A stretch of DNA of 64,000 nucleotides. It comes from Bacteroidota bacterium. GTDB taxonomy: Bacteria; Bacteroidota; Bacteroidia; UKL13-3. How positions within the stretch are numbered: the stretch's first letter is position 1; each line of letters starts with the position of its first letter. The notes beneath the pieces were generated by a model that saw only the letters and a list, made by a program, of their open reading frames with translations, was not told where the DNA came from and searched no databases. This document shows, in pieces, positions 1 through 64,000 of this stretch. The stretch lies in NCBI GenBank assembly GCA_947477885.1, contig CANJUD010000004.1, positions 164,997-228,996 of the forward strand, written 5' to 3'. The translations under genes were made by a program, and so were the position numbers.

Positions 1-1410
1 ACTGAACCATATCTGCGTAAATCTAAATACCACTCAAATGCATCCATTGGCAAGTCGTGTTCTTTTATTTTTTGAATGAGGGAATCTAAATCAGTTTCAC
101 GTTCGCCACCGCCTACTATTTCTCCGTAACCTTCGGGTGCTAATACATCTACGCCTCTAGCAAAACGATCATCTTCTGGATCACGTTTCAGATAAAAAGC
201 TTTAACAGCGTGTGGCCAGTTATATACCATAATGGGCACATCGAACAAACGTGTGATAACGGTTTCGTCGCTGCCGCCAAAGTCGTTGCCATATTCGAAG
301 TTCTTGGCACTGTGCAGCCATTGGGGAATGTTGCGGGCATCTTCTTCTAAGTCTTTTAATGTTTGTTTGAGTGTATCAACTTTGTTTTGATTGAAGTTGA
401 TTTCTCCTTTCTTCAAAGCACCACCTGCGATTTTTTCTTCACGTTCTTTTATTTCGTTTTGTATAATACCGATTTGTTCGTGGGTATATGCCAGGTCTTC
501 TTCTAAAGATTTGATTGCATTTTTTCCGTTAACATCTTGCTCGCCTTTGATGATGCGAACAGCCTCATCATACTTGAGACGCGGGAATGGTTTTATAATA
601 TTCTGCAATAAGGTTTTATCACGACCTATTACATCAAGTTCTTTATCACAATCACGCAGCACATCGGTAACAGTGCGTTTCAGCATGGCTTCAATCAAAT
701 CCATATTCATGAATATATCGTGGAATGCCATCTCGGGTTCTATCATCCAAAACTCGGCAAGGTGACGACGGGTTTTACTTTTCTCTGCTCTAAATGTAGG
801 ACCGAAAGTATATATTTTGTTCATGGCAAAAGCCATTGCCTCGCCGTACAATTGTCCGCTCTGGCTCAGGTAGGCAGTCTCGCCAAAGAAATCAGTTTCG
901 AATAAATTGCTCGTTCCTTCGCAAGCATTGCCGGTAAATATGGGAGCATCCATCTGCACAAAATCCTGCTCCTGAAAAAATTGATGTATGCTATAAATCA
1001 ATCGGTTTCTGATACGCATAATAGCCCACTGTCTTTGGCTACGCAACCATAGGTGACGTTGGTCCATCAAGAATTCTACACCATGTTCTTTTTTGGCAAT
1101 GGGATAATCAATAGAATATGATAATACTTCCAATGAAGTTACTTGAATCTCATAACCGCCCAGCTGCTTTTCGTCCTTTACCACAGTCCCATTTATCTTT
1201 ACAGAGCTCTCGAGACCTAGCTTGCCTGCACAATCAAATTCATCGGTGGTTACCTTATTGGCATCCACCACACACTGACACATTCCATAACCATCGCGAA
1301 GGTTGATAAACACCAATCCCTTACTATCGCGGCGGTTGGCCACCCAGCCCTCAAGTGTTACAATCTGGTTTTCGTGTTTCTGTAAATCTTTTATATAAAC
1401 GGTTTGCATG
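1..1410 (-). CDS. asnS: asparaginyl-tRNA synthetase (class II aaRS), partial; C-terminus runs off the window start
   Basis: The reverse-strand translation from the ATG at 1408-1410 reads MQTVYIKDLQKHENQIVTLEGWVANRRDSKGLVFINLRDGYG... and carries the class II signature FRAEKSKTRRHLAEFWMIEPEMAF. There is no stop codon before position 1. The plus-strand ORFs at 391-1306 are antisense artefacts. Confidence 0.88.
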
Positions 1411-1463
1411 ATTAAAAAATTGGGATGCAAAAATAGAGAAAAAAAAAGGATTTGGGATTCTAG

Positions 1464-1482
1464 TCCCGAATCTTATTCGGGA
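1464..1482. repeat. small hairpin TCCCGAA-tctta-TTCGGGA; member of the CCCGA...TCGGG palindrome family
   Basis: A 7-bp inverted repeat with a 5-nt loop is read directly in the asnS upstream region. The same core recurs at 7778-7807, 9696-9713 and 32826-32843. Confidence 0.6.
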
Positions 1483-1593
1483 GGGATTCCGGGAGATGAT
1501 GGTGGGTAATAGGTTATAGAAGTTTTGATTTATTGTTAATTTAAGAAGTACTTATTATCTTTGACAAGTTAAAGTACATATTAAAAATAAGCT

Positions 1594-1878
1594 TTACTTT
1601 AGTATAGTACCGTGAATAATTTTATGGACTACCATACTATTATTTTCTATTGCAAATGCAATAACCCATTTGTTGAAAATAATACAACTGTATTTTAACG
1701 ATGCTAAAATATGATGATGGCACAAAGCAAATTTCACTTTTGTAACAGCTGATTTCTCTATAAATTTAACAAACTTTACTATAAATCTTTTACCGCTACC
1801 TTCTGTATTTTCCGATTCAACAAAACTTGCTATAGCTGCCAATGCAATTTGGGGTTGCCGTTTTAAAACAACTTTCAT
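1594..1878 (-). CDS. putative type II toxin, RelE/ParE-like
   Basis: The protein is 94 aa with a C-terminal ...CIIFNKWVIAFAIENNSMVVHKIIHG motif resembling the YRIIYRI..VLRVLHGRR signature of ParE/RelE. It overlaps the upstream small ORF by 4 nt (ATGA), the usual TA arrangement. Confidence 0.35.
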   Translation of the reverse strand: MKVVLKRQPQIALAAIASFVESENTEGSGKRFIVKFVKFIEKSAVTKVKFALCHHHILASLKYSCIIFNKWVIAFAIENNSMVVHKIIHGTILK

Positions 1879-2132
1879 TTTTTCTTTTTATCAAGATAGG
1901 CAATCACCTCTTCACACACCTTGTTTAGTTCTTTCGTCTTTTCAGAATCTGAAGATGTTAGGTACTTTTTTAGTTGTGCATCTGTTGCAGGTTTGCCCAT
2001 TCCGAAGATAACATCTGCATCTGTGAGTGCTGCTTCCTTAGCCCTAGTATTGATTTTCACAAAATCAAGTTCCTTAAGAAAGGATATAAAACTCTTCGCT
2101 TTTTTGTCTTTGACGTTTAATTCGATAATCAT
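1875..2132 (-). CDS. putative antitoxin partner (85 aa, charged/K-rich)
   Basis: A small ORF sits immediately upstream of the ParE-like ORF and is translationally coupled to it. No family could be assigned from the sequence alone. Confidence 0.3.
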   Translation of the reverse strand: MIIELNVKDKKAKSFISFLKELDFVKINTRAKEAALTDADVIFGMGKPATDAQLKKYLTSSDSEKTKELNKVCEEVIAYLDKKKK

Positions 2133-2192
2133 TGTACAAATATATTAATATTTCATTAAATAATAAAAGTTATTTAGATTCAAACCGTAAAT

Positions 2193-2666
2193 TCAACTGA
2201 CCGTACTTATGATTCGTTTTACTTTTATCCATCTTCCCAATATTTTTCTATAATAATAATCTGCAGAAAAGCCGCCCCATTCACTTTGGTGTGTGTATAT
2301 ACTAATCCTGCATCTAGTTTTCTTTCTATTGAATACTGGCATATCTATAGAACAATAATATGACATAAATTTAAGGCTGTCCATCATAACTACCGATGCC
2401 TTTTTTGAATGTATTTCCGTTTTGTCCCAATTCACAATGCTATTGCAAATACTTGAAATTGTATCATCTGTTTGCATATAATGAAAACCAGTCCTTTCAT
2501 CAATGAAATATTTGTTAATAAATATTCTATTTATTATTTTAACTTGACAATTGACCAATCTATATATTAATTCTTTGTCGCAATTATTTGTAGAACCATT
2601 AGATTGACCATTACAAATATTTGAAACAATTATTAATATTGATAAAAAGAACAATTTAGTATTCAT
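2193..2666 (-). CDS. hypothetical secreted Cys-rich protein
   Basis: It starts at an ATG and has an N-terminal signal peptide, MNTKLFFLSILIIVSNICNGQ, followed by many cysteines. Confidence 0.5.
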   Translation of the reverse strand: MNTKLFFLSILIIVSNICNGQSNGSTNNCDKELIYRLVNCQVKIINRIFINKYFIDERTGFHYMQTDDTISSICNSIVNWDKTEIHSKKASVVMMDSLKFMSYYCSIDMPVFNRKKTRCRISIYTHQSEWGGFSADYYYRKILGRWIKVKRIISTVS

Positions 2667-2813
2667 ATGTCTTCAGGATTATAAAACAAAGGTACATGAA
2701 ATTTATACGATTCTTAAATCATATGCATACAGGCTGTGGCTGGTTATGGTTCAACTTCGCTCACCACAACCACAGGCAGTGTGTAAATTAGCGTCAGCAC
2801 ATTCATCATTAAT

Positions 2814-5800
2814 TTAAAATATATACCTCGCCTCTACCCTAGCGATATGCACAGCCTTGCTTTGCTCGCTTTTGCGGCCATCATATACAATACTTAATTG
2901 GGTGTTTTTAGCAAGGCGGTGTTCCCAGGCTAGTCCCCAGATGATATTGTTGCCATTGAGCAATCCATTGAGCATTTCGAAACCGATGGGGGAATTTGCA
3001 TCTCCGTTGAATTTGATATGGTTGTAGCTGAACTTTACTTGCAAGCTGCCGTTGTTTTTATATAAGTATTTAAACTCTGTAGTAATTTCGTTTGTTAGCG
3101 TTTTAGTGGTATCACTATTATACTTATTCTTGGCATTGAAGTTATGATAATACATCTTTAAACGCATATCCTGCGAGGGTTGCCATTGCAGTGTGGGTTG
3201 CAAATCGGTATAATAGAAATGGTAGTTACGGCCTTCAAACAATTCGGTATTGAGTGCTTTATCGCCCAATAATATATTGATATTTGTTTGCCAATTTTTG
3301 CCGATACTTTTACGCAGGTTTATATATTGTTCTTTTTTCTGTTTGGCTTCAACTCCTGTGGTGAGTAATTGTTTTTGTCCGTTTTTTATATAACCAAACT
3401 CAGCTCCCCAATCATTATTATACTTATTGATAAACCATACGTGACGCAGGATTCCGCTGAGGGTGATTAAACCAGTATCGGATAAAATACTGTTGAATGG
3501 ATTCTTTAATGCAAACTGACTCGATTGATTTTTTTGCTCTACACGCACATTGGTGGTATTGCTAAAGTATGATAGAAATTTGAGGATGCCCTTCTTCTTT
3601 TCCCAAAGTTTATAGGGCTCCCAAGTAATAGTTTGATTGATGCGGGTGATATTGGTTTTTACATAATCATTGGTTGGCAAAAATATTTTAATGAATCGTG
3701 CCTTGTCTTTATATACTGCTACTTCAAATTCGTTGAGCTGCTGTATGCTGTCGCCATTGTAGTCGTTCCATTGGTATATACCATTTCCAGGTTGTACTTC
3801 TTGGTAGGTGAATTGTTTCTTCAACTCACGCCCATTACCCGTTTGAAAAAATGAGTTTATATATAAAGTGCGTTTAAATAATGCAACTTGATATTCACCA
3901 CGAAACAAGGTATTGTCTTCTACTTTATTGCTTGCCGCTGTATCATTTATAAATCGACGGTAGTTTAAACTTAGGTCTAATCTTCCTGCTTTGCCATTGG
4001 CTTTAAAGGTTCCATCAATATTGTGCGAGGCATTGAGGTCAATGAATTTGCCCCCGGATGGGGTTTTATCTTTACGCAAAAAGTAGTTTAATCCGAACTG
4101 AGATTTAAGTGTGTCATTGGTGTTTAAACCAGCTCCATATTGATCGTAATTAAAAGAGTTATACAATAAAGAATCGGGAGCTGTATTATATTTAAATGTG
4201 CTGCGTTCGCTATTGGTATATACTTTATATTTTATATAATTTCCCGAACGAGAAAGCTCTGCACGATAGGTTTTATAGTTGTTTGCAGCAATATCATTTT
4301 GCGTAACCAAACTTCCAGTAGTATTATAATTGCCTGATGCTGTCCACCTTTTTATATTAATATCTGTTGAGATTGCATGGGCCATTCCTTTCAAAAAATT
4401 ATCTTTTTGATATGATGAAAACTGATACGATGTTCTCAGATATTCTTTAAAAAACATATTAAACTTCGACATCACAATATGCTCTCTAAACCCAGTGTCT
4501 GCAAATATTTTATTGCTTAAAGTACGTTCCCAACTTCTATCAAATTCTACATTACGATAACGTTCTATATAACGAAAATTCTTGTTCACAAATTCCCATG
4601 AAGTGGTATTATCAAATTTTAAATTCTTACTTATTTGCAAATTTTTATATAGTTTTAGTCTATAACCTAAACCTTTGTTATTTTGATCATCTTTGCGTGA
4701 AAAAGTATTTCTATCTTTATTACTAATTGCTATTTCCTGTTCTATTTTAGTTTTCGCATTGAGATTATATATATGTGTGAGTGTAGTCATCTGCATCTGT
4801 TTAGGTGTGATAAGTGTTTGAATAGGTTCGTAACTTCCTTGCAATTGCCCCACCCACTTAAACACACGACCATTTGCACCGCTGCTTGCTATATTATAAC
4901 TGCCCCTGCCCTGCCCCATATAGCTAAAAGCCAATTGATAGAAAGGTGTATCATTCCCTCCTGATGAAGCATATCTATAATACTTTATTGTATCTCCATT
5001 TATTACGGTATCATATTTATTATATAATAGTTTTGTTTTATCATAATAGTCGTTTGCGATGGCATTTTCAAATTTGGTTTGCGTTGGATCATTGCCAGCA
5101 TTTGCAAGTGCAAGTATTTGTGCATCAGTTAAGGTTTGCTGGTATGGTTGATTTTTTAAATCTTTCTCCGTATAATGATTGAATACAAATTCATGTTTTT
5201 TAATTTGAACAGTGGCTCTTGCAGTATATACTACACGTCCGTAATTTCTATCACTATATTGAAACTCCACCACTATCCTACTATAGCTATTGATAAGCCT
5301 TCGCGGCATAAAGGTCACTTCACCTGTATTATAATCAATGATATAATCATCTTGTTCACCACGGGTCATAGGCAGTCCGTCCAGGTAAACTTTTTCGGTA
5401 CCCGAAAGTATAATAATATATAATTCTCCATTTGCCCCCGATAATCTATATGGACCTTGATTTCCTTCTTGTCCATTAAATGTATTCCTACTGAAACGCC
5501 CGCGACTTATGGCACCTTCGCCACCAATTGTATATTTTATTCCTAGTTTCTTATCTTCCCATCCATGGTCGAATTGCACGCCACGAGATTTTTTATCATA
5601 CGCAGTAAAATACGATTTAGCCGGTCGTTTCATTTGAAAATCGCCGAGTACTACACGTGTCTTATTTTTAAAAAGTTCTATATATACTTTGTCGAAGTCT
5701 TGCACCTGTCGGCTGCTTCCATCAGCTTGTATGGGATTATTATCATCACTAATTGCAGCTTTTACTTCTACATCATTATTTATTTTGCCACTGATTTGCA

Positions 5801-6275
5801 AATTCAAATTTGAGTTCACTACCAAACTTTGTGTATTACCCACTCCTATTCCGCGACTTAATAATCCACGCATTTCTAGGCCCGATGCATCAATATTGTA
5901 TGGGTCGTCAGTGCTGGGAGTGTAGGTGAAAGGATTGATTAGCGGTTGAAAATCTTTATATATCAACTTAGGGTCTTTTCTGCGAATTGTATAATCAAGT
6001 TTTCTTGAAAAAGTGCGATAAGTAATTCTCAAATTTATAATTGGAGATTTGAAGATAATAGTAGAATTTATATAATCAATACCATATAATGTTTCTGCTA
6101 CTAATATATTATTTTGAAGTACTATTATACTTCCAGGGATAATGGTAAGTGTATCTAGTTTGACTGTATCAGTGATTTGTGCGAACTCTTTTGAGCGTTC
6201 GCTAACGGCTATTTGGCCCAAAGCAATATCAGCTATGAGTAGAAAAAAAGTTATATATATAATTCTACTTAACAA
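2814..6275 (-). CDS. large outer-membrane beta-barrel protein (1153 aa) of unknown family
   Basis: It has a signal peptide (LSRIIYITFFLLIADIALGQ) and is rich in Y/N/G/T with alternating beta-strand character. Its C-terminus ends ...VEARYIF, an aromatic terminal residue as expected for an outer-membrane beta-barrel. No TonB box or plug was recognised. The start is TTG, and no in-frame ATG is available. Confidence 0.65.
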   Translation of the reverse strand: MLSRIIYITFFLLIADIALGQIAVSERSKEFAQITDTVKLDTLTIIPGSIIVLQNNILVAETLYGIDYINSTIIFKSPIINLRITYRTFSRKLDYTIRRKDPKLIYKDFQPLINPFTYTPSTDDPYNIDASGLEMRGLLSRGIGVGNTQSLVVNSNLNLQISGKINNDVEVKAAISDDNNPIQADGSSRQVQDFDKVYIELFKNKTRVVLGDFQMKRPAKSYFTAYDKKSRGVQFDHGWEDKKLGIKYTIGGEGAISRGRFSRNTFNGQEGNQGPYRLSGANGELYIIILSGTEKVYLDGLPMTRGEQDDYIIDYNTGEVTFMPRRLINSYSRIVVEFQYSDRNYGRVVYTARATVQIKKHEFVFNHYTEKDLKNQPYQQTLTDAQILALANAGNDPTQTKFENAIANDYYDKTKLLYNKYDTVINGDTIKYYRYASSGGNDTPFYQLAFSYMGQGRGSYNIASSGANGRVFKWVGQLQGSYEPIQTLITPKQMQMTTLTHIYNLNAKTKIEQEIAISNKDRNTFSRKDDQNNKGLGYRLKLYKNLQISKNLKFDNTTSWEFVNKNFRYIERYRNVEFDRSWERTLSNKIFADTGFREHIVMSKFNMFFKEYLRTSYQFSSYQKDNFLKGMAHAISTDINIKRWTASGNYNTTGSLVTQNDIAANNYKTYRAELSRSGNYIKYKVYTNSERSTFKYNTAPDSLLYNSFNYDQYGAGLNTNDTLKSQFGLNYFLRKDKTPSGGKFIDLNASHNIDGTFKANGKAGRLDLSLNYRRFINDTAASNKVEDNTLFRGEYQVALFKRTLYINSFFQTGNGRELKKQFTYQEVQPGNGIYQWNDYNGDSIQQLNEFEVAVYKDKARFIKIFLPTNDYVKTNITRINQTITWEPYKLWEKKKGILKFLSYFSNTTNVRVEQKNQSSQFALKNPFNSILSDTGLITLSGILRHVWFINKYNNDWGAEFGYIKNGQKQLLTTGVEAKQKKEQYINLRKSIGKNWQTNINILLGDKALNTELFEGRNYHFYYTDLQPTLQWQPSQDMRLKMYYHNFNAKNKYNSDTTKTLTNEITTEFKYLYKNNGSLQVKFSYNHIKFNGDANSPIGFEMLNGLLNGNNIIWGLAWEHRLAKNTQLSIVYDGRKSEQSKAVHIARVEARYIF

Positions 6276-7013
6276 CTATGCTTCCTTCAACTTTATTCTC
6301 CATTGTTTGTTAAAGTAAGTTATAGTTAAAACACCTACCACTGTGGGGCTCAAACACAAAACCCAAGGCGGATCGAATTTAACTACATTCACCAAGAAAG
6401 CTGTGGTAGCAGCTATGTAAGTGCCTAGCATCATAACAATATGTTTAAAAATCCATTTTTTGTGATAGGGAAGAAATACCGAATTTTTATATAATATTTT
6501 CAAATCACTATATACCATCATCGATAAAATAGAACCGAAAATTATCAATATAAATATGCCTTCTGAATGATAAAACACTATCATATAACCGGGATATACA
6601 ATCATAAATATTGCTGTGAGTAATCCTAGATAAACTGGTAGTTTGTCGATCATAGTTGAATTATAGCTTTCTATCAATCTATAATAAAACAATGCCCTAC
6701 GTCCTCTGATTACCATATATAATGAGAAAATTCCAATAGAAAGTAAGAAGGGGTTAAATTTGATCGAAGCCAAAATAAATGACAATATACCTACAGCAAA
6801 CATGGCCAAATAAAAACCTTTTCCTGAAGTTATGTGAAGCCGACTCCCTTTCATTGCAATAATTGCTATAAGCCCCGTTAACAGTGCAATGACTCCACAA
6901 AACACATGAAATATCAGGATAATCTTGTGGGTATCGTAATGATTTGTTTGTACTAAATCCATCTGATCTAATTGCTTTAAAATACTTTTTAACAACGGAA
7001 ACGCATTATGCAA
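6276..7013 (-). CDS. polytopic inner-membrane protein, unknown function
   Basis: The sequence has about 7 hydrophobic helices. The track start is TTG, and an in-frame ATG at 6962 (MDLVQTNHY...) is more likely the true start. Its stop codon abuts the start of the big OMP gene (TAGTTG). Confidence 0.6.
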   Translation of the reverse strand: MHNAFPLLKSILKQLDQMDLVQTNHYDTHKIILIFHVFCGVIALLTGLIAIIAMKGSRLHITSGKGFYLAMFAVGILSFILASIKFNPFLLSIGIFSLYMVIRGRRALFYYRLIESYNSTMIDKLPVYLGLLTAIFMIVYPGYMIVFYHSEGIFILIIFGSILSMMVYSDLKILYKNSVFLPYHKKWIFKHIVMMLGTYIAATTAFLVNVVKFDPPWVLCLSPTVVGVLTITYFNKQWRIKLKEA

Positions 7014-7069
7014 AGTTATGGGAATGGATTAATATTGTAAAGTTTTTCCCTCCACAAAAGTAAACAACT

Positions 7070-7756
7070 ATGCACCATCGTATTGCTTTCCCATTATTGT
7101 TTCAGATTGCATTTAACTTAATGCCTGTCTATGGCGTGATGATGAATGAATGGACGATATTTTCAGTAATTTACCTGTATTGGTTGGAAACACTGATTCT
7201 ATCAGCTTTCTCTTTTATTAAAATAGTTAGTTCGAAAGGCAGCACACCCAATGAAAAACTGAAAATGAAATTCCCTGCTAAAGACGAATCGAAATGGAAA
7301 ACAGGTATTCGGTTTTTGATTATACGCATAGGCTTGCTGTTATTTTATCTTTTGTTTATATTCCTATTTGTAGGCTTACTGATATCTGACAAAGCCGATA
7401 TGAGAACCAATATAGAAATGGCATTTTTTATGAATCCAATATTCAATTTAACCCTGATGCTTTATACCTTAAGTGTGGGTATGGACCTCATGTGGCATTT
7501 CTACGGAAATGGAGAGTATCTTCGTGTTCATCCATCAGACAATGCTTCGTTATTCGATGGTCGTACTATTGTGATACATGTGGCAATGGTACTTGGGGTA
7601 CTGGGTTTCATGTATGTGAAAGAACACTTCCCAAACCATCAACATTTGGCCAAATTGTATTTTATTAGCATATTTGTTTTGATCAAGACAATTACTGATG
7701 TTGTTGTGTATTATGTGGGGCGGAAGCCAACCGTGGTACCAAGTACAAATTCTTGA
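7070..7756 (+). CDS. membrane protein, unknown function
   Basis: It starts at an ATG, is 228 aa and has multiple TM helices. Confidence 0.55.
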   Translation: MHHRIAFPLLFQIAFNLMPVYGVMMNEWTIFSVIYLYWLETLILSAFSFIKIVSSKGSTPNEKLKMKFPAKDESKWKTGIRFLIIRIGLLLFYLLFIFLFVGLLISDKADMRTNIEMAFFMNPIFNLTLMLYTLSVGMDLMWHFYGNGEYLRVHPSDNASLFDGRTIVIHVAMVLGVLGFMYVKEHFPNHQHLAKLYFISIFVLIKTITDVVVYYVGRKPTVVPSTNS

Positions 7757-7819
7757 GTTTGTCGCCCTCTGACGATCCCGTCCCGAATTAGTCGGGATAG
7801 TCGGGACAGCGTGACAAAC
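7757..7819. repeat. nested palindromic element GTTTGTC...[GTCCCGA-atta-GTCGGGA-tag-TCGGGAC]...GACAAAC
   Basis: Outer 7-bp arms GTTTGTC/GACAAAC enclose CCCGA/TCGGG inner hairpins, as read directly from the sequence. It lies between the membrane protein gene and the ABC-2 permease gene. Confidence 0.6.
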
Positions 7820-7881
7820 ATAATATATTTTGTCTTCAAAATTAAATCACATAAATTCGCCTTGTTTTTCTAATAAATCCT

Positions 7882-9216
7882 ATGCACAAAATATTCCTGA
7901 TTATTAGACGTGAGTACCTTACCAGGGTAAAAAAACGTTCGTTCATTATTATGACCATTTTAGGCCCTGTGCTTATTGGAGCTTTATATGGCGTGATGAT
8001 TTATTTGGCGGTAAACTCAGGCATTGGCGAGAAAAGTAAAGTAATTGCCGTGCATGATGAGCAAGGTTTTTTTAAAGACAAACTGCTGAACGACGACAAA
8101 ATTTTTTTTGTATTTACCAATGAAAATATTGATACGTTAAAAAGCCAAGTATTATATAAAAAATACGATGCACTTATCATCATACCAAAAACAGATTCTA
8201 TTACTTATATAAAAGATATTGACTTTGTAGCCGAGCAACAACCTGGTGTTGCTATAATAAACAAGCTGGAGGAAAAATTCGAGGAAATCATCACCAATAT
8301 TAAGATGAAGAATATGAACCTCACACAAGCACAGATTAAGGCAACCCGCACCAGCATTGCTGTGTACCCAAAATTGGTGAGCGAAAAAGGAACCGAAGAT
8401 GCAAGTACTGGAAGTTCGTTTATCGGGGCCATGGTGCTCACTTATATTATATTCTTGTTCATTATGCTTTATGGTATACAAGTGATGCGTGGTGTGATTG
8501 AAGAAAAGACAAACCGCATTGTAGAGATTGTAATAAGCAGTGTAAAACCTTTCCAATTAATGATGGGGAAAATTATCGGTATTGCTTGTGTGGCCCTTAC
8601 CCAGTTTGCCATTTGGATTATATTGACTATAACTGTTACCGGTGTAATGAAAAGCTATCTTACGAGTAATGTAGATATGGACCAAGTAGAACAGGTGATA
8701 AAAAAGAATTCTCATATACCTGCTGACGACTATGAAAAAGCAGAACAAATGCAAAGCTTTATGAAATTTGAGAAAGCACTTAATACACTAAACTTTCCGT
8801 TGATATTATTCTGTTTTGTATTTTACTTTATTACCGGCTATTTATTATATGCTTCATTATATGCCGCCATCGGCTCAGCCGTCGATTCGGAAACCGATAC
8901 CCAGCAATTTATGCTGCCGGTTAACCTACCGCTAATCTTCTCCTTCTTCATCGCCTTTAGCACGGTAATGAACGACCCCAATGGCGATATGGCTTTTTGG
9001 GCATCTATGATACCATTCTCCTCTCCTATTGTAATGATGGCCCGTGTATCGTTTATGCAATCCTTCAACTGGGAGATCGCATTGAGCATGGGTATTATGC
9101 TTGTTTCATTTATATGTATTGTATGGTTTGCTGCCCGAATATACAGAGTTGGAATTTTGATGTATGGTAAAAAACCTACGTTTAGAGAATTGGGCAAATG
9201 GGTTTTTTATAGGTAG
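7882..9216 (+). CDS. ABC-2 family transporter permease
   Basis: The 444-aa protein has an N-terminal TM helix, a roughly 150-aa extracytoplasmic loop, then 5 TM helices. This is the ABC-2/NatB-like topology. No ATPase partner lies adjacent to it in this window. Confidence 0.7.
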   Translation: MHKIFLIIRREYLTRVKKRSFIIMTILGPVLIGALYGVMIYLAVNSGIGEKSKVIAVHDEQGFFKDKLLNDDKIFFVFTNENIDTLKSQVLYKKYDALIIIPKTDSITYIKDIDFVAEQQPGVAIINKLEEKFEEIITNIKMKNMNLTQAQIKATRTSIAVYPKLVSEKGTEDASTGSSFIGAMVLTYIIFLFIMLYGIQVMRGVIEEKTNRIVEIVISSVKPFQLMMGKIIGIACVALTQFAIWIILTITVTGVMKSYLTSNVDMDQVEQVIKKNSHIPADDYEKAEQMQSFMKFEKALNTLNFPLILFCFVFYFITGYLLYASLYAAIGSAVDSETDTQQFMLPVNLPLIFSFFIAFSTVMNDPNGDMAFWASMIPFSSPIVMMARVSFMQSFNWEIALSMGIMLVSFICIVWFAARIYRVGILMYGKKPTFRELGKWVFYR

Positions 9217-9695
9217 CAGTATATATACAATCTGTCTTTTTGACCAAAGATGATTGGAATCATAATTTTATCATAAATTCTGCAATTACCTTTGTACCAT
9301 TATAAAAAAGTTGAAACCATTTATTCCCATTTTCCTAGCATTAACAAAATGACATTAAAGTATTATATCATTATAATGCTATGGTAATTGCTCAAGTGTG
9401 ATATCGCATGGGGGCAATGTGATAAAACCTGCCATTCAGCTGTGAATCCTAAAGGAAAGCTAAATCTAGAAGCGGCAAATACTTATACTTCTTTACATAA
9501 ATCTGGTTCGGGATATATAGATACTTTGAATGCCACAAATAGTATTATATATATTCAAATGACTTCTGCGTCGCAGCCAATGCCACCATGTGGTCAGTTA
9601 GATATTTGTAAAAAAGATTTGATTTTAAATTGAATTAAACAGGGAGCAAAGAATAATTAAACCTCTTTCATAATCCTTTAAATCATTCAATCATA

Positions 9696-9713
9696 TCCCG
9701 ATAGCTATCGGGA
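9696..9713. repeat. perfect 18-bp palindrome TCCCGATAGCTATCGGGA
   Basis: It is read directly from the sequence. A near-identical TCCCGATAGTTATCGGGA is at 32826-32843. Confidence 0.7.
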
Positions 9714-9730
9714 CAACAAATCAATATATA

Positions 9731-9766
9731 AAAAAAGCCTGATGTCATTACAACACCAGGCTTTTA
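9731..9766. terminator. bidirectional rho-independent terminator
   Basis: The stem AGCCTG...CAGGCT is flanked by an A-run on the 5' side and a T-run on the 3' side, in the sequence aaaaaaGCCTGatgtcattacaacacCAGGCtttt. It lies just downstream of the minus-strand lipoprotein gene. Confidence 0.7.
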
Positions 9767-9797
9767 TATATAAAATCCTGCTTTAGGTTCTAATTTT

Positions 9798-10625
9798 TTA
9801 GCGTTTCAAAACTATAGTTTTAGAATTTTTTCCAACAGTTACTACTGCTTCATCATCGCAAGTTCCGTTTCCAAAATCAATACTGCGATCTGCTTTACCT
9901 GAAACTGTAAAGGTAATAACACCTTTAGTAACACGAGATTTAAGGCAGCTAAAATCAACTGTAAGCGGTGTTGTGATATTCATAGTATAAGCTATTGCGC
10001 TGCGGTTTGTTCCGCTTGCACTTCCAGTAATTTCATACTTATCGTCGCTCAATATAAAAGGAGTGTTTGAACCTGCTGTCATTTTGCGAGTACGACTTGT
10101 GCTCCAAGTGATGGTACCGCCATTGTTTGCGATAGTAATTTTACCATTTTTAACCTCAATGGTCCATGTTAGTGGTGCTGAACAAGTAACAGTTTTAGTT
10201 ACTTCAATTTTGTTATCATTTACATAGAAATCTTGCGTGGTTATTGTCATTACAGAACCTACAGCATACCATTTACCAGTGTGGGTAATAATGATTTTAC
10301 CTCTGCGGTTTTTACCATCGTTTCCCATGCAATTTGCAGTACCAAAGTCAATAGTAGCCTTTTTAGGATTAGAACCTGAATCAATAGTAACAGTTGCACA
10401 GGATCCAGCTAAGGTTTCTACATCGCCGTTTTTTAATGTCACGTTGCCGTTTGAAACAGCATCATCTCCTAGTTTAAAAATGTCATTTTCGGTTGCATCA
10501 GCCAAAGATTGATCTTCGGTTGTAGTAGTGTCGTTCGCGTCCCAAGTGTCGCGTTTACATGATGTGAATGTGAGGGCAGTAAATGCGGCCACAATGAGGG
10601 TGGTTTTTAAAATGTAGTTTTTCAT
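9798..10625 (-). CDS. lipoprotein, unknown function
   Basis: It has a signal peptide plus lipobox (LTFTSC) and is Thr/Gly-rich. Confidence 0.65.
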   Translation of the reverse strand: MKNYILKTTLIVAAFTALTFTSCKRDTWDANDTTTTEDQSLADATENDIFKLGDDAVSNGNVTLKNGDVETLAGSCATVTIDSGSNPKKATIDFGTANCMGNDGKNRRGKIIITHTGKWYAVGSVMTITTQDFYVNDNKIEVTKTVTCSAPLTWTIEVKNGKITIANNGGTITWSTSRTRKMTAGSNTPFILSDDKYEITGSASGTNRSAIAYTMNITTPLTVDFSCLKSRVTKGVITFTVSGKADRSIDFGNGTCDDEAVVTVGKNSKTIVLKR

Positions 10626-10770
10626 TGGTTTTATCTTTTATGTATGTGTCGTTATGATGGTAATGACAATGATTGGTTTAATTTCGTTGCATTACATGTT
10701 TGCAAATTTAAACTAATCATTTGAAAAATAATATTTTATAATTGTTAAAAAAACTTATGTGACAATTTAT

Positions 10771-12006
10771 TTACAAAATATCCAAGGTATTTCTAATCGA
10801 TTGGGTCTTTAATATACACTCTTCATATTCACTCAACGCATTGGCTTCGTAGGTAATCGCACTACCTGCATGAAATGATAAGTATTTATTTTCACTATTA
10901 TATATGATACTTCGAATAACCACATTAAAATCAAAATCACCTTGGGGTAACACATATCCAAGTGCACCAGAAAAGAATCCTCTTTTGCTGTCTTCATATT
11001 CTTCTATCAATTCCATTGCTTTTATTTTGGGACACCCAGTCATACTTCCCATTGGGAAAGCATTTCTTATTATATCATATAAATTTAATTCTTGTTTTAC
11101 TTCTGCTGTAACAGTAGAAATCATTTGATGAAGTTTTTCAAATGAATATATACCGAAAAGCTCTTCCACTTGCACCGTGCCTGCCTTACTGCTGCGAGCC
11201 AAATCATTGCGCATCAAATCCACAATCATCACATTTTCGCTGCGTTCTTTTTCGTTATTATATAATTGTTTTTTGAATAGTTCATCCTCTTTTTCATCTT
11301 TGCCTCTTATAATAGTTCCTTTGATTGGTTGTGCTATTAGTTTAAAGTTTTCTTTTTTCAAAAATCTTTCTGGACTGGCACAAAGTAATTGAAAATTTTT
11401 GTGAGATAAATAACCAGCAAATGGCGTGGGACTATTAGAATTAAGCCTTTGCCAAGTTTCAAAAGGATTGATATTTATATTTTCTGCATAAAACTCCATA
11501 CAATAATTCAGCTCGTATACATCGCCATCTATTATATGTTGTTTTATCTTTTCGAAATTTTGTATATAGTTTTCTTTACTTGTTCTATCTTGCAAATGTA
11601 TATTTTTCGATTGAATATTAGTAGTATTTGGAGTATTATATAATTGCTTTAATTGAGCTTCATCACCTTTCACAAATTCAAGTATTCCATTGGTTTCAAC
11701 TATCACCACAATAGGTTTAAAGAATACGACATCGGGAAAATTTGTCCCATCATAGTTCTTAGATTCTAGTTTTTCAATTTCATTTTTCAAATCATAACCA
11801 AGGCAGCCCATCCACCAATCACTGTTATATCGTACTTTCAATTGCTCAAATACATCTCCTACTTTACCTATAATAATTTCTTCTGCACCAAATCCTCCTA
11901 ACCATTCATAGGTATGATATCCGCAAGCATTTTGTTTGTGGTTATTGTCGAATATACAAACCGTTTCAATGCCGGGTATGATATGATATAAATCTTCTTT
12001 GGTCAC
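10771..12006 (-). CDS. pabB: aminodeoxychorismate synthase component I (chorismate-binding enzyme)
   Basis: Conserved motifs are IAQPIKGT, VDLMRNDL, FPMGSMTGCPKIKAMELIEEYE and RGFFSGALGY. The start is GTG and overlaps the uvrC stop by 4 nt. Confidence 0.82.
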   Translation of the reverse strand: MTKEDLYHIIPGIETVCIFDNNHKQNACGYHTYEWLGGFGAEEIIIGKVGDVFEQLKVRYNSDWWMGCLGYDLKNEIEKLESKNYDGTNFPDVVFFKPIVVIVETNGILEFVKGDEAQLKQLYNTPNTTNIQSKNIHLQDRTSKENYIQNFEKIKQHIIDGDVYELNYCMEFYAENININPFETWQRLNSNSPTPFAGYLSHKNFQLLCASPERFLKKENFKLIAQPIKGTIIRGKDEKEDELFKKQLYNNEKERSENVMIVDLMRNDLARSSKAGTVQVEELFGIYSFEKLHQMISTVTAEVKQELNLYDIIRNAFPMGSMTGCPKIKAMELIEEYEDSKRGFFSGALGYVLPQGDFDFNVVIRSIIYNSENKYLSFHAGSAITYEANALSEYEECILKTQSIRNTLDIL

Positions 12007-13811
12007 GAGGTTTTTGGATTAAAATATTCATATACCAATTTCGATTTTGATTTCCCTACCAATTCATCTAGCTCATCAATGGCAGCTTCTTTTATTTTTT
12101 TTACGGAGCGAAAATGTTTTAATAATTTCTCCGCTGTGGCCTCTCCTATTCCCTCTATATCTTCTAACTCGGTAGCCAAAGTGCCTTGATTGCGTAGCTT
12201 TCGGTGGAATGTGATACCAAAACGGTGAGCCTCGTCGCGCAACTGTTGTATAGTTTTTAATGTCTCCGATTTTTTGTCAATATATAAAGGTAATTCATCA
12301 CCAGGATAATATAATTCTTCCAATCGTTTGGCAATACCTATGATAGGAATTTTACCATATAAACCTAATTTTTGTAACGCGTCCACTGCCGAGCTAAGCT
12401 GTCCTTTTCCGCCATCAACAATAATCAGTTCGGGTAACGGTAATTTCTCTTCCAACACCCTAGAATAGCGGCGTGTAATCACTTCGTGCATGGTGGCAAA
12501 ATCATCGGGACCGACCACTGTCTTCACTTTATAATGTCTGTATTCTTTTTTTGCGGGCTTGGCATCTATAAAACAAACCATTGCACTCACGGGATAAGCT
12601 CCTTGGAAATTGGAATTATCGAAACAATCGATACGCTTAGGTGGATGTGGCAAACGCAAATCTTTTTGCATTTGTGCCAATATCCTATCGGACCGAACAT
12701 CTGGATTCACTTTTTCGTATTGCGCTAATTTTTCGCGTTTAAAGTATAATACATTTTTCAGCGATAAATCCAATAGTTTTCTTTTATCACCAGCTTTGGG
12801 AACTGTGAATGTTATATTCTTATCTTCTAATTCAATTTCAAATGGCACCACAATTTCTTTTGCTTTATTTCCATAGCGACTGTGTATTTCGGCCATGCCC
12901 ATTTGTAATAGCTCATCTGTACTTTCTTCGATTTTCTTTTTTAGCTCAATAGTTTGTGTTTGCACAATCATACCATTTATCACTCGCAAAAAATTAACAA
13001 AGGCGAAATTTTGTTCTTCTGCAATCGAGAATACATCCAAGTCTGTAATACTTTGGCTTACAATGGTAGAACGACCATGAAAATCTAAGAGTTTATTATA
13101 CTTTAATTTGAGCTGGTGTGCTTCTTCAAATTTATATTCTTTAGAAGCTTCAGCCATTTGTTCTTTCAATATATTTAATACTTCGCTTGCATTTCCTTTC
13201 AGTATTTTACCTATCGACTTAATGGAAAGCATATAGTCATCCTCCGTCTGAAACCCTTCGCAAGGGCCTTTGCAATTACCTATCTGATACTCTAAGCAAA
13301 TTTTAAATTTCTTAGCTTTTATATTTTCTTCAGTCAAATTCAAATTGCAATTTCGCAAAGGATACATAGCTTTCACCAAATCTAAAAGTATATACATCAT
13401 GTCAACCGAGGCATAAGGTCCGAAATAATCAGCACCATCGTTTAACAAGCGGCGTGTTGCGAAAATCTTGGGGAAACGCTCTTTAGTGATCTTAATAAAC
13501 GGGTAGGTTTTGTCATCTTTCAAGCTCACATTGTACCGTGGCTGATGGTGCTTGATTAATATGTTTTCCAACAACAACGCATCATACTCGGTATCAACTA
13601 TCGTAAATTCTATCTTGTGAATTAGTGAAACGAGTCGCTTGGTTTTATTGCTTTCGTAATGCTGTTTGGTAAAATAACTGCTGACGCGTTTTTTTAAATC
13701 TTTGGCTTTACCAATATATAAGAGCTCGCCTTCGGTATCGAAATACTTATAAATCCCAGGCTTATTGGGCAGGGAACGAATGGCATCTTTTAGAAAATCT
13801 TGTGCTGGCAA
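12003..13811 (-). CDS. uvrC: excinuclease ABC subunit C
   Basis: The N-terminal GIY-YIG region (LPNKPGIYKYFDTEGELLYIGKAKDLKKRVSSYF) and the overall length of 602 aa fit UvrC. The start is TTG, and there is no in-frame ATG upstream. Confidence 0.93.
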   Translation of the reverse strand: MPAQDFLKDAIRSLPNKPGIYKYFDTEGELLYIGKAKDLKKRVSSYFTKQHYESNKTKRLVSLIHKIEFTIVDTEYDALLLENILIKHHQPRYNVSLKDDKTYPFIKITKERFPKIFATRRLLNDGADYFGPYASVDMMYILLDLVKAMYPLRNCNLNLTEENIKAKKFKICLEYQIGNCKGPCEGFQTEDDYMLSIKSIGKILKGNASEVLNILKEQMAEASKEYKFEEAHQLKLKYNKLLDFHGRSTIVSQSITDLDVFSIAEEQNFAFVNFLRVINGMIVQTQTIELKKKIEESTDELLQMGMAEIHSRYGNKAKEIVVPFEIELEDKNITFTVPKAGDKRKLLDLSLKNVLYFKREKLAQYEKVNPDVRSDRILAQMQKDLRLPHPPKRIDCFDNSNFQGAYPVSAMVCFIDAKPAKKEYRHYKVKTVVGPDDFATMHEVITRRYSRVLEEKLPLPELIIVDGGKGQLSSAVDALQKLGLYGKIPIIGIAKRLEELYYPGDELPLYIDKKSETLKTIQQLRDEAHRFGITFHRKLRNQGTLATELEDIEGIGEATAEKLLKHFRSVKKIKEAAIDELDELVGKSKSKLVYEYFNPKTS

Positions 13812-13820
13812 GGTGGCAAA

Positions 13821-13858
13821 GATAGTATAAAGTATATAGTATAAGGTATATAGTAAAG
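13821..13858. repeat. heptamer tandem array (TAGTATA/AAGTATA)x5
   Basis: The 7-bp periodicity is read directly from the sequence. It is the reverse complement of the TTATACT family. Confidence 0.65.
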
Positions 13859-13868
13859 GGTGAAATCT

Positions 13869-13950
13869 TTGTCAGTCTGAGTTCATCGAAGACGACACAG
13901 GAGAAGTTTGTCTACCCTTCGATAAACTCAGGATGACAAACTTTTTTTAT
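13869..13950. repeat. imperfect 13-bp inverted repeat plus GTTTGTC/GACAAAC hairpin followed by a T7 run
   Basis: The arms are gagttcatcgaag and cttcgataaactc. GTTTGTC is at 13896-13902 and GACAAAC at 13935-13941, followed by ttttttt. This looks like a plus-strand terminator, although both flanking genes are on the minus strand. Confidence 0.45.
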
Positions 13951-14642
13951 TTTGAATACATCCTATATTCTTTGAAATATTTAACAAGTATTTTCTCCAT
14001 AGATTTATCATGTAGTTGTGCAATTGCTAAACCCAATTCGAAAAATGAACCTTTATATGGAATTACTCTATAAACACGAGCATATTCCTTAAATGATTCA
14101 TACCCATAATGACTTTGTCTTTTTCCTTCAATAGTCCAAAATGCTCCGCGGCATGGTCCTGGTTCATAACTATCACGCATTTCTAAAGACCAAAAGTATG
14201 ATTCTAAAGATTTGATGCGTATTTTTTCCCAATCTGCCAATGTTAGAACTTTTACTATTTCTTTTGTAACGCTATCCTCACCTTCACCGGTCATCTCATC
14301 TTTTCTAACATAATATTTGGTAATAAATGTTACCTTATTATTTGAATCTTTTTCAATTCTAAATAGTACGTGTTCTGATTTGGGGTATTCATGCAAAATA
14401 AACCTAAATGTTTCTATTTTACTTGTTCTTAAATCTGGTTCGTTTAAATGTTTTAACAACCGATCAATTCTTAGGTTAAAAACAGAATCCTCTTTTAAAG
14501 CATTTCTTCTATATTTATCAATTCTTGACTCTTCAGTATTGCTGAATTTACGAATCTCTTGTTTTTCATCTGTATTATTAGTACATGAATTGATTATTAG
14601 AAGTATAACAATATATAAAGACAACAATTTAGCTAATCTCAT
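13947..14642 (-). CDS. lipoprotein, unknown function
   Basis: It has a signal peptide plus lipobox (LLIINSC) and starts at an ATG. Confidence 0.65.
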   Translation of the reverse strand: MRLAKLLSLYIVILLIINSCTNNTDEKQEIRKFSNTEESRIDKYRRNALKEDSVFNLRIDRLLKHLNEPDLRTSKIETFRFILHEYPKSEHVLFRIEKDSNNKVTFITKYYVRKDEMTGEGEDSVTKEIVKVLTLADWEKIRIKSLESYFWSLEMRDSYEPGPCRGAFWTIEGKRQSHYGYESFKEYARVYRVIPYKGSFFELGLAIAQLHDKSMEKILVKYFKEYRMYSK

Positions 14643-14705
14643 ACTTTATACCTTATACTATATACTTTCTACTTTTGTCCTTTGTCTTTCGTCTATTGTC
14701 TTTTA
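14643..14705. repeat. heptamer tandem array, 9 units (ACTTTAT x4 then TCTTTNG x4)
   Basis: It has a strict 7-bp period and fills the gap between the protease stop and the lipoprotein start. Confidence 0.65.
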
Positions 14706-17700
14706 ACCACCCTATTATACTCCACCACACCATCTGCCTCGGTCTTTATGATATAGATTCCGGTATTAAAATCTGCCAATGAAATCTGTGTGGTATTATT
14801 ATAATGTTTGATAAGTTTGCCTTGCAAATCGTATATATCAATTTGCAGCAATGAGATGTTTGTATTGTTTTTGTTGCTGATACGAATGAAGTCTATAGCC
14901 GGATTGGGATCGATGCTGATACGAGAATCGGGAATAGTTTTCCAGTTTACAGATTGTATAATACTATAATTATCTTTATTTAATTCAGATGCATTGATGC
15001 GATAAAAAACAGTATTCATTTCTGAAACATTTCTATCGGTATAATTACGTATTGTATTTTGCAAATTATTCGAATTATCGATTGTAGAAATCGTTTTCCA
15101 ATTTTGCATATCTATGGAACGCTCTATATTATATTCTTGTATCCCCTTGGCATTGGCCACTTGCCAAGTAAGCTGTGCATCACTATTTACTGCTTTTGCA
15201 GTGAAATTAATCCAATCCAAAGGTAAAGGAACACTACCTCCTTGTCCACCCGCATTAATCCAAAACTCAGAGAAACTGGTTACATCAAACTCCAAATAAT
15301 ATCCATTACTAAATGGAACTTTCTTTATATTTTTCGAGGGTATATAATTAAAATATCCAAGGTTATTGGTGATCAAACTATCTTCGTTTTGTCCGTCATA
15401 TTTGGTAACGCCCATATCCTGAATCGTATTGGTACTATCGTCTGCTGAATCCAAACTCATATACTCACTTTCTAATAAATACAAACGTACAGTAACTGCT
15501 GAAGTTGGCTGTGTGGTGGGTTTAATCCACCAATTACGGTTCATGGTTTTTTCGTTTTGATAAACTCGCATGGTGCCTGAGCGAACATATACCCCCACAG
15601 TTGTATTTCCTAAATTTTGACCATTGGGATTTATAGAAACTATTCTATTATTTCCATTTAATACATTCACAAATGAGCTTCCAGAAATACTTGCTGAAGT
15701 TACTTTTGTACTGGTTTGTATACTGGTATCATTACCTCCATATATATGTATATCATCTAACGCTACGCCTACGTAATTGGCACTTACATCGGAACTGAAT
15801 ACAAAGCGAAAACGCACTTGTGTTTTATTTGCCATAGAAGAAGTTGGAATTCTGTTTGATGATAATTTCCAATATAATCTATCTCCATCAAATACATTTG
15901 CTGCATTATTATACCAATTGGTTCCTGTATTTTTTGTTCCTAGTTTCACCCAAGTTGTTCCATTATTTTCACTGTACTCTATATACATATTATCAAAACC
16001 TGACTCGGTTTGAAATTTCTGAATGAAAGAGAAAAACGGGTTTGCTGAGAATCCACTTAAATCGAATGCTGGTGTATATAAATAGGATAATTGATTGTCA
16101 TCATAATTACCAGATAGTTTAGTAGCCCACACTTTACTGCCATTGGCAGCAGTATCTAATATAACTTTTGCCGGCACTCCATAAGCCCAATTACTAGTAT
16201 AACTGTTACCACTTTCTGTCCATAAATATCCATCATTACTTTCAAATCCTTCTGTGTAGGGGAAAGTGCTTACCTTTTTGATATTGCGAATTTGTGTACC
16301 CAATATTGAGTCGTTTGATGGCAATGAATCTCCACTATAATGCGAATACACATCCAAAGTATATAATCCCGGTGTGCTCAAATCTACTGTTTGGCTAAAT
16401 GTAAAAACTGTGCTTGCGGATATACCTAAAGTAGAAAATAAAGTATCTTTTACCCAACTGCCACCATTAATGCGATATGCCAAGGGAATATTAGAAACGG
16501 AGGTAGGCGAATTATTGACCACCGTAACTTTAACTTGCGATGTACTAGAAAGTCCGATACCATTTGTAGGACTTGTAACAGCGGTAATTGCCACATCGCC
16601 AGGTAATTCATATATTGTAATATTATCAATACTCAATCCATCACTATCGCTTGGTTTTACAAAAATCGAATTATCTTCTTGCCCAATTCTTATTTGTGCA
16701 GATGAAGTAATACTTTGTCCGGCACTAATAATTCTATTATATAGATTGATTGCTGAATGTAATTTCCAAACTCCCGCTGTTCCCTTATTTGCCCACCAAT
16801 CATACAATCCCAACCACGAAGAACTATCACTACCACGAACCCAAACACTATCTTTCGAATTTCTTTCCTCACCATGATGCATTAAATAAAACTTAAGTCC
16901 AAGTTTGTTATCGGTTGTAAAATTGCTTAGGTTTAAAGTATATATTAAATAGTTATAATTATTGGTGCCGTTATGTGTGGATTTATCTAATGTAATTGCA
17001 CGACTTCCACTCTGGAAAAGTTCTGGACGCACATTGGTACGCAACCTGCACAAGGGACTGTTATTATCATAATCAATTTGCGGTACTTCTGCTGCCCCAA
17101 AATATGTTCCACTCACAACAGTGTCTCTTGCAGTTTCAAATCCTTCTGTAGAGGGCAATGTGGTAATTGCAGGATTTAATAAATGCCTCACTGTAAAACT
17201 TAAAGTATCATTATATCGATTGTTATCACTGGTTTTTCCTGTCCATATTTTCAAGGTGTAATTCCCCGCTGCACTCAAGTTGGCAGTGGTAGTAAAAGTA
17301 TAATTTGCAGAACTATTTGCTGCAATACTTGGGCTATAAGTTTCGTTCACTGCGGTGCCTCCATTCAATTGATATGATACTGGAAAGCTACCAATTGAAC
17401 TACTACTATAATTGCGAATGGTAACAGTAATACTTTGCGTTGAGCTTAAAGTATTATAACTGCTTTTTCTACCATATGAAGGTGAAACCAAAGTATACAT
17501 ACCCACATCGCTCGTATTACTACAATTGCTCGTACTAACTGTTATTGAGCGGGCTGTAGCACGTTCACTCTTTGCTCCGCTATTGGTTAGTGCCCTCATG
17601 GTAAACCACGCGGTAGCACCACCAGTTTGACCTCCTATTGTAAAAAATGTATCTGTAATTGTTGCTATGGTTTGCCAATCGAAACCTCCCATTGTCATTA

Positions 17701-19942
17701 CCTCATACTTGTTTGCATTGCTAACTGAGGGCCATTTTATGGTAACGGTTTTATCGCAACTGGTAATTGTTCCGCTTGCAAAATTGGGTGTGCCCAATAT
17801 ATTAAATATTGATTTTGAAGTATCGCCCAGTGAGGTTAGCGTGCTATGTCTTACTCTTACCAAAGCTTTGTATGTAGCCACACTTGGCACAGTCCAATCA
17901 TAATAACGTGCTGAATAACTTATTGTGGATGATAAATTATTCCAAGTGGCACCGCTATCTGTCGAATATTCTAGTATAATATTTCCGCTACTAATTCCGT
18001 AGGCATCGAATCGGATTCTCTCACTGGTACTTGGCGAAAACGATTCTGCACCGATAGGATATGTGAGCTTGATAGATTGTGGAACTACCTCGTAAGTTAT
18101 ATAATATGTTTGTGGGCCATAAGGAACTGATGTACCGATTGCTTTTATTGTATAATTGCCACTTGTAGGATTTGAAATAGTGACTTGTTCCATCACATTC
18201 AATGTATCTTTTTTGCGAGTTGCAGTATTGTTCACATTGGCTGCTGCATAATCTAAAACCCAAGGCAAATAAGTAATACTACTTGGATCTATTACTTTCA
18301 AATCCAAATCATTCACCAATGTTTTGGCAGCAAAGGCATTGGCTTCTTTGTCTCTCCAGTGGAGCATTACTTTTAGTTCAGCGGTATTTGAGGGAACACT
18401 TATAATATATGAATCCGAATCGCTAGTATTTAGTGAATCTATACTATATAAATTATTAACCAAACAATCTAAAGCTCTGCGTGCATTAATGCGACCATAT
18501 CCATATTTATAATCAGGCCCTGCATTTCCTCCATCATCAGCGGTATTCATCAACAAAGCTTTTATTAAAGTGCCATCGGGGTTAACATTGCTATGCAAAC
18601 TTTTATATTTTTCATATAATAATGCCATAGTTCCTGTAATGCCCGGTGTAGCCATACTTGTGCCTGACATGGTAGAATATGTATTAGTTGCAACACTAGA
18701 ATTTACATTTACACCCACTGCACAAATCTCCGGTTTAATGCGCCCATCAGCTGCAGGCCCACGTGATGAAAAAGATGCAATCAAATCTGTATCATCAACT
18801 GCACCAACAGTAAAATTATTTTTGGCGGTATTGGGTCCGTAAAAAGAAGTATGAAAACCTAATGCATAACCACTGCATGTAGATGCACCATTATTACCTG
18901 CTGCAAATTGGTTACTCATCATGGGGTAAGCACGCATTTGCTGGTCGTCGCTATTGCTTTCATAATTATAATCCGTACCGCTACAAACATAGCTATAGCC
19001 CCACGAATTGCTGGTAAGCACCATACCATAAGTATTATAACTTGTTGCTGAATTATCGGTATATTCTGGATAATAACCATTAAGCAGTGTAGCTTTTGGA
19101 GCCATGCCTTTAAATAAAGGATTTATGATACCTGCCCCGCCTATGGTTCCTGTTACATGGTTTGAGTGTGCCGATGAACCAAACACACTGGTATTGTTCT
19201 GGCGGTTTTGAAAATCTAAATGCAGCACCCCCATTCCTCCGTCACCAATTCCTATCACAACACCGTTACCTGTTAGTGCACTCAGATTTGTATTTTGCAA
19301 ATAATTATCACGGTGATTATTCACCCCTGGTTTGTTCAAATCTACAGGATCAATACTACGTGCCTCTATATAATGTACAAAAGGCAAAGCTGCCAAAGCA
19401 TTTATTTTACTGGTATCTTGATTAACTATGAGATAACCAATTCCTTCTTTCTCAATAGTACAACCTTGTTTTATTAAATAGTCTTTTTCTAATAATGTGT
19501 TATCATACATCCACAATGCAACACTCACACGGCCACCCATACGTATAATATGCGGGAGGTATACGTGGTTTTGCAGATCGGGATGCAGTTTGATTGCATG
19601 AGCGGGGAAGGTGATAACTCTGGCTCCATTGGATTGTAAAATTTGCAAACCGCCAGCTGTTGGAATTGAAACACAATATGCAGAAGGAGACACAAATGAA
19701 TAAAATCTTACCTGCTGATTTTCCATTTCTTTTTTCAAATTGGTGGACGGCAGGTTCTCAAAAACTACCACAGCAAATATTCGGTCATTATAAGTATTGG
19801 CTTTTACCTCTTCACTTTCATTGGTGAGTTCAGCAATATTGGGATTATAATACGCAGTGCCCTGTTGCCAATAAATGGGCAATTGTTGTGCTTTTGCAAA
19901 CACGGATAGCAATATGGAGCAAGCTAGGTATATGCGTTTCAT
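14693..19942 (-). CDS. S8 subtilisin-family serine peptidase, 1749 aa, with T9SS type-A C-terminal sorting domain
   Basis: It has a signal peptide. The S8 catalytic motifs are present: Asp in VVIGIGDGG, His in HSNHVTGT and Ser in GTSMATPGITG. The C-terminal approximately 80 aa, ...IYDLQGKLIKHYNNTTQISLADFNTGIYIIKTEADGVVEYNRVVKRQ, matches Por_Secre_tail. Confidence 0.88.
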   Translation of the reverse strand: MKRIYLACSILLSVFAKAQQLPIYWQQGTAYYNPNIAELTNESEEVKANTYNDRIFAVVVFENLPSTNLKKEMENQQVRFYSFVSPSAYCVSIPTAGGLQILQSNGARVITFPAHAIKLHPDLQNHVYLPHIIRMGGRVSVALWMYDNTLLEKDYLIKQGCTIEKEGIGYLIVNQDTSKINALAALPFVHYIEARSIDPVDLNKPGVNNHRDNYLQNTNLSALTGNGVVIGIGDGGMGVLHLDFQNRQNNTSVFGSSAHSNHVTGTIGGAGIINPLFKGMAPKATLLNGYYPEYTDNSATSYNTYGMVLTSNSWGYSYVCSGTDYNYESNSDDQQMRAYPMMSNQFAAGNNGASTCSGYALGFHTSFYGPNTAKNNFTVGAVDDTDLIASFSSRGPAADGRIKPEICAVGVNVNSSVATNTYSTMSGTSMATPGITGTMALLYEKYKSLHSNVNPDGTLIKALLMNTADDGGNAGPDYKYGYGRINARRALDCLVNNLYSIDSLNTSDSDSYIISVPSNTAELKVMLHWRDKEANAFAAKTLVNDLDLKVIDPSSITYLPWVLDYAAANVNNTATRKKDTLNVMEQVTISNPTSGNYTIKAIGTSVPYGPQTYYITYEVVPQSIKLTYPIGAESFSPSTSERIRFDAYGISSGNIILEYSTDSGATWNNLSSTISYSARYYDWTVPSVATYKALVRVRHSTLTSLGDTSKSIFNILGTPNFASGTITSCDKTVTIKWPSVSNANKYEVMTMGGFDWQTIATITDTFFTIGGQTGGATAWFTMRALTNSGAKSERATARSITVSTSNCSNTSDVGMYTLVSPSYGRKSSYNTLSSTQSITVTIRNYSSSSIGSFPVSYQLNGGTAVNETYSPSIAANSSANYTFTTTANLSAAGNYTLKIWTGKTSDNNRYNDTLSFTVRHLLNPAITTLPSTEGFETARDTVVSGTYFGAAEVPQIDYDNNSPLCRLRTNVRPELFQSGSRAITLDKSTHNGTNNYNYLIYTLNLSNFTTDNKLGLKFYLMHHGEERNSKDSVWVRGSDSSSWLGLYDWWANKGTAGVWKLHSAINLYNRIISAGQSITSSAQIRIGQEDNSIFVKPSDSDGLSIDNITIYELPGDVAITAVTSPTNGIGLSSTSQVKVTVVNNSPTSVSNIPLAYRINGGSWVKDTLFSTLGISASTVFTFSQTVDLSTPGLYTLDVYSHYSGDSLPSNDSILGTQIRNIKKVSTFPYTEGFESNDGYLWTESGNSYTSNWAYGVPAKVILDTAANGSKVWATKLSGNYDDNQLSYLYTPAFDLSGFSANPFFSFIQKFQTESGFDNMYIEYSENNGTTWVKLGTKNTGTNWYNNAANVFDGDRLYWKLSSNRIPTSSMANKTQVRFRFVFSSDVSANYVGVALDDIHIYGGNDTSIQTSTKVTSASISGSSFVNVLNGNNRIVSINPNGQNLGNTTVGVYVRSGTMRVYQNEKTMNRNWWIKPTTQPTSAVTVRLYLLESEYMSLDSADDSTNTIQDMGVTKYDGQNEDSLITNNLGYFNYIPSKNIKKVPFSNGYYLEFDVTSFSEFWINAGGQGGSVPLPLDWINFTAKAVNSDAQLTWQVANAKGIQEYNIERSIDMQNWKTISTIDNSNNLQNTIRNYTDRNVSEMNTVFYRINASELNKDNYSIIQSVNWKTIPDSRISIDPNPAIDFIRISNKNNTNISLLQIDIYDLQGKLIKHYNNTTQISLADFNTGIYIIKTEADGVVEYNRVVKRQ

Positions 19943-20158
19943 CGGAGTTTACGATAATACAACTCAAAGGTATCATTTCTTTTTTGTAGAAACAAATTTG
20001 GATTGCAGAAATACCTTACATATTTATCCAAGCTTGTGGATTAAGTGATGGCATATGAACACTTTAGCTTAAAGCCTTTGCAGGACGGGATTTTTTTGCA
20101 TCAAAAACTTCAGGGATAACAGGCAACTATTTGCCATTAACTTTGTCATCTAACTAAA

Positions 20159-22450
20159 ATGCGGAAACTACTTTCTATTGCCCTAGTATTGTTATGTTGC
20201 AAAAACATGTATTCACAGAGTGCGGGGTGGCAGTGGGTGGATAATAAGGAGGCCAAAAATTGGGGAGCAGCCAACACTTCAATTGTGAATGATAACAATT
20301 GCAATCTGTATTCACTATCGTTATATCAGCAAACAAATGGGGACACCCTTATTTCAAAATTTTCTAAAGATGGGAAATGTATCGGTGCAGCTGTAGTTCC
20401 GCAGAAGAAAGTCACAGTAATAAGTGGAGAAATAAAAATTCAAGATAGTCTAATAAAATGTGTGGTGGTATTTGCATTTAATGATACTTTAATCTTTGGG
20501 AAAGATACCATACTACCAGATTACCCATCAGTTAATAGAATTATTTTATATATTGAACTTGCTGCAACAGACTTAAGTTATATAAAAGCAAAAAAAATAG
20601 TACGAGTAAATAATAGCTTCAATTCAATAACCACTTATGATTTTGAAATTATAAATAATTCCATAATTATTGAGGCTTCATTCAATTATGATTCGTTGAT
20701 TTTTTGTGATAATAGTTCCTATGTACATACACTAGGAAGTAGCTTTTATTGGGGCGTATTAATTAGTTATGATACAAAAAATGAAAAAATTGAATGGAAA
20801 AAAATATACCATAATGATTCTAGTAGTTATATAAAAAATATAAGTAAGAAGGCTGATAATGCTATAATTCTTGGCTTCAGCAAAAACGATGTATTTAGTC
20901 CCTATTATAATAATTTTGCTGAAATAATTGACCCAAAAGGAAAAGTACTTATTCATCATGATTTTAACAACCAAAATGCTCAAATCAATAAAATAATAAG
21001 TAATAACTCTCATATCTATTTATCTGGCCAAGCAAATGATGATACTGTAATAATTAATAATAAAATATACTCCATAACATACGGTAGTTTTTTTATAGCT
21101 GAATTAGACAATAAATTAAACACCATTTGGATAAAATTCGGGACGGGGAAGATTGTCGATATGATAGTCGATAAAAAAAATATAGTTACGGTACTTGGCG
21201 AATTCGGCAATACGCTACAATATCAAAACTATCGTTTTCAAAATCCGTTTATCAAGCAATATCATGATGCTGATTTTGAAATGTTTTTTATGCGGCTCGA
21301 TTCCGTAGGAAATTTGAAATACATTGAACATCATGAAGTTCCTTTTCACCACCATGCTATCAAGATATCAGCAAATGAGAATGATATTTTCTTTTCGGGA
21401 ACATTTCACTATGAGACTAAACCCTATACAACATACTTTGGGAATATCCCAATATTCATTGATACTGGTGAATATAATTATGTCGCTAGATACACCGTTT
21501 CAAAACTATTCTTCAATATATACTTAGGCACTTGCAAAGATTCAATTATTGTAGAGCATGACCCAGAATACACCACCTTCAACTGGTTCCTCAATGATAC
21601 CATCTATATAGGCAGTGGCGAAAAAATAAAATGGAATACCAACTATCCTCCTGGTAAATACAACATAAAAGTTGTAGCATCGGGGGCGATTGTATGCGAT
21701 GCAGAATATAAGGACACACTTACTTATGTAAACCCGCTGCCACCTGTAGATATAGGCAGCGACACTAGCATGTGTATACATGATAGTTTGGTTTTAAAAG
21801 CAAATATTATAGGGAATTATACTTGGAATACGCATGATACTACAGCAAATATCACGATAAAAAAAGCAGGAAAATATTTTGTAACCGTATACGATTCTGC
21901 CAAATGTTTTGTGAGTGATTCTATTATAGTAAATTATTTCCCCCAACAAAAACTAAACCTTGGCCGTGATTTCTCTTACTGTATTGACAGCGGTTTGCCG
22001 CAATTGGATGTTGCAGGTTATAAATACTATTTGTGGAGCACAGGCGAAACATCATCATCTATTCAAATAAAAGATCCTGCTCAATATAGTTTGCTCGTTA
22101 CTGATAGTTTTAATTGCAAACAATATGATACTATAGAAATAGCAGAAGTCTGTCCACCAAAAGTATACGTACCCAACAGCTTTACCCCCAATGGCGACGG
22201 CCTTAATGATATATTCAAACCCAGTGCATCATTTGTAGAAAAATATACCCTCACCATCTATAATAAATGGGGCGAACTCATCTATACCGGCACCGAAAAA
22301 GATGAAGGCTGGAATGGAAAATACAGAAACACAGAAGCCAAAGAAGATATATATATTTGGCTTCTAACCTGGACAGGAAAACGAGACGTTAATTATGATA
22401 TTAACGGCACGCAACAAGGAACAGTAACCTTAATTAGAAAAGCAAAATAA
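20159..22450 (+). CDS. T9SS type-B (gliding-motility-associated) C-terminal-domain protein
   Basis: It has a signal peptide. The C-terminus VPNSFTPNGDGLNDIFKP...YNKWGELIY...GWNGK matches the SprB-type CTD (TIGR04131). Confidence 0.85.
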   Translation: MRKLLSIALVLLCCKNMYSQSAGWQWVDNKEAKNWGAANTSIVNDNNCNLYSLSLYQQTNGDTLISKFSKDGKCIGAAVVPQKKVTVISGEIKIQDSLIKCVVVFAFNDTLIFGKDTILPDYPSVNRIILYIELAATDLSYIKAKKIVRVNNSFNSITTYDFEIINNSIIIEASFNYDSLIFCDNSSYVHTLGSSFYWGVLISYDTKNEKIEWKKIYHNDSSSYIKNISKKADNAIILGFSKNDVFSPYYNNFAEIIDPKGKVLIHHDFNNQNAQINKIISNNSHIYLSGQANDDTVIINNKIYSITYGSFFIAELDNKLNTIWIKFGTGKIVDMIVDKKNIVTVLGEFGNTLQYQNYRFQNPFIKQYHDADFEMFFMRLDSVGNLKYIEHHEVPFHHHAIKISANENDIFFSGTFHYETKPYTTYFGNIPIFIDTGEYNYVARYTVSKLFFNIYLGTCKDSIIVEHDPEYTTFNWFLNDTIYIGSGEKIKWNTNYPPGKYNIKVVASGAIVCDAEYKDTLTYVNPLPPVDIGSDTSMCIHDSLVLKANIIGNYTWNTHDTTANITIKKAGKYFVTVYDSAKCFVSDSIIVNYFPQQKLNLGRDFSYCIDSGLPQLDVAGYKYYLWSTGETSSSIQIKDPAQYSLLVTDSFNCKQYDTIEIAEVCPPKVYVPNSFTPNGDGLNDIFKPSASFVEKYTLTIYNKWGELIYTGTEKDEGWNGKYRNTEAKEDIYIWLLTWTGKRDVNYDINGTQQGTVTLIRKAK

Positions 22451-22451
22451 A

Positions 22452-23810
22452 CTACCTTTCTATTACAATTCTCTTCGCACTAACCCCAATACCATCAATC
22501 ACCTTCAGCATATACACACCACGCGATAAATCGGAAATATCTATGATATTATTTGCAGCATTATTATAACTATTTTGTTTCAACAATTTACCATCAACTG
22601 AATAAATTTCAGTTTTAAACTTTGAAAGAGAAGTATTTGAAATGGCAATATAATCATTTGCAGGGTTTGGGTAAATCTGAACATCGTTTGAGTTATTCAC
22701 CTCAGATATCGCATTAATAAAAGTAAACTTAGCTACGTAGTTACTTCCGCTTAAATTTTTAAAATTACCTCCAGCATATACACTCCCTTTGCTATCAGCA
22801 CTTATTGCATTGATAAAATCTCCCGCATTAAGTGGAGAAGCACCGGCACCCAATTCACTCCATTTGGTACCATTCCATTTAGCTACATATTGTTTGCCAC
22901 CTGCATTGGTAAATTTACCTGCTGCATATATATAACCTTTGTTTCCAATGCATATAGAATTTATATCATCATTGGCAGCTATTGAATTGCTTCCACCTCC
23001 AACTTCATTCCAGTCAGTTCCATTATACATGGCTATTGAATAGTCGCCATTGGTATTGGTAAAACCTCCGCCAGCGTAGACGTTGCCAGCAATATCAGTA
23101 CATACTGAATTAATATAATCATTGGCATCTAATGGCGTAGCACTTGCACCACCCAGTTCGCTCCATTTGTCGCCATCCCATTTGGCCACATATTTCATCC
23201 CGCCTATGTTTGTAATCCTTCCAGCAGCATATACATTGCCAGCCGTATCTACCGCAATGGAGTATATCAAACTATCACTGTTCAAGCCTTTGGCACCACC
23301 GCCCATTTCTGCCCATTGGGTACCGTCCCATTTAGAAACATAATATTTGCCGTTGCTATTTTTAAAAGCACCTGCTGCATATACATTGCCTTTGTTATCA
23401 ACACAAATTGAATTTATGTCGCCTACCACGCCTAGTGCGCTGCCACCGCCAATTTCGACCCATTTGGCTCCATTCCATTTTGCTACGTAGTTTTTAAATG
23501 TAGTATTTGTAAATTTTCCGGCTGCATATACATTTCCTGCAGCATCAGAGCATATTGATTGAATATAATTATTTGCATAAAGTGAAGTAGCTCCAGTTCC
23601 CATTTCGGCCCAAGCAGTGCCATCCCATTTTACTACAATAAAATCGCCGTTGGTGTTTTTAAACTTGCCTCCTGCATAGGCATTGCCATTGGCATCGCAA
23701 TGTACTGCCAATATTAAATTGTTTGCTTTTAATGAACCTGGCTCTCCCCAGTTTTGGGCAAAAGAGATTGAACTTATTGAAAGAAGTGCGATGAGTAAAA
23801 TATTTTTCAT
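22452..23810 (-). CDS. SBBP beta-propeller-repeat protein with T9SS type-A CTD
   Basis: There are about 9 repeats of GNVYAAGxFTN..G..YVAKWDGTxWxELGGG. The C-terminus reads IYPNPANDYIAISNT...GVYMLKVIDGIGVSAKRIVIER. Confidence 0.82.
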   Translation of the reverse strand: MKNILLIALLSISSISFAQNWGEPGSLKANNLILAVHCDANGNAYAGGKFKNTNGDFIVVKWDGTAWAEMGTGATSLYANNYIQSICSDAAGNVYAAGKFTNTTFKNYVAKWNGAKWVEIGGGSALGVVGDINSICVDNKGNVYAAGAFKNSNGKYYVSKWDGTQWAEMGGGAKGLNSDSLIYSIAVDTAGNVYAAGRITNIGGMKYVAKWDGDKWSELGGASATPLDANDYINSVCTDIAGNVYAGGGFTNTNGDYSIAMYNGTDWNEVGGGSNSIAANDDINSICIGNKGYIYAAGKFTNAGGKQYVAKWNGTKWSELGAGASPLNAGDFINAISADSKGSVYAGGNFKNLSGSNYVAKFTFINAISEVNNSNDVQIYPNPANDYIAISNTSLSKFKTEIYSVDGKLLKQNSYNNAANNIIDISDLSRGVYMLKVIDGIGVSAKRIVIER

Positions 23811-23903
23811 TATAGTATTTGGTTATTTTGCTTACTCTAAAAGGTTTTCAGCTCTCCCCTGTTTTTAATTATGCGGGCAAATATAGGGTTTGATAGAGAA
23901 ATA

Positions 23904-25355
23904 TTACTTCCTCTTCGACCTATCTTTAATCTCTTCCAACAATAAATCAATAGATGTAGCATCCTCATTTGTTTTTATGAGAGAGCCTTTTCCAAGATCA
24001 ACTATTTCTTGTAATTTTTTAGCAGCAGTTTCAGATATGCCCAGCATGAGCACCGATAATATAATAGGATCAGCTTCGCGGCCACTAAATGTTTGCATCA
24101 GTATTCTATCTTCAGGCGAAAGGCGGAAAACACCATCGGTAGCTAGAATTATTTGATTATTACCGCCAACTATCAGCGACTTGTTTGCAAGTTCGTAGGC
24201 CAGCTCAATGCCTTTATTTGCATTGGTCATTCCATTTGCTTTTAAGCTATCAAGGGTTTTATAGAATAATTTTTTTTCGATGGCTGGTGTTGGGGGAACC
24301 ATCATACGGGCCGTTTGACTGAACACAATAATACTCACCCGATCTACTGGCCTCAGTTTTTCTATAAGTTCGTGCGACTGTTTTATAAATAAATCCAATC
24401 TATCTGGCTTGGCCATGGAGCCTGAAATATCTATTAGTAATACAATATTGTTTGGGGTAAAAAACAAAGGATTCAATTTACCATCAATAATCTCAGTTTG
24501 CAGAACAGGAATAACATTGGGTTCTACTTTTTTAAATGGGATTGAATCTACCGTAGGTTCAACTTTAGTTACTTTTATAGGTTCTGTTTTTTCAACTTTT
24601 ACAGCAATAGTTTCAATACGCTCAGTCTCAATTTTTTTAGCAATGGTTTCAGGTATAATCATTTTGCCTGTATCATAACTAATTTGGTCAAGCTCTATAA
24701 TAAATTTGGTTGATTCCCGATTCAAATACTTCTCTACTACTTTGCCCTTATGCCCATCGGCCGAGGTTCTTACCTCATATAAACCTGGCGATACATTATA
24801 TTGTATCGCACCATCAATTTTGGTATAACCAAAAAACGAACGAAAACTCCCATCGAATACTTGGAAAAAAGCTCCATCAATAGGTAATTTGGTTTTGGCA
24901 TCAATAACCAAAGCATCTAATTTGGGGATGACTCCCAACTTAAACAAATCGGGATGAGCATCGCGGAATGAATAGCAAGGCATTGGGTCATCTTTGACCA
25001 CTTCTTTTATCACACCCTTCATTTCAAGCACCGTTGGTTTTGAATCGGTACTAAGGTAAACAGTTATTTTCTCATTGAAAGGGCCAGCTTTATCAGGGGT
25101 ATAATAAATGCGGATGGTGTCGCTCTGCCCTGGCTTAATAGGTGCTCGGGCAAATGACCATGTGAAATTATTGGCCCCATCTAACCGCAATATAAAAGCT
25201 TCTTCGGTACCTGTATTGGTTACAACAAATTCTGAGAAAAGTATTTTAGCCTTGGAGACTGTTCCATAATCGTTGCTCTTGTTTTGGAATGCGAGTTGTG
25301 CATTTGCATTAGCCACGTAAGCCAAACAAAAAAACATGAAATATTTTTTTATCAT
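23904..25355 (-). CDS. secreted DUF1573 + von Willebrand factor A domain protein
   Basis: After the signal peptide there is an N-terminal DUF1573-like motif, NDYGTVSKAKILFSEFVVTNTGTEEAFI. A MIDAS motif, LLIDISGSM, is followed downstream by ...ILATDG. Confidence 0.75.
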   Translation of the reverse strand: MIKKYFMFFCLAYVANANAQLAFQNKSNDYGTVSKAKILFSEFVVTNTGTEEAFILRLDGANNFTWSFARAPIKPGQSDTIRIYYTPDKAGPFNEKITVYLSTDSKPTVLEMKGVIKEVVKDDPMPCYSFRDAHPDLFKLGVIPKLDALVIDAKTKLPIDGAFFQVFDGSFRSFFGYTKIDGAIQYNVSPGLYEVRTSADGHKGKVVEKYLNRESTKFIIELDQISYDTGKMIIPETIAKKIETERIETIAVKVEKTEPIKVTKVEPTVDSIPFKKVEPNVIPVLQTEIIDGKLNPLFFTPNNIVLLIDISGSMAKPDRLDLFIKQSHELIEKLRPVDRVSIIVFSQTARMMVPPTPAIEKKLFYKTLDSLKANGMTNANKGIELAYELANKSLIVGGNNQIILATDGVFRLSPEDRILMQTFSGREADPIILSVLMLGISETAAKKLQEIVDLGKGSLIKTNEDATSIDLLLEEIKDRSKRK

Positions 25356-25405
25356 TCAGAATGGATTGAACAAAAACCTTGCCTGCTATATTTATTATGC
25401 GGCGA

Positions 25406-25990
25406 TTAATGATAATGAGCGGTAAAACTCGCACTATCTCTTAAATGTCCTTGCATTGCGCTCCACACTTTTGCCCTGGTGGTACCATCAGTTAAAGTAA
25501 GTCTGCAATCTATTGCATACAACCTGAATGAGTATGTGTGTACCTCTACTCCCGGAGGGCTTGGAGGGCCATATTGTGGCTGCCCTAATTCATTATTGGC
25601 AATATTTGCACCAGTTGGCAATTTGTAAAATAAGTTTATGCCTTCGCTTATCGAGCGGCAGGTATCAGGAATATTGAAAACGCACCAGTTGGTAGTAGCA
25701 TGTTTCCAAGTAGCTACATTGCTAGGGGTTGGGTCGTCCATTATAAGAACATAAGATACAGTAGTTGAAGGCGGATTAACCCAGGCAAGAGGCGGGAAAA
25801 CTGATTTGGCAACATCAGTAGTGTATTTAACAGGTAGCAAGCCACCGTCATTAAATGAGGAACTGCTAAGGGCAAACTTGTTTGCGTTATTGTTGATATT
25901 TGTGTTATTAGTGCTTGAAGTATCTTTCTTCTTGCAGCTAAAAGCAATAGCCACACAAATGCAAGTGGCAATGAGCAATGATTTTTTCAT
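25406..25990 (-). CDS. YbhB/YbcL (PEBP) family lipoprotein
   Basis: It has a lipobox (IAFSC). The PEBP core reads SYVLIMDDPTP ... PPSPPGVEVHTYSFRLYAID. Confidence 0.75.
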   Translation of the reverse strand: MKKSLLIATCICVAIAFSCKKKDTSSTNNTNINNNANKFALSSSSFNDGGLLPVKYTTDVAKSVFPPLAWVNPPSTTVSYVLIMDDPTPSNVATWKHATTNWCVFNIPDTCRSISEGINLFYKLPTGANIANNELGQPQYGPPSPPGVEVHTYSFRLYAIDCRLTLTDGTTRAKVWSAMQGHLRDSASFTAHYH

Positions 25991-26074
25991 ATTAAAATTT
26001 GGTTATTGGGTTATAAGGATTAGTACTATATTTTTGCACCCGCAATTTTAACTCATAAATTTATTAATCTAAGA

Positions 26075-28024
26075 ATGTTCAGTAAAATTTTTTCTACAAT
26101 CGTGTTCACGGTGTTTGTAATTTCTGCAAATGCCCAATCTCCTAACATTTTCACGTACGGCAACGATGCTGTAAGCCGCTCAGAGTTCGAAAGAGTGTAC
26201 ATGAAAAACAATCCCAAAGGCCAGATGCCTGACAATAAAAGTATTGATGAGTATTTAGATTTGTACATCAATTTTAAATTAAAAGTAAAAGAAGCGACCA
26301 TTCTGGGTATGGACACCGCTGAGGCTTACAGAAAAGAGCTTGCTGGCTATCGCAAACAATTGGCTCAACCTTATCTTAGTGATAAAAATGTAACCGAAAA
26401 ACTTATCAAAGAAGCTTATGATCGTTCACAGATTGAAGTGAAGGCGTCGCATATTTTGGTTTTTCTGGATGAGTATGCGCTACCAAAAGATACGCTTGCT
26501 GCTTATGGAAAGATCATGAAAATCCGCAACGAAATTATTATTGGTGGCGAAAGTTTTGATAGTGTTGCTACCCGCAGCAGTGAAGACCCATCCGCCAAAT
26601 TCAATAATGGAGACCTAGGATATTTTACTGCTTTCAATTTGATTTATTCATTTGAGAGCATGGCTTACAATTCTACAATTGGTGATGTTAGTTTGCCATT
26701 CCGCACCCGTTTCGGTTATCATATTCTTAAGGTAACTGATAAGCGTGCTGCCCGCCCCGATTTGAAAATCGCACACATCATGCTCAAAACTTCAACTGAT
26801 GCAGTTGCTAACCAACAGGTAAAAAGTAAAATAGATAGTTTATATAACAGAATAAACATGGGCAGTGCATTTGAAGAATTATGTAAAAAGTTTTCGCAAG
26901 ATGAAGGAACAGCTACTAAAGGCGGTGTACTAAACATTATTCAAAGTCTTGATACCCGTTGGCCTCCCGATTTTAAAGAAGCTGCTTATTCTTTGAAAAA
27001 AGAAGGCGATGCGAGCACCCCTATTAAAACAAATTATGGCTGGCATATACTCAAACTTATTGAAATTAAACCAATTCAAGATTACGAAAACAAAAAAGAA
27101 GAGCTAAGGATGCGTGTGAACAAAGACATGCGTTCAGAAATGAACAAAGAAAGCGTGATTGAGCGTATCAAAAAAGAAAATGGCTTTAAAGAGAAGCCTG
27201 CTAATTTGAAAAAGTATTATAATGTGGTGGACTCAAGTATACTTGCTGGCAAATGGAAAGGTAATGCCAAAAACAAGATGATGAAGAAGCCTTTATTCAA
27301 GCTGGGAGATAAAAACTTCACTGGATTAGATTTCGCAAATTATATATCCGATTACCAAACTCCTCGCACCAATGCGGGTATTATACCTGTGGTGAATAGT
27401 TATTATGCTGAGTTTGTAAAACAAAGTGTATTAGGTTTTGAGGAAGAACATTTGGAAGGCAAGAATGACACCTTTAAAAATCTATTTAAAGAGTATCATG
27501 ATGGCATTTTACTTTTTGAATTGAATGATAAAAAAGTGTGGAGCAAAGCCACTACCGATACTCTTGGATTAAAGAATTTCTACGAGCAAAACAACGCCAA
27601 CTACCTATGGAAAGACCGTGCAGACGCAGCTTTGATAGATTGCGACAATAATGCAACTGCGACGGCTGTTGCCAAAATGATAACTAGCGGCAAGGCGGCA
27701 GATGAGATTCAGAAAGAATTGAATGAGAAAAATGCACTTGCCATTGGCTTAAAAGAAAGTAAATTTGAAAAAGGGGAAAACTCATTATTGGATTCGCTGG
27801 GCTGGAAAAAAGGTGTGAACTCTTATAATTTCCCTGATGGCCATATAACCATTGTTTGGATAAAAGATATAATACCTGCTGGGCCAAAAAAAATGCAAGA
27901 AGCCAAAGGAATTATCACAGCTGATTATCAAACTTACTTGGATAAGGAATGGATAAAAGAACTGCGTGAAAAATATCCTGTAAAAGTTGACCAAGCTATT
28001 AAGACGGCCTTGTTTTCTAAATAA
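26075..28024 (+). CDS. peptidyl-prolyl cis-trans isomerase, SurA/parvulin family (649 aa)
   Basis: It has a signal peptide and a PpiC rotamase region, GDLGYFTAFNLIYSFESMAYNSTIGDVSLPFRTRFGYHILKV. Confidence 0.82.
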   Translation: MFSKIFSTIVFTVFVISANAQSPNIFTYGNDAVSRSEFERVYMKNNPKGQMPDNKSIDEYLDLYINFKLKVKEATILGMDTAEAYRKELAGYRKQLAQPYLSDKNVTEKLIKEAYDRSQIEVKASHILVFLDEYALPKDTLAAYGKIMKIRNEIIIGGESFDSVATRSSEDPSAKFNNGDLGYFTAFNLIYSFESMAYNSTIGDVSLPFRTRFGYHILKVTDKRAARPDLKIAHIMLKTSTDAVANQQVKSKIDSLYNRINMGSAFEELCKKFSQDEGTATKGGVLNIIQSLDTRWPPDFKEAAYSLKKEGDASTPIKTNYGWHILKLIEIKPIQDYENKKEELRMRVNKDMRSEMNKESVIERIKKENGFKEKPANLKKYYNVVDSSILAGKWKGNAKNKMMKKPLFKLGDKNFTGLDFANYISDYQTPRTNAGIIPVVNSYYAEFVKQSVLGFEEEHLEGKNDTFKNLFKEYHDGILLFELNDKKVWSKATTDTLGLKNFYEQNNANYLWKDRADAALIDCDNNATATAVAKMITSGKAADEIQKELNEKNALAIGLKESKFEKGENSLLDSLGWKKGVNSYNFPDGHITIVWIKDIIPAGPKKMQEAKGIITADYQTYLDKEWIKELREKYPVKVDQAIKTALFSK

Positions 28025-28890
28025 TGTACAACTCAGCAAAGTTTGGCTTTTTAATATATTGCTTGCTTTGTATGGCACTCATGCTAAGCTCCAGTTGCAA
28101 AAACGACAAAGGGAGAAAACTAGCTAGGGTTGGCGACAACTACCTATACAGTTCCGATTTAAATGGATTGATCACACCCAATACCAATGCGGCCGATAGC
28201 GAACGATTTGCAAAAAACTACGTTCGCAATTGGGTGGAACAGCAGGTATTGATGATGGAGGCGGACAAAATACTTACTGATGAAGAAAAGAACAAAGACA
28301 TTCAAATAGCCGATTATAAGAACTCTTTAATGATTGAATCATTGCGGCAAAATATTGTGAACCAAAATGCAGATACCACCGTTACCACTGCCGAAATAAA
28401 GGAGTATTACATGAAAAACCGCAAAGAGTTTGAACTTAAAACTAATTTGCTGCGACTTAATTACTTCAAATTTAAAAAAGGGATAACCGGCATTGAGAAA
28501 GCCCGCCAATGGTTTTTAGCTGATGATGTGAACCAAACAGCTAAATTGATGGATTATAGCAGAGTATTTGCGGAATTCACTTTTGTAAATGATACAGTTT
28601 GGCTCAAGTTTGATGATATTGCCAAGGAGATTCCGCTGAAAGCATATAATGAAGAACAGTTTCTTACTAATAACCGAAAAACGATTTTGGAAGATGCCCT
28701 GTTTCTTTATTTTGTAGATATAAAAGATAGCCGTATTAGAAGCGGAGTATCACCACTGGAACTTGAACTGGATAATATCCGAAACATTATCAGTAACAAA
28801 AAGAAGATTGACGCCGTTAAGAAAAAAGAAATTGAATTGCTGCGCAACGCCGAAAAAGAAGGCATAACCGAAATATACAAAACTCAATGA
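28024..28890 (+). CDS. SurA-N-domain-like chaperone lipoprotein (no rotamase domain)
   Basis: It has a lipobox (LSSSC). It overlaps the upstream PPIase by 1 nt and the downstream one by 4 nt. This is a conserved three-gene arrangement. Confidence 0.55.
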   Translation: MYNSAKFGFLIYCLLCMALMLSSSCKNDKGRKLARVGDNYLYSSDLNGLITPNTNAADSERFAKNYVRNWVEQQVLMMEADKILTDEEKNKDIQIADYKNSLMIESLRQNIVNQNADTTVTTAEIKEYYMKNRKEFELKTNLLRLNYFKFKKGITGIEKARQWFLADDVNQTAKLMDYSRVFAEFTFVNDTVWLKFDDIAKEIPLKAYNEEQFLTNNRKTILEDALFLYFVDIKDSRIRSGVSPLELELDNIRNIISNKKKIDAVKKKEIELLRNAEKEGITEIYKTQ

Positions 28891-30266
28891 GAATTATATT
28901 CATACTATATATACTAACTATTTTGGGAGGCCATAGGGCTCTTGCACAACCTATTCTACCTGCCACCACAGTGGTTAATAAGCCCATTTTGGTTGATGAG
29001 GTAGTAGCAGTTGTAGGAAATAATTATATACTTCGCTCAGATATTGAAATATCCTATTTGCAGCTTAAACGCAACTTTGAAGGCATCAGTCCTGATTCAG
29101 CAAAATGTATTATACTCGATCAGTTATTGGTAGATAAACTGATGTTATATAAAGCTGAAATAGACAGTGTGGTGGTATCGGACGATCGAGTAGAGAGTGA
29201 GATAGAACGAAAGCTTAGAATGCTGTCGCAAGAATATGGTGGCATGGATAAAATGGAGAGCTTTTTGGGTAAAAGTGTGGGAGAACTTAAAAGTGAAAAC
29301 CGTGAAAAAATACGTGTACAGCTCAGAGTACAAGAGATTAGGCAAGGAATTTTAAGAGATGTGAAAGTGGGCCCAAGTGATGTACAAAGTTTCTTTAAAC
29401 AAATACCCAAAGATAGTTTGCCCTATAATAGTGCTGAAGTGGAGGTATCCATTTTTGTAAGAAAACCCCATGTTACCCCCGATGAAAAAGCGTTTGCCTA
29501 TCAAACATTGGTCGAGATTAGAGAACAAGTAATGAATGGGAAAGACTTTGCTAGCATGGCTTTATTATACTCGCAAGATCCTGGTTCAGCTCGCAATGGA
29601 GGTGATTTAAATTATTTTGGCCGCGGTGAAATGATGCCTGAATTTGAAGCCACTGCATTTAAACTAAAACCTGATGAAGTATCGCGTATTATAGAAACAC
29701 CTTTTGGTTATCATATTATAAAATTGATTGATAGAAAAGGTGAAAGAGTGCGAGCAAGACATATATTAATTAAACCCCAAACAATAAACGAAGATGTGAG
29801 AACAGCAAGGCGTTTTTGCGATTCAGTAAGGCTAATGGTGCTAGATAAAAAAGTTACTTTTGAAGACCTTGTGAAAAAATATTCTGATGATGAAGAAAAT
29901 CGTGCCAATGGTGGTTTTATTATCGACCCTTCAACAGGGCAAGCCAGAATAAGTGTAGAAGAACTTGATAAGGAGCTCAACTTTATTATTGAAAAAATGA
30001 TGCCTGGTCAAATATCAGAAGTAATGGATTATGTGATGCCCGATAATACAAAAGCTTATCGTTTATTATATTTGAAAAGCTATGTACCACCGCATGTTAC
30101 CAACCCTGTAACGGATTATCAAAAGATACAAGCATCGACCATGGAACGCAAACGCCAAACTGCACTTGATACTTGGGTTAAACATTACCGCAAAAAAGCG
30201 TATGTTCGCGTAAATACAGATTATTCCAATAGCCCGCTGCTGAAGCGTTGGATTGCTGCTAAATAA
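28887..30266 (+). CDS. peptidyl-prolyl cis-trans isomerase SurA-like
   Basis: It has a signal peptide and a parvulin motif, GGDLNYFGRGEMMPEFEATAFKL...ETPFGYHIIKL. Confidence 0.82.
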   Translation: MRIIFILYILTILGGHRALAQPILPATTVVNKPILVDEVVAVVGNNYILRSDIEISYLQLKRNFEGISPDSAKCIILDQLLVDKLMLYKAEIDSVVVSDDRVESEIERKLRMLSQEYGGMDKMESFLGKSVGELKSENREKIRVQLRVQEIRQGILRDVKVGPSDVQSFFKQIPKDSLPYNSAEVEVSIFVRKPHVTPDEKAFAYQTLVEIREQVMNGKDFASMALLYSQDPGSARNGGDLNYFGRGEMMPEFEATAFKLKPDEVSRIIETPFGYHIIKLIDRKGERVRARHILIKPQTINEDVRTARRFCDSVRLMVLDKKVTFEDLVKKYSDDEENRANGGFIIDPSTGQARISVEELDKELNFIIEKMMPGQISEVMDYVMPDNTKAYRLLYLKSYVPPHVTNPVTDYQKIQASTMERKRQTALDTWVKHYRKKAYVRVNTDYSNSPLLKRWIAAK

Positions 30267-30275
30267 TTTACAATC

Positions 30276-31670
30276 TTAGTATCCCAATATCTTTAACATA
30301 CTTTCAGGGGTTTGTTCTTTATTGAACAATTTAAATGTATGTTCACCTTTTTCGTTTTTGTCTATAATAATATGTTTGGGGGCTGGTATTAAACAATGTT
30401 GAATGCCTCCATATCCTCCCAGTGATTCTTGATAAGCTCCTGTATGAAAAAATCCCATATATAATTCTTCATCATGGTGAAGTTTGGGCATGAACACTTG
30501 GTTGGTATGGCTATCACTATTATAAAAATCCTGTCCATCGCAAGTAAGTCCGCCTAGGTTGATGCGTTGAAACTCACGCTGCCAATGGTTTAAGGCAAGT
30601 AATATAAATTTCTGCCCGATGCCCCAAGTGTCAGGCAATGTAGTGATAAAACTACTGTCAATCATATACCAAAGTTCTTTATCGTTTTGCTGCTTTTGGC
30701 CAACTATTTTATATAATGTTGCACCACTCTCCCCTACTGTAAACGAACCAAACTCAGTAAATATATCTGGCTCGGGTACATCTTTTTCATCGCATATATA
30801 TTGTATAATCATTACAATCTGCTCTATCATATATTCATAATTGTGCTCAACGCCCAAACTATTATATATGGGCATACCGCCGCCAATATCAAACCAATCC
30901 AATGTATTGCACTCTTGGCGAAGGTCGCAGTATACATTTACCAAACGGGTAAGTTCACTCCAATAAAAAGTGGTATCTTTTATACCTGAGTTCACAAAAA
31001 AATGCATCATCTTTAAAGTGAATTTTGGATTATCTTTTATCTTTTGATTATATAAACGCAAAATCTTTTTGCTACTCATTCCCAATCGAGAAGTATATAC
31101 AGAGAAGTTAGGCTCTTCTTCTGTAGCTACTCTAATTCCAATCTTAATTGGAACAGGGCACATACTATCCAACAGGTCAATTTCATCGGTATTATCGAGC
31201 ACACAAACCAAATTTTCAAATCCCATTTGCACTAACTCTACCATCCCTTTTATATAGCTATCGGTTTTGTAACCATTGCATATAATCTTTTTATGGATAG
31301 GGAACCTACCATCTTTGTGCAATGACTTTATAATATCCAAATCGAATGCAGATGAAGTTTCTAAATCTACATCACTTTTAAGACATTCCTCAATAATGAA
31401 TTTGAAATGCGAACTTTTTGTACAATAACAATAATGATATTTACCTTTATATTTATGTTTCTCAATTGCCTTTGCAAACAAGTCTTTGGCAACCTGAATC
31501 TGAGAACCAATTTTTGGCAAATAAGTTAACTTCAATGGCGTACCATATTCTTTCACAATTTCCATCAAATTGAGGTCGTGAAAAAACAAGTTACCGTTTC
31601 GCACATCGTAACCGTGGCGTGGGAAGTAGAAGGTTTGCTCTACTAGATCTATATATTTGTTTTTAATCAT
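30276..31670 (-). CDS. speA: fold-type III PLP-dependent decarboxylase, likely arginine decarboxylase
   Basis: YGTPLKL sits near the N-terminus. The glycine-rich motif FDIGGGMP and the GAYQESLGG motif are typical of the Orn/DAP/Arg decarboxylase family. Substrate assignment is by family resemblance only. Confidence 0.6.
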   Translation of the reverse strand: MIKNKYIDLVEQTFYFPRHGYDVRNGNLFFHDLNLMEIVKEYGTPLKLTYLPKIGSQIQVAKDLFAKAIEKHKYKGKYHYCYCTKSSHFKFIIEECLKSDVDLETSSAFDLDIIKSLHKDGRFPIHKKIICNGYKTDSYIKGMVELVQMGFENLVCVLDNTDEIDLLDSMCPVPIKIGIRVATEEEPNFSVYTSRLGMSSKKILRLYNQKIKDNPKFTLKMMHFFVNSGIKDTTFYWSELTRLVNVYCDLRQECNTLDWFDIGGGMPIYNSLGVEHNYEYMIEQIVMIIQYICDEKDVPEPDIFTEFGSFTVGESGATLYKIVGQKQQNDKELWYMIDSSFITTLPDTWGIGQKFILLALNHWQREFQRINLGGLTCDGQDFYNSDSHTNQVFMPKLHHDEELYMGFFHTGAYQESLGGYGGIQHCLIPAPKHIIIDKNEKGEHTFKLFNKEQTPESMLKILGY

Positions 31671-31677
31671 TTTATTT

Positions 31678-31786
31678 AGTAATCAGTGGTTAGTAAACAG
31701 TAGTCAGCGTTATCCTGTTTTGCAATCAAAACAGGAAGTAAAGTAGCCGTATGGTACTGACTACTGTTAACTAACCACTGATTACT
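31678..31786. repeat. long palindromic element: 30-bp arms (AGTAATCAGTGGTTAGTAAACAGTAGTCAG) with 1 mismatch, and an inner hairpin CCTGTTTTG-caatc-AAAACAGG
   Basis: It is read directly from the sequence. It fills the 117-bp gap between the speA-like start and the nucleotidyltransferase stop. The arm sequence matches the CAGTAGT heptamer family at 59.8-62.6 kb. Confidence 0.8.
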
Positions 31787-31787
31787 A

Positions 31788-32783
31788 TTATTCATTTCCA
31801 AAATTTATTTCTGTGCTATCACCAATATTGAGACTTTGCTGTGCACCTTGGAAGGAAGCATCGTTCCCAATTAATGAATGATGAAGTATTGCATTTTCTA
31901 GATGAGAATGTGGGCCTATTATACTATCTTTTAATATCGAATATTTGATAACTGCACTATCGCCAATTGACACATAGGGACCTATAATACTATTGCTGAT
32001 TTGTGCAGTGGGGTCAATATATACAGGATGTATTATAATAGTATTTTCATAAGTTTTTGTTTCAATATTTTTTTGTCTTTTAAGTAAAGTAGAATTGGTT
32101 TCAAGCAGCATGTCTTTTTTGCCGCAATCGAACCAGTTATCAATTTCTTGTGTACGGAACTTCACGCCTGCATCTGCCATACGCATAAGTGCATCAGTGA
32201 GGTGATACTCGTTTTGTGTTTTTATTTTATTGTCGATATTATATTCTAGTGCTTCAATCAATTGGTCTGTTTCGATTATTTTATATAAACCTACCAATGC
32301 CAAATTTGATTTGGGTATATTGGGTTTCTCCACCAATTTAGAAATGAATCCTTGCCCGTCCAACTCAGCCACACCAAATGAGCGTGGGTCACTCACTTTT
32401 TTTACACCCAATAATGAGAATGGACTTTTTATAAAGGTATTTAAGTTAGTATCAAAAATAGTATCGCCTAATACAATCATCAATTCTTTGTCATTATTTA
32501 TATAATCTTTAGCCAACCAAATGGCGTAACCTATTCCTTTACCTGTAGTTTGTATAACAAATTGTGTGTTAATTTTCGGAAAGTTGTGTGTTATATATTC
32601 TTCAATTTTATCTCCCAAATATCCGATAATAAATATAAAATCATCAAAGCCCGCATCGATAAGCGGTTGTATAATATGGGCCAAAATAGGCTTGCCCGCC
32701 ACTGGTATCAGCGACTTGGGTTGTGTGTGCGTATGTGGCCTAAGCCTGCTGCCTATGCCTGCAACTGGGATTATTACCTGCAT
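31788..32783 (-). CDS. sugar-phosphate nucleotidyltransferase with C-terminal left-handed beta-helix
   Basis: The N-terminus, MQVIIPVAGIGSRLRP...PKSLIPVAGKPIL, is an NTP_transferase G-x-G-x-R motif. C-terminal hexapeptide repeats are present. Confidence 0.78.
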   Translation of the reverse strand: MQVIIPVAGIGSRLRPHTHTQPKSLIPVAGKPILAHIIQPLIDAGFDDFIFIIGYLGDKIEEYITHNFPKINTQFVIQTTGKGIGYAIWLAKDYINNDKELMIVLGDTIFDTNLNTFIKSPFSLLGVKKVSDPRSFGVAELDGQGFISKLVEKPNIPKSNLALVGLYKIIETDQLIEALEYNIDNKIKTQNEYHLTDALMRMADAGVKFRTQEIDNWFDCGKKDMLLETNSTLLKRQKNIETKTYENTIIIHPVYIDPTAQISNSIIGPYVSIGDSAVIKYSILKDSIIGPHSHLENAILHHSLIGNDASFQGAQQSLNIGDSTEINFGNE

Positions 32784-32825
32784 TTTTTTTAGTCGTTAGT
32801 CATTTAGTTATTAGGCGCTAGTGCC

Positions 32826-32843
32826 TCCCGATAGTTATCGGGA
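32826..32843. repeat. palindrome TCCCGATAGTTATCGGGA
   Basis: It is a near-perfect copy of the 9696-9713 palindrome. Confidence 0.7.
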
Positions 32844-32856
32844 CGGCGGCGGCTCA

Positions 32857-32940
32857 TTCATCTTTCATCTTTATACTTTATACTTTATACTATATACTTT
32901 ATACTTGCTCTCTCTCTTTTCCCTTCTCCACTCTCCTACT
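32857..32940. repeat. heptamer tandem array, 12 units (TTCATCT x2, TTATACT x5, TCTCTTT-like x5)
   Basis: The strict 7-bp period is read directly from the sequence. The array overlaps the last approximately 13 codons of tatC. Confidence 0.75.
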
Positions 32941-33771
32941 TACATATATACTAAACTCGAACAACAAATATAATGGTGTTGCCATTAATAATTGACTGGA
33001 CATATCGGGACTCGGGGTTAGAATTGCGGATATAATGAGTATTATAACGACTGCATAGCGTCTGTTTTTTTGCATAAACTTGGAGCCCAGCAAACCTATT
33101 TTGGTGAGAAAATATATTACAATGGGCAATTCGAATATCAACCCACAAGCAAGTACCATCATGGTTACGAAGGAGAGGTATTCATCCAAAGTCCAGTTGT
33201 TTTCTATTTTGCTACTAAGTTCATAATTGGCCAGAAAAGATAAGGACATCGGTGTGAGAATAAAAAAACCAAACACAATACCCATTAGAAATAATAAAGA
33301 TATGAAGAATGTAAAACTACGGGCATTTTTTTGCTCTTTCTCTTTAAGAGCAGGTTTAATAAACAACCAAACCTGACGAACAATATAAGGGAACGCGATA
33401 ATAAGACCACCTATTAAAGCTATGTAAAGACTGTTGCTAAACTGCCCCCCCGGTGAAAGGTTTTGCATATTGAGTTTGAATTCTTTAATGCACAATGAAT
33501 CGTTATTGTATAACATATAGGAAAGACTACAAATTTGCCGATAGGTCCAAAATCCTACATTGATGGGAGCTAAAATAATTTCATCCATTATAATATCGAG
33601 CTCCATAAAACAGAAGATTGCACCAATGATCACAGCTATCACTGCCCGAACAATGTGCTTACGCAGATCGTCGATATGGTCCAGAAAACCCATCTCGTGA
33701 CCTTCTTGATCTGTAGGTCCTTTGTTTACCCTTCTGGTAACACCGCTAACTATGTTTGAAATTATTCCCAT
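32899..33771 (-). CDS. tatC: twin-arginine translocase subunit TatC
   Basis: MGFLDHIDDLRKHIVRAVIAVIIG at residues 27-50 is the TatC N-terminal motif, and about 6 TM helices follow. The true start may be the internal Met at residue 27. The C-terminal tail RRVEKGKEREQV is encoded by the heptamer array. Confidence 0.8.
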   Translation of the reverse strand: MGIISNIVSGVTRRVNKGPTDQEGHEMGFLDHIDDLRKHIVRAVIAVIIGAIFCFMELDIIMDEIILAPINVGFWTYRQICSLSYMLYNNDSLCIKEFKLNMQNLSPGGQFSNSLYIALIGGLIIAFPYIVRQVWLFIKPALKEKEQKNARSFTFFISLLFLMGIVFGFFILTPMSLSFLANYELSSKIENNWTLDEYLSFVTMMVLACGLIFELPIVIYFLTKIGLLGSKFMQKNRRYAVVIILIISAILTPSPDMSSQLLMATPLYLLFEFSIYVSRRVEKGKEREQV

Positions 33772-33893
33772 TAATTGGCCGCAAAATTAACCAATTAACA
33801 CTTGTGATGGGTTTATAATTTATGAAGTAGTTAAAAAATTGCTAACCTTTATGGTGTGCATACCTTAAATAGTCATAACATTTAGGAATACAC

Positions 33894-34178
33894 TTATTTT
33901 GAGTTAGCTAGTATTTTACTTGAGCCTGATTTAATAGTATTATAAGCTACCTTAGAAATTTCTTTAATTACCTCGGGCAGTTGTTTGATGTCTTTATCAT
34001 CAGTCATCACAGTTAGCACATATCCGGTATTATTTACATATATGATACATGATTCATGCAACTGATGCTGATTTCCCATCACACTTTCGCCAAACTTGTG
34101 GGATATAAAACCCAAGCTATCGACTGCTGCAGCCAATCCTTCTTTAAAGAAGCATTCACTCATCATTTGCAAAATCAT
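33894..34178 (-). CDS. hypothetical small protein (94 aa)
   Basis: It is an ORF starting at an ATG. No family was recognised. Confidence 0.35.
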   Translation of the reverse strand: MILQMMSECFFKEGLAAAVDSLGFISHKFGESVMGNQHQLHESCIIYVNNTGYVLTVMTDDKDIKQLPEVIKEISKVAYNTIKSGSSKILANSK

Positions 34179-34410
34179 ATCTGAATGTGTCCTACCTATA
34201 AAAGCACCATTGTATTATACCCGCATAAAATTAGAAAACTCTTTAGTACTTATCAAATAAACATTCTACTTTTGAACCGCACTAAAAATGTGATGGCTAC
34301 AACACTTCAACAAAAAAGTACCCTACTAAACAACCTATTAGAAGTCTGCCAACACTGAATGCTGCCTGTTTAGATATAATAAACAATAAACCGGAAAAAT
34401 AAATTATATA

Positions 34411-37400
34411 TTAATACAGTGTATAAACTACACCTTGCTGGTTATGCTCTCGCACATCCCAACCGCGATATGAAACATACCATATATACATATCATTGCT
34501 ACTCCTTTTGCCTTTAAAAGTGCCATCCCATTGGGTGTGCCGGTCAGTGGTTTCGAAAACCAATTCGCCCCAGCGGTTATATACACGCATATGAAAATCT
34601 TTTACAAATATTGGGAGAAATCCCCACATATCATTTAAGCCATCATCATTGGGGCTAAAGCCATTAGGCACCCACAGAAGGGGCAATTGTTGCAAGCAAA
34701 CTATATTAGATTGGCTTATGGCATCAAACCCGCCACTAGCTTCATGTGCATCAACACGATAGCAGTATTTTCCCCAATCGTAGTGCATGGTGCTATCTGA
34801 ATGTGTAAATTTTGTTTTATTGAAGTATTCTATCTGCTCAAATGTTGGGTTACTATCATTTCTATATAATTCAAAATGATCATTACCTGTTTTTGGCCAA
34901 TCTGAATAATCAGTCCACTGGAGATTGTGCAAATATGGTTTGCTTTGACCTGATAAAACTATATTACAACCTTTATTACTGTAGTTACTTATATGCCCGC
35001 ATTTATCAGTCACCCTTATATTATAGCAATAACTGCTATCTCCTACCAGCACAGCAGAATCTTCGAACCAAGTTTGGTCAGCATTTTTGATTGCTTTAAA
35101 TATCTGCAATGTTGGAGCTTTTGATGGGCTCTGTTTAAATATTAAATAATTATCAAAATCAGGTTTTGTATATTTGGTCCATTCTATTCTCACTTTTGAA
35201 TTATTTACTACAGTAGCTCTAATAAGATAAGGAGCCTGAATAGGGTCTTTAAAAGCTTCGGCCGAACATGCTTTGTAGCTGGTATCGCCATGCTTATCGC
35301 ATATATTCACCCCTTGCATATAATAACAATAATTCACTACTTGGTGGTTCGGACTACTACCATCTATATATTCATTTTTATCGCCCGGATATATTTTAGC
35401 TAATATAGTTTCAACACCAGCGGGGTCGCGTCGGTATAATATATAATATTGCAAATAACGGCTAGTATCTAATCCGTCCCAAGTTACTTTTGAAGTATTG
35501 GCATCAATATTCGACACACAAACTACATTGGGTGGCATTACATCAGGCGGTGGTTTTACAAAAACTTTAAAGATCGCAATCCCCGAATCGGGTTGGGGAC
35601 ATAGATTATTGTCGTGGGCAATTACCGTTATTATAATAGTATCTGTCGTTATATTTTGGCAACCTGTGTACCACTTAAAATGACTCGATGCTTTGTTCAC
35701 ACCGCTATCTGCAGGCATTGTGGCGCTACTTCCGGGAAATAATATGGTGCTATATGGAGTTACAAATACAGAATCGTATTTGTCCTTATCTACAGAAGTA
35801 AAAGTAAAATCTAAAGTATCGGAAGCATATATAGCATAGGTATTGCTATCGGCAGAAGGTCTATAATTTAAGTTTTCGAAATCAATTTTGAATAATGCAT
35901 TATTACAATTCGAACTATTATTGGTTCGAGAAAATGCACCTGGCGTAGTGGGGAAGCCACTAGAGCCACCGCAGCCTGCACATACTGATTGATATACTCT
36001 TCCTTCAAAATCAAATCTACTTGTTCCTCCATCTACATGCTCGGCCAAAGGACTGCCATTTGAATTTTGTACATGCCCGCCAAAAAAAGTTCCATATAAT
36101 ATATCATCTAAATTGCGATTAAAAACTGCCAAATAAAAATCGGAACCGTCTGTTTTTTTATCGTACGCATTGGCAGTGACGGGCATTTTTAAAGTAGAAC
36201 CACCATGGGCCCCCTCATCAGTGCTATTGGTATTTCCACCCCATCCTGATACAAATACACGCTCGCATTTATCAACTAAGAAAGCTGATGGTGAAATATC
36301 TGGTGGTACACGGCCCGAACCAAAAACTGTTGAACGTAAAATCTTAGTTAAATCGGGCGACATTTTGGTAATGAACATCCCACTTCCTGGATTGGTATAT
36401 ATCGGAGGAGTAACTGGATATTGTCCATTCGTTTGTCCATATATATAAGGATTACCGTCCCTATCGGTTTGCACTAAGAACACTTGGTCATATCCTGAAG
36501 TGCCCACAAATGAAGCATTGAGCAATTTCCCATCATTACTTAAATGTATTAAAAAACCATCCTCTACCCCACCAAAATATTTTGATCCTATACCACTGAA
36601 TGCATGCTTCCAATTTTGACTTGTAGTACCCCCACCAACATATATACTTTGATCGGGAGCTATATGTAATCCGTTACATACATCCCAATCATCCCCACCC
36701 ACATAGGTGCCCCATATAATATGTTTCAAGTCGGGTGCAAGCTTAAAAACACATCCGTCTTGTTTGCCGCCTCCATTATTCATTTGATAAGATTTTGTTA
36801 CTGGAAAACCATCGAACTCGCTACTTTGCGTACTGCCTGTTATATATAAAAAATCATTATCATCATTTACTATTTCACCTCTATATATGTCACCGTAATT
36901 CCAAGCAACTTTACTGTCGTTATTTAATATACTTGTTTGTGTAAGTGTTCCGTTCTGTCCATCGCGTTTATTGCCTCCTAAATAAGTACTACTTATCATT
37001 GTTTTACCATCAGCACTTAATCGAAATACTATAATATCACTTTCGCCTGACAGGTTTCTTTGCACAACGGTATCACCAAAAATAGGGAAATTATTACTCC
37101 AAGTTGATGCTAATACACACAGTTCGCCTGCATGATTTACCACCATACTATGCGGTTGCTCGTTATGAGCACCTCCTATATAAGTTGCATAAACAATTCC
37201 TGTTCCATCGGGTTTATATTTAAGGATGCCCATATCTCTTGAATACTCTGCTCCTGCTGTTGAACCTCCTTGAAAACTTGTTTGAAATGCCCCGCTTGTT
37301 GCAGGAAATACACCTGGCAAATAATCATATATTGTAGTACCAGCATAGCCATGACCCAAAGTATCATATGTGCCTGTAAGTCCCCAATTATCAGCCGATG

Positions 37401-38169
37401 AGCCTGAGTAGGTAGAAAAAATAAGTTTGGGATCGATTAATAAAGGACGCTTATTATTGTAGTTTGTATTAAATGTTACTTGATTGTTTTTTAATATATA
37501 TTTCACCCCAACAGTTTCCATTTGTCCATCGTGATACCAGGCTATTGGCTTATCATCGATGTTAGTTGATACAGATGTTTTTAAAATTAATTGGCCTTGG
37601 TTTAGGGATAGTTTATCCAATCCTTCATACAGCATTTTAATATTGGACATATCTGCTCCAACTTTAACAATGAAATTATATTTTAGATATTTCCCTTCTT
37701 GCGATAAAATTTCCAAATCAATATTATTATAAATATTAACAATAGTGATTTTTTTATATACTTTTACACCGCTGGCCCATTTGCTTGGGTCATTACCCTG
37801 TATATAGTTTTCGTAATAATTTTCTGGCTCAGAAGGTATAATATTTGCTGCTGAGTTTGACCCATCAAATTTGAGAATATAATGGTGCCCTTTTAAACTA
37901 TATAAATAAGAAGGATCTTCCGGACTAATAGTTGGTATATTGCTTCTCTTATTGGCTAGTTTATGATTGCCCGCATGTTGCAATACCGATAAATCGAACT
38001 GAATAAAATCGAGTTGAGTTGCTCGTACATATAAATATCCATTGGGTAAACGGCAACGATAAGAGAATTCGCCAGCCCATTGCCCTTTGTTTTCGCTAAA
38101 CAGAGCTTGTCCAAAGCTAATATGTGCTATCAACAGAAAGGTAGTGAGACTGATAAAGTATTTGCGCAT
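34411..38169 (-). CDS. large secreted beta-propeller protein with T9SS type-B (gliding-motility) CTD
   Basis: The track start at 38241 is TTG. The ATG at 38169 gives a signal peptide, MRKYFISLTTFLLIAHISFGQ. SBBP-like repeats are present. The C-terminus VPNGFSPNDDGLNDMWG...YNRWGELVF...QWDGTFKGK matches TIGR04131. Confidence 0.82.
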   Translation of the reverse strand: MRKYFISLTTFLLIAHISFGQALFSENKGQWAGEFSYRCRLPNGYLYVRATQLDFIQFDLSVLQHAGNHKLANKRSNIPTISPEDPSYLYSLKGHHYILKFDGSNSAANIIPSEPENYYENYIQGNDPSKWASGVKVYKKITIVNIYNNIDLEILSQEGKYLKYNFIVKVGADMSNIKMLYEGLDKLSLNQGQLILKTSVSTNIDDKPIAWYHDGQMETVGVKYILKNNQVTFNTNYNNKRPLLIDPKLIFSTYSGSSADNWGLTGTYDTLGHGYAGTTIYDYLPGVFPATSGAFQTSFQGGSTAGAEYSRDMGILKYKPDGTGIVYATYIGGAHNEQPHSMVVNHAGELCVLASTWSNNFPIFGDTVVQRNLSGESDIIVFRLSADGKTMISSTYLGGNKRDGQNGTLTQTSILNNDSKVAWNYGDIYRGEIVNDDNDFLYITGSTQSSEFDGFPVTKSYQMNNGGGKQDGCVFKLAPDLKHIIWGTYVGGDDWDVCNGLHIAPDQSIYVGGGTTSQNWKHAFSGIGSKYFGGVEDGFLIHLSNDGKLLNASFVGTSGYDQVFLVQTDRDGNPYIYGQTNGQYPVTPPIYTNPGSGMFITKMSPDLTKILRSTVFGSGRVPPDISPSAFLVDKCERVFVSGWGGNTNSTDEGAHGGSTLKMPVTANAYDKKTDGSDFYLAVFNRNLDDILYGTFFGGHVQNSNGSPLAEHVDGGTSRFDFEGRVYQSVCAGCGGSSGFPTTPGAFSRTNNSSNCNNALFKIDFENLNYRPSADSNTYAIYASDTLDFTFTSVDKDKYDSVFVTPYSTILFPGSSATMPADSGVNKASSHFKWYTGCQNITTDTIIITVIAHDNNLCPQPDSGIAIFKVFVKPPPDVMPPNVVCVSNIDANTSKVTWDGLDTSRYLQYYILYRRDPAGVETILAKIYPGDKNEYIDGSSPNHQVVNYCYYMQGVNICDKHGDTSYKACSAEAFKDPIQAPYLIRATVVNNSKVRIEWTKYTKPDFDNYLIFKQSPSKAPTLQIFKAIKNADQTWFEDSAVLVGDSSYCYNIRVTDKCGHISNYSNKGCNIVLSGQSKPYLHNLQWTDYSDWPKTGNDHFELYRNDSNPTFEQIEYFNKTKFTHSDSTMHYDWGKYCYRVDAHEASGGFDAISQSNIVCLQQLPLLWVPNGFSPNDDGLNDMWGFLPIFVKDFHMRVYNRWGELVFETTDRHTQWDGTFKGKRSSNDMYIWYVSYRGWDVREHNQQGVVYTLY

Positions 38170-38242
38170 CAACTTTATATAAGACGAATAAAAGGTAGAA
38201 TTGGTTGCTTCAAATATGCGTAAAAAAAAACTATTGTCCAAA

Positions 38243-38767
38243 TTATTTGCTTTGTCTGAATGTTTCCCATAGTATCATCCCCACTGTCACGGCAACATTG
38301 AAAGAATGTTTGGTTCCAAATTGCGGAATTTCGATACAGCCTTCTGCCATTTGTATAATATCATCGCTAACCCCTGCTACCTCATTGCCAAATACAAAAG
38401 CCAATTTCCCATTTAAGTTAGTTTGATGCAGCATTGTTGATTGTTGCGTTTGTTCGATGCAATATATATGATATCCATTACTCTTTAATTCATTAATAGC
38501 ATCAATGGTTGCATCATAATATTTCCAATTTACGGTATCAGTTGCACCCAATGCAGTTTTGTGTAACTCTTTGTGAGGAGGTGTTCCCGTTATTCCACAT
38601 AAATACAATGCTTCAATTCTAAAGGCATCAGCCGTGCGAAATACGGAGCCCACATTGTGCAGACTGCGAACATTATCTAATATAATAACAATGGGGATTT
38701 TATCCGATTGCTTGAAGTCGCTGGTATCCATGCGTCCTAGGTCGGACATGCTTAGTTTTTGGTTCAT
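38243..38767 (-). CDS. SpoU/TrmH family RNA 2'-O-methyltransferase
   Basis: SPOUT motifs are present in LDNVRSLHNVGSVFRTADAF ... FVFGNEVAGVSDD ... IPQFGTKHSFNVAVTVGMILWE. Confidence 0.78.
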   Translation of the reverse strand: MNQKLSMSDLGRMDTSDFKQSDKIPIVIILDNVRSLHNVGSVFRTADAFRIEALYLCGITGTPPHKELHKTALGATDTVNWKYYDATIDAINELKSNGYHIYCIEQTQQSTMLHQTNLNGKLAFVFGNEVAGVSDDIIQMAEGCIEIPQFGTKHSFNVAVTVGMILWETFRQSK

Positions 38768-38980
38768 GAGAATAAGGAAAATATATTTCTGAAGGTTTAA
38801 ATTTTAAGGGCGAAATTTATAATAAAAACACCAATAAAATTATCGAGAGTTTTACCATAAATTTTGTTGAAAACTTCACTCAAAAATATCTTGCATTTCT
38901 AGCTAATTTGCGACAAAATTTGAAACTATTCATAGCTAAAATAAAACATTAACTAACAAACATTTAAAAAATAAAAAAAC

Positions 38981-41614
38981 ATGGCAGACGAAAGGATTGT
39001 GCCCATCAACATTGAGGACGAAATGAAGACCGCCTATATCGATTATTCGATGTCGGTTATTGTATCACGAGCTTTACCTGATGTACGCGACGGCTTGAAA
39101 CCCGTGCATCGCAGGGTTCTGTATGGTATGACCGAATTGGGATTGGCCAGTAACCGCCCACATAAAAAATCGGCAAGAATTGTGGGTGAAGTATTGGGTA
39201 AATACCATCCGCATGGCGACCAAAGTGTGTATGATGCGATGGTGCGTATGGCACAAGCTTGGAACCTTCGATACATGTTAGTTGATGGACAAGGAAACTA
39301 TGGTAGTATAGATGGAGATCCACCGGCAGCTATGCGTTATACGGAGGCACGCCTTCGTAAAATGGCTGAAGATATGATGGTGGATATAGATAAAAACACT
39401 GTTGATTTTCGCCCCAACTTTGATGATTCATTAACTGAGCCGACTGTTTTACCAGCTAAAATTCCAAATCTACTTATCAATGGCTCTTCTGGAATTGCTG
39501 TGGGAATGGCTACCAATATGGCTCCGCATAATTTAAGCGAGGTGATTGATGGTATCGTGGCTTATATAGATAATAATGATATTACTATTGATGAACTCAT
39601 GCAATTTGTAAAAGCTCCTGATTTTCCAACGGGTGGTTCTATATATGGATATGAAGGAGTTAAAGAAGCTTTCCATACAGGCCGTGGACGTGTAATGATG
39701 CGTGCAAAATCTTCATTTGAAGTGACCGCAACAGGCAAAAACCAAATTATAGTTACAGAGATTCCTTATCAAGTAAATAAAGCTGAACTAATTAAGAAAA
39801 CGGTACATTTAATAGAAGAAAAAGTAATTGATGGGATTTCCGATATTCGTGACGAAAGTGACCGCGATGGTTACCGTGTTGTATTCGATTTGAAACGCGA
39901 TGCAGTCCCCAATATTGTTTTAAACAAATTATATAAATATACCCAATTACAAACTTCTTTTTCGGTTAACAATATTGCATTGGTAAAAGGCCGCCCAGTT
40001 GCTTTGAACCTAAAAGACCAGATGGTACATTTTGTATCACACCGTCATGAAATTATTGTTCGCCGCACCCAGTACGAATTGGAAGAAGCTCGCAAACGTG
40101 CACATATTTTAGAAGGTTTATTAATTGCAATTGATCACTTAGATGATGTAATTAAAATCATTCGTGCTTCGCAAACTCCCGATTTGGCGAGGGTTGAACT
40201 GATGAGCAATTTCGGCTTGAGTGAAATACAAAGTAAAGCAATTCTCGAAATGCGTTTACGCACTCTTACCGGACTTGAGCGTGATAAAATTAAAGAAGAA
40301 TATGCACAGATTATGGAACTTATCAGTCGCTTAGAAGCAATTCTTGCTGATGAAGGTGCCCGTATGCAAATAATAAAAGATGAGCTAGCAGATATGAAAC
40401 AAAAGTATGGTGATGAACGCCGTACCGAAATTATTTATGCTGCTGGCGAGTTCCGCATGGAAGATATGATTGCCGATGATGAAATGGTTATCACTATTAG
40501 TCGTATGGGTTATATCAAACGTACACCAACTGCCGACTACCGCGCACAGAATCGTGGCGGTCGCGGGCAGCGAGGTGTATCGCATAGAGATGAAGATTTT
40601 GTAGAACATTTGTTTATTGCCACTAATCACAACTATCTATTATTCTTTACCGATCATGGTCGCTGTTATTGGTTGAAAGTATATGAAATTCCTGAAGGTG
40701 CAAAAACCACCAAAGGGCGTGCAATACAAAATATGGTGAATATGCCAGCCGACGATAAAATTCGGACGGTAATAAATGTAATGAATTTGCAAGACAAAGA
40801 ATATTTAGAGAATAATAATATTGTATTGTGTACCAAAAAAGGAATCATCAAAAAAACCAATTTAGAATTATATTCTCGTCCTCGTACCAATGGTATCAAT
40901 GCCATTAATATACGCGAAGATGATGAATTATTAGATGCACGTTTAACTGATGGCACCAGCGAAATTATATTGGCAAGTAATAATGGTAAAGCCATTCGTT
41001 TCAACGAAAGTTTGGTAAGACCAATGGGCAGAAATGCTACCGGTGTTAAAGGTATGCGTCTTGCTGAAGGTGATGAAGTGATTGGCATGATAGCTATGAA
41101 ACTTGATACCGGTAAAAACGTGATGGTAGTAACTGAAAAAGGTTATGGCAAACGTTCAGAGATTGATGAATACCGCGTTACAGGCCGCGGTGGAAAAGGT
41201 GTGAAAGCCATGAACGTTACTGAAAAAACCGGAAAACTTGTTGCAATACTCGATGTAGATGATACGCAAGATTTGATGATTATCAATCGTGGAGGACTAA
41301 CTATACGCTTATCTGTTGATACATTAAGAGTTGTTGGTCGTGTTACACAAGGTGTGAAACTTGTTAAAATAAATGATAAAGATTCTATCGCCAGTGTTGC
41401 TTTGGTTAATAAAGAAGAAGAAGAAGAATTGTTGGAAGGAGTAGAAGGAGAAGAAATTGATGGCACAGAAATTGGCATTGCCGACCCAACAGCATTGGTT
41501 GAACTAGATGGTGAGGAGTTGGATTTAACCGAAGAAGAGGGCGAAGATGAAGCAGAAGATGAATCGGACGACACGCCAGAAACTGAAGACCCAAGCAACC
41601 AAATTGATGAATAG
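38981..41614 (+). CDS. gyrA: DNA gyrase subunit A
   Basis: The N-terminus reads [31 protein letters not shown], with the active-site Tyr region. The 877-aa protein has C-terminal beta-pinwheel repeats and an acidic tail of about 70 aa. Confidence 0.96.
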
Positions 41615-41644
41615 GCGTTATTAAATAAAAACCATCATATACAA

Positions 41645-42925
41645 ATGAAACGTATTATTTTTACATTGGCCCTTGCCGCCACGTTTGTTACCGCTGCATA
41701 CTCGCAAAAGGTAAACCTAGAATCAGCTATTACTTACTTCCGCAATGGAGATGACTTAAGCTTAAAAGATGCTAAAAGATTTATTGACCTTGCAGCTACC
41801 AATGAAGAAACAAGTATGAAAGCCAAAACTTGGTATTATCGTGGATGGATATATAATAAAATTGCTGGCGATGATAAGTTGACGAAAAGCATGGATACCA
41901 ATGCGGCAGAAAAAGCGTTGGAATCGCTATTGAAATCCCTGGAATTAGACAAAAAATTGGAATATAACAATGATGAATTGGGCGATGCGGAGGGTAACTC
42001 TACCAGCTCTCTTAACTTTTTATATGTTGCTGCTTTCAAAGCCTATAATGTTGCTTTTGTAAAACTAGATAAAGGTGATTATGCCAATACCCTAAAAATA
42101 TATGAGAATTTATTACAGGTATATAAATATGATAACAAAGGTGTAATGATGACCAATAATCTGAGTCGCAAGCAACTTTGGGAACTTACCGCGTATGCAA
42201 ATACAAAAGCTGGCAACACCACACGCAGCAAGGAACTCTACAATATATTAATTGATAGTAATTACACAAAAAAATCAGTATATACTTCATTGTATAATTT
42301 ATATATAAATGATAAGGATACCACAAAAGCAATAGGCGTTCTCGAAAAAGCTGAACGTGTATTTACCGAAGATCCTATATTTAGTGAGATTGAGATTCAG
42401 TTATATTTGGCTAGTGGAAACAGTAATATATTTATTGAAAAAGTATCACAGAAAATTGAAAAGAATCCTGATGTGGGCAAATACTATTATTATAGAGGTC
42501 TAACTTATGAGGATCTTAGGAATGAAGTGTCCAGTAAAAAAAGCACCCCTGCCAGCACTATTGACAGCTTAAACAAACTGATAGAACCCGACTATAAAAA
42601 GGCTGTTGAATTAAACGATAATGATACTTTCTCTCACTATAATTTAGGTGCTTTTTATTATAACCTTTGTGTTCCTATTATCAATAAAATGGGCAAACCC
42701 GATGATAAAAAACCAGACTATAAAATAAGACTTGCAAAACTAGAAGCTGAGAAAAAAGAATTATTAGATAAAGCCCGTCCGCATTTAGAAAAAGCTTACG
42801 AACTTAAAGATGATGACCGCCCAATAGTGCTAGCTTTACAACATTTATACGAACAATTAAAAATGACTGACAAATCCAAAGAGTTTGAAGCTAAAGCAAA
42901 AGCTTTGGAACCCAAAAAACAATAA
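41645..42925 (+). CDS. secreted TPR-like repeat protein
   Basis: It has a signal peptide and a helical-repeat composition. Confidence 0.55.
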   Translation: MKRIIFTLALAATFVTAAYSQKVNLESAITYFRNGDDLSLKDAKRFIDLAATNEETSMKAKTWYYRGWIYNKIAGDDKLTKSMDTNAAEKALESLLKSLELDKKLEYNNDELGDAEGNSTSSLNFLYVAAFKAYNVAFVKLDKGDYANTLKIYENLLQVYKYDNKGVMMTNNLSRKQLWELTAYANTKAGNTTRSKELYNILIDSNYTKKSVYTSLYNLYINDKDTTKAIGVLEKAERVFTEDPIFSEIEIQLYLASGNSNIFIEKVSQKIEKNPDVGKYYYYRGLTYEDLRNEVSSKKSTPASTIDSLNKLIEPDYKKAVELNDNDTFSHYNLGAFYYNLCVPIINKMGKPDDKKPDYKIRLAKLEAEKKELLDKARPHLEKAYELKDDDRPIVLALQHLYEQLKMTDKSKEFEAKAKALEPKKQ

Positions 42926-42938
42926 AACAACTCCCTAA

Positions 42939-42975
42939 TTTATTATATTTAAGAGCACTCCAATTGGGGTGCTTT
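42939..42975 (+). terminator. rho-independent terminator
   Basis: The stem AGCACTCC-aatt-GGGGTGCT includes one G·U pair and is followed by tttttt. Confidence 0.65.
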
Positions 42976-43033
42976 TTTAATATTTATTTTTTGCTTGCTG
43001 TTCCATTATTAGTTAACTTTGTGCCTTACAAGA

Positions 43034-43383
43034 ATGGAACAGGTAAGACAAATCATTTATTATAAAGGATATTTTTAGACTTTTTTGATTTACAAACTGA
43101 AAAAGTAAAAGAAAAAATAGATTATATATTATTTGCAATAACTGTAGCTGACAGAATTCCACAGAAATTTTTCAAACATATGGAGGTTACTGATGGCTTA
43201 TATGAAATACGAATAGAATATCAAGGAAATATTTTCAGGATTTTTAGTTGTTTTGATGAAGGGAAATTAGTAGTCTTATTTAATGGTTTTCAAAAGAAAA
43301 GTCAAAAAACTCCACAAGGAGAAATAGAAAAGGCGATAAAAATTAAAACTGAATATTTTGCAGAAAAATTAAAACACAAATAA
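43034..43383 (+). pseudogene. higB: HigB / Gp49-type RelE-family toxin gene, frameshifted in a T5 run near 43071-43078
   Basis: From the ATG at 43034, MEQVRQIIYYKGYF* is read. A frame one nucleotide later continues ...LDFFDLQTEKVKEKIDYILFAITVADRIPQKFFKHMEVTDGLYEIRIEYQGNIFRIFSCFDEGKLVVLFNGFQKKSQKTPQGEIEKA, a full-length Gp49/HigB signature. The track ORF 43180-43383 is only the C-terminal two-thirds. Confidence 0.7.
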
Positions 43384-43392
43384 AACAATATT

Positions 43393-43707
43393 ATGAGTAA
43401 AACATATAAAACAAAAAAGAAAAGTGTAACTACTTTTGATGAGCATCTAGACCAGCGTTATGGGAAAATCGGAGCCGTGGAAAGAACTGAATTTGAAATA
43501 AAAGCCAAGTCATTTGCTATTGGAGAAATTATTAAGGAAGAAAGAAAGCTTGCCTCTATGACTCAAGAGCAGTTGGCAGAGAAGACCGGAACGAAAAAAA
43601 GTTTTATTTCACGAATAGAAAATGGTCATAGTGATATACAACTCTCTACCTTATATAAATTGATAGAACTTGGACTTGGACGAAAAATTTCTTTTATTAT
43701 ACAATAA
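43393..43707 (+). CDS. higA: HTH XRE-family antitoxin (HigA-like)
   Basis: The helix-turn-helix reads QEQLAEKTGTKKSFISRIENGHSDIQLSTLYKLIELGL. It lies 9 nt downstream of the toxin. Confidence 0.78.
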   Translation: MSKTYKTKKKSVTTFDEHLDQRYGKIGAVERTEFEIKAKSFAIGEIIKEERKLASMTQEQLAEKTGTKKSFISRIENGHSDIQLSTLYKLIELGLGRKISFIIQ

Positions 43708-43738
43708 ATATATCATTTGATATTTATCCTGATAATAA

Positions 43739-45310
43739 ATGAAAAACATATATTCTTTTCTCCTCCTATTAATTACACTTGCCACAAACGCCCAAGTCTT
43801 CAAACGTTCTGAACTACCCACAACCCTAACAACCCCATGGGAAATTACCTACGGACCCGATGGATTTCTGTGGATTTCGGAAGATGGTGGTACTGTATCA
43901 AGAGTAGATCCATCCAATGGGAACAAAACAAAAGTATATACTGCTCCTGATTATTTTGCAGGTTCCGTTTTAGAGCAATCTCCATTATGTTTTAAACCAG
44001 TAATTGGTGCAGGAACACTGGGCTTAGCTTTACATCCAGATTTTATGGACACTGCTTCATCTTATATATATTATGTATATTCCTATAATAGTGGATCCAC
44101 ACAAGCACCTGCTACCAAATTTAAACTTAAGCGGTTAAAATGGGATGCAGCTGCTAAAAGTGTAGTTGCAGACAGTGATTTAGTAACTATGATTTCCTCG
44201 GGCTACGACCATTTGGGCGGGCGACTGATGGCAATCAAACAAAATAATATATCTCATATATTTTTATCCATTGGTGACCACGGTGCATCAGAAACAAATA
44301 GTCCGGATTGTTATTCACCACAATCGGCCAACCCTAATAATTTTGCACAGGACCCAAATACACAGAACGGGAAGATACATCGATTTAATATGGATGGAAG
44401 TATTCCAAGTGATAATCCGATTTCTGGAAATTCCTTTTACACCCGTGGGCATAGGAATCCTCAAGGATTGATGTACAATCCCAATTTAGATATTATATAT
44501 GATATAGAACATGGCGACAGGACCGATGATGAAATTAATATATTACATAAAGGGATGAATTATGGCTGGAAATATGTGAGAGGTTATCATGCAGATAATA
44601 ACTATCCAGGCGAAGCAAATTATATCAAGAATTATGTTCCAGATAAAAATATAGCAAACGACTCATTGGTTGAAGCTTTTTATTCGTTCTGTGCAACCCC
44701 GCAAGATACCGCAGCAAACTACCTGGATTGGTGCACTGTGGCTCCTTCCGATGGCTTGTATTATGGAAGCGCAGGTATTCCTGCATGGACTAATAGTTTG
44801 TTATTGGTTACACTTAAAGATGGGGCAAGTACAGATATGCAAGTATATCAATTTAAGTTGCGAAGTGATGGCAAATTAGATTCATCAACAGCGAGCAATC
44901 CAAACCCGAAAAAATATTTTGCTGCCGACCAAAAACAGAACGGAAGACTAAGAGATATTGCAGTTTCGCCAGATGGAAAAAAGATATATTTAATTAATAA
45001 TTTCGGTGCAAATAAAGATAAAATTACTGTATATGCTTATGATTCTCTTGCTAGCGGACTAGCTGATATAGTAATAGCTGACGACATTAACATATATCCC
45101 AATCCCGCAAATGACGTTTTGAAGATAAATGTTTCTGACAACGATATTCGCATACAAAAAATTGTTATATATAATATGTTGGGGCAAGTTATAAATATAG
45201 AGAATAAAAATAATTTATCGATTAATATTTCTAATTTTTTTAAAGGGTTTTATACTATTGAAATAATTACGAATAATGGGAGTTGTGCGAAGAAATTTTT
45301 AAAGGAATAA
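43739..45310 (+). CDS. PQQ-dependent sugar dehydrogenase-like (GSDH family) with T9SS type-A CTD
   Basis: It has a signal peptide. The GSDH motif is HGDRTDDEINILHKGMNYGWKYVRG. The C-terminus INIYPNPANDVLKIN...FYTIEIITNNG is a Por_Secre_tail. Confidence 0.8.
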   Translation: MKNIYSFLLLLITLATNAQVFKRSELPTTLTTPWEITYGPDGFLWISEDGGTVSRVDPSNGNKTKVYTAPDYFAGSVLEQSPLCFKPVIGAGTLGLALHPDFMDTASSYIYYVYSYNSGSTQAPATKFKLKRLKWDAAAKSVVADSDLVTMISSGYDHLGGRLMAIKQNNISHIFLSIGDHGASETNSPDCYSPQSANPNNFAQDPNTQNGKIHRFNMDGSIPSDNPISGNSFYTRGHRNPQGLMYNPNLDIIYDIEHGDRTDDEINILHKGMNYGWKYVRGYHADNNYPGEANYIKNYVPDKNIANDSLVEAFYSFCATPQDTAANYLDWCTVAPSDGLYYGSAGIPAWTNSLLLVTLKDGASTDMQVYQFKLRSDGKLDSSTASNPNPKKYFAADQKQNGRLRDIAVSPDGKKIYLINNFGANKDKITVYAYDSLASGLADIVIADDINIYPNPANDVLKINVSDNDIRIQKIVIYNMLGQVINIENKNNLSINISNFFKGFYTIEIITNNGSCAKKFLKE

Positions 45311-45314
45311 TATT

Positions 45315-45767
45315 ATGACTATAATAAACCTTGCCACCATTATTTATGCAAATATCGAAATCTGTTTCGATACCGCAAGAGATATTGATATACATAAACT
45401 CTCTACTAAAAAAACAAACGAAAGAGCCATTGCAGGCAGAACCAGCGGGCTTTGTGAACTGGGAGACACAATTACTTGGGAAGCGAAACATTTTGGAATT
45501 AAACAACATTTAACCGTTGAAATAACAGCTATGAATAAGCCAAATTACTTTGAAGATAAAATGCTTAAAGGAGCTTTCAAAAGTATGAAACATGAACACC
45601 GATTTGAAAGCAAAGATGGAAAAACAATTATGGTAGATAAATTCCAATATGAAGTTCCTTTTGGAATCTTTGGAAAGCTATTCGATTTTTTAATATTAAA
45701 AAGATATATGACTCGATTTCTTAAAACAAGAAATGAAGTATTGAAAGAAATTGCTGAGAGAAGATAA
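45315..45767 (+). CDS. SRPBCC-fold protein (polyketide cyclase/START-like)
   Basis: The 150-aa protein has a composition and size fitting SRPBCC. The family call is weak. Confidence 0.45.
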   Translation: MTIINLATIIYANIEICFDTARDIDIHKLSTKKTNERAIAGRTSGLCELGDTITWEAKHFGIKQHLTVEITAMNKPNYFEDKMLKGAFKSMKHEHRFESKDGKTIMVDKFQYEVPFGIFGKLFDFLILKRYMTRFLKTRNEVLKEIAERR

Positions 45768-45877
45768 ATTAAATGACTGTGCTCCGAAGAGATTGACTGC
45801 GTCCAATTAAAATTTGCCACGTCGCCCTTCCCACAAGGAATGCACACTGCTCCTCGCAATGACGTAGTGGAAATTAT

Positions 45878-45921
45878 GCGTCAGCCCATTCACCATTCAT
45901 CATTTATAATTCATCATTATA
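45878..45921. repeat. GCGTCAGCCC anchor + heptamer array (CATTCAC CATTCAT CATTTAT AATTCAT CATTATA)
   Basis: It is read directly from the sequence. The array ends exactly at the TonB-receptor stop codon. Confidence 0.7.
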
Positions 45922-48393
45922 TTAAAACTCCATACTATTATTACCTCCCTGGGTTGGTGGTTTACGTTTAAATATTGAGGCATCCATCTTCCCAAATCTT
46001 ACCATAATACTGATCTTAATAAATCTTGTCTCACGACGGCGTGACATGGTTTGATAGCATTCTCCGGGAATATCGAGCAATGAACCGAAGCGTTTTGTAT
46101 TGAACATATCGCTTAGAGTTAGATTGATATTAATGAACTTTTTTACTTCTTTCACTAAGGATGCATCTACAAAATATACTGCATTTGCTTTTCCCTGAGG
46201 AATAGTTTTGGGCGACTCATAATTTCCCGCGACTTGCAATGATAAATCTTTGGGGAATTTATATACTAAATTGGCTTTGCCTGTCCAGTTGAAACCTTTA
46301 TTGCTCATTGGTGTGTTACCAAAATCTGCAGAAATTACGGTATAAAATAAATTTACATTGGTAGTAAATTCTAATTTCTTAAAGAACGTATATTTAAAAG
46401 TATTATCCATTCCATATACTTGTTGACTTTTACCATTGATGGTGGTGCTTACTAATTTTGTGCTGTCATCAGTGGCTCTATAGCTATATTTGGTAAGTGG
46501 TTGCTCGATTCCTTTGAAATATAATGAGCTCAATAAATTTCCCTTCTTCCATAGTTTTTGATAATTCAATTCAGCCAAATTAATAAACTCGGGAGCCAAA
46601 CGCGGATTGCCAATAGTATAGTTTTTGTTATCTGCAAACATAATAAAAGGCATCATTTGCATAAAGCCAGGGCGGTTAACTTTGCGTGAATAATTCAATT
46701 GCAATTCTTGGTCCTTGGCATATTTGCGACTAAAATATACTGCGGGAAATAGTGATTTCCATAAGTCCTTTCCTGTGCCTGGATAGTTATAAGAAAACTT
46801 AGTTAAACTATCTATATGCGGATCGCCCACAAATGATGATTGCTCAAAACGCAAACCTGTTTGATAACCTATTTTACGCCATTTGCTTTGGTAATTTAAG
46901 TAAGCAGCATTAATTATTTCAGTAAAAGAATAGTTACTGCTCATATAAGGATTGCTTTTATCTGAATTTGATGCGTAATCAAAATAAGTTGAGGTTAAAT
47001 TTGTGGAGGTATATTTATAATATGAACGCACCCCTGTTTCTATTTTGGTGTTTTCTTTTTTCAAAGGTTTTATATAATCTATTTGTGCTACAAATTGGTC
47101 AGCTTTATTTTTACCTATATTATGTTGCAGAAGTGGGTTTCCTATAGCTGTACCATTCGCTAGAAAATTATTTGTTGTAAAAGCTACGTTTGTACCTGAA
47201 CGCAACCAGTTATAACTTATATCAGCCACTAATTCCTTACCCGGTTTGGGATAAGTCCGTTTCCAAGTAATTTGTTCTGTATTATTTTGAAATTGATTAT
47301 GGGTTTCGTTGGTACGATTTCCAATACTATTTATAATATCATTTCTATCTAGATTTTTAAATTCCTGCAAATCTATTATATCAAATTTGCCTGCCACCGC
47401 TGTATGGGCCAAGGTAATCGTATTGCGATTATTTATATAATAGTCAAACCCCAAACGCCACATCTGGAAACGGTTTTCAAAAGTTGTATTGTTATCCTGT
47501 TTATAATAATCAATAATAGAATCGGCATTCATATCCTTGCGATAGGTATTCCCTTTTGCATAAAAATTTTTTGAATGATTTAAACTATAAGTAAAACCAA
47601 TATTAAACTTTTTCTCTTTTAAATTTAATGCGGTCAATACATTATAGCGATCGCCTGTTCCACCACCTACTGTCATTATTCCATTATATCCTGGCTTGGT
47701 ATTCTTTTTCATCACCAAATTTAAAATTCCTCCCGAAGTGCTTGCATCGAATTTGGCAGATGGGTTTGTGATAATTTCCACACGTTCTATTTGGTCGGCT
47801 GGTATTTGGTCGATGGTGAGGGAAGTTGGTCTACCATCGATATATATTTGTGTGGCTGCATTACGCAACTTAGCATTTCCATCGGCATCAATGGTTACGC
47901 TTGGCACGTTTTTAAGTACATCGGCAGCAGTGCCACCCTGACTGATTTGGTTTTTATCGACATTAAATATTTTACGGTCGATGCCCATTTGTATATTCGA
48001 TTTTTTGCCTTGTATAGTTACCTCTTGCATTTGGGTAATATCTGCAGCTATATAAATGTTTCCCAAGTCCTGCTCCACATTTTGCATGCTTAAGGCTACC
48101 TCCTGCTGCGATTTGGTAAATCCAATCATGGTCACCTTTAAAGTAAATTTCCCAAAGGGCAGATTGTCCAAACTATAATCGCCTTTGTTATTAGTAAGCA
48201 CTCCGGCTATAGCTGAATCTTTACCCACATAGTACAATGCTACTGAAGCAAATTCCAAAGGTTTCTTGGTTTCAGTATTGATTACTGTGCCATACAAACG
48301 TGCTATATCAGGCATCTTGAACTTGGCGTTGGGTTGCTGTGCTAGGCTGATAACAGGGAGCAGCAGTAAGGCCGCTAATAATCTCTTGGTCAT
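45922..48393 (-). CDS. TonB-dependent receptor with N-terminal carboxypeptidase-regulatory-like domain
   Basis: It has a signal peptide and a CarbopepD_reg-like region (YGTVINTETKKPLEFASVALYY). Plug and barrel follow. The C-terminus ends in F. Confidence 0.88.
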   Translation of the reverse strand: MTKRLLAALLLLPVISLAQQPNAKFKMPDIARLYGTVINTETKKPLEFASVALYYVGKDSAIAGVLTNNKGDYSLDNLPFGKFTLKVTMIGFTKSQQEVALSMQNVEQDLGNIYIAADITQMQEVTIQGKKSNIQMGIDRKIFNVDKNQISQGGTAADVLKNVPSVTIDADGNAKLRNAATQIYIDGRPTSLTIDQIPADQIERVEIITNPSAKFDASTSGGILNLVMKKNTKPGYNGIMTVGGGTGDRYNVLTALNLKEKKFNIGFTYSLNHSKNFYAKGNTYRKDMNADSIIDYYKQDNNTTFENRFQMWRLGFDYYINNRNTITLAHTAVAGKFDIIDLQEFKNLDRNDIINSIGNRTNETHNQFQNNTEQITWKRTYPKPGKELVADISYNWLRSGTNVAFTTNNFLANGTAIGNPLLQHNIGKNKADQFVAQIDYIKPLKKENTKIETGVRSYYKYTSTNLTSTYFDYASNSDKSNPYMSSNYSFTEIINAAYLNYQSKWRKIGYQTGLRFEQSSFVGDPHIDSLTKFSYNYPGTGKDLWKSLFPAVYFSRKYAKDQELQLNYSRKVNRPGFMQMMPFIMFADNKNYTIGNPRLAPEFINLAELNYQKLWKKGNLLSSLYFKGIEQPLTKYSYRATDDSTKLVSTTINGKSQQVYGMDNTFKYTFFKKLEFTTNVNLFYTVISADFGNTPMSNKGFNWTGKANLVYKFPKDLSLQVAGNYESPKTIPQGKANAVYFVDASLVKEVKKFININLTLSDMFNTKRFGSLLDIPGECYQTMSRRRETRFIKISIMVRFGKMDASIFKRKPPTQGGNNSMEF

Positions 48394-49075
48394 AGTCTCT
48401 TTAAAATTCTGTATTAGAAAAACATCACAAATTTAGAGAAGTTATAGTAAACAATTTAATAAAAAGTATATGTAACAGTAAAAGGTGTTTGCATCCGACT
48501 ACACTTTAACATATAATTACGCAAAATGCATTACACATTTTGGGTAATTATATCATGAGGGTTTATAATATGTGAATAAAAAAAACTCTTACGAATTGAT
48601 ACACCAACGAGTCTTAAAGTAAAGATAATATTCCAATAAAATTACAAGAACATAGATGCTAGTTATTTGCATCAAATTTTCAATTTATATTATTATTATT
48701 ATGAAAAATATCAAATTACTACCTGTGTTAACTCTTATCAAAATCTTAACCACGATAACTATTATTATATTTTTTGCTGCTTGACGAAAGGAAATCCTAA
48801 AAAAAAATATGATTTAACTTTACATTTTTAAAAAAAAATGATTTGAGTATGAGTCTATCGTAAAAGGCAGACTTTTTTTATGATATATATTCTTTATTTA
48901 ATAAATTAATAAATTCGGTATAAAGAACTGGTTAAATATAAGCAAGTAATTTGTAGGTATATGAACGATGATAAAATACTATTGGCAGTATCTGCCGCCA
49001 CTATGCTAATGATGATAATTGTAATATTATATAAAGTACAAAAAAGCAAAAACAAAAATAAATACCGCTAAATAT

Positions 49076-49348
49076 ATGACTACAAAAAATATATCTGCTG
49101 AAAACTTGGTAAATGAATTTCTATCAGTGCTAAAAGGTATGGAACGAATTAAAACCTTAACGCAACGTCAGTTTGCAATCTATCAAGATTTAAAAGCTAA
49201 ATATATTAATGCGAAGATTATGTTGGATGGAATGGAAACGAATTTTCTTTATAATACAATTGAAAATGCAATCTATTTTAAAATCGGTAAAGAACTTAGT
49301 ATTAAAGTGCTTGAGCATATCAATAGGATTGGCTTGAGGCTGAATTAG
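49076..49348 (+). CDS. hypothetical small protein (90 aa)
   Basis: It is an ORF only, in an AT-rich region. Confidence 0.25.
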   Translation: MTTKNISAENLVNEFLSVLKGMERIKTLTQRQFAIYQDLKAKYINAKIMLDGMETNFLYNTIENAIYFKIGKELSIKVLEHINRIGLRLN

Positions 49349-49349
49349 T

Positions 49350-49476
49350 AGCTAGTATCAAGTATAAAGTTGTATTCTCTCGAATAAGATTCAGAAGCAA
49401 ACAAATTGGGAGCATGAATCGGCGAAAGCGGTTAGCATCCGCCGCGGCGGAATTAATACTAGCTACTTGATACCTT
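49350..49476. other. structured element: 12-bp arms AGTAGCTAGTAT/ATACTAGCTACT, about 100 nt apart, enclosing a GC-rich core with the palindrome CCGCCGCGGCGG
   Basis: It is read directly from the sequence, between the small ORF and the porin stop. Confidence 0.4.
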
Positions 49477-49477
49477 T

Positions 49478-50644
49478 TTAAAACGCAAACTGAAATCCAG
49501 CCCTCAACTGGTCTTCACGAAATTTGTTATCAATCATTGTATTGTCCTTATATAAACGATACCAATATTGAATTCTGAATGCGGTGTTTTCATTATTGAA
49601 ATAATAATTATAGGCAAAAGAAATATTGGCCATGCGATAATTATTGGCACGTAAATCATTAGGCATAAATTCATCATAACGAACCAAGAAAGCTGATTTC
49701 AATTTTTTAGAATAATAACATGCTTGAGCTATTATACCACCGGCCCTAAAAAACGTGGTATTACGACCATACAACAATAGCGTATCTACCGGAGTAATAT
49801 GCATTTGGTGCATTTCAAATAAAATTGAAAAACCATTATACTGTGCTGCAACATCAAATCCATAAAGTTTTCGAGTTCCAGCTAAATTTTTCATCCCATA
49901 GTCACCACCGTCAATAATTGTTTCCGTTCTTTTAATATAGCGGCCATTGATACCTATTGCTCCCATTATTTTTTTTACATGTTTAAAATCTACTACATCT
50001 CGATAATGATATTTACCAGGGAAACTATACTCAACCCTTGCCACATATTCAGGCTTACCTCCTCTATCAGCATCGCCGCCAGTTAAAGCGGTAAGTATAT
50101 ATTCTCCTTGCCCACTGTATACACCAGCCATTATATTAATTCGGTCATTCATTATTTTCTTTTTCAAGGTGATGCCAATATCACGTCTGCTAAATAAATA
50201 ACCTCTTGCCATCTCGGGTCTTTGCCAAAAAGGAAGAGACTTGATAGGCATGAGCGAACTGCGAGAATATGGCATTTTTGTGTAACCTGCTGTAATATCA
50301 ACTGGCCATTTTTTATAGGTAAAATACGCATCCATTAAAGGTGCAGCCTCACCTGCGATATCTTGGGTTCCCAATCGACTTAAATCCATTTGCAATTTAT
50401 ATTCATAATCGCTTCCCTTTTGCCCAGCTAACGAAAAACGTGCATTGCCAAGTGCAAATTTATTTTTACTAAAATTGGTACTTGCAGGATCTAATTTCCA
50501 ACGATAATTATAGGTGGTGGAAATAAGTCCACTAATTTCAAGATTTTGGTCATCGAGTTTAATTGGTACTTGGGCATAAGAACTTTGGCAAGTTGCTATA
50601 ACTAGCAAGGCAAGTACAATTAGTTTTATTTTTTTTGTGTACAT
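49478..50644 (-). CDS. outer-membrane porin (beta-barrel)
   Basis: It has a signal peptide and an alternating beta-strand pattern, and it ends ...GFQFAF. It resembles phosphate-selective porins in size and composition, but the family is not confirmed. Confidence 0.65.
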   Translation of the reverse strand: MYTKKIKLIVLALLVIATCQSSYAQVPIKLDDQNLEISGLISTTYNYRWKLDPASTNFSKNKFALGNARFSLAGQKGSDYEYKLQMDLSRLGTQDIAGEAAPLMDAYFTYKKWPVDITAGYTKMPYSRSSLMPIKSLPFWQRPEMARGYLFSRRDIGITLKKKIMNDRINIMAGVYSGQGEYILTALTGGDADRGGKPEYVARVEYSFPGKYHYRDVVDFKHVKKIMGAIGINGRYIKRTETIIDGGDYGMKNLAGTRKLYGFDVAAQYNGFSILFEMHQMHITPVDTLLLYGRNTTFFRAGGIIAQACYYSKKLKSAFLVRYDEFMPNDLRANNYRMANISFAYNYYFNNENTAFRIQYWYRLYKDNTMIDNKFREDQLRAGFQFAF

Positions 50645-50646
50645 AT

Positions 50647-51360
50647 TTATGGAGTATATTGGTATTTGTATATTGTATTTATATCATCACTCACTATATA
50701 TATAATACCTTTAGCATCGCATGCAATTCCTTCTGCGTTGAGTATATTAAGTGGCAGTGTTTTTTCTAATTTATAGGTATCTTTATTCAGTATATATATA
50801 CAACTGCTTTCATCACTTAACAACCATACTTGGTTATTATAATACATCCCACTTGATATATCACCTTCCAATGGTAATTCAAAGCTATTGGTTGTGTTCA
50901 TTGCGGAATCGAGCTCACGCAAGATTGGTTTTTTCTCGGTGATACATACAAAAAATTTTTTTGTGGGATGGTAAAATAAAGCTTCCACTCCCCTATTCAA
51001 AGCGGTGTTGATAGATAGTTGGAAATGATTTTTCTCAATAAAATTGGTGTCAAACAAGTGCATTATATTTCCTCTTTCATCTACGGTGTATATCATATCA
51101 TTATGATAGGATATTGTTTCTAAATCGTAGGGAAATTTGGCTGACCTTTTTAATATATTACCCAAAGCATCAATCTTTACCATAAAGCCATCATCACTTG
51201 CCACCCATATATTTCCTTGTGGGTCGAAACTTAGGTCAGAAGGTTCACGAAATTTTAGTTTTTGTTTGCCTATATATTTAAGCCCATGAGCAGTATTATA
51301 AAACTTAAAACAAAATGAACTACTTAGTATGAATAAAAATAGAATGGGGAGTATCTTCAT
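50647..51360 (-). CDS. SdiA-regulated / phytase-like beta-propeller protein
   Basis: FREPSDLSFDPQGNIWVASDDGFMVKIDALGNI...NAEGIACDAKGIIYIVSDD resembles the YjiK/SdiA-regulated family. The track start is TTG at 51366, and the ATG at 51360 gives the signal peptide MKILPILFLFILSSS. Confidence 0.5.
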   Translation of the reverse strand: MKILPILFLFILSSSFCFKFYNTAHGLKYIGKQKLKFREPSDLSFDPQGNIWVASDDGFMVKIDALGNILKRSAKFPYDLETISYHNDMIYTVDERGNIMHLFDTNFIEKNHFQLSINTALNRGVEALFYHPTKKFFVCITEKKPILRELDSAMNTTNSFELPLEGDISSGMYYNNQVWLLSDESSCIYILNKDTYKLEKTLPLNILNAEGIACDAKGIIYIVSDDINTIYKYQYTP

Positions 51361-51375
51361 CTGCAAAAAACTTGC

Positions 51376-51966
51376 TTAGTACTCATTAGGTTTATCAGGA
51401 GTACGCATAAGCAATTGCTTGAAACCATTGGTACCATCAGGAAAACGGCCAATCGAAATGCCTTTTACTGCTAAGCTATAGTCACTATATTTTGTGCTGT
51501 CAACAAAAAATAAATGTCCACCACTATTACGGTAGCTAAGTCCTATATCTCCACCTGCACTGCTTAAACTGAAACTTGTATGTATATGCTTATTATTGGG
51601 AATTGTATCATTGTTGTCACACCACACCACCAAAAAACCACGAGCTGGAATGATGGGTTGCTGTCCCATTAATTTTACCTGAAATTTATCAGGCCAACCT
51701 AATGAATCTGTAATAAAAAAATTGGTGTCTATAACTCTGTCCTTATCGCTCAAATTATATATTTCGAACCATTTACCCAAGTTGTTAAATTCATTGGTGT
51801 CAACTTTGCCTTTTGGTGTAAACTCATTAATAACGAGTATACCCGGTTTAATAGTGTCAGCATTTAAATGGGCTGCTTGGTCATTATATTTATAGGGTAT
51901 ATCACGGTGCTTTACGCAAGAAAATAATACAGAGAAACAAGCTATTATTACAATTATGTATTTCAT
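51376..51966 (-). CDS. lamin-tail-domain (LTD) lipoprotein
   Basis: It has a lipobox (FSC). The LTD signature reads ILVINEFTPKG...WFEIYNLSDKDRVIDTNFFITD...ARGFLVVWCDNN. Confidence 0.65.
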   Translation of the reverse strand: MKYIIVIIACFSVLFSCVKHRDIPYKYNDQAAHLNADTIKPGILVINEFTPKGKVDTNEFNNLGKWFEIYNLSDKDRVIDTNFFITDSLGWPDKFQVKLMGQQPIIPARGFLVVWCDNNDTIPNNKHIHTSFSLSSAGGDIGLSYRNSGGHLFFVDSTKYSDYSLAVKGISIGRFPDGTNGFKQLLMRTPDKPNEY

Positions 51967-52216
51967 CTTATATGATAGATTTTTTTATGTAACAAGATTC
52001 AATATCAAAGATTAAACAAAAGCTAATTCGATGTTAAGCTATTATAAATTTTAGATGGCCGAAATTGTTGTGATATTTTAATAAAATAGCATAAGACACA
52101 ATGCCACACAATAGAAATTATACATAATATCCATTTAGTTAAAAGGTAGCAAAACCTTAACTTAGTCTTAATAAAGTATCGGGTATTTCGTGGGCAGAAA
52201 CTAAACAAAATAAAAA

Positions 52217-55200
52217 ATGATTAACTATCTAAAAATCAATTTAAAAAGTATTGGGCTTGCTATTGCAGCTTTAATGCTCGTAAACTTTGGAGCGTCCGCG
52301 CAGGGCTTTCTCCGAAACTCAACCTCATCTTCCCAAACCTCGGGTATTACAATTACAGAGGTAGCTGGATTTGGAAATCCAACCTTCGACTGGGACTGCA
52401 ATGGTTCCGTAAACTCAACCAACGATGAGTTTGTTGAAATTACCAATACCAGCCCCGACTCCATCGATATTAGTGGTTGGAAAATGGGTGACAATACCAA
52501 CATCTATATTTTTCCCAATGGCACTATATTAGGCCCAGGAAAAAGGGCAGTGATATTCCAAAATGGCTCTGGTACCACTGGAAGCAATTTCACAGCCGGT
52601 CCATCAACTTTTAATCCTGGCGATAGCAATTATTGCTTCCAATGGAATACCGGTATATCAAACACATCGGATGCAGTGGGTATTCGTAACAAAAATAATT
52701 TATATGTGAGTGTTCGATTTGCAAGTGCAACGCTTAGTAGTACCTTTACAAGCGGCGGAACTTTAGTAGGAAACTCGACCAACAACTCTAGTACCTCTGG
52801 GGCATCATGGCATAGGGTTAATTATACCAGCGATTTATGGGTAACAAGTACTGTAATTAGTAAAACTTTTAACTGGAGTACTGGTAGTGTAGTTTTTAAC
52901 AGTCCGAATGGAACACCTGGCAGAGATACCACAGGCAAACAAATGACACCCCCTACTCGCACTGGCACACAATCCATTACTTTTGGCTCGCCTACTTCTA
53001 CTGGCATACCCATCACTACCTTAAATGATACTTGCTGGAACTGTCGCCGTATTATAGTTATTAATGCTGGGACAAGTGTTACTTTTACGCCAACTGACAC
53101 AGTAAGTTATACCGGTGTAAATGCAAATTTCGGCTCAGCATCCGACCAAGGCAGTGGCAATAAAATTGTATATGACGGCTTTGCAACAAGCAATCCTGTT
53201 ACAGTTACTGGACTTTCATCAAGCACCAAATATGCATTTAAAGTATATGCATACAACGGCAAATCTCCAGCATCGGATATATCATATAGAACTTCAGGTG
53301 CAGCAACTGATACACTTTCAACTATCGCCTCTACAAACCCAGCAGTTAATGTATCTGTAAGCAGCAGCACAGGGTCAGAAGCTGCAGGATCTGTTATTAC
53401 TGTTACTGCTACCGCTTCATTTGCAGTAACTGGAAACCAAACAGTAAGTATTGGTGTGAGTGGAACTGGAATTACTGCAAGCGATTATTCTTTGAGTAAT
53501 TCAACTATTACAATCTTAAATGGCAATACAACTGGCACAGTAAATTTTACTGTAGCTAACGATACGTTGGGAGAAGGAAATGAAGTAGCTAAACTTACCA
53601 TTAGCGGCCCTTCATCAGGAATTGACTTGGGAGCCACTGCTTTTCAAAATGTAACTATCAGTGATGATGAGCCTACTGTGTCTGTTAGTGCATCTTCAAG
53701 CTCAGCAACCGAAGGCGACAGTATCACTTTAACTGCTACGCTAAGCAGCAGCGTTTCAACTCCACAAACGTTAAATGTAGCCATAACGGGTACAAATGTT
53801 TCTGTTAGTGATTATAGTTTGGGTGCAACTACTATTATAATACCTGCAAATACTACAAGTGGAACCACTAAATTATATATTACAGATGACAACATTCGTG
53901 AAGCTACTGAAACTTTTACTGCTACCATAAGCAGTCCCAGTGTTCGCACTTCAATAGGCAGCCCTAGCACTTCGAATATTTCTGTAACTGATAATGATGA
54001 CCAGTTATCATTAAATGGTATCAATAACTATTCATCTGTTGAAGACTTCAATACCTTATTAACCAACTCAGGAAATCAATGTCCGCGTGGATGGTATTTT
54101 GCTGAAGCTGGAGCCAATGGAAATACTTTGTACGATACCACTTCAGGTGCTACTTCAACAGGAAATACCTATTCCTGCGGTGCATTCAATAGCAGCGACC
54201 GTTCTCTTGGAAGCCTAACTACTGGTCCACTTACACCTGTATATATTGGTGTAAATATCAAAAACAATACAGGTGGACTTATCACACATTTAAATGTTTC
54301 TTATGTAGGTGAGCAATGGCGTTCAGGTAGCAATGGTACTGATAAATTTATTTGCCAGTATAGTTTAAATGCAAGCAGTGTGAGCGATTCTAGTGGTACT
54401 TGGAACGCAGCGAATACACTTGACTTTACTGCTCCTGTAGTTTCAGGTAGTGGCCTATTAAACGGCAATGCTTTTGGCAACCGCACTACATTTTCCGATA
54501 TATCATTTCAGCTAGGAACGGGGCTAAGCAGTGGCTCATCTGTTTGGCTCAGGTTTGTGGATGTGGATATTGCAGGCAGCGACCATACAATTGCAATTGA
54601 TAGCTTTAGTGTGAAAGCATTAAACCTAACTCCTGTAAAATATTATTTAGGCTCGAGCGGAAATTGTGACAATACAAGTTCTTGGTGGAGTAATAATAAT
54701 AGTACTGGAACTCACCCAAATAATTTCACTGATTCATTACAACACTTTATTATAATGAACCAGAGTAATGCAACCATATCAAGTGCATGGACAGTAAGTG
54801 GTTTCCAAGCTAAAGTAATATTGGGTGACAGTAGTAATAATATAGCTTTTACCATTCCATCATCAAATGCTTTTACTGGAAACATTGACGTTAAATATAA
54901 AGGCAACCTTATTATGCAGAATAATACAGTACCAACTATTGGAACTATTGAAACAGGTTCAACAATAGAATATGGACAAAGTTCAGGTATTACTATTCCA
55001 AATTCATCTAACTATTATAATCTTACTTTCTCTGGTTCAGGTGTAAAAACTATTAGCAGTGGTACTACTACTGTAAACGGAAACTTCTTAGCCAACAATA
55101 CTGCTTTGGCTTTTCCAGCATCAGCAACTACCTTAAATTTAGGTGGGAATTATACATTATCTGGTAATGTTTCGCAAGCTGATACTACTCGTGCTTGGGG

Positions 55201-58200
55201 GATTTTTACAACAACCAATACAAATCAAACTATTAGCGGAAACGGGAATAGTGCTTATATATTTAGAGTTACATCTACCAAAACAAATAGCAACCTAACT
55301 TTAAGTAATGTGAGATTGGTTGTATTGGAAGATACGAGACTTTTATTCAGTGGAACTGCTAAATTTATTGATGGCGGAAATACTATCGTAGTTGGCGACG
55401 ATGCTGTGATGGGCGGAGTAGATAGTGCGTATGTATTAACCGGAACTATTGAGGTTAAAAACACTTCTGCAAGTTCATCTAACTTTCAGGCTGATGCTAC
55501 TTTTGGTGGTGTAATAGTAGCACGATTAAATAATTTGATTTTGAACACAGGCAATACCAATAACCCATCGGTATTGTTTGACGGTTCAAGTAACGATGTT
55601 TATATTAATGGTGACCTTACTATATTATCTACCAATTCTGGCAACATAAGCTTAAGCAGCAATACCTACCATATTAAAGGAAATTACAACAACTATCGTA
55701 ATTCTAATATTATATCATCAGCTACAAGTACTATTATATTTGATGGAACCTCATCGCAAAGTATGGGCACCGCATATACCAATGGCGAAACCTTGAATAT
55801 TGTTACACTTAGTAACTCAAATGGATTAAGTTTAACAGGCAAAATATCCGTAAAAGGTGTACTGAGTTTGAGTAATAATATATTAACCGCAAGTGGAAGT
55901 TCGAGTAGAGTAATATTAACTTCTACTGGTTCATTAACAAGAGGTACCGGGTATATTAATGGTATCTTGCAAAAGAATGTGGCTACTGGTAGTAATGTAA
56001 CCAGCACTTTTGAAATTGGAAATGCTTCACAATATCTTCCCGTATCAATCACCTTTGCAAGTGTTACAACATCGGGCAATTTAGCTTTAAGTTCAATTGC
56101 AGCAAATCAAGCAAATATAGCCAGTGTATGCATTGATGCTGCCAAAACAATCAAACGCAATTGGACTTTTGAAAACAATGGTATTATATATACAAACTAT
56201 AATACGACGGTTACTTTTGCTGGTGCTGATACTACTGCAGGTGGTGCACATACAAACGCACTTGCAGCTGCGGTTTATAAGACATCTTGGTTTGCTGCCA
56301 ATATTGCTAGTCATACCGATTCTACAGTTACTTTAAGCAATATAGATAGTTTGGGCGATTTGCAATTGGGCGAACAGCGTGTGCTTACTTCTAATTTTGT
56401 TACTTCGGCAAGTAGTGCTTGTCAGAATTTAAATATAACAGTTACTTATACGGGTAATGGTTCCAATACTGCTAATTATACGTGGGATTTTAATGGAGCA
56501 ACCATTGTTAGCGGTTCAGGCAAAGGTCCTTATACAATTAAATGGTCAACTACTGGAACTAAAAATTTAAGTTTATCAGTAAGTGAAAATGGATGTACAA
56601 GCAATACCACCAATTTAAATATTTCAGTTTCTCAAAATGGCTGGACAGGTAGTATTGACAATGATTGGAATAAACCTGGAAACTGGTGTACCAATATTGT
56701 TCCTAACATTGGAACCAATGTATTAATACCATCAGGAGTTACAAATATGCCTATAGTAAGCAGTGCTGCAAATTGTAAAACCTTAACTATTGCAAACAAT
56801 GCAACTCTGATAATTATTACTGGTGGCAAACTTACCATTGATAGTATATATACCCGCAACGGACAGCTTGAACACATTGGAGGTTATCTAGTTTTAAATT
56901 TCCCTCAATTACTTGCTGCTGACACACACCATGTTCTTACTTTAAATGGTATAGGTGCATATACACTTAGTGGTAATATACAAATCAATAATTTAATTAC
57001 TATTGGAACAGGGACAACTTTGAACGATGGCGGTAACATTATTAAAATCACCAAAGATATTATAAATAACGGAACACATACAGGTACCGGTAAAATGGTA
57101 TTTAGCAGTGCAGCATCACAAACTATTAGTGGAACTGGAAATACCTACAAAAATATTGAACTAATATCGTCAAGTACTTTGCGTACAGCAAATAATATGA
57201 CAGTATTGGGCAGTATTGGTCTCAATCCTGGGTCATTATCTTATCAAGGTTTTAATTTTACAATTGGCAGTACTAGTAGCTCAGATAGTAATAAAGTGTA
57301 TGGCAATGGTTTGTTAGTAAATACCAGCAATACAGGCACTTTGACTATTTTAGGAGATACTGGTGCGGCTAGATTAATTGGTTTAAGAGTTCATTCAAAA
57401 GCAACAGTTATAGTTAACCGCTCAAAAGGTGTAAAATTAGGTGGCGACATGGTATTGGGCGGACTACTAAACTTAACTTTAGGCACATTAGATATGAATG
57501 GCAATAGTTTATCTATTGGAACTGTAAGTACCTCGACCGGCGGTGTAACTACAAGTGCGGGTTCTATTACGAATTCAGGATCAACAGGTTCATTTACTAT
57601 ATGTGGAAACTTTGCAGCAAGTGCAGTCACCAATTTAAAATTGGGTAGTCAGTACAAAGCTACTGTTTCATTGCCAAGTGGTGTTACCTTAGGACAAGGC
57701 TGCAATGTTTCAAGTTTGTTTGCTATATCAAATGGCTTTGTAAACTTAAATGGATACACTGTTGCGCTCGGTGGCAATGCAACCATAAGTGAAGGTGCAG
57801 GACAAACATTTAGAGGTAATAGTGGTTCAGTGCAAATTTCTAAAACTTATTCAGCCCCACTATCTAATACCAACCCTGGTGGATTAGGTTTAACCTTGTC
57901 GACTAATAACAATCCCGGCACAGTTACTATAATTCGTTCACATGAAGTATTCACAAATGGTTCGGGCAATAGTATAAAACGCAATTTCCAAGTAACAGCT
58001 AGTAATACTAGTGGTCTTAGAGCTACTAATCTATTAGTTAATTATGATAGTACGGAGTTAAATGGATCTAACAGAAATTTCTTACGTTTAAATAGCTCTA
58101 CCAATAGTGGAAGCACTTGGACAACCATCGCTCCAGTAATACGCACTTATGCAAACACTGCATCTGGGTACGCTGGAAGCAATAGTTCTACCATGAGTTT

Positions 58201-58510
58201 GTCATCTGCTATCATATATACTTTAAGCGATTCGCTTAATTCACCTTTACGTGTTCTTCAAAATATTGACCCTGTAAACCAATCGGTTAGCAACAATAAA
58301 GTATGGCCAGTTCCATTTAACGACAATTTGAATATACAAGTTGATGAATTGTCTAATATTTCTATATATGATATGGAAGGAAAACTAGTTGCGAATGCAA
58401 AAGCCAATGGCCTTACAACTATCAATACTAACATGTTACCTTTTGGAGTATACACATTAAGAATCGACTCGAATGGAGGAAGCTCGGTTCACAAAATTGT
58501 AAAACAATAA
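52217..58510 (+). CDS. giant (2097 aa) T9SS type-A cargo: N-terminal LTD, Calx-beta/Ig-like repeats, C-terminal Por_Secre_tail
   Basis: It has a signal peptide. The LTD reads ITITEVAGFGNPTFDWDCNGS...EFVEITNTSPDSIDISGWKMGD. Calx-beta-like blocks carry SDYSLS...VANDTLGEGNE. The C-terminus reads ISIYDMEGKLVANAKANGLTTINTNMLPFGVYTLRID. Confidence 0.88.
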   Translation: MINYLKINLKSIGLAIAALMLVNFGASAQGFLRNSTSSSQTSGITITEVAGFGNPTFDWDCNGSVNSTNDEFVEITNTSPDSIDISGWKMGDNTNIYIFPNGTILGPGKRAVIFQNGSGTTGSNFTAGPSTFNPGDSNYCFQWNTGISNTSDAVGIRNKNNLYVSVRFASATLSSTFTSGGTLVGNSTNNSSTSGASWHRVNYTSDLWVTSTVISKTFNWSTGSVVFNSPNGTPGRDTTGKQMTPPTRTGTQSITFGSPTSTGIPITTLNDTCWNCRRIIVINAGTSVTFTPTDTVSYTGVNANFGSASDQGSGNKIVYDGFATSNPVTVTGLSSSTKYAFKVYAYNGKSPASDISYRTSGAATDTLSTIASTNPAVNVSVSSSTGSEAAGSVITVTATASFAVTGNQTVSIGVSGTGITASDYSLSNSTITILNGNTTGTVNFTVANDTLGEGNEVAKLTISGPSSGIDLGATAFQNVTISDDEPTVSVSASSSSATEGDSITLTATLSSSVSTPQTLNVAITGTNVSVSDYSLGATTIIIPANTTSGTTKLYITDDNIREATETFTATISSPSVRTSIGSPSTSNISVTDNDDQLSLNGINNYSSVEDFNTLLTNSGNQCPRGWYFAEAGANGNTLYDTTSGATSTGNTYSCGAFNSSDRSLGSLTTGPLTPVYIGVNIKNNTGGLITHLNVSYVGEQWRSGSNGTDKFICQYSLNASSVSDSSGTWNAANTLDFTAPVVSGSGLLNGNAFGNRTTFSDISFQLGTGLSSGSSVWLRFVDVDIAGSDHTIAIDSFSVKALNLTPVKYYLGSSGNCDNTSSWWSNNNSTGTHPNNFTDSLQHFIIMNQSNATISSAWTVSGFQAKVILGDSSNNIAFTIPSSNAFTGNIDVKYKGNLIMQNNTVPTIGTIETGSTIEYGQSSGITIPNSSNYYNLTFSGSGVKTISSGTTTVNGNFLANNTALAFPASATTLNLGGNYTLSGNVSQADTTRAWGIFTTTNTNQTISGNGNSAYIFRVTSTKTNSNLTLSNVRLVVLEDTRLLFSGTAKFIDGGNTIVVGDDAVMGGVDSAYVLTGTIEVKNTSASSSNFQADATFGGVIVARLNNLILNTGNTNNPSVLFDGSSNDVYINGDLTILSTNSGNISLSSNTYHIKGNYNNYRNSNIISSATSTIIFDGTSSQSMGTAYTNGETLNIVTLSNSNGLSLTGKISVKGVLSLSNNILTASGSSSRVILTSTGSLTRGTGYINGILQKNVATGSNVTSTFEIGNASQYLPVSITFASVTTSGNLALSSIAANQANIASVCIDAAKTIKRNWTFENNGIIYTNYNTTVTFAGADTTAGGAHTNALAAAVYKTSWFAANIASHTDSTVTLSNIDSLGDLQLGEQRVLTSNFVTSASSACQNLNITVTYTGNGSNTANYTWDFNGATIVSGSGKGPYTIKWSTTGTKNLSLSVSENGCTSNTTNLNISVSQNGWTGSIDNDWNKPGNWCTNIVPNIGTNVLIPSGVTNMPIVSSAANCKTLTIANNATLIIITGGKLTIDSIYTRNGQLEHIGGYLVLNFPQLLAADTHHVLTLNGIGAYTLSGNIQINNLITIGTGTTLNDGGNIIKITKDIINNGTHTGTGKMVFSSAASQTISGTGNTYKNIELISSSTLRTANNMTVLGSIGLNPGSLSYQGFNFTIGSTSSSDSNKVYGNGLLVNTSNTGTLTILGDTGAARLIGLRVHSKATVIVNRSKGVKLGGDMVLGGLLNLTLGTLDMNGNSLSIGTVSTSTGGVTTSAGSITNSGSTGSFTICGNFAASAVTNLKLGSQYKATVSLPSGVTLGQGCNVSSLFAISNGFVNLNGYTVALGGNATISEGAGQTFRGNSGSVQISKTYSAPLSNTNPGGLGLTLSTNNNPGTVTIIRSHEVFTNGSGNSIKRNFQVTASNTSGLRATNLLVNYDSTELNGSNRNFLRLNSSTNSGSTWTTIAPVIRTYANTASGYAGSNSSTMSLSSAIIYTLSDSLNSPLRVLQNIDPVNQSVSNNKVWPVPFNDNLNIQVDELSNISIYDMEGKLVANAKANGLTTINTNMLPFGVYTLRIDSNGGSSVHKIVKQ

Positions 58511-58512
58511 CA

Positions 58513-58554
58513 ATAATTAGTATAAAGACAAAAGTATAAAGTATATAGTACAAA
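58513..58554. repeat. heptamer array (TAGTATA AAGACAA AAGTATA AAGTATA TAGTACA)
   Basis: It has 7-bp periodicity and follows directly after the giant gene stop. Confidence 0.6.
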
Positions 58555-58592
58555 AAGCCTCTTTGCCATTTTGGTGAAGGGGCTTTTTTGTT
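58555..58592 (+). terminator. rho-independent terminator
   Basis: The sequence is aaaaAGCCTCTTtgccattttggtgAAGGGGCTtttttg. Confidence 0.7.
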
Positions 58593-58637
58593 TTAGATAT
58601 ATAGAACAAAGATGAAAGACTAGAAGAAGTAAATATG

Positions 58638-58680
58638 GCGTCAGCCCATTAACAATTAACAATTAACAATTCAGCATGAA
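58638..58680. repeat. GCGTCAGCCC anchor + (ATTAACA)x3 heptamers
   Basis: The sequence is ggcgtcagcccattaacaattaacaattaacaattcag. Confidence 0.7.
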
Positions 58681-58777
58681 GCCCCCCGTTTCACCACCGA
58701 ATTTCACCTCTTGAACTAATTCACTTTGAGGCAATGTACATTTAACTGTAAGTTCGCAGTCGTAAATTAACAGTACA

Positions 58778-59836
58778 TTGCCCTACAAACGCACCAAGAG
58801 CAAGTTACACCAATGGGTGTTCAATCGACGCAATAAGATATCATTGCTACTAGCAGCTATTAGTGCTATTTTCAGGTATTATGTTTTCCCTAACCTCGAT
58901 TGGTCTTGGCATTGCGAAACCTTCATCATCATTTTCTTTGTATGGGCTATCTTATTGAATAGTGCTGCATGGGTCGAACGTTTTTTGAACTGCCATTATC
59001 CACACCAACGCAATGTGGCCAAGCGTATCGCCTTGCAGATACTGATGGGTATGTCGATTATGACTATTATACAGCTCATTTTTAATGCATTCTTTTTAAA
59101 TCACATTTTCGATTATGCCATGCAAAATCGCATGTATCCAGAATTGTTAAATCACCTTGAATATATATTTGTAACTGGAAACTTATTCTTATCGTTTGTT
59201 GTAAATTTATTATATGTAAGCGACCATTTTATCAAAGAATGGAAAACTACATTGATACATAATGAACGAATCAAAAAAGAATCGGCGATGTTGCAGTTTG
59301 AGAATCTGAAAAACCAACTAAATCCGCATTTTCTTTTTAATAGTCTTACTTCATTAAATAGTTTGATCTATGAAAACCAACAACTGGCTTCTGAGTTTTT
59401 GCAACAACTTTCGAAAGTATATAGATATTTATTGTTGCACAAAGATGATAACTTGGTAAAACTTGGAGAAGAATTACAATTTATCAATAGCTTTGTGATG
59501 CTACTCCACACCCGTTTCGACGGACAATTGCAGATAGAAATAAATGTGCCCGAAGAAGATAAACTTCTTACCATCGTACCAGTTACAACTCAAATTTTAA
59601 TTGAGAATGCTATTAAACATAATATAATATCCGCATCGAAACCATTACACATAAAAATATATACAAAAAACAAATACCTAGTAGTAGAAAATAATCTGCA
59701 ACGTAAATCCATCGTAGAAACATCTAACAAGCTCGGACTAGAAAACATGAAAAAGCTCTACCAAATTATTGCAAACAGAGACGTTGAAATTGTAGAAAAT
59801 GAGCATACTTTTGTCGTAATAGTTCCATTACAGTAA
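58778..59836 (+). CDS. LytS/YehU-family sensor histidine kinase
   Basis: The His_kinase (PF06580) motif is LKNQLNPHFLFNSLTSL, and about 4 N-terminal TM helices are present. The track start is TTG; GTG at 58817 is an alternative. Confidence 0.82.
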   Translation: MPYKRTKSKLHQWVFNRRNKISLLLAAISAIFRYYVFPNLDWSWHCETFIIIFFVWAILLNSAAWVERFLNCHYPHQRNVAKRIALQILMGMSIMTIIQLIFNAFFLNHIFDYAMQNRMYPELLNHLEYIFVTGNLFLSFVVNLLYVSDHFIKEWKTTLIHNERIKKESAMLQFENLKNQLNPHFLFNSLTSLNSLIYENQQLASEFLQQLSKVYRYLLLHKDDNLVKLGEELQFINSFVMLLHTRFDGQLQIEINVPEEDKLLTIVPVTTQILIENAIKHNIISASKPLHIKIYTKNKYLVVENNLQRKSIVETSNKLGLENMKKLYQIIANRDVEIVENEHTFVVIVPLQ

Positions 59837-60135
59837 ACAGTAGTCAGTAGTCAGTAGTCAGTAGTCAGTAGTCAGTAGTCAGTAGTCAGTAGTCAGTAGT
59901 CAGTAGTCAGTAGTCAGTAGTCAGTAGTCAGTAGTCAGTAATCAGTAGTCAGTAGTCAGTAGTCAGTAATCAGTAGTCAGTAGTCAGTAGTCAGTAGTCA
60001 GTAGTCAGTAGTCAGTAATCAGTAGTCAGTAGTCAGTAATCAGTGCCATACGGCAGATACTTCGCTACTACCAATTACTGCTCACTAAAAAATGTGCGTT
60101 AGCTACTGACAACTGTTTACTGACTACTGCTCACT
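59837..60135. repeat. (CAGTAGT)n array of about 30 units (59837-60044) followed by inverted-orientation ACTGAC-type units (60076-60135), forming a long imperfect palindrome
   Basis: It is read directly from the sequence. It begins at the first base after the HK stop codon. Confidence 0.9.
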
Positions 60136-60139
60136 AAAT

Positions 60140-60178
60140 ATGAAAATAATAAATGGCTTCATCAAATCACTAAAATAA
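60140..60178 (+). pseudogene. 13-codon relic (MKIINGFIKSLK*) of a four-helix-bundle gene
   Basis: It joins the start and end of gene 62082-62429 across an AAAATWATAAA direct repeat. It is followed by ctaacccctaaaaaatcaGGCGTCAGCCactgactactg. Confidence 0.7.
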
Positions 60179-60241
60179 CTAACCCCTAAAAAATCAGGCG
60201 TCAGCCACTGACTACTGATTACTGACCACTGTTTACTAAAT

Positions 60242-60280
60242 ATGAAAATAATAAATGGCTTCATCAAATCAATAAAATAA
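60242..60280 (+). pseudogene. second relic (MKIINGFIKSIK*)
   Basis: It has the same architecture as 60140-60178 and is followed by the same 60-bp tail. Confidence 0.7.
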
Positions 60281-60342
60281 CTAACCCCTAAAAAATCAGG
60301 CGTCAGCCACTGACTACTGACCACTGACCACTGTTTACTACC

Positions 60343-61107
60343 ATGATTAAAACCCTAATAATAGAAGACGAACCCTTAGTAGCTAAGGACTTAATGCATC
60401 AGTTAAAAAAACTGAACGAGGAAATTGAAATTATCACAACGCTGAGCAGCACTGCTGAGGCAATAGAATGGTTTCAAAATAACCCACAGCCCGATTTGAT
60501 ATTTATGGATATACAATTGAGCGACGGTGTAAGCTTCGACATTTTGAAAGCTGTGAAAGTAACCGCTCCTATCATTTTCACTACGGCTTACGACCAATAT
60601 GCAATCCAAGCGTTTAAACATAATAGTATTGATTATTTGTTAAAACCTATTGATGCGGAAGAACTTCAACATGCCTTCGATCAGTATAATATATATATAT
60701 CTGAGAGCGGTGATTTTACTGTAAAAATAAAAGGTTTATTGGCTAAGCTGAGTGAGGCTGCAGGCAAATATAAAGAACGTTTTATGGTGCAAACCCGAAA
60801 TACGCTCATGCCAGTCCCGGCTAGTGATATCGCTTATTTTTCAAAAGAAGAATTAATATATATATATACCAAAGAAAACCAACGCTATCTCTCGGAGAAT
60901 AATAGCATGGAAGAACTTGAGGAGTTTTGCGATCCTAAATTATTTTACCGGGCTAACAGGCAAGTAATTATTAATGTGGATATGATAGAACGTGTAAAAA
61001 GTAGCTATAACGGAAAACTATTGGCAGTGCTCAAACCGCCCTTTGCTATGGAGATAGACATAAGCCGCGAGAAAGCATCTGATTTTAAAGAATGGCTCGA
61101 TTCGTAG
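60343..61107 (+). CDS. LytR/AlgR-family response regulator (receiver + LytTR DNA-binding domain)
   Basis: The receiver domain has the phospho-acceptor Asp in LIFMDIQLSDG and the conserved Lys in YLLKP. The C-terminal LytTR domain reads FFRANRQVIINVDMI. The ATG follows the repeat immediately. Confidence 0.88.
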   Translation: MIKTLIIEDEPLVAKDLMHQLKKLNEEIEIITTLSSTAEAIEWFQNNPQPDLIFMDIQLSDGVSFDILKAVKVTAPIIFTTAYDQYAIQAFKHNSIDYLLKPIDAEELQHAFDQYNIYISESGDFTVKIKGLLAKLSEAAGKYKERFMVQTRNTLMPVPASDIAYFSKEELIYIYTKENQRYLSENNSMEELEEFCDPKLFYRANRQVIINVDMIERVKSSYNGKLLAVLKPPFAMEIDISREKASDFKEWLDS

Positions 61108-61229
61108 AATTACGAATTGCGAATTGCGAACTGGCTAACGCCTGATTCATATACTGCCTGTGGTTGTGTCTTTTGACCAACCACACTTTTAGCCACTATT
61201 CGTAATTTTTAATTCGTAATTCGTAATTA
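61101..61229. repeat. palindromic heptamer element: (ATTACGA/ATTGCGA)x3 ... inner hairpin TGTGGTTG-n11-CAACCACA ... (ATTCGTA)x4
   Basis: It is read directly from the sequence. It overlaps the RR stop codon. Confidence 0.75.
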
Positions 61230-61255
61230 TCTGAATTCCTATTTACCTTTGCTAC

Positions 61256-61825
61256 ATGGCAACTAAAATATATACAAAGACCGGAGACAAAGGCAGCACA
61301 GGACTTATAGGCGGCAAGCGTGTTTCCAAATCGCATGAGCGGATTGAGGCTTATGGCACTGTAGATGAACTTAATTCATACTTAGGATTGGTAAGTGATG
61401 CCATTACTATTGATAGCAAAAAAGAAGAACTAAAATATATCCAAGACCGCTTGTTTACGGTTGGTTCTAACTTGGCTTGCGACGATGAAAATGCCAAAAT
61501 GATTCTCCCCGACCTCACTGAAAATGATATAACACTTCTCGAAAAATACATCGACCAAATGGATACAGAATTGGAACCTCTCAAAAACTTTATTATACCC
61601 GGCGGACATATACATATATCATACTGCCACATTGCACGCTGCGTGTGCCGCAGGGCCGAGCGACTCTGTGTGCAACTAATGGAGCATAGTTTTGTGCCAC
61701 CGCTTATTATACAATATTTAAATAGATTGAGCGATTATCTATTTGCTTTATCACGTTATATAGGGAAGCATTTGGGAGTAGCAGAGATTGTATGGGAACC
61801 GAGAAAAGTAAACAGTAGTCAGTAG
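61256..61825 (+). CDS. PduO-type ATP:cob(I)alamin adenosyltransferase
   Basis: MATKIYTKTGDKGSTGL...ERIEAYGTVDELNS is the MMAB/PduO N-terminal signature. The last 6 codons (KVNSSQ) are encoded by the following heptamer array. Confidence 0.82.
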   Translation: MATKIYTKTGDKGSTGLIGGKRVSKSHERIEAYGTVDELNSYLGLVSDAITIDSKKEELKYIQDRLFTVGSNLACDDENAKMILPDLTENDITLLEKYIDQMDTELEPLKNFIIPGGHIHISYCHIARCVCRRAERLCVQLMEHSFVPPLIIQYLNRLSDYLFALSRYIGKHLGVAEIVWEPRKVNSSQ

Positions 61826-62081
61826 TCAGTAAACAGTAGTCAGTAAACAGTAGTCAGTAAACAGTAGTCAGTAAACAGTAGTCAGTAAACAGTAGTCAGT
61901 AAGCAGTAGTCAGTAAACAGTAGTCAGTAAGCAGTAGTCAGTAAGCAGTAGTCAGTAAGCAGTAGTCAGTAAGCAGTAGTCAGTAAGCATTAGTCAGTAA
62001 ACAGTAGTCAGTAATCAGTAATCAGTTTGCTGACGCCGAATGGCACTGACTACTGTTTACTGACTACTGACCACTAAAATT
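61808..62081. repeat. (AAACAGTAGTCAGT)n 14-bp (2x7) tandem array of about 16 units, then GCTGACGCC anchor in inverted orientation and ACTGAC-type units up to the next ATG
   Basis: It is read directly from the sequence. Confidence 0.9.
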
Positions 62082-62429
62082 ATGAAAATTATAAAATTTG
62101 AAGATATTATAGCTTGGCAAAAATCACAAGATTTTGCTGTAGAAATATATAGTTCATTTAAAGAATCAAAAGATTGGGATTTTAGAAATCAAATTTGCAG
62201 AGCGACGGTTTCTATTTCAAACAATATTGCCGAAGGTTTTGACAGAAGCTCTAATGCTGACTTTAAAAGGTTTCTTTATATGTCGTTAGCCTCATGCAGT
62301 GAAGTGAAATCCATGCTAATTTTAGCAAAACGCCTTGAATATTTAAATGAGAAAACAAGTAAAACCTTAATATTGCAATCGGAAGAAATTTCTAAAATAA
62401 TAAATGGCTTCATCAAATCACTAAAATAA
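62082..62429 (+). CDS. four-helix-bundle protein (TIGR02436 / PF05635, 23S-rRNA-intervening-sequence protein family; Avd-like)
   Basis: MKIIKFEDIIAWQKSQDFAVEIYSSF...NNIAEGFDRSS..DFKRFLYMSLASCSEVKSMLILAKRLEYL...KIINGFIKSLK matches the family consensus (EDLxVWQKA...NIAEGFGR...FL.IA.GSL.E......LA..L.YI). Confidence 0.85.
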   Translation: MKIIKFEDIIAWQKSQDFAVEIYSSFKESKDWDFRNQICRATVSISNNIAEGFDRSSNADFKRFLYMSLASCSEVKSMLILAKRLEYLNEKTSKTLILQSEEISKIINGFIKSLK

Positions 62430-62642
62430 CTAACCACTAAAAAGCACGCGTAAGCCACTGACTACTGTTTACTGACCACTGTTTACTAAATATGAAAATA
62501 ATAAATGGCTTCATCAAATCACTAAAATAACTAACCCCTAAAAAATCAGGCGTCAGCCACTGACTACTGACTACTGTTTACTGACCAATGACCACTAAAA
62601 AGCACGCGTAAGCCACTGACTACTGTTTACTGTCTACTAATT
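62430..62642. repeat. repeat tail units (CTAACCNCTAAAAAgcaCGCGTaAGCCACTGACTACTGTTTACTGACCACTG) x3 with an embedded relic mini-ORF
   Basis: It is read directly from the sequence. The last unit ends 2 nt before the ispG ATG. Confidence 0.8.
62492..62530 (+). pseudogene. third relic mini-ORF (MKIINGFIKSLK*)
   Basis: It is identical to the relic at 60140-60178. Confidence 0.7.
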
Positions 62643-64000
62643 ATGAGAAGAAAAACCACCACCGTCACAATAGGAAACACGCCCATGGGCAGTGATTTCC
62701 CCATCCGTATACAATCCATGACTACCACGGATACAATGGACACAGAGAAAACTGTGGAGCAAAGTATTCGTATGATAGAGAGTGGTTGCGAGTATGTTCG
62801 TATTACTGCACCAAGTATTAACGAAGCACAGAATTTACAGAATATTATAGACGAATTACGCAAAAGTGGATATCATACTCCCCTAGTTGCTGATATACAT
62901 TTTACGCCTAATGCAGCGGAAGTTGCAGCGAGAATTGTAGAAAAAGTTCGCATCAATCCTGGGAATTTTGCAGATAAGAAAAAGTTTGAAACGATTGAAT
63001 ATAATGATGCAGAATATGAAGAAGAACTAGAACGCATCAAACAAAAATTCACGCCGCTTATACATATATGCAAAGAGCACGGCACTGCTATGCGTATTGG
63101 CACAAACCACGGCTCCCTGAGCGACCGAATCATGAGCAGATATGGAGACACGCCGCTAGGGATGGTAGAATCAGCTTTGGAATTTTTGAGAATTTGCAGG
63201 GCAGGAGACTATCATAATATTGTGCTCAGTATGAAAAGCAGCAACCCGCAAGTGATGGTGCAAGCGTATAGATTATTGGTGCAACGCATGGATATGGAAA
63301 ACATGCACTACCCTTTGCATATAGGTGTTACCGAAGCAGGCGATGGTGACGATGGCAGAATTAAATCTGCTATAGGAATTGGAACTTTATTGGAAGAAGG
63401 ATTGGGTGATACCGTCCGTGTTTCGCTTACCGAAGATCCAGAATTTGAAGCACCGGTTGCAAAAGCTTTGGTAGAAAGATATAATATCCCCGCTCCCGCC
63501 GAATTGATTACAGAAGATTATTCTGACTCCCTAAAAGTGAAAGAACATTATAGTCCTTTCAGTTATCAAAAACGCAAGACTATAGAAGTAGCAAACATCG
63601 GTGGACACCAATTGCCAAGGGTTATAGCTGATTTTTCCAACTTAGATACTATAACAGAATTCGACCTGCAGCAAGTGGGACATATATATGATGCTGCACT
63701 GGATAAATGGCATATGACCGAACAAGGTTGCGATTATATATATGCGAAAAATAGTATTATAAATTTCATGTTGCCCAATGGCTTGAAAGCAATATATGAT
63801 TATCATACTTGGGAGAAATTAGCTGATAGAGAAAATGCTTTTCCACTAATTGAAATTGGAAATACAAAAGACAATATTACCTGGCATTCCAAATTGAATT
63901 TTGTATATATCAATGATATTTCTCAAATATCTAAACTCCTGCATATCCCTGAAAACGCAGTGCTGGTGCTAGAGTGCAAACACGCCAGACCACTTACTAT
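62643..64000 (+). CDS. ispG: 4-hydroxy-3-methylbut-2-enyl diphosphate synthase (long form with inserted domain), partial at the window end
   Basis: VTIGNTPMGSDFPIRIQSMTTTDT...RITAPSINEAQNL...VRINPGNFADKK...IGTNHGSL...LHIGVTEAGDG. There is no stop codon before the window end. Confidence 0.9.
   Translation, partial: MRRKTTTVTIGNTPMGSDFPIRIQSMTTTDTMDTEKTVEQSIRMIESGCEYVRITAPSINEAQNLQNIIDELRKSGYHTPLVADIHFTPNAAEVAARIVEKVRINPGNFADKKKFETIEYNDAEYEEELERIKQKFTPLIHICKEHGTAMRIGTNHGSLSDRIMSRYGDTPLGMVESALEFLRICRAGDYHNIVLSMKSSNPQVMVQAYRLLVQRMDMENMHYPLHIGVTEAGDGDDGRIKSAIGIGTLLEEGLGDTVRVSLTEDPEFEAPVAKALVERYNIPAPAELITEDYSDSLKVKEHYSPFSYQKRKTIEVANIGGHQLPRVIADFSNLDTITEFDLQQVGHIYDAALDKWHMTEQGCDYIYAKNSIINFMLPNGLKAIYDYHTWEKLADRENAFPLIEIGNTKDNITWHSKLNFVYINDISQISKLLHIPENAVLVLECKHARPLT

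Follow-up and report, generated by a model that had tools for sequence, protein, structure and literature searches.

Two unusual features meet in the 64-kb stretch of DNA analysed here (the window; all coordinates refer to its + strand): a small gene for a four-helix-bundle (4HB) protein lies among tandem heptamer arrays, and three short open reading frames, each of which looks like the two ends of that gene joined together, lie in the same spacer and in the next but one. The question raised by this locus is what kind of unit the gene is, and how it, its apparent relics and the arrays belong together. The protein family, PF05635, came to notice in the early 1990s through 23S rRNA intervening sequences (IVS) and later through the Avd proteins of DGRs. 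Stand-alone members are very numerous, and we know of no function for them and of nothing that explains why they are distributed patchily and in multiple copies. Some bacterial genomes have another feature that is to our knowledge unexplained, tandem heptamer arrays beside start codons, to which the cyanobacterial STRR heptamers are related. The window locus and a survey of 85 4HB loci join the two. The link rests on the placement of the gene within complementary arrays, its co-directional neighbours, its changes of position, its younger age and the scars of deletion between microhomologies. The account that we think probable is that of an IVS-like 4HB cassette that resides in hairpin-forming heptamer spacers between co-directional genes and spreads by recombination.

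We turn first to the intact gene (62082-62429, 115 aa), which a preliminary description had assigned to PF05635/TIGR02436 from the letters alone. Profile searches bear this out, with both curated thresholds exceeded: PF05635 matches at E = 1.5e-32 and 112.4 bits (cut-off 33.8), residues 7-109 aligning to positions 1-106 of the 106-position model, and TIGR02436 at 111.8 bits (cut-off 24). Judged by sequence similarity, the predicted product appears related to the solved pentameric four-helix-bundle members 2gsc_A (E = 1.4e-9) and 2rld_A (E = 1.8e-8), both of them five-chain entries. With Avd it shares the Pfam superfamily and the format of a four-helix-bundle protein of about 115-130 aa, and the PHROG family 'Avd protein of DGR' gives a weak match (E = 2.9e-4); its sequence, on the other hand, is far nearer the TIGR02436 stand-alone group and PDB 2GSC and 2RLD. 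A reverse transcriptase was found neither among the genes called in the surrounding ±10 kb nor in 20 ORFs of the window (228-763 aa), and none of the direct repeats in 59700-62750 that reach 30 nt makes a DGR template/variable pair, all of them belonging to heptamer arrays, tail modules or relic units. A DGR is therefore rejected, as it already had been in the preliminary description. The gene was also considered as a true 23S rRNA IVS, and this too is rejected, since it sits between the adenosyltransferase gene and ispG and no rRNA is present (in the whole 64 kb no Rfam family attains its gathering score).

The origin of the short open reading frames can be read from an 11-nt direct repeat of consensus AAAATWATAAA, noticed before, which stems from the K-I-I codons at both ends of the 4HB gene. 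Its 5' copy (AAAATTATAAA, 62085-62095, codons K-I-I-K) follows the ATG directly, and its 3' copy (AAAATAATAAA, 62394-62404, codons K-I-I-N) lies 309 nt downstream. Removal of 309 of the 348 nt leaves 39 nt, so that an in-frame deletion yields precisely the fusion, MKIINGFIKSLK followed by a stop. The corresponding 39-nt string ATGAAAATAATAAATGGCTTCATCAAATCACTAAAATAA is found at all three places previously named, exactly in relic 1 (60140-60178) and relic 3 (62492-62530) and with one mismatch in relic 2 (60242-60280), where CTA has become ATA (MKIINGFIKSIK plus stop); the gene's own 3' end (62391-62429) matches it at 36/39 positions. These four matches compare with 0.00 expected from 100 shuffles. 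Furthermore, the last 36 nt of the 4HB gene in the related lineage L006, together with its 60-nt tail, are identical to relic 1 and its tail at 96/96 positions, against 81-85% identity for the flanking genes, and the relic 2 tail region is 96.7% identical to L006 4578-4700. The C-terminal ...SKIINGLIKSL is a conserved feature of the 4HB family, and hence the relic comes from the gene and not the gene from the relic. In L006 and L007-L009 (L006 and L008 being related Chitinophagaceae/Bacteroidota lineages) the genes for the histidine kinase, the LytTR regulator and the adenosyltransferase and ispG follow one another as in the window, and an intact 4HB gene of 115 aa occupies the kinase-regulator spacer, the very site of relics 1 and 2. 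This shows that an ancestor of the window lineage had the gene intact in the spacer between histidine kinase and response regulator, and it upholds the earlier proposal that the relics are the collapsed gene: the mini-ORFs derive from the 4HB gene by deletion and are not an independent motif.

How many collapses took place is a separate matter, on which the tails are informative. Each of the three relics is followed, as had been claimed, by the same tail of ~60 nt beginning CTAACCCCTAAAAAATCAGGCGTCAGCCACTGACTACTG..., and the window's intact gene carries a variant tail, CTAACCACTAAAAAGCACGCGTAAGCC.... Relic 1 and its tail (60179-60241; CTAACCCCTAAAAAATCAGGCGTCAGCC, reverse heptamers and ACTAAAT) make up one 102-nt tandem unit, and the tail of relic 2 (60281-60342) reaches the response-regulator start codon at 60343. 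Tail 1, behind the intact gene (62430-62491), contains the first copy (62433-62474) of a 42-nt direct repeat, ACCACTAAAAAGCACGCGTAAGCCACTGACTACTGTTTACTG; tail 2, the relic-type tail after relic 3 (62531-62590), stands directly behind an intact gene in L099; and the second copy of the 42-nt repeat (62591-62632), an orphan tail module, is followed by TCTACTAATT to complete 62591-62642, position 62642 being the last spacer base before the ispG start codon at 62643. A further orphan module (60081-60133; ACTAAAAA, 12 nt, CACTGAC and heptamers; repeat family D3) has neither gene nor relic ahead of it and is probably a more completely deleted copy of the cassette. There are seven tail modules in total, two of them orphan. 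TRF reports a period of 102 nt in 2.5 copies across relics 1 and 2; the unit occurs twice in the window and at least three times in L003, whose middle unit no longer ends in a stop codon (TAA to CAA). A number of 2 or 3 from strain to strain shows that the unit acted as a minisatellite. Relic 3 has the relic-type tail and the upstream sequence of the 102-nt unit and sits in a 158-nt segment bounded by the 42-nt direct repeats, which some strains (L002 and L003) lack. The repeated separate collapses of the preliminary description are thus unlikely, as relics 1 and 2 form a tandem unit of variable number, and a single 309-nt deletion followed by amplification of the 102-nt unit and ectopic recombination fits better than three independent events. 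The relic and tail structures are present again in the independent metagenome assemblies L001-L005 and are thus no assembly artefact of the window.

Both spacers concerned are built from heptamers. In the first, a forward array of CAGTAGT (59838-60044) begins 2 nt past the histidine-kinase stop and is given by TRF as 29.6 copies, array lengths from short-read metagenome assemblies being possibly inaccurate. It forms the 5' arm of a predicted RNA hairpin in which it pairs with every downstream ACTGNNN arm (MFE -172.5 kcal/mol, z = -16), and the loop motif CAGTGCCATACGGCAG (60041-60056) is common to the hairpin spacers of L006 and L007-L009. In the second, TRF and folding identify a forward array of CAGTAGTCAGTAAA in 14.8 copies (61820-62026), overlapping the last codons and stop of the adenosyltransferase gene; then come a loop, which is an inverted copy of the loop motif including GCTGACGCC, and a short reverse heptamer arm ending ACCACTAAAATT before the 4HB start (together 62027-62081). 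GCTGACGCC is the complement of GGCGTCAGC of the relic-type tail. The second spacer folds with z = -11.3, and in both predicted structures the gene and relics are looped out. Three genes, namely the 4HB gene, the response-regulator gene and ispG, have an ACTGNNN array ending ~10 nt or less from their start codon. Heptamer hairpins likewise occur in spacers with no 4HB trace, in the window at 31670-31790 and 61107-61250 and in the adenosyltransferase-ispG spacer of L008, and the arrays are thus independent of the cassette.

The association nevertheless extends across the family. In the survey, period-7n arrays occur in 64 of the 118 spacers adjoining 4HB genes (54%) as against 30 of 241 others (12%; odds ratio 8.3, p = 2e-16), and their frequency drops to 0.15 and then ~0.10 at a distance of one or more genes. 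The two flanks of a 4HB gene have a median of 7.5 inverted 8-mers in common versus 2.7 in controls, and flanks of the same locus form more stable duplexes than flanks combined across loci (-55.0 versus -41.8, p = 2.4e-7). Both neighbours are co-directional with the 4HB gene in 46 loci and both opposite in 7. Array sequence and length differ at every locus, other loci using unrelated heptamers. Our literature search found no paper tying the PF05635 family to heptamer arrays.

We now consider whether the gene is in any sense mobile. The preliminary description spoke of an insertion hotspot, and the adenosyltransferase-ispG spacer deserves the name: the 4HB gene is absent there in L008 and present in the window and L099, and at least four states occur among relatives, namely empty, gene with tail 2, gene with tail 1, and gene with tail 1, relic, tail 2 and tail 1. 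A rather unlikely alternative is that the 4HB gene belongs to the host and is inherited vertically like any other, its product being, for instance, a factor that binds RNA or DNA and acts on the local repeat hairpins, and that the relics arose by local tandem or segmental duplication and loss of redundant copies, with nothing selfish or mobile about them. The strong conservation of the family (70-80% protein identity over many metagenome sources), dN/dS of ~0.1 against L006 and L008, and the retention of exactly one intact copy, both in ~74 kb of the source genome (the 64-kb window plus 10 kb) and per four-gene neighbourhood in every lineage examined (window, L006, L008, L099), fit a useful host gene as well, and a three-lineage 4HB tree does not contradict the host topology. 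The synonymous sites, however, tell against it. The dS of the 4HB gene is 0.33-0.56, 3-6 times below the 1.0-2.4 of both flanking genes; the fraction of identical codons at conserved residues is 0.78-0.82, versus 0.55-0.64 for host genes; and in comparison with L099 all 108/108 codons are identical, with 0 synonymous changes, when the neighbours reach 0.88-0.91 and thus have 9-12% of their codons changed. Distant 4HB homologues have identical-codon fractions of 0.45-0.57, so the gene is under no general synonymous constraint, and its GC3 is 0.23 against 0.36-0.38 for its neighbours. The gene is thus shown to be under purifying selection and yet younger than its flanks, although local gene conversion, instead of transfer between lineages, could partly account for the low dS. 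Furthermore, sister lineages have a different spacer occupied, two or three 4HB paralogues are interleaved within single ABC-transporter operons in L095 and L047, and proteins of ~80% identity are found amid completely different heptamers, which argues against sequence-specific binding of the gene's own repeats.

Mobility of the classical kind fares worse. We consider it improbable that the unit is a MITE- or IS-like element, autonomous or trans-mobilised, with the arrays as terminal inverted repeats and a transposase elsewhere in the genome. Flanks are complementary in most loci, presence varies between lineages, and a perfect 10-nt direct repeat, ACCACTAAAA, lies on both sides of the window gene (62070-62079 and 62433-62442). 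The target-site duplications suggested earlier as a check, however, do not emerge over 75 loci: the median length of the longest direct repeat that the two flanks of 70 nt have in common is 6, the same as in cross-locus controls (6), and the repeats above this median are array-derived. Arrays differ everywhere in sequence and length and occur without the gene, and the geometry varies: in the window, L006 and L101 the gene forms part of the reverse arm, and in L008 and in L010, a locus of the cultured carrier Parasediminibacterium sp. JCM 36343, a complete hairpin stands on either side of it. The same 20 scanned window ORFs yielded no transposase or integrase, viral contigs no relatives, and no sharp or defined element ends were found. 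With neither mobility enzyme, target-site duplication nor sharp ends, 'mobile' is thus a reading of comparative data only. The selfish or mobile cassette first proposed is supported indirectly, by position shifts, lower dS and atypical GC3, and not by any transposase, reverse transcriptase or target-site duplication; its proposed multicopy nature finds no support in the ~74 kb with their one intact copy. The analogy once drawn with solo LTRs is likewise a loose one. As in these and in internally deleted non-autonomous transposon derivatives, the interior is lost via short end repeats and the small scar can itself multiply, but the repeats are 11-nt coding microhomologies and not LTRs, the scar is an in-frame mini-ORF that spreads by tandem or ectopic recombination, and transposition machinery, target-site duplication and element ends were not found here. 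Finally, that the 13-codon mini-ORFs are functional, as leader peptides or upstream ORFs through which translation of the response regulator and ispG would be coupled or attenuated, selected as such and similar to the gene ends only secondarily, is very improbable, for although start and stop codons are intact in 3/3 window copies, identity with L006 is 100% over 96 nt and the copies lie ~62-112 nt upstream of host start codons, the perfect conservation runs on through the non-coding tail and so does not reflect selection on a peptide, copy number varies (2 or 3 units before the regulator, present or absent before ispG), one L003 unit has lost its stop and relic 2 has an L-to-I change, no such fusion ORF occurs near 4HB genes in 85 other loci, and the same site holds the intact gene in relatives.

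On the IVS-like account, the cassette would consist of a small 4HB gene with no identifiable promoter or mobility gene of its own. The comparisons show that its copy between kinase and regulator lost its interior through the 309-nt in-frame deletion between the 11-nt repeats, leaving ATG, 12 codons, a stop and the 60-nt tail. The resulting 102-nt unit next multiplied in the manner of a minisatellite, and a relic unit also lies in the strain-variable 158-nt segment of the next-but-one spacer, where the only intact copy is now found. Cassette and fragments may be gained and lost by homologous, ectopic or slipped-strand recombination, for which the heptamer arrays would supply homology in every register. 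The cassette would be exchanged between related lineages, and no cassette-encoded transposase would be involved. The long complementary arrays may, in addition, loop the cassette out of the operon transcript, and this would make the insertion tolerable, by analogy with the excision of IVS by RNase III.

The comparison with IVS can be made in some detail. The 23S rRNA IVS of Coxiella burnetii carries an S23p ORF (Warrier et al. 2016, PMC4990558), and an IVS is described from Leptospira (Ralph and McClelland 1993, as cited in PMC4990558). The window gene belongs to the same protein family as the IVS ORF (PF05635). In both cases the ORF lies in the loop of a long stem made by complementary flanks, here in a predicted fold, and such a stable stem from complementary ORF termini is found in the window as well as family-wide. 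Both are inserted in sense orientation in a transcribed unit, judging here by gene orientation, both have a GC content below that of the host (36% versus 42.5% for the Coxiella IVS; PMC4990558), and both carry signs of horizontal transfer and ORF decay. IVS, on the other hand, lie in helix 25 or 45 of 23S rRNA and not in a spacer between protein-coding genes, and they have a unique 28-bp inverted repeat where the stems here are tandem heptamers of tens to hundreds of nt. The Coxiella ORF, moreover, is degenerating and reportedly apparently not synthesised in vivo (PMC4990558), whereas the window ORF is under purifying selection.

A wider reading, which we offer tentatively, is that PF05635 genes and the complementary heptamer arrays around them make up a class of IVS-like selfish cassettes, widespread and not yet described, in Bacteroidota operon spacers, tolerated through stem-enabled mRNA processing and spreading by recombination via the arrays. 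The link between gene and arrays already predicts processing at the array stems, gain and loss driven by recombination, and scars that mark past occupancy. If the analogy were true, the class of rRNA 'selfish elements' would reach into protein-coding operons; if the class is real, the 23S rRNA IVS would be only its best-known special case, and such cassettes would have their habitat, or have left their footprint, in the unexplained heptamer arrays of Bacteroidota and possibly also in those of Cyanobacteria and Beggiatoaceae. Intergenic TAACTGA-type heptamer direct repeats have been described from Beggiatoaceae, Cyanobacteria and a few Bacteroidetes (MacGregor 2015, PMC4679880), in a paper that makes no mention of the PF05635 family. 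Those arrays are likewise NNACTGA-type tandem heptamers, in 'forward' orientation, that end within ~10 nt of start codons, shift in copy number by 7-nt steps and have contigs breaking inside them. They differ in their unit, TAACTGA, the units here being TTACTGA, CTACTGA and CCACTGA (complement CAGTAGT or CAGTAAA). Furthermore, the arrays here come as complementary pairs, forward after the upstream stop and reverse before the next start, and thus give a hairpin; the heptamer changes from locus to locus; and the arrays are statistically associated with PF05635 genes.

Three short sequences in the window, at 60140, 60242 and 62492 (relics 1, 2 and 3), had been described as the start of the gene at 62082–62429 fused to its end across a direct repeat, and this observation on gene and relics is confirmed here. 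First of all, the gene (348 nt, plus strand, 115 aa) gives clear matches in profile searches for PF05635 and TIGR02436, in agreement with its earlier assignment to the PF05635/TIGR02436 four-helix-bundle (4HB) proteins. The closest solved structures are 2GSC and 2RLD, with five chains in each deposition, and similarity to Avd, the accessory protein of diversity-generating retroelements (DGRs), is weak. Second, the 39-nt string ATGAAAATAATAAATGGCTTCATCAAATCACTAAAATAA occurs exactly at 60140 and 62492 and with one mismatch at 60242 (chance expectation, none), and the gene's own end matches it at 36/39 positions. The gene starts with ATG-AAAATTATAAA, and the direct-repeat partner AAAATAATAAA lies 309 nt downstream; since 348 − 309 = 39, the string is the exact in-frame deletion product between the two repeats.

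The surroundings are AT-rich (35.9% GC over the window), and their genes, among them those for UvrC, TatC, SurA-like PPIases and Por_Secre_tail proteins, are ordinary chromosomal ones for a member of the Bacteroidota that has type IX secretion. Five genes, all co-directional, are found from 58.8 to 64 kb: a His_kinase-family sensor (58778–59836), a LytTR response regulator (60343–61107), a PduO-type cob(I)yrinic acid a,c-diamide adenosyltransferase (61256–61825), the 4HB gene and ispG (start at 62643). Comparison with relatives shows what the relics were. A scan of genome-collection contigs with the 27-nt string common to gene end and relic returned one contig, L006, which belongs to a related Chitinophagaceae MAG and not to the window's genome; it holds the same kinase and regulator genes and, between them, an intact 115-aa 4HB gene at the place taken here by relics 1 and 2. 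In a more distant lineage (L007–L009, including GCA_034439655.1), the order is kinase, 4HB, regulator, adenosyltransferase and ispG, with the 4HB gene intact in the kinase-regulator spacer and none before ispG. Relic 1 and its tail are identical at 96/96 positions to the last 36 nt of the L006 gene plus its 60-nt tail, and relic 2 through the regulator start is 96.7% identical to L006 4578–4700. Furthermore, the C-terminal ...EISKIINGLIKSL is conserved across 26 homologues, and the 3′ part of each relic is thus native gene sequence.

The N-terminal M-K-I-I, the source of the repeat, is specific to the window's sub-lineage, which accounts for the absence of start-to-end fusions around the 4HB genes of 85 further loci, as searched by regular expression and self-BLAST. 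A relic of a different kind, in which 36 nt from the 5′ end are duplicated, occurs in the related locus L045, where a 42-nt tandem repeat (4194–4429, 5.6 copies, palindrome TTTCGGCCGCAGCCGAAA in each unit) also precedes the cassette by about 400 nt. In four more loci the 4HB frame is shortened or interrupted, apparently by frameshifts or premature stops (L041 2317–2574, L043 3978–4235, L061 5001–5213 and L063 5001–5246), so that gene decay is not restricted to the window's lineage. Taken alone, the relics are ordinary molecular decay.

The preliminary description went further and proposed repeated insertion followed by collapse, an interpretation that is partly supported. That the relics are collapsed genes is borne out by the intact orthologues in L006 and L007–L009; their number is better explained by one collapse and later multiplication. 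A 102-nt tandem unit is represented twice, as relics 1 and 2, and the independent assemblies L001 and L002 match these two units base for base. A third assembly, L003, has at least three units with other point changes, including loss of the mini-ORF stop (TAA to CAA), and this stop loss and unit variation make it unlikely that the peptide is under selection. Relic 3 agrees with relics 1 and 2 in junction and tail type, and the 35 nt before it correspond to the inter-unit junction of the 102-nt repeat; the segment around it, 158 nt long and bordered by 42-nt direct repeats, is missing in L002 and L003. A 53-nt tail module (ACTAAAAA, 12 variable nucleotides, CACTGAC and heptamers) occurs seven times: three times after relics, once after the gene, once as a weak match in a loop and twice as an orphan. 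In the close relatives L099 and L100, which encode a 98% identical protein in the same adenosyltransferase-4HB arrangement, the relic-type tail directly follows the intact gene. Close relatives show at least four states of the adenosyltransferase-ispG spacer, which recombination in heptamer arms or shared 36–75-nt blocks can convert into one another. The likeliest account, which we consider probable rather than assured, is that of a recombination-driven cassette resembling the intervening sequences (IVSs) of 23S rRNA: a single 309-nt microhomology deletion would have collapsed the 4HB cassette to a relic, and the scar would afterwards have been multiplied and shuffled by recombination.

The main rival is that the gene serves the host and is inherited vertically, with the relics stemming from local duplication and loss. 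Position, divergence and composition speak for a cassette that moves and is younger than the genes beside it. The kinase-regulator spacer holds the 4HB gene in L006 and L008, and the adenosyltransferase-ispG spacer holds it in the window and L099 and lacks it in L008. Among the window, L006 and L008, dS of the 4HB gene is 0.33–0.56, and the same pairs give 1.0–2.4 for the kinase and about 2 for the regulator; dN is similar (0.03–0.05 versus 0.04–0.11 for the host genes), with dN/dS about 0.1. The fraction of identical codons at conserved residues is 0.82 and 0.78 for the 4HB gene and 0.55–0.64 for host genes, and in comparison with L099 it reaches 108/108, versus 0.88–0.91 for the neighbours. 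GC3 is 0.23, against 0.36–0.38 in the neighbouring genes. Shift of position, low dS, codon identity and GC3 are what lateral exchange or gene conversion typically leaves behind; either may have acted here, and we regard purely vertical inheritance as unlikely, if still a serious competitor. General synonymous constraint is rejected as an explanation for the low dS, since homologues of 70–80% identity have an identical-codon fraction of 0.45–0.57, the level of saturation. A classical transposon is argued against by the lack of any transposase, integrase or reverse transcriptase among the window ORFs scanned, of relatives of this 4HB subfamily in the viral contigs of IMG/VR and of a target-site duplication signal in 75 loci; the missing reverse transcriptase also upholds the earlier view that this is not a DGR, and the IMG/VR result speaks against phage carriage. 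Membership of a defence system is rejected, PADLOC giving no match.

The spacers holding relics or gene have one design in common. A forward array stands directly 3′ of the upstream stop codon (CAGTAGT × 30 at 59838–60044; CAGTAGTCAGTAAA × 15 at 61820–62026), a short loop follows with the motif CAGTGCCATACGGCAG or its inverse, and reverse-complement heptamers (ACTGACT, ACTGTTT, ACTGACC) extend to the next start codon. RNA folds of 59830–60345 (−172.5 kcal/mol, z = −16) and 61810–62640 (−251.6 kcal/mol, z = −11.3) pair the forward array with each reverse arm, so that the 4HB ORF and every relic are predicted to be looped out. The adenosyltransferase frame enters the array (61820–61825), its final residues ...KVNSSQ and stop codon being array-encoded (189 aa, versus 185 aa in L008), and the kinase stop codon adjoins the first repeat unit (59834–59838); array growth can thus alter the C-termini of host proteins. 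CAGT-type arrays are nearly confined to these spacers within the 64-kb window. A small hairpin of the same design, with CAGT-type units, a loop motif three mismatches from CAGTGCCATACGGCAG and no 4HB gene or relic, lies at 31670–31790 between co-directional minus-strand genes (31788–32783 and 30276–31670; NTP_transferase, Orn/Arg decarboxylase-like). The regulator-adenosyltransferase spacer (61107–61250) forms a separate hairpin from another heptamer (GAATTAC/GAATTGC forward, CGTAATT reverse) around a central stem GTGGTTG...CAACCAC, with no 4HB trace; its counterpart is (GATTTAC)n in L006, where the contig ends, and a plain 50-nt spacer in L008. An AT-rich tandem repeat at 43339–43417 (37 nt, 2.1 copies, 77% matches) is unrelated to the heptamer system. 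In L008 (1483–1496, 1577–1590 and 3501–3514; also in L007 and L009), the GC-rich palindrome CCCGCCGCGGCGGG is inserted three times within heptamer hairpin spacers, and it has the look of a distinct miniature repeat element targeting them.

ORF-containing IVSs share with the 4HB locus an ORF in a stem, the protein family, low GC and signs of horizontal transfer and decay; that of Coxiella, for example, has 428 nt, an S23p ORF and a terminal stem of 28 bp at which RNase III cuts (PMC4990558). They differ in being located inside 23S rRNA, whereas no RNA family in Rfam reaches its gathering score anywhere in the window; the sole sub-threshold match in the region, to a miRNA precursor, was rejected as a chance match to the hairpin. 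The 4HB locus resembles an IVS in design and is not a member of the class, and processing by RNase III is putative.

The tie to heptamer arrays extends across the family. Among 80 metagenome loci encoding relatives 50–75% identical to the 4HB protein, the density of arrays with period 7, 14 or 21 is 10.7-fold higher at up to 500 nt from the 4HB gene than in the remaining sequence. Array lengths may be wrong here as in the window and its relatives, since all the data come from metagenome assemblies. They occur in 64/118 spacers adjoining the gene versus 30/241 others (odds ratio 8.3, Fisher p = 2e-16), and their frequency with rising distance is 0.54, 0.15, 0.10, 0.12 and 0.10. The heptamer is different at every surveyed locus, purines tending to predominate in the upstream array, with the reverse complement in the downstream one, as in TAAGGGA/CCTTACC, GAGGGAC/TCCCTCG and AAGGCAT/GCCTTAC. 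Inverted 8-mers common to both flanks have a median of 7.5 versus 2.7 in controls, and duplexes between a locus's own flanks are more stable than cross-locus pairs (p = 2.4e-7). Both neighbours point the same way as the 4HB gene in 46 loci and both the opposite way in 7, with median spacers of 88 and 76 nt. Sequence-specific binding of the arrays by the 4HB protein is considered unlikely, since proteins of about 80% identity occur with unrelated heptamers.

Heptamer arrays ending just upstream of start codons are described from Beggiatoaceae, Cyanobacteria and five Bacteroidetes, with no mention of complementary pairing or of the PF05635 family (PMC4679880). Full-text searches of open-access papers and preprints gave none that links this family to heptamer arrays, with earlier work possible elsewhere. 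The interest lies in a directly testable, family-wide tie that joins PF05635 genes, complementary heptamer arrays and a position within operons, and of which we found no earlier account. LolCDE-like ABC-transporter operons from two unrelated metagenomes (L095 3009–7676 and L047 5001–7760) contain two or three PF05635 paralogues each, one of them from a divergent subfamily, interleaved between permease and ATPase genes, each surrounded by its own heptamer pair. In another locus, L085 (1269–2095), a complementary pair (TTGTCAGTGGGCAG... / ...ACTGCCGACTGTTC) surrounds a 108-aa minus-strand ORF, which we take, reading it by eye, to be a winged-helix regulator; if so, small genes of other kinds than 4HB can also lie inside hairpin arrays.
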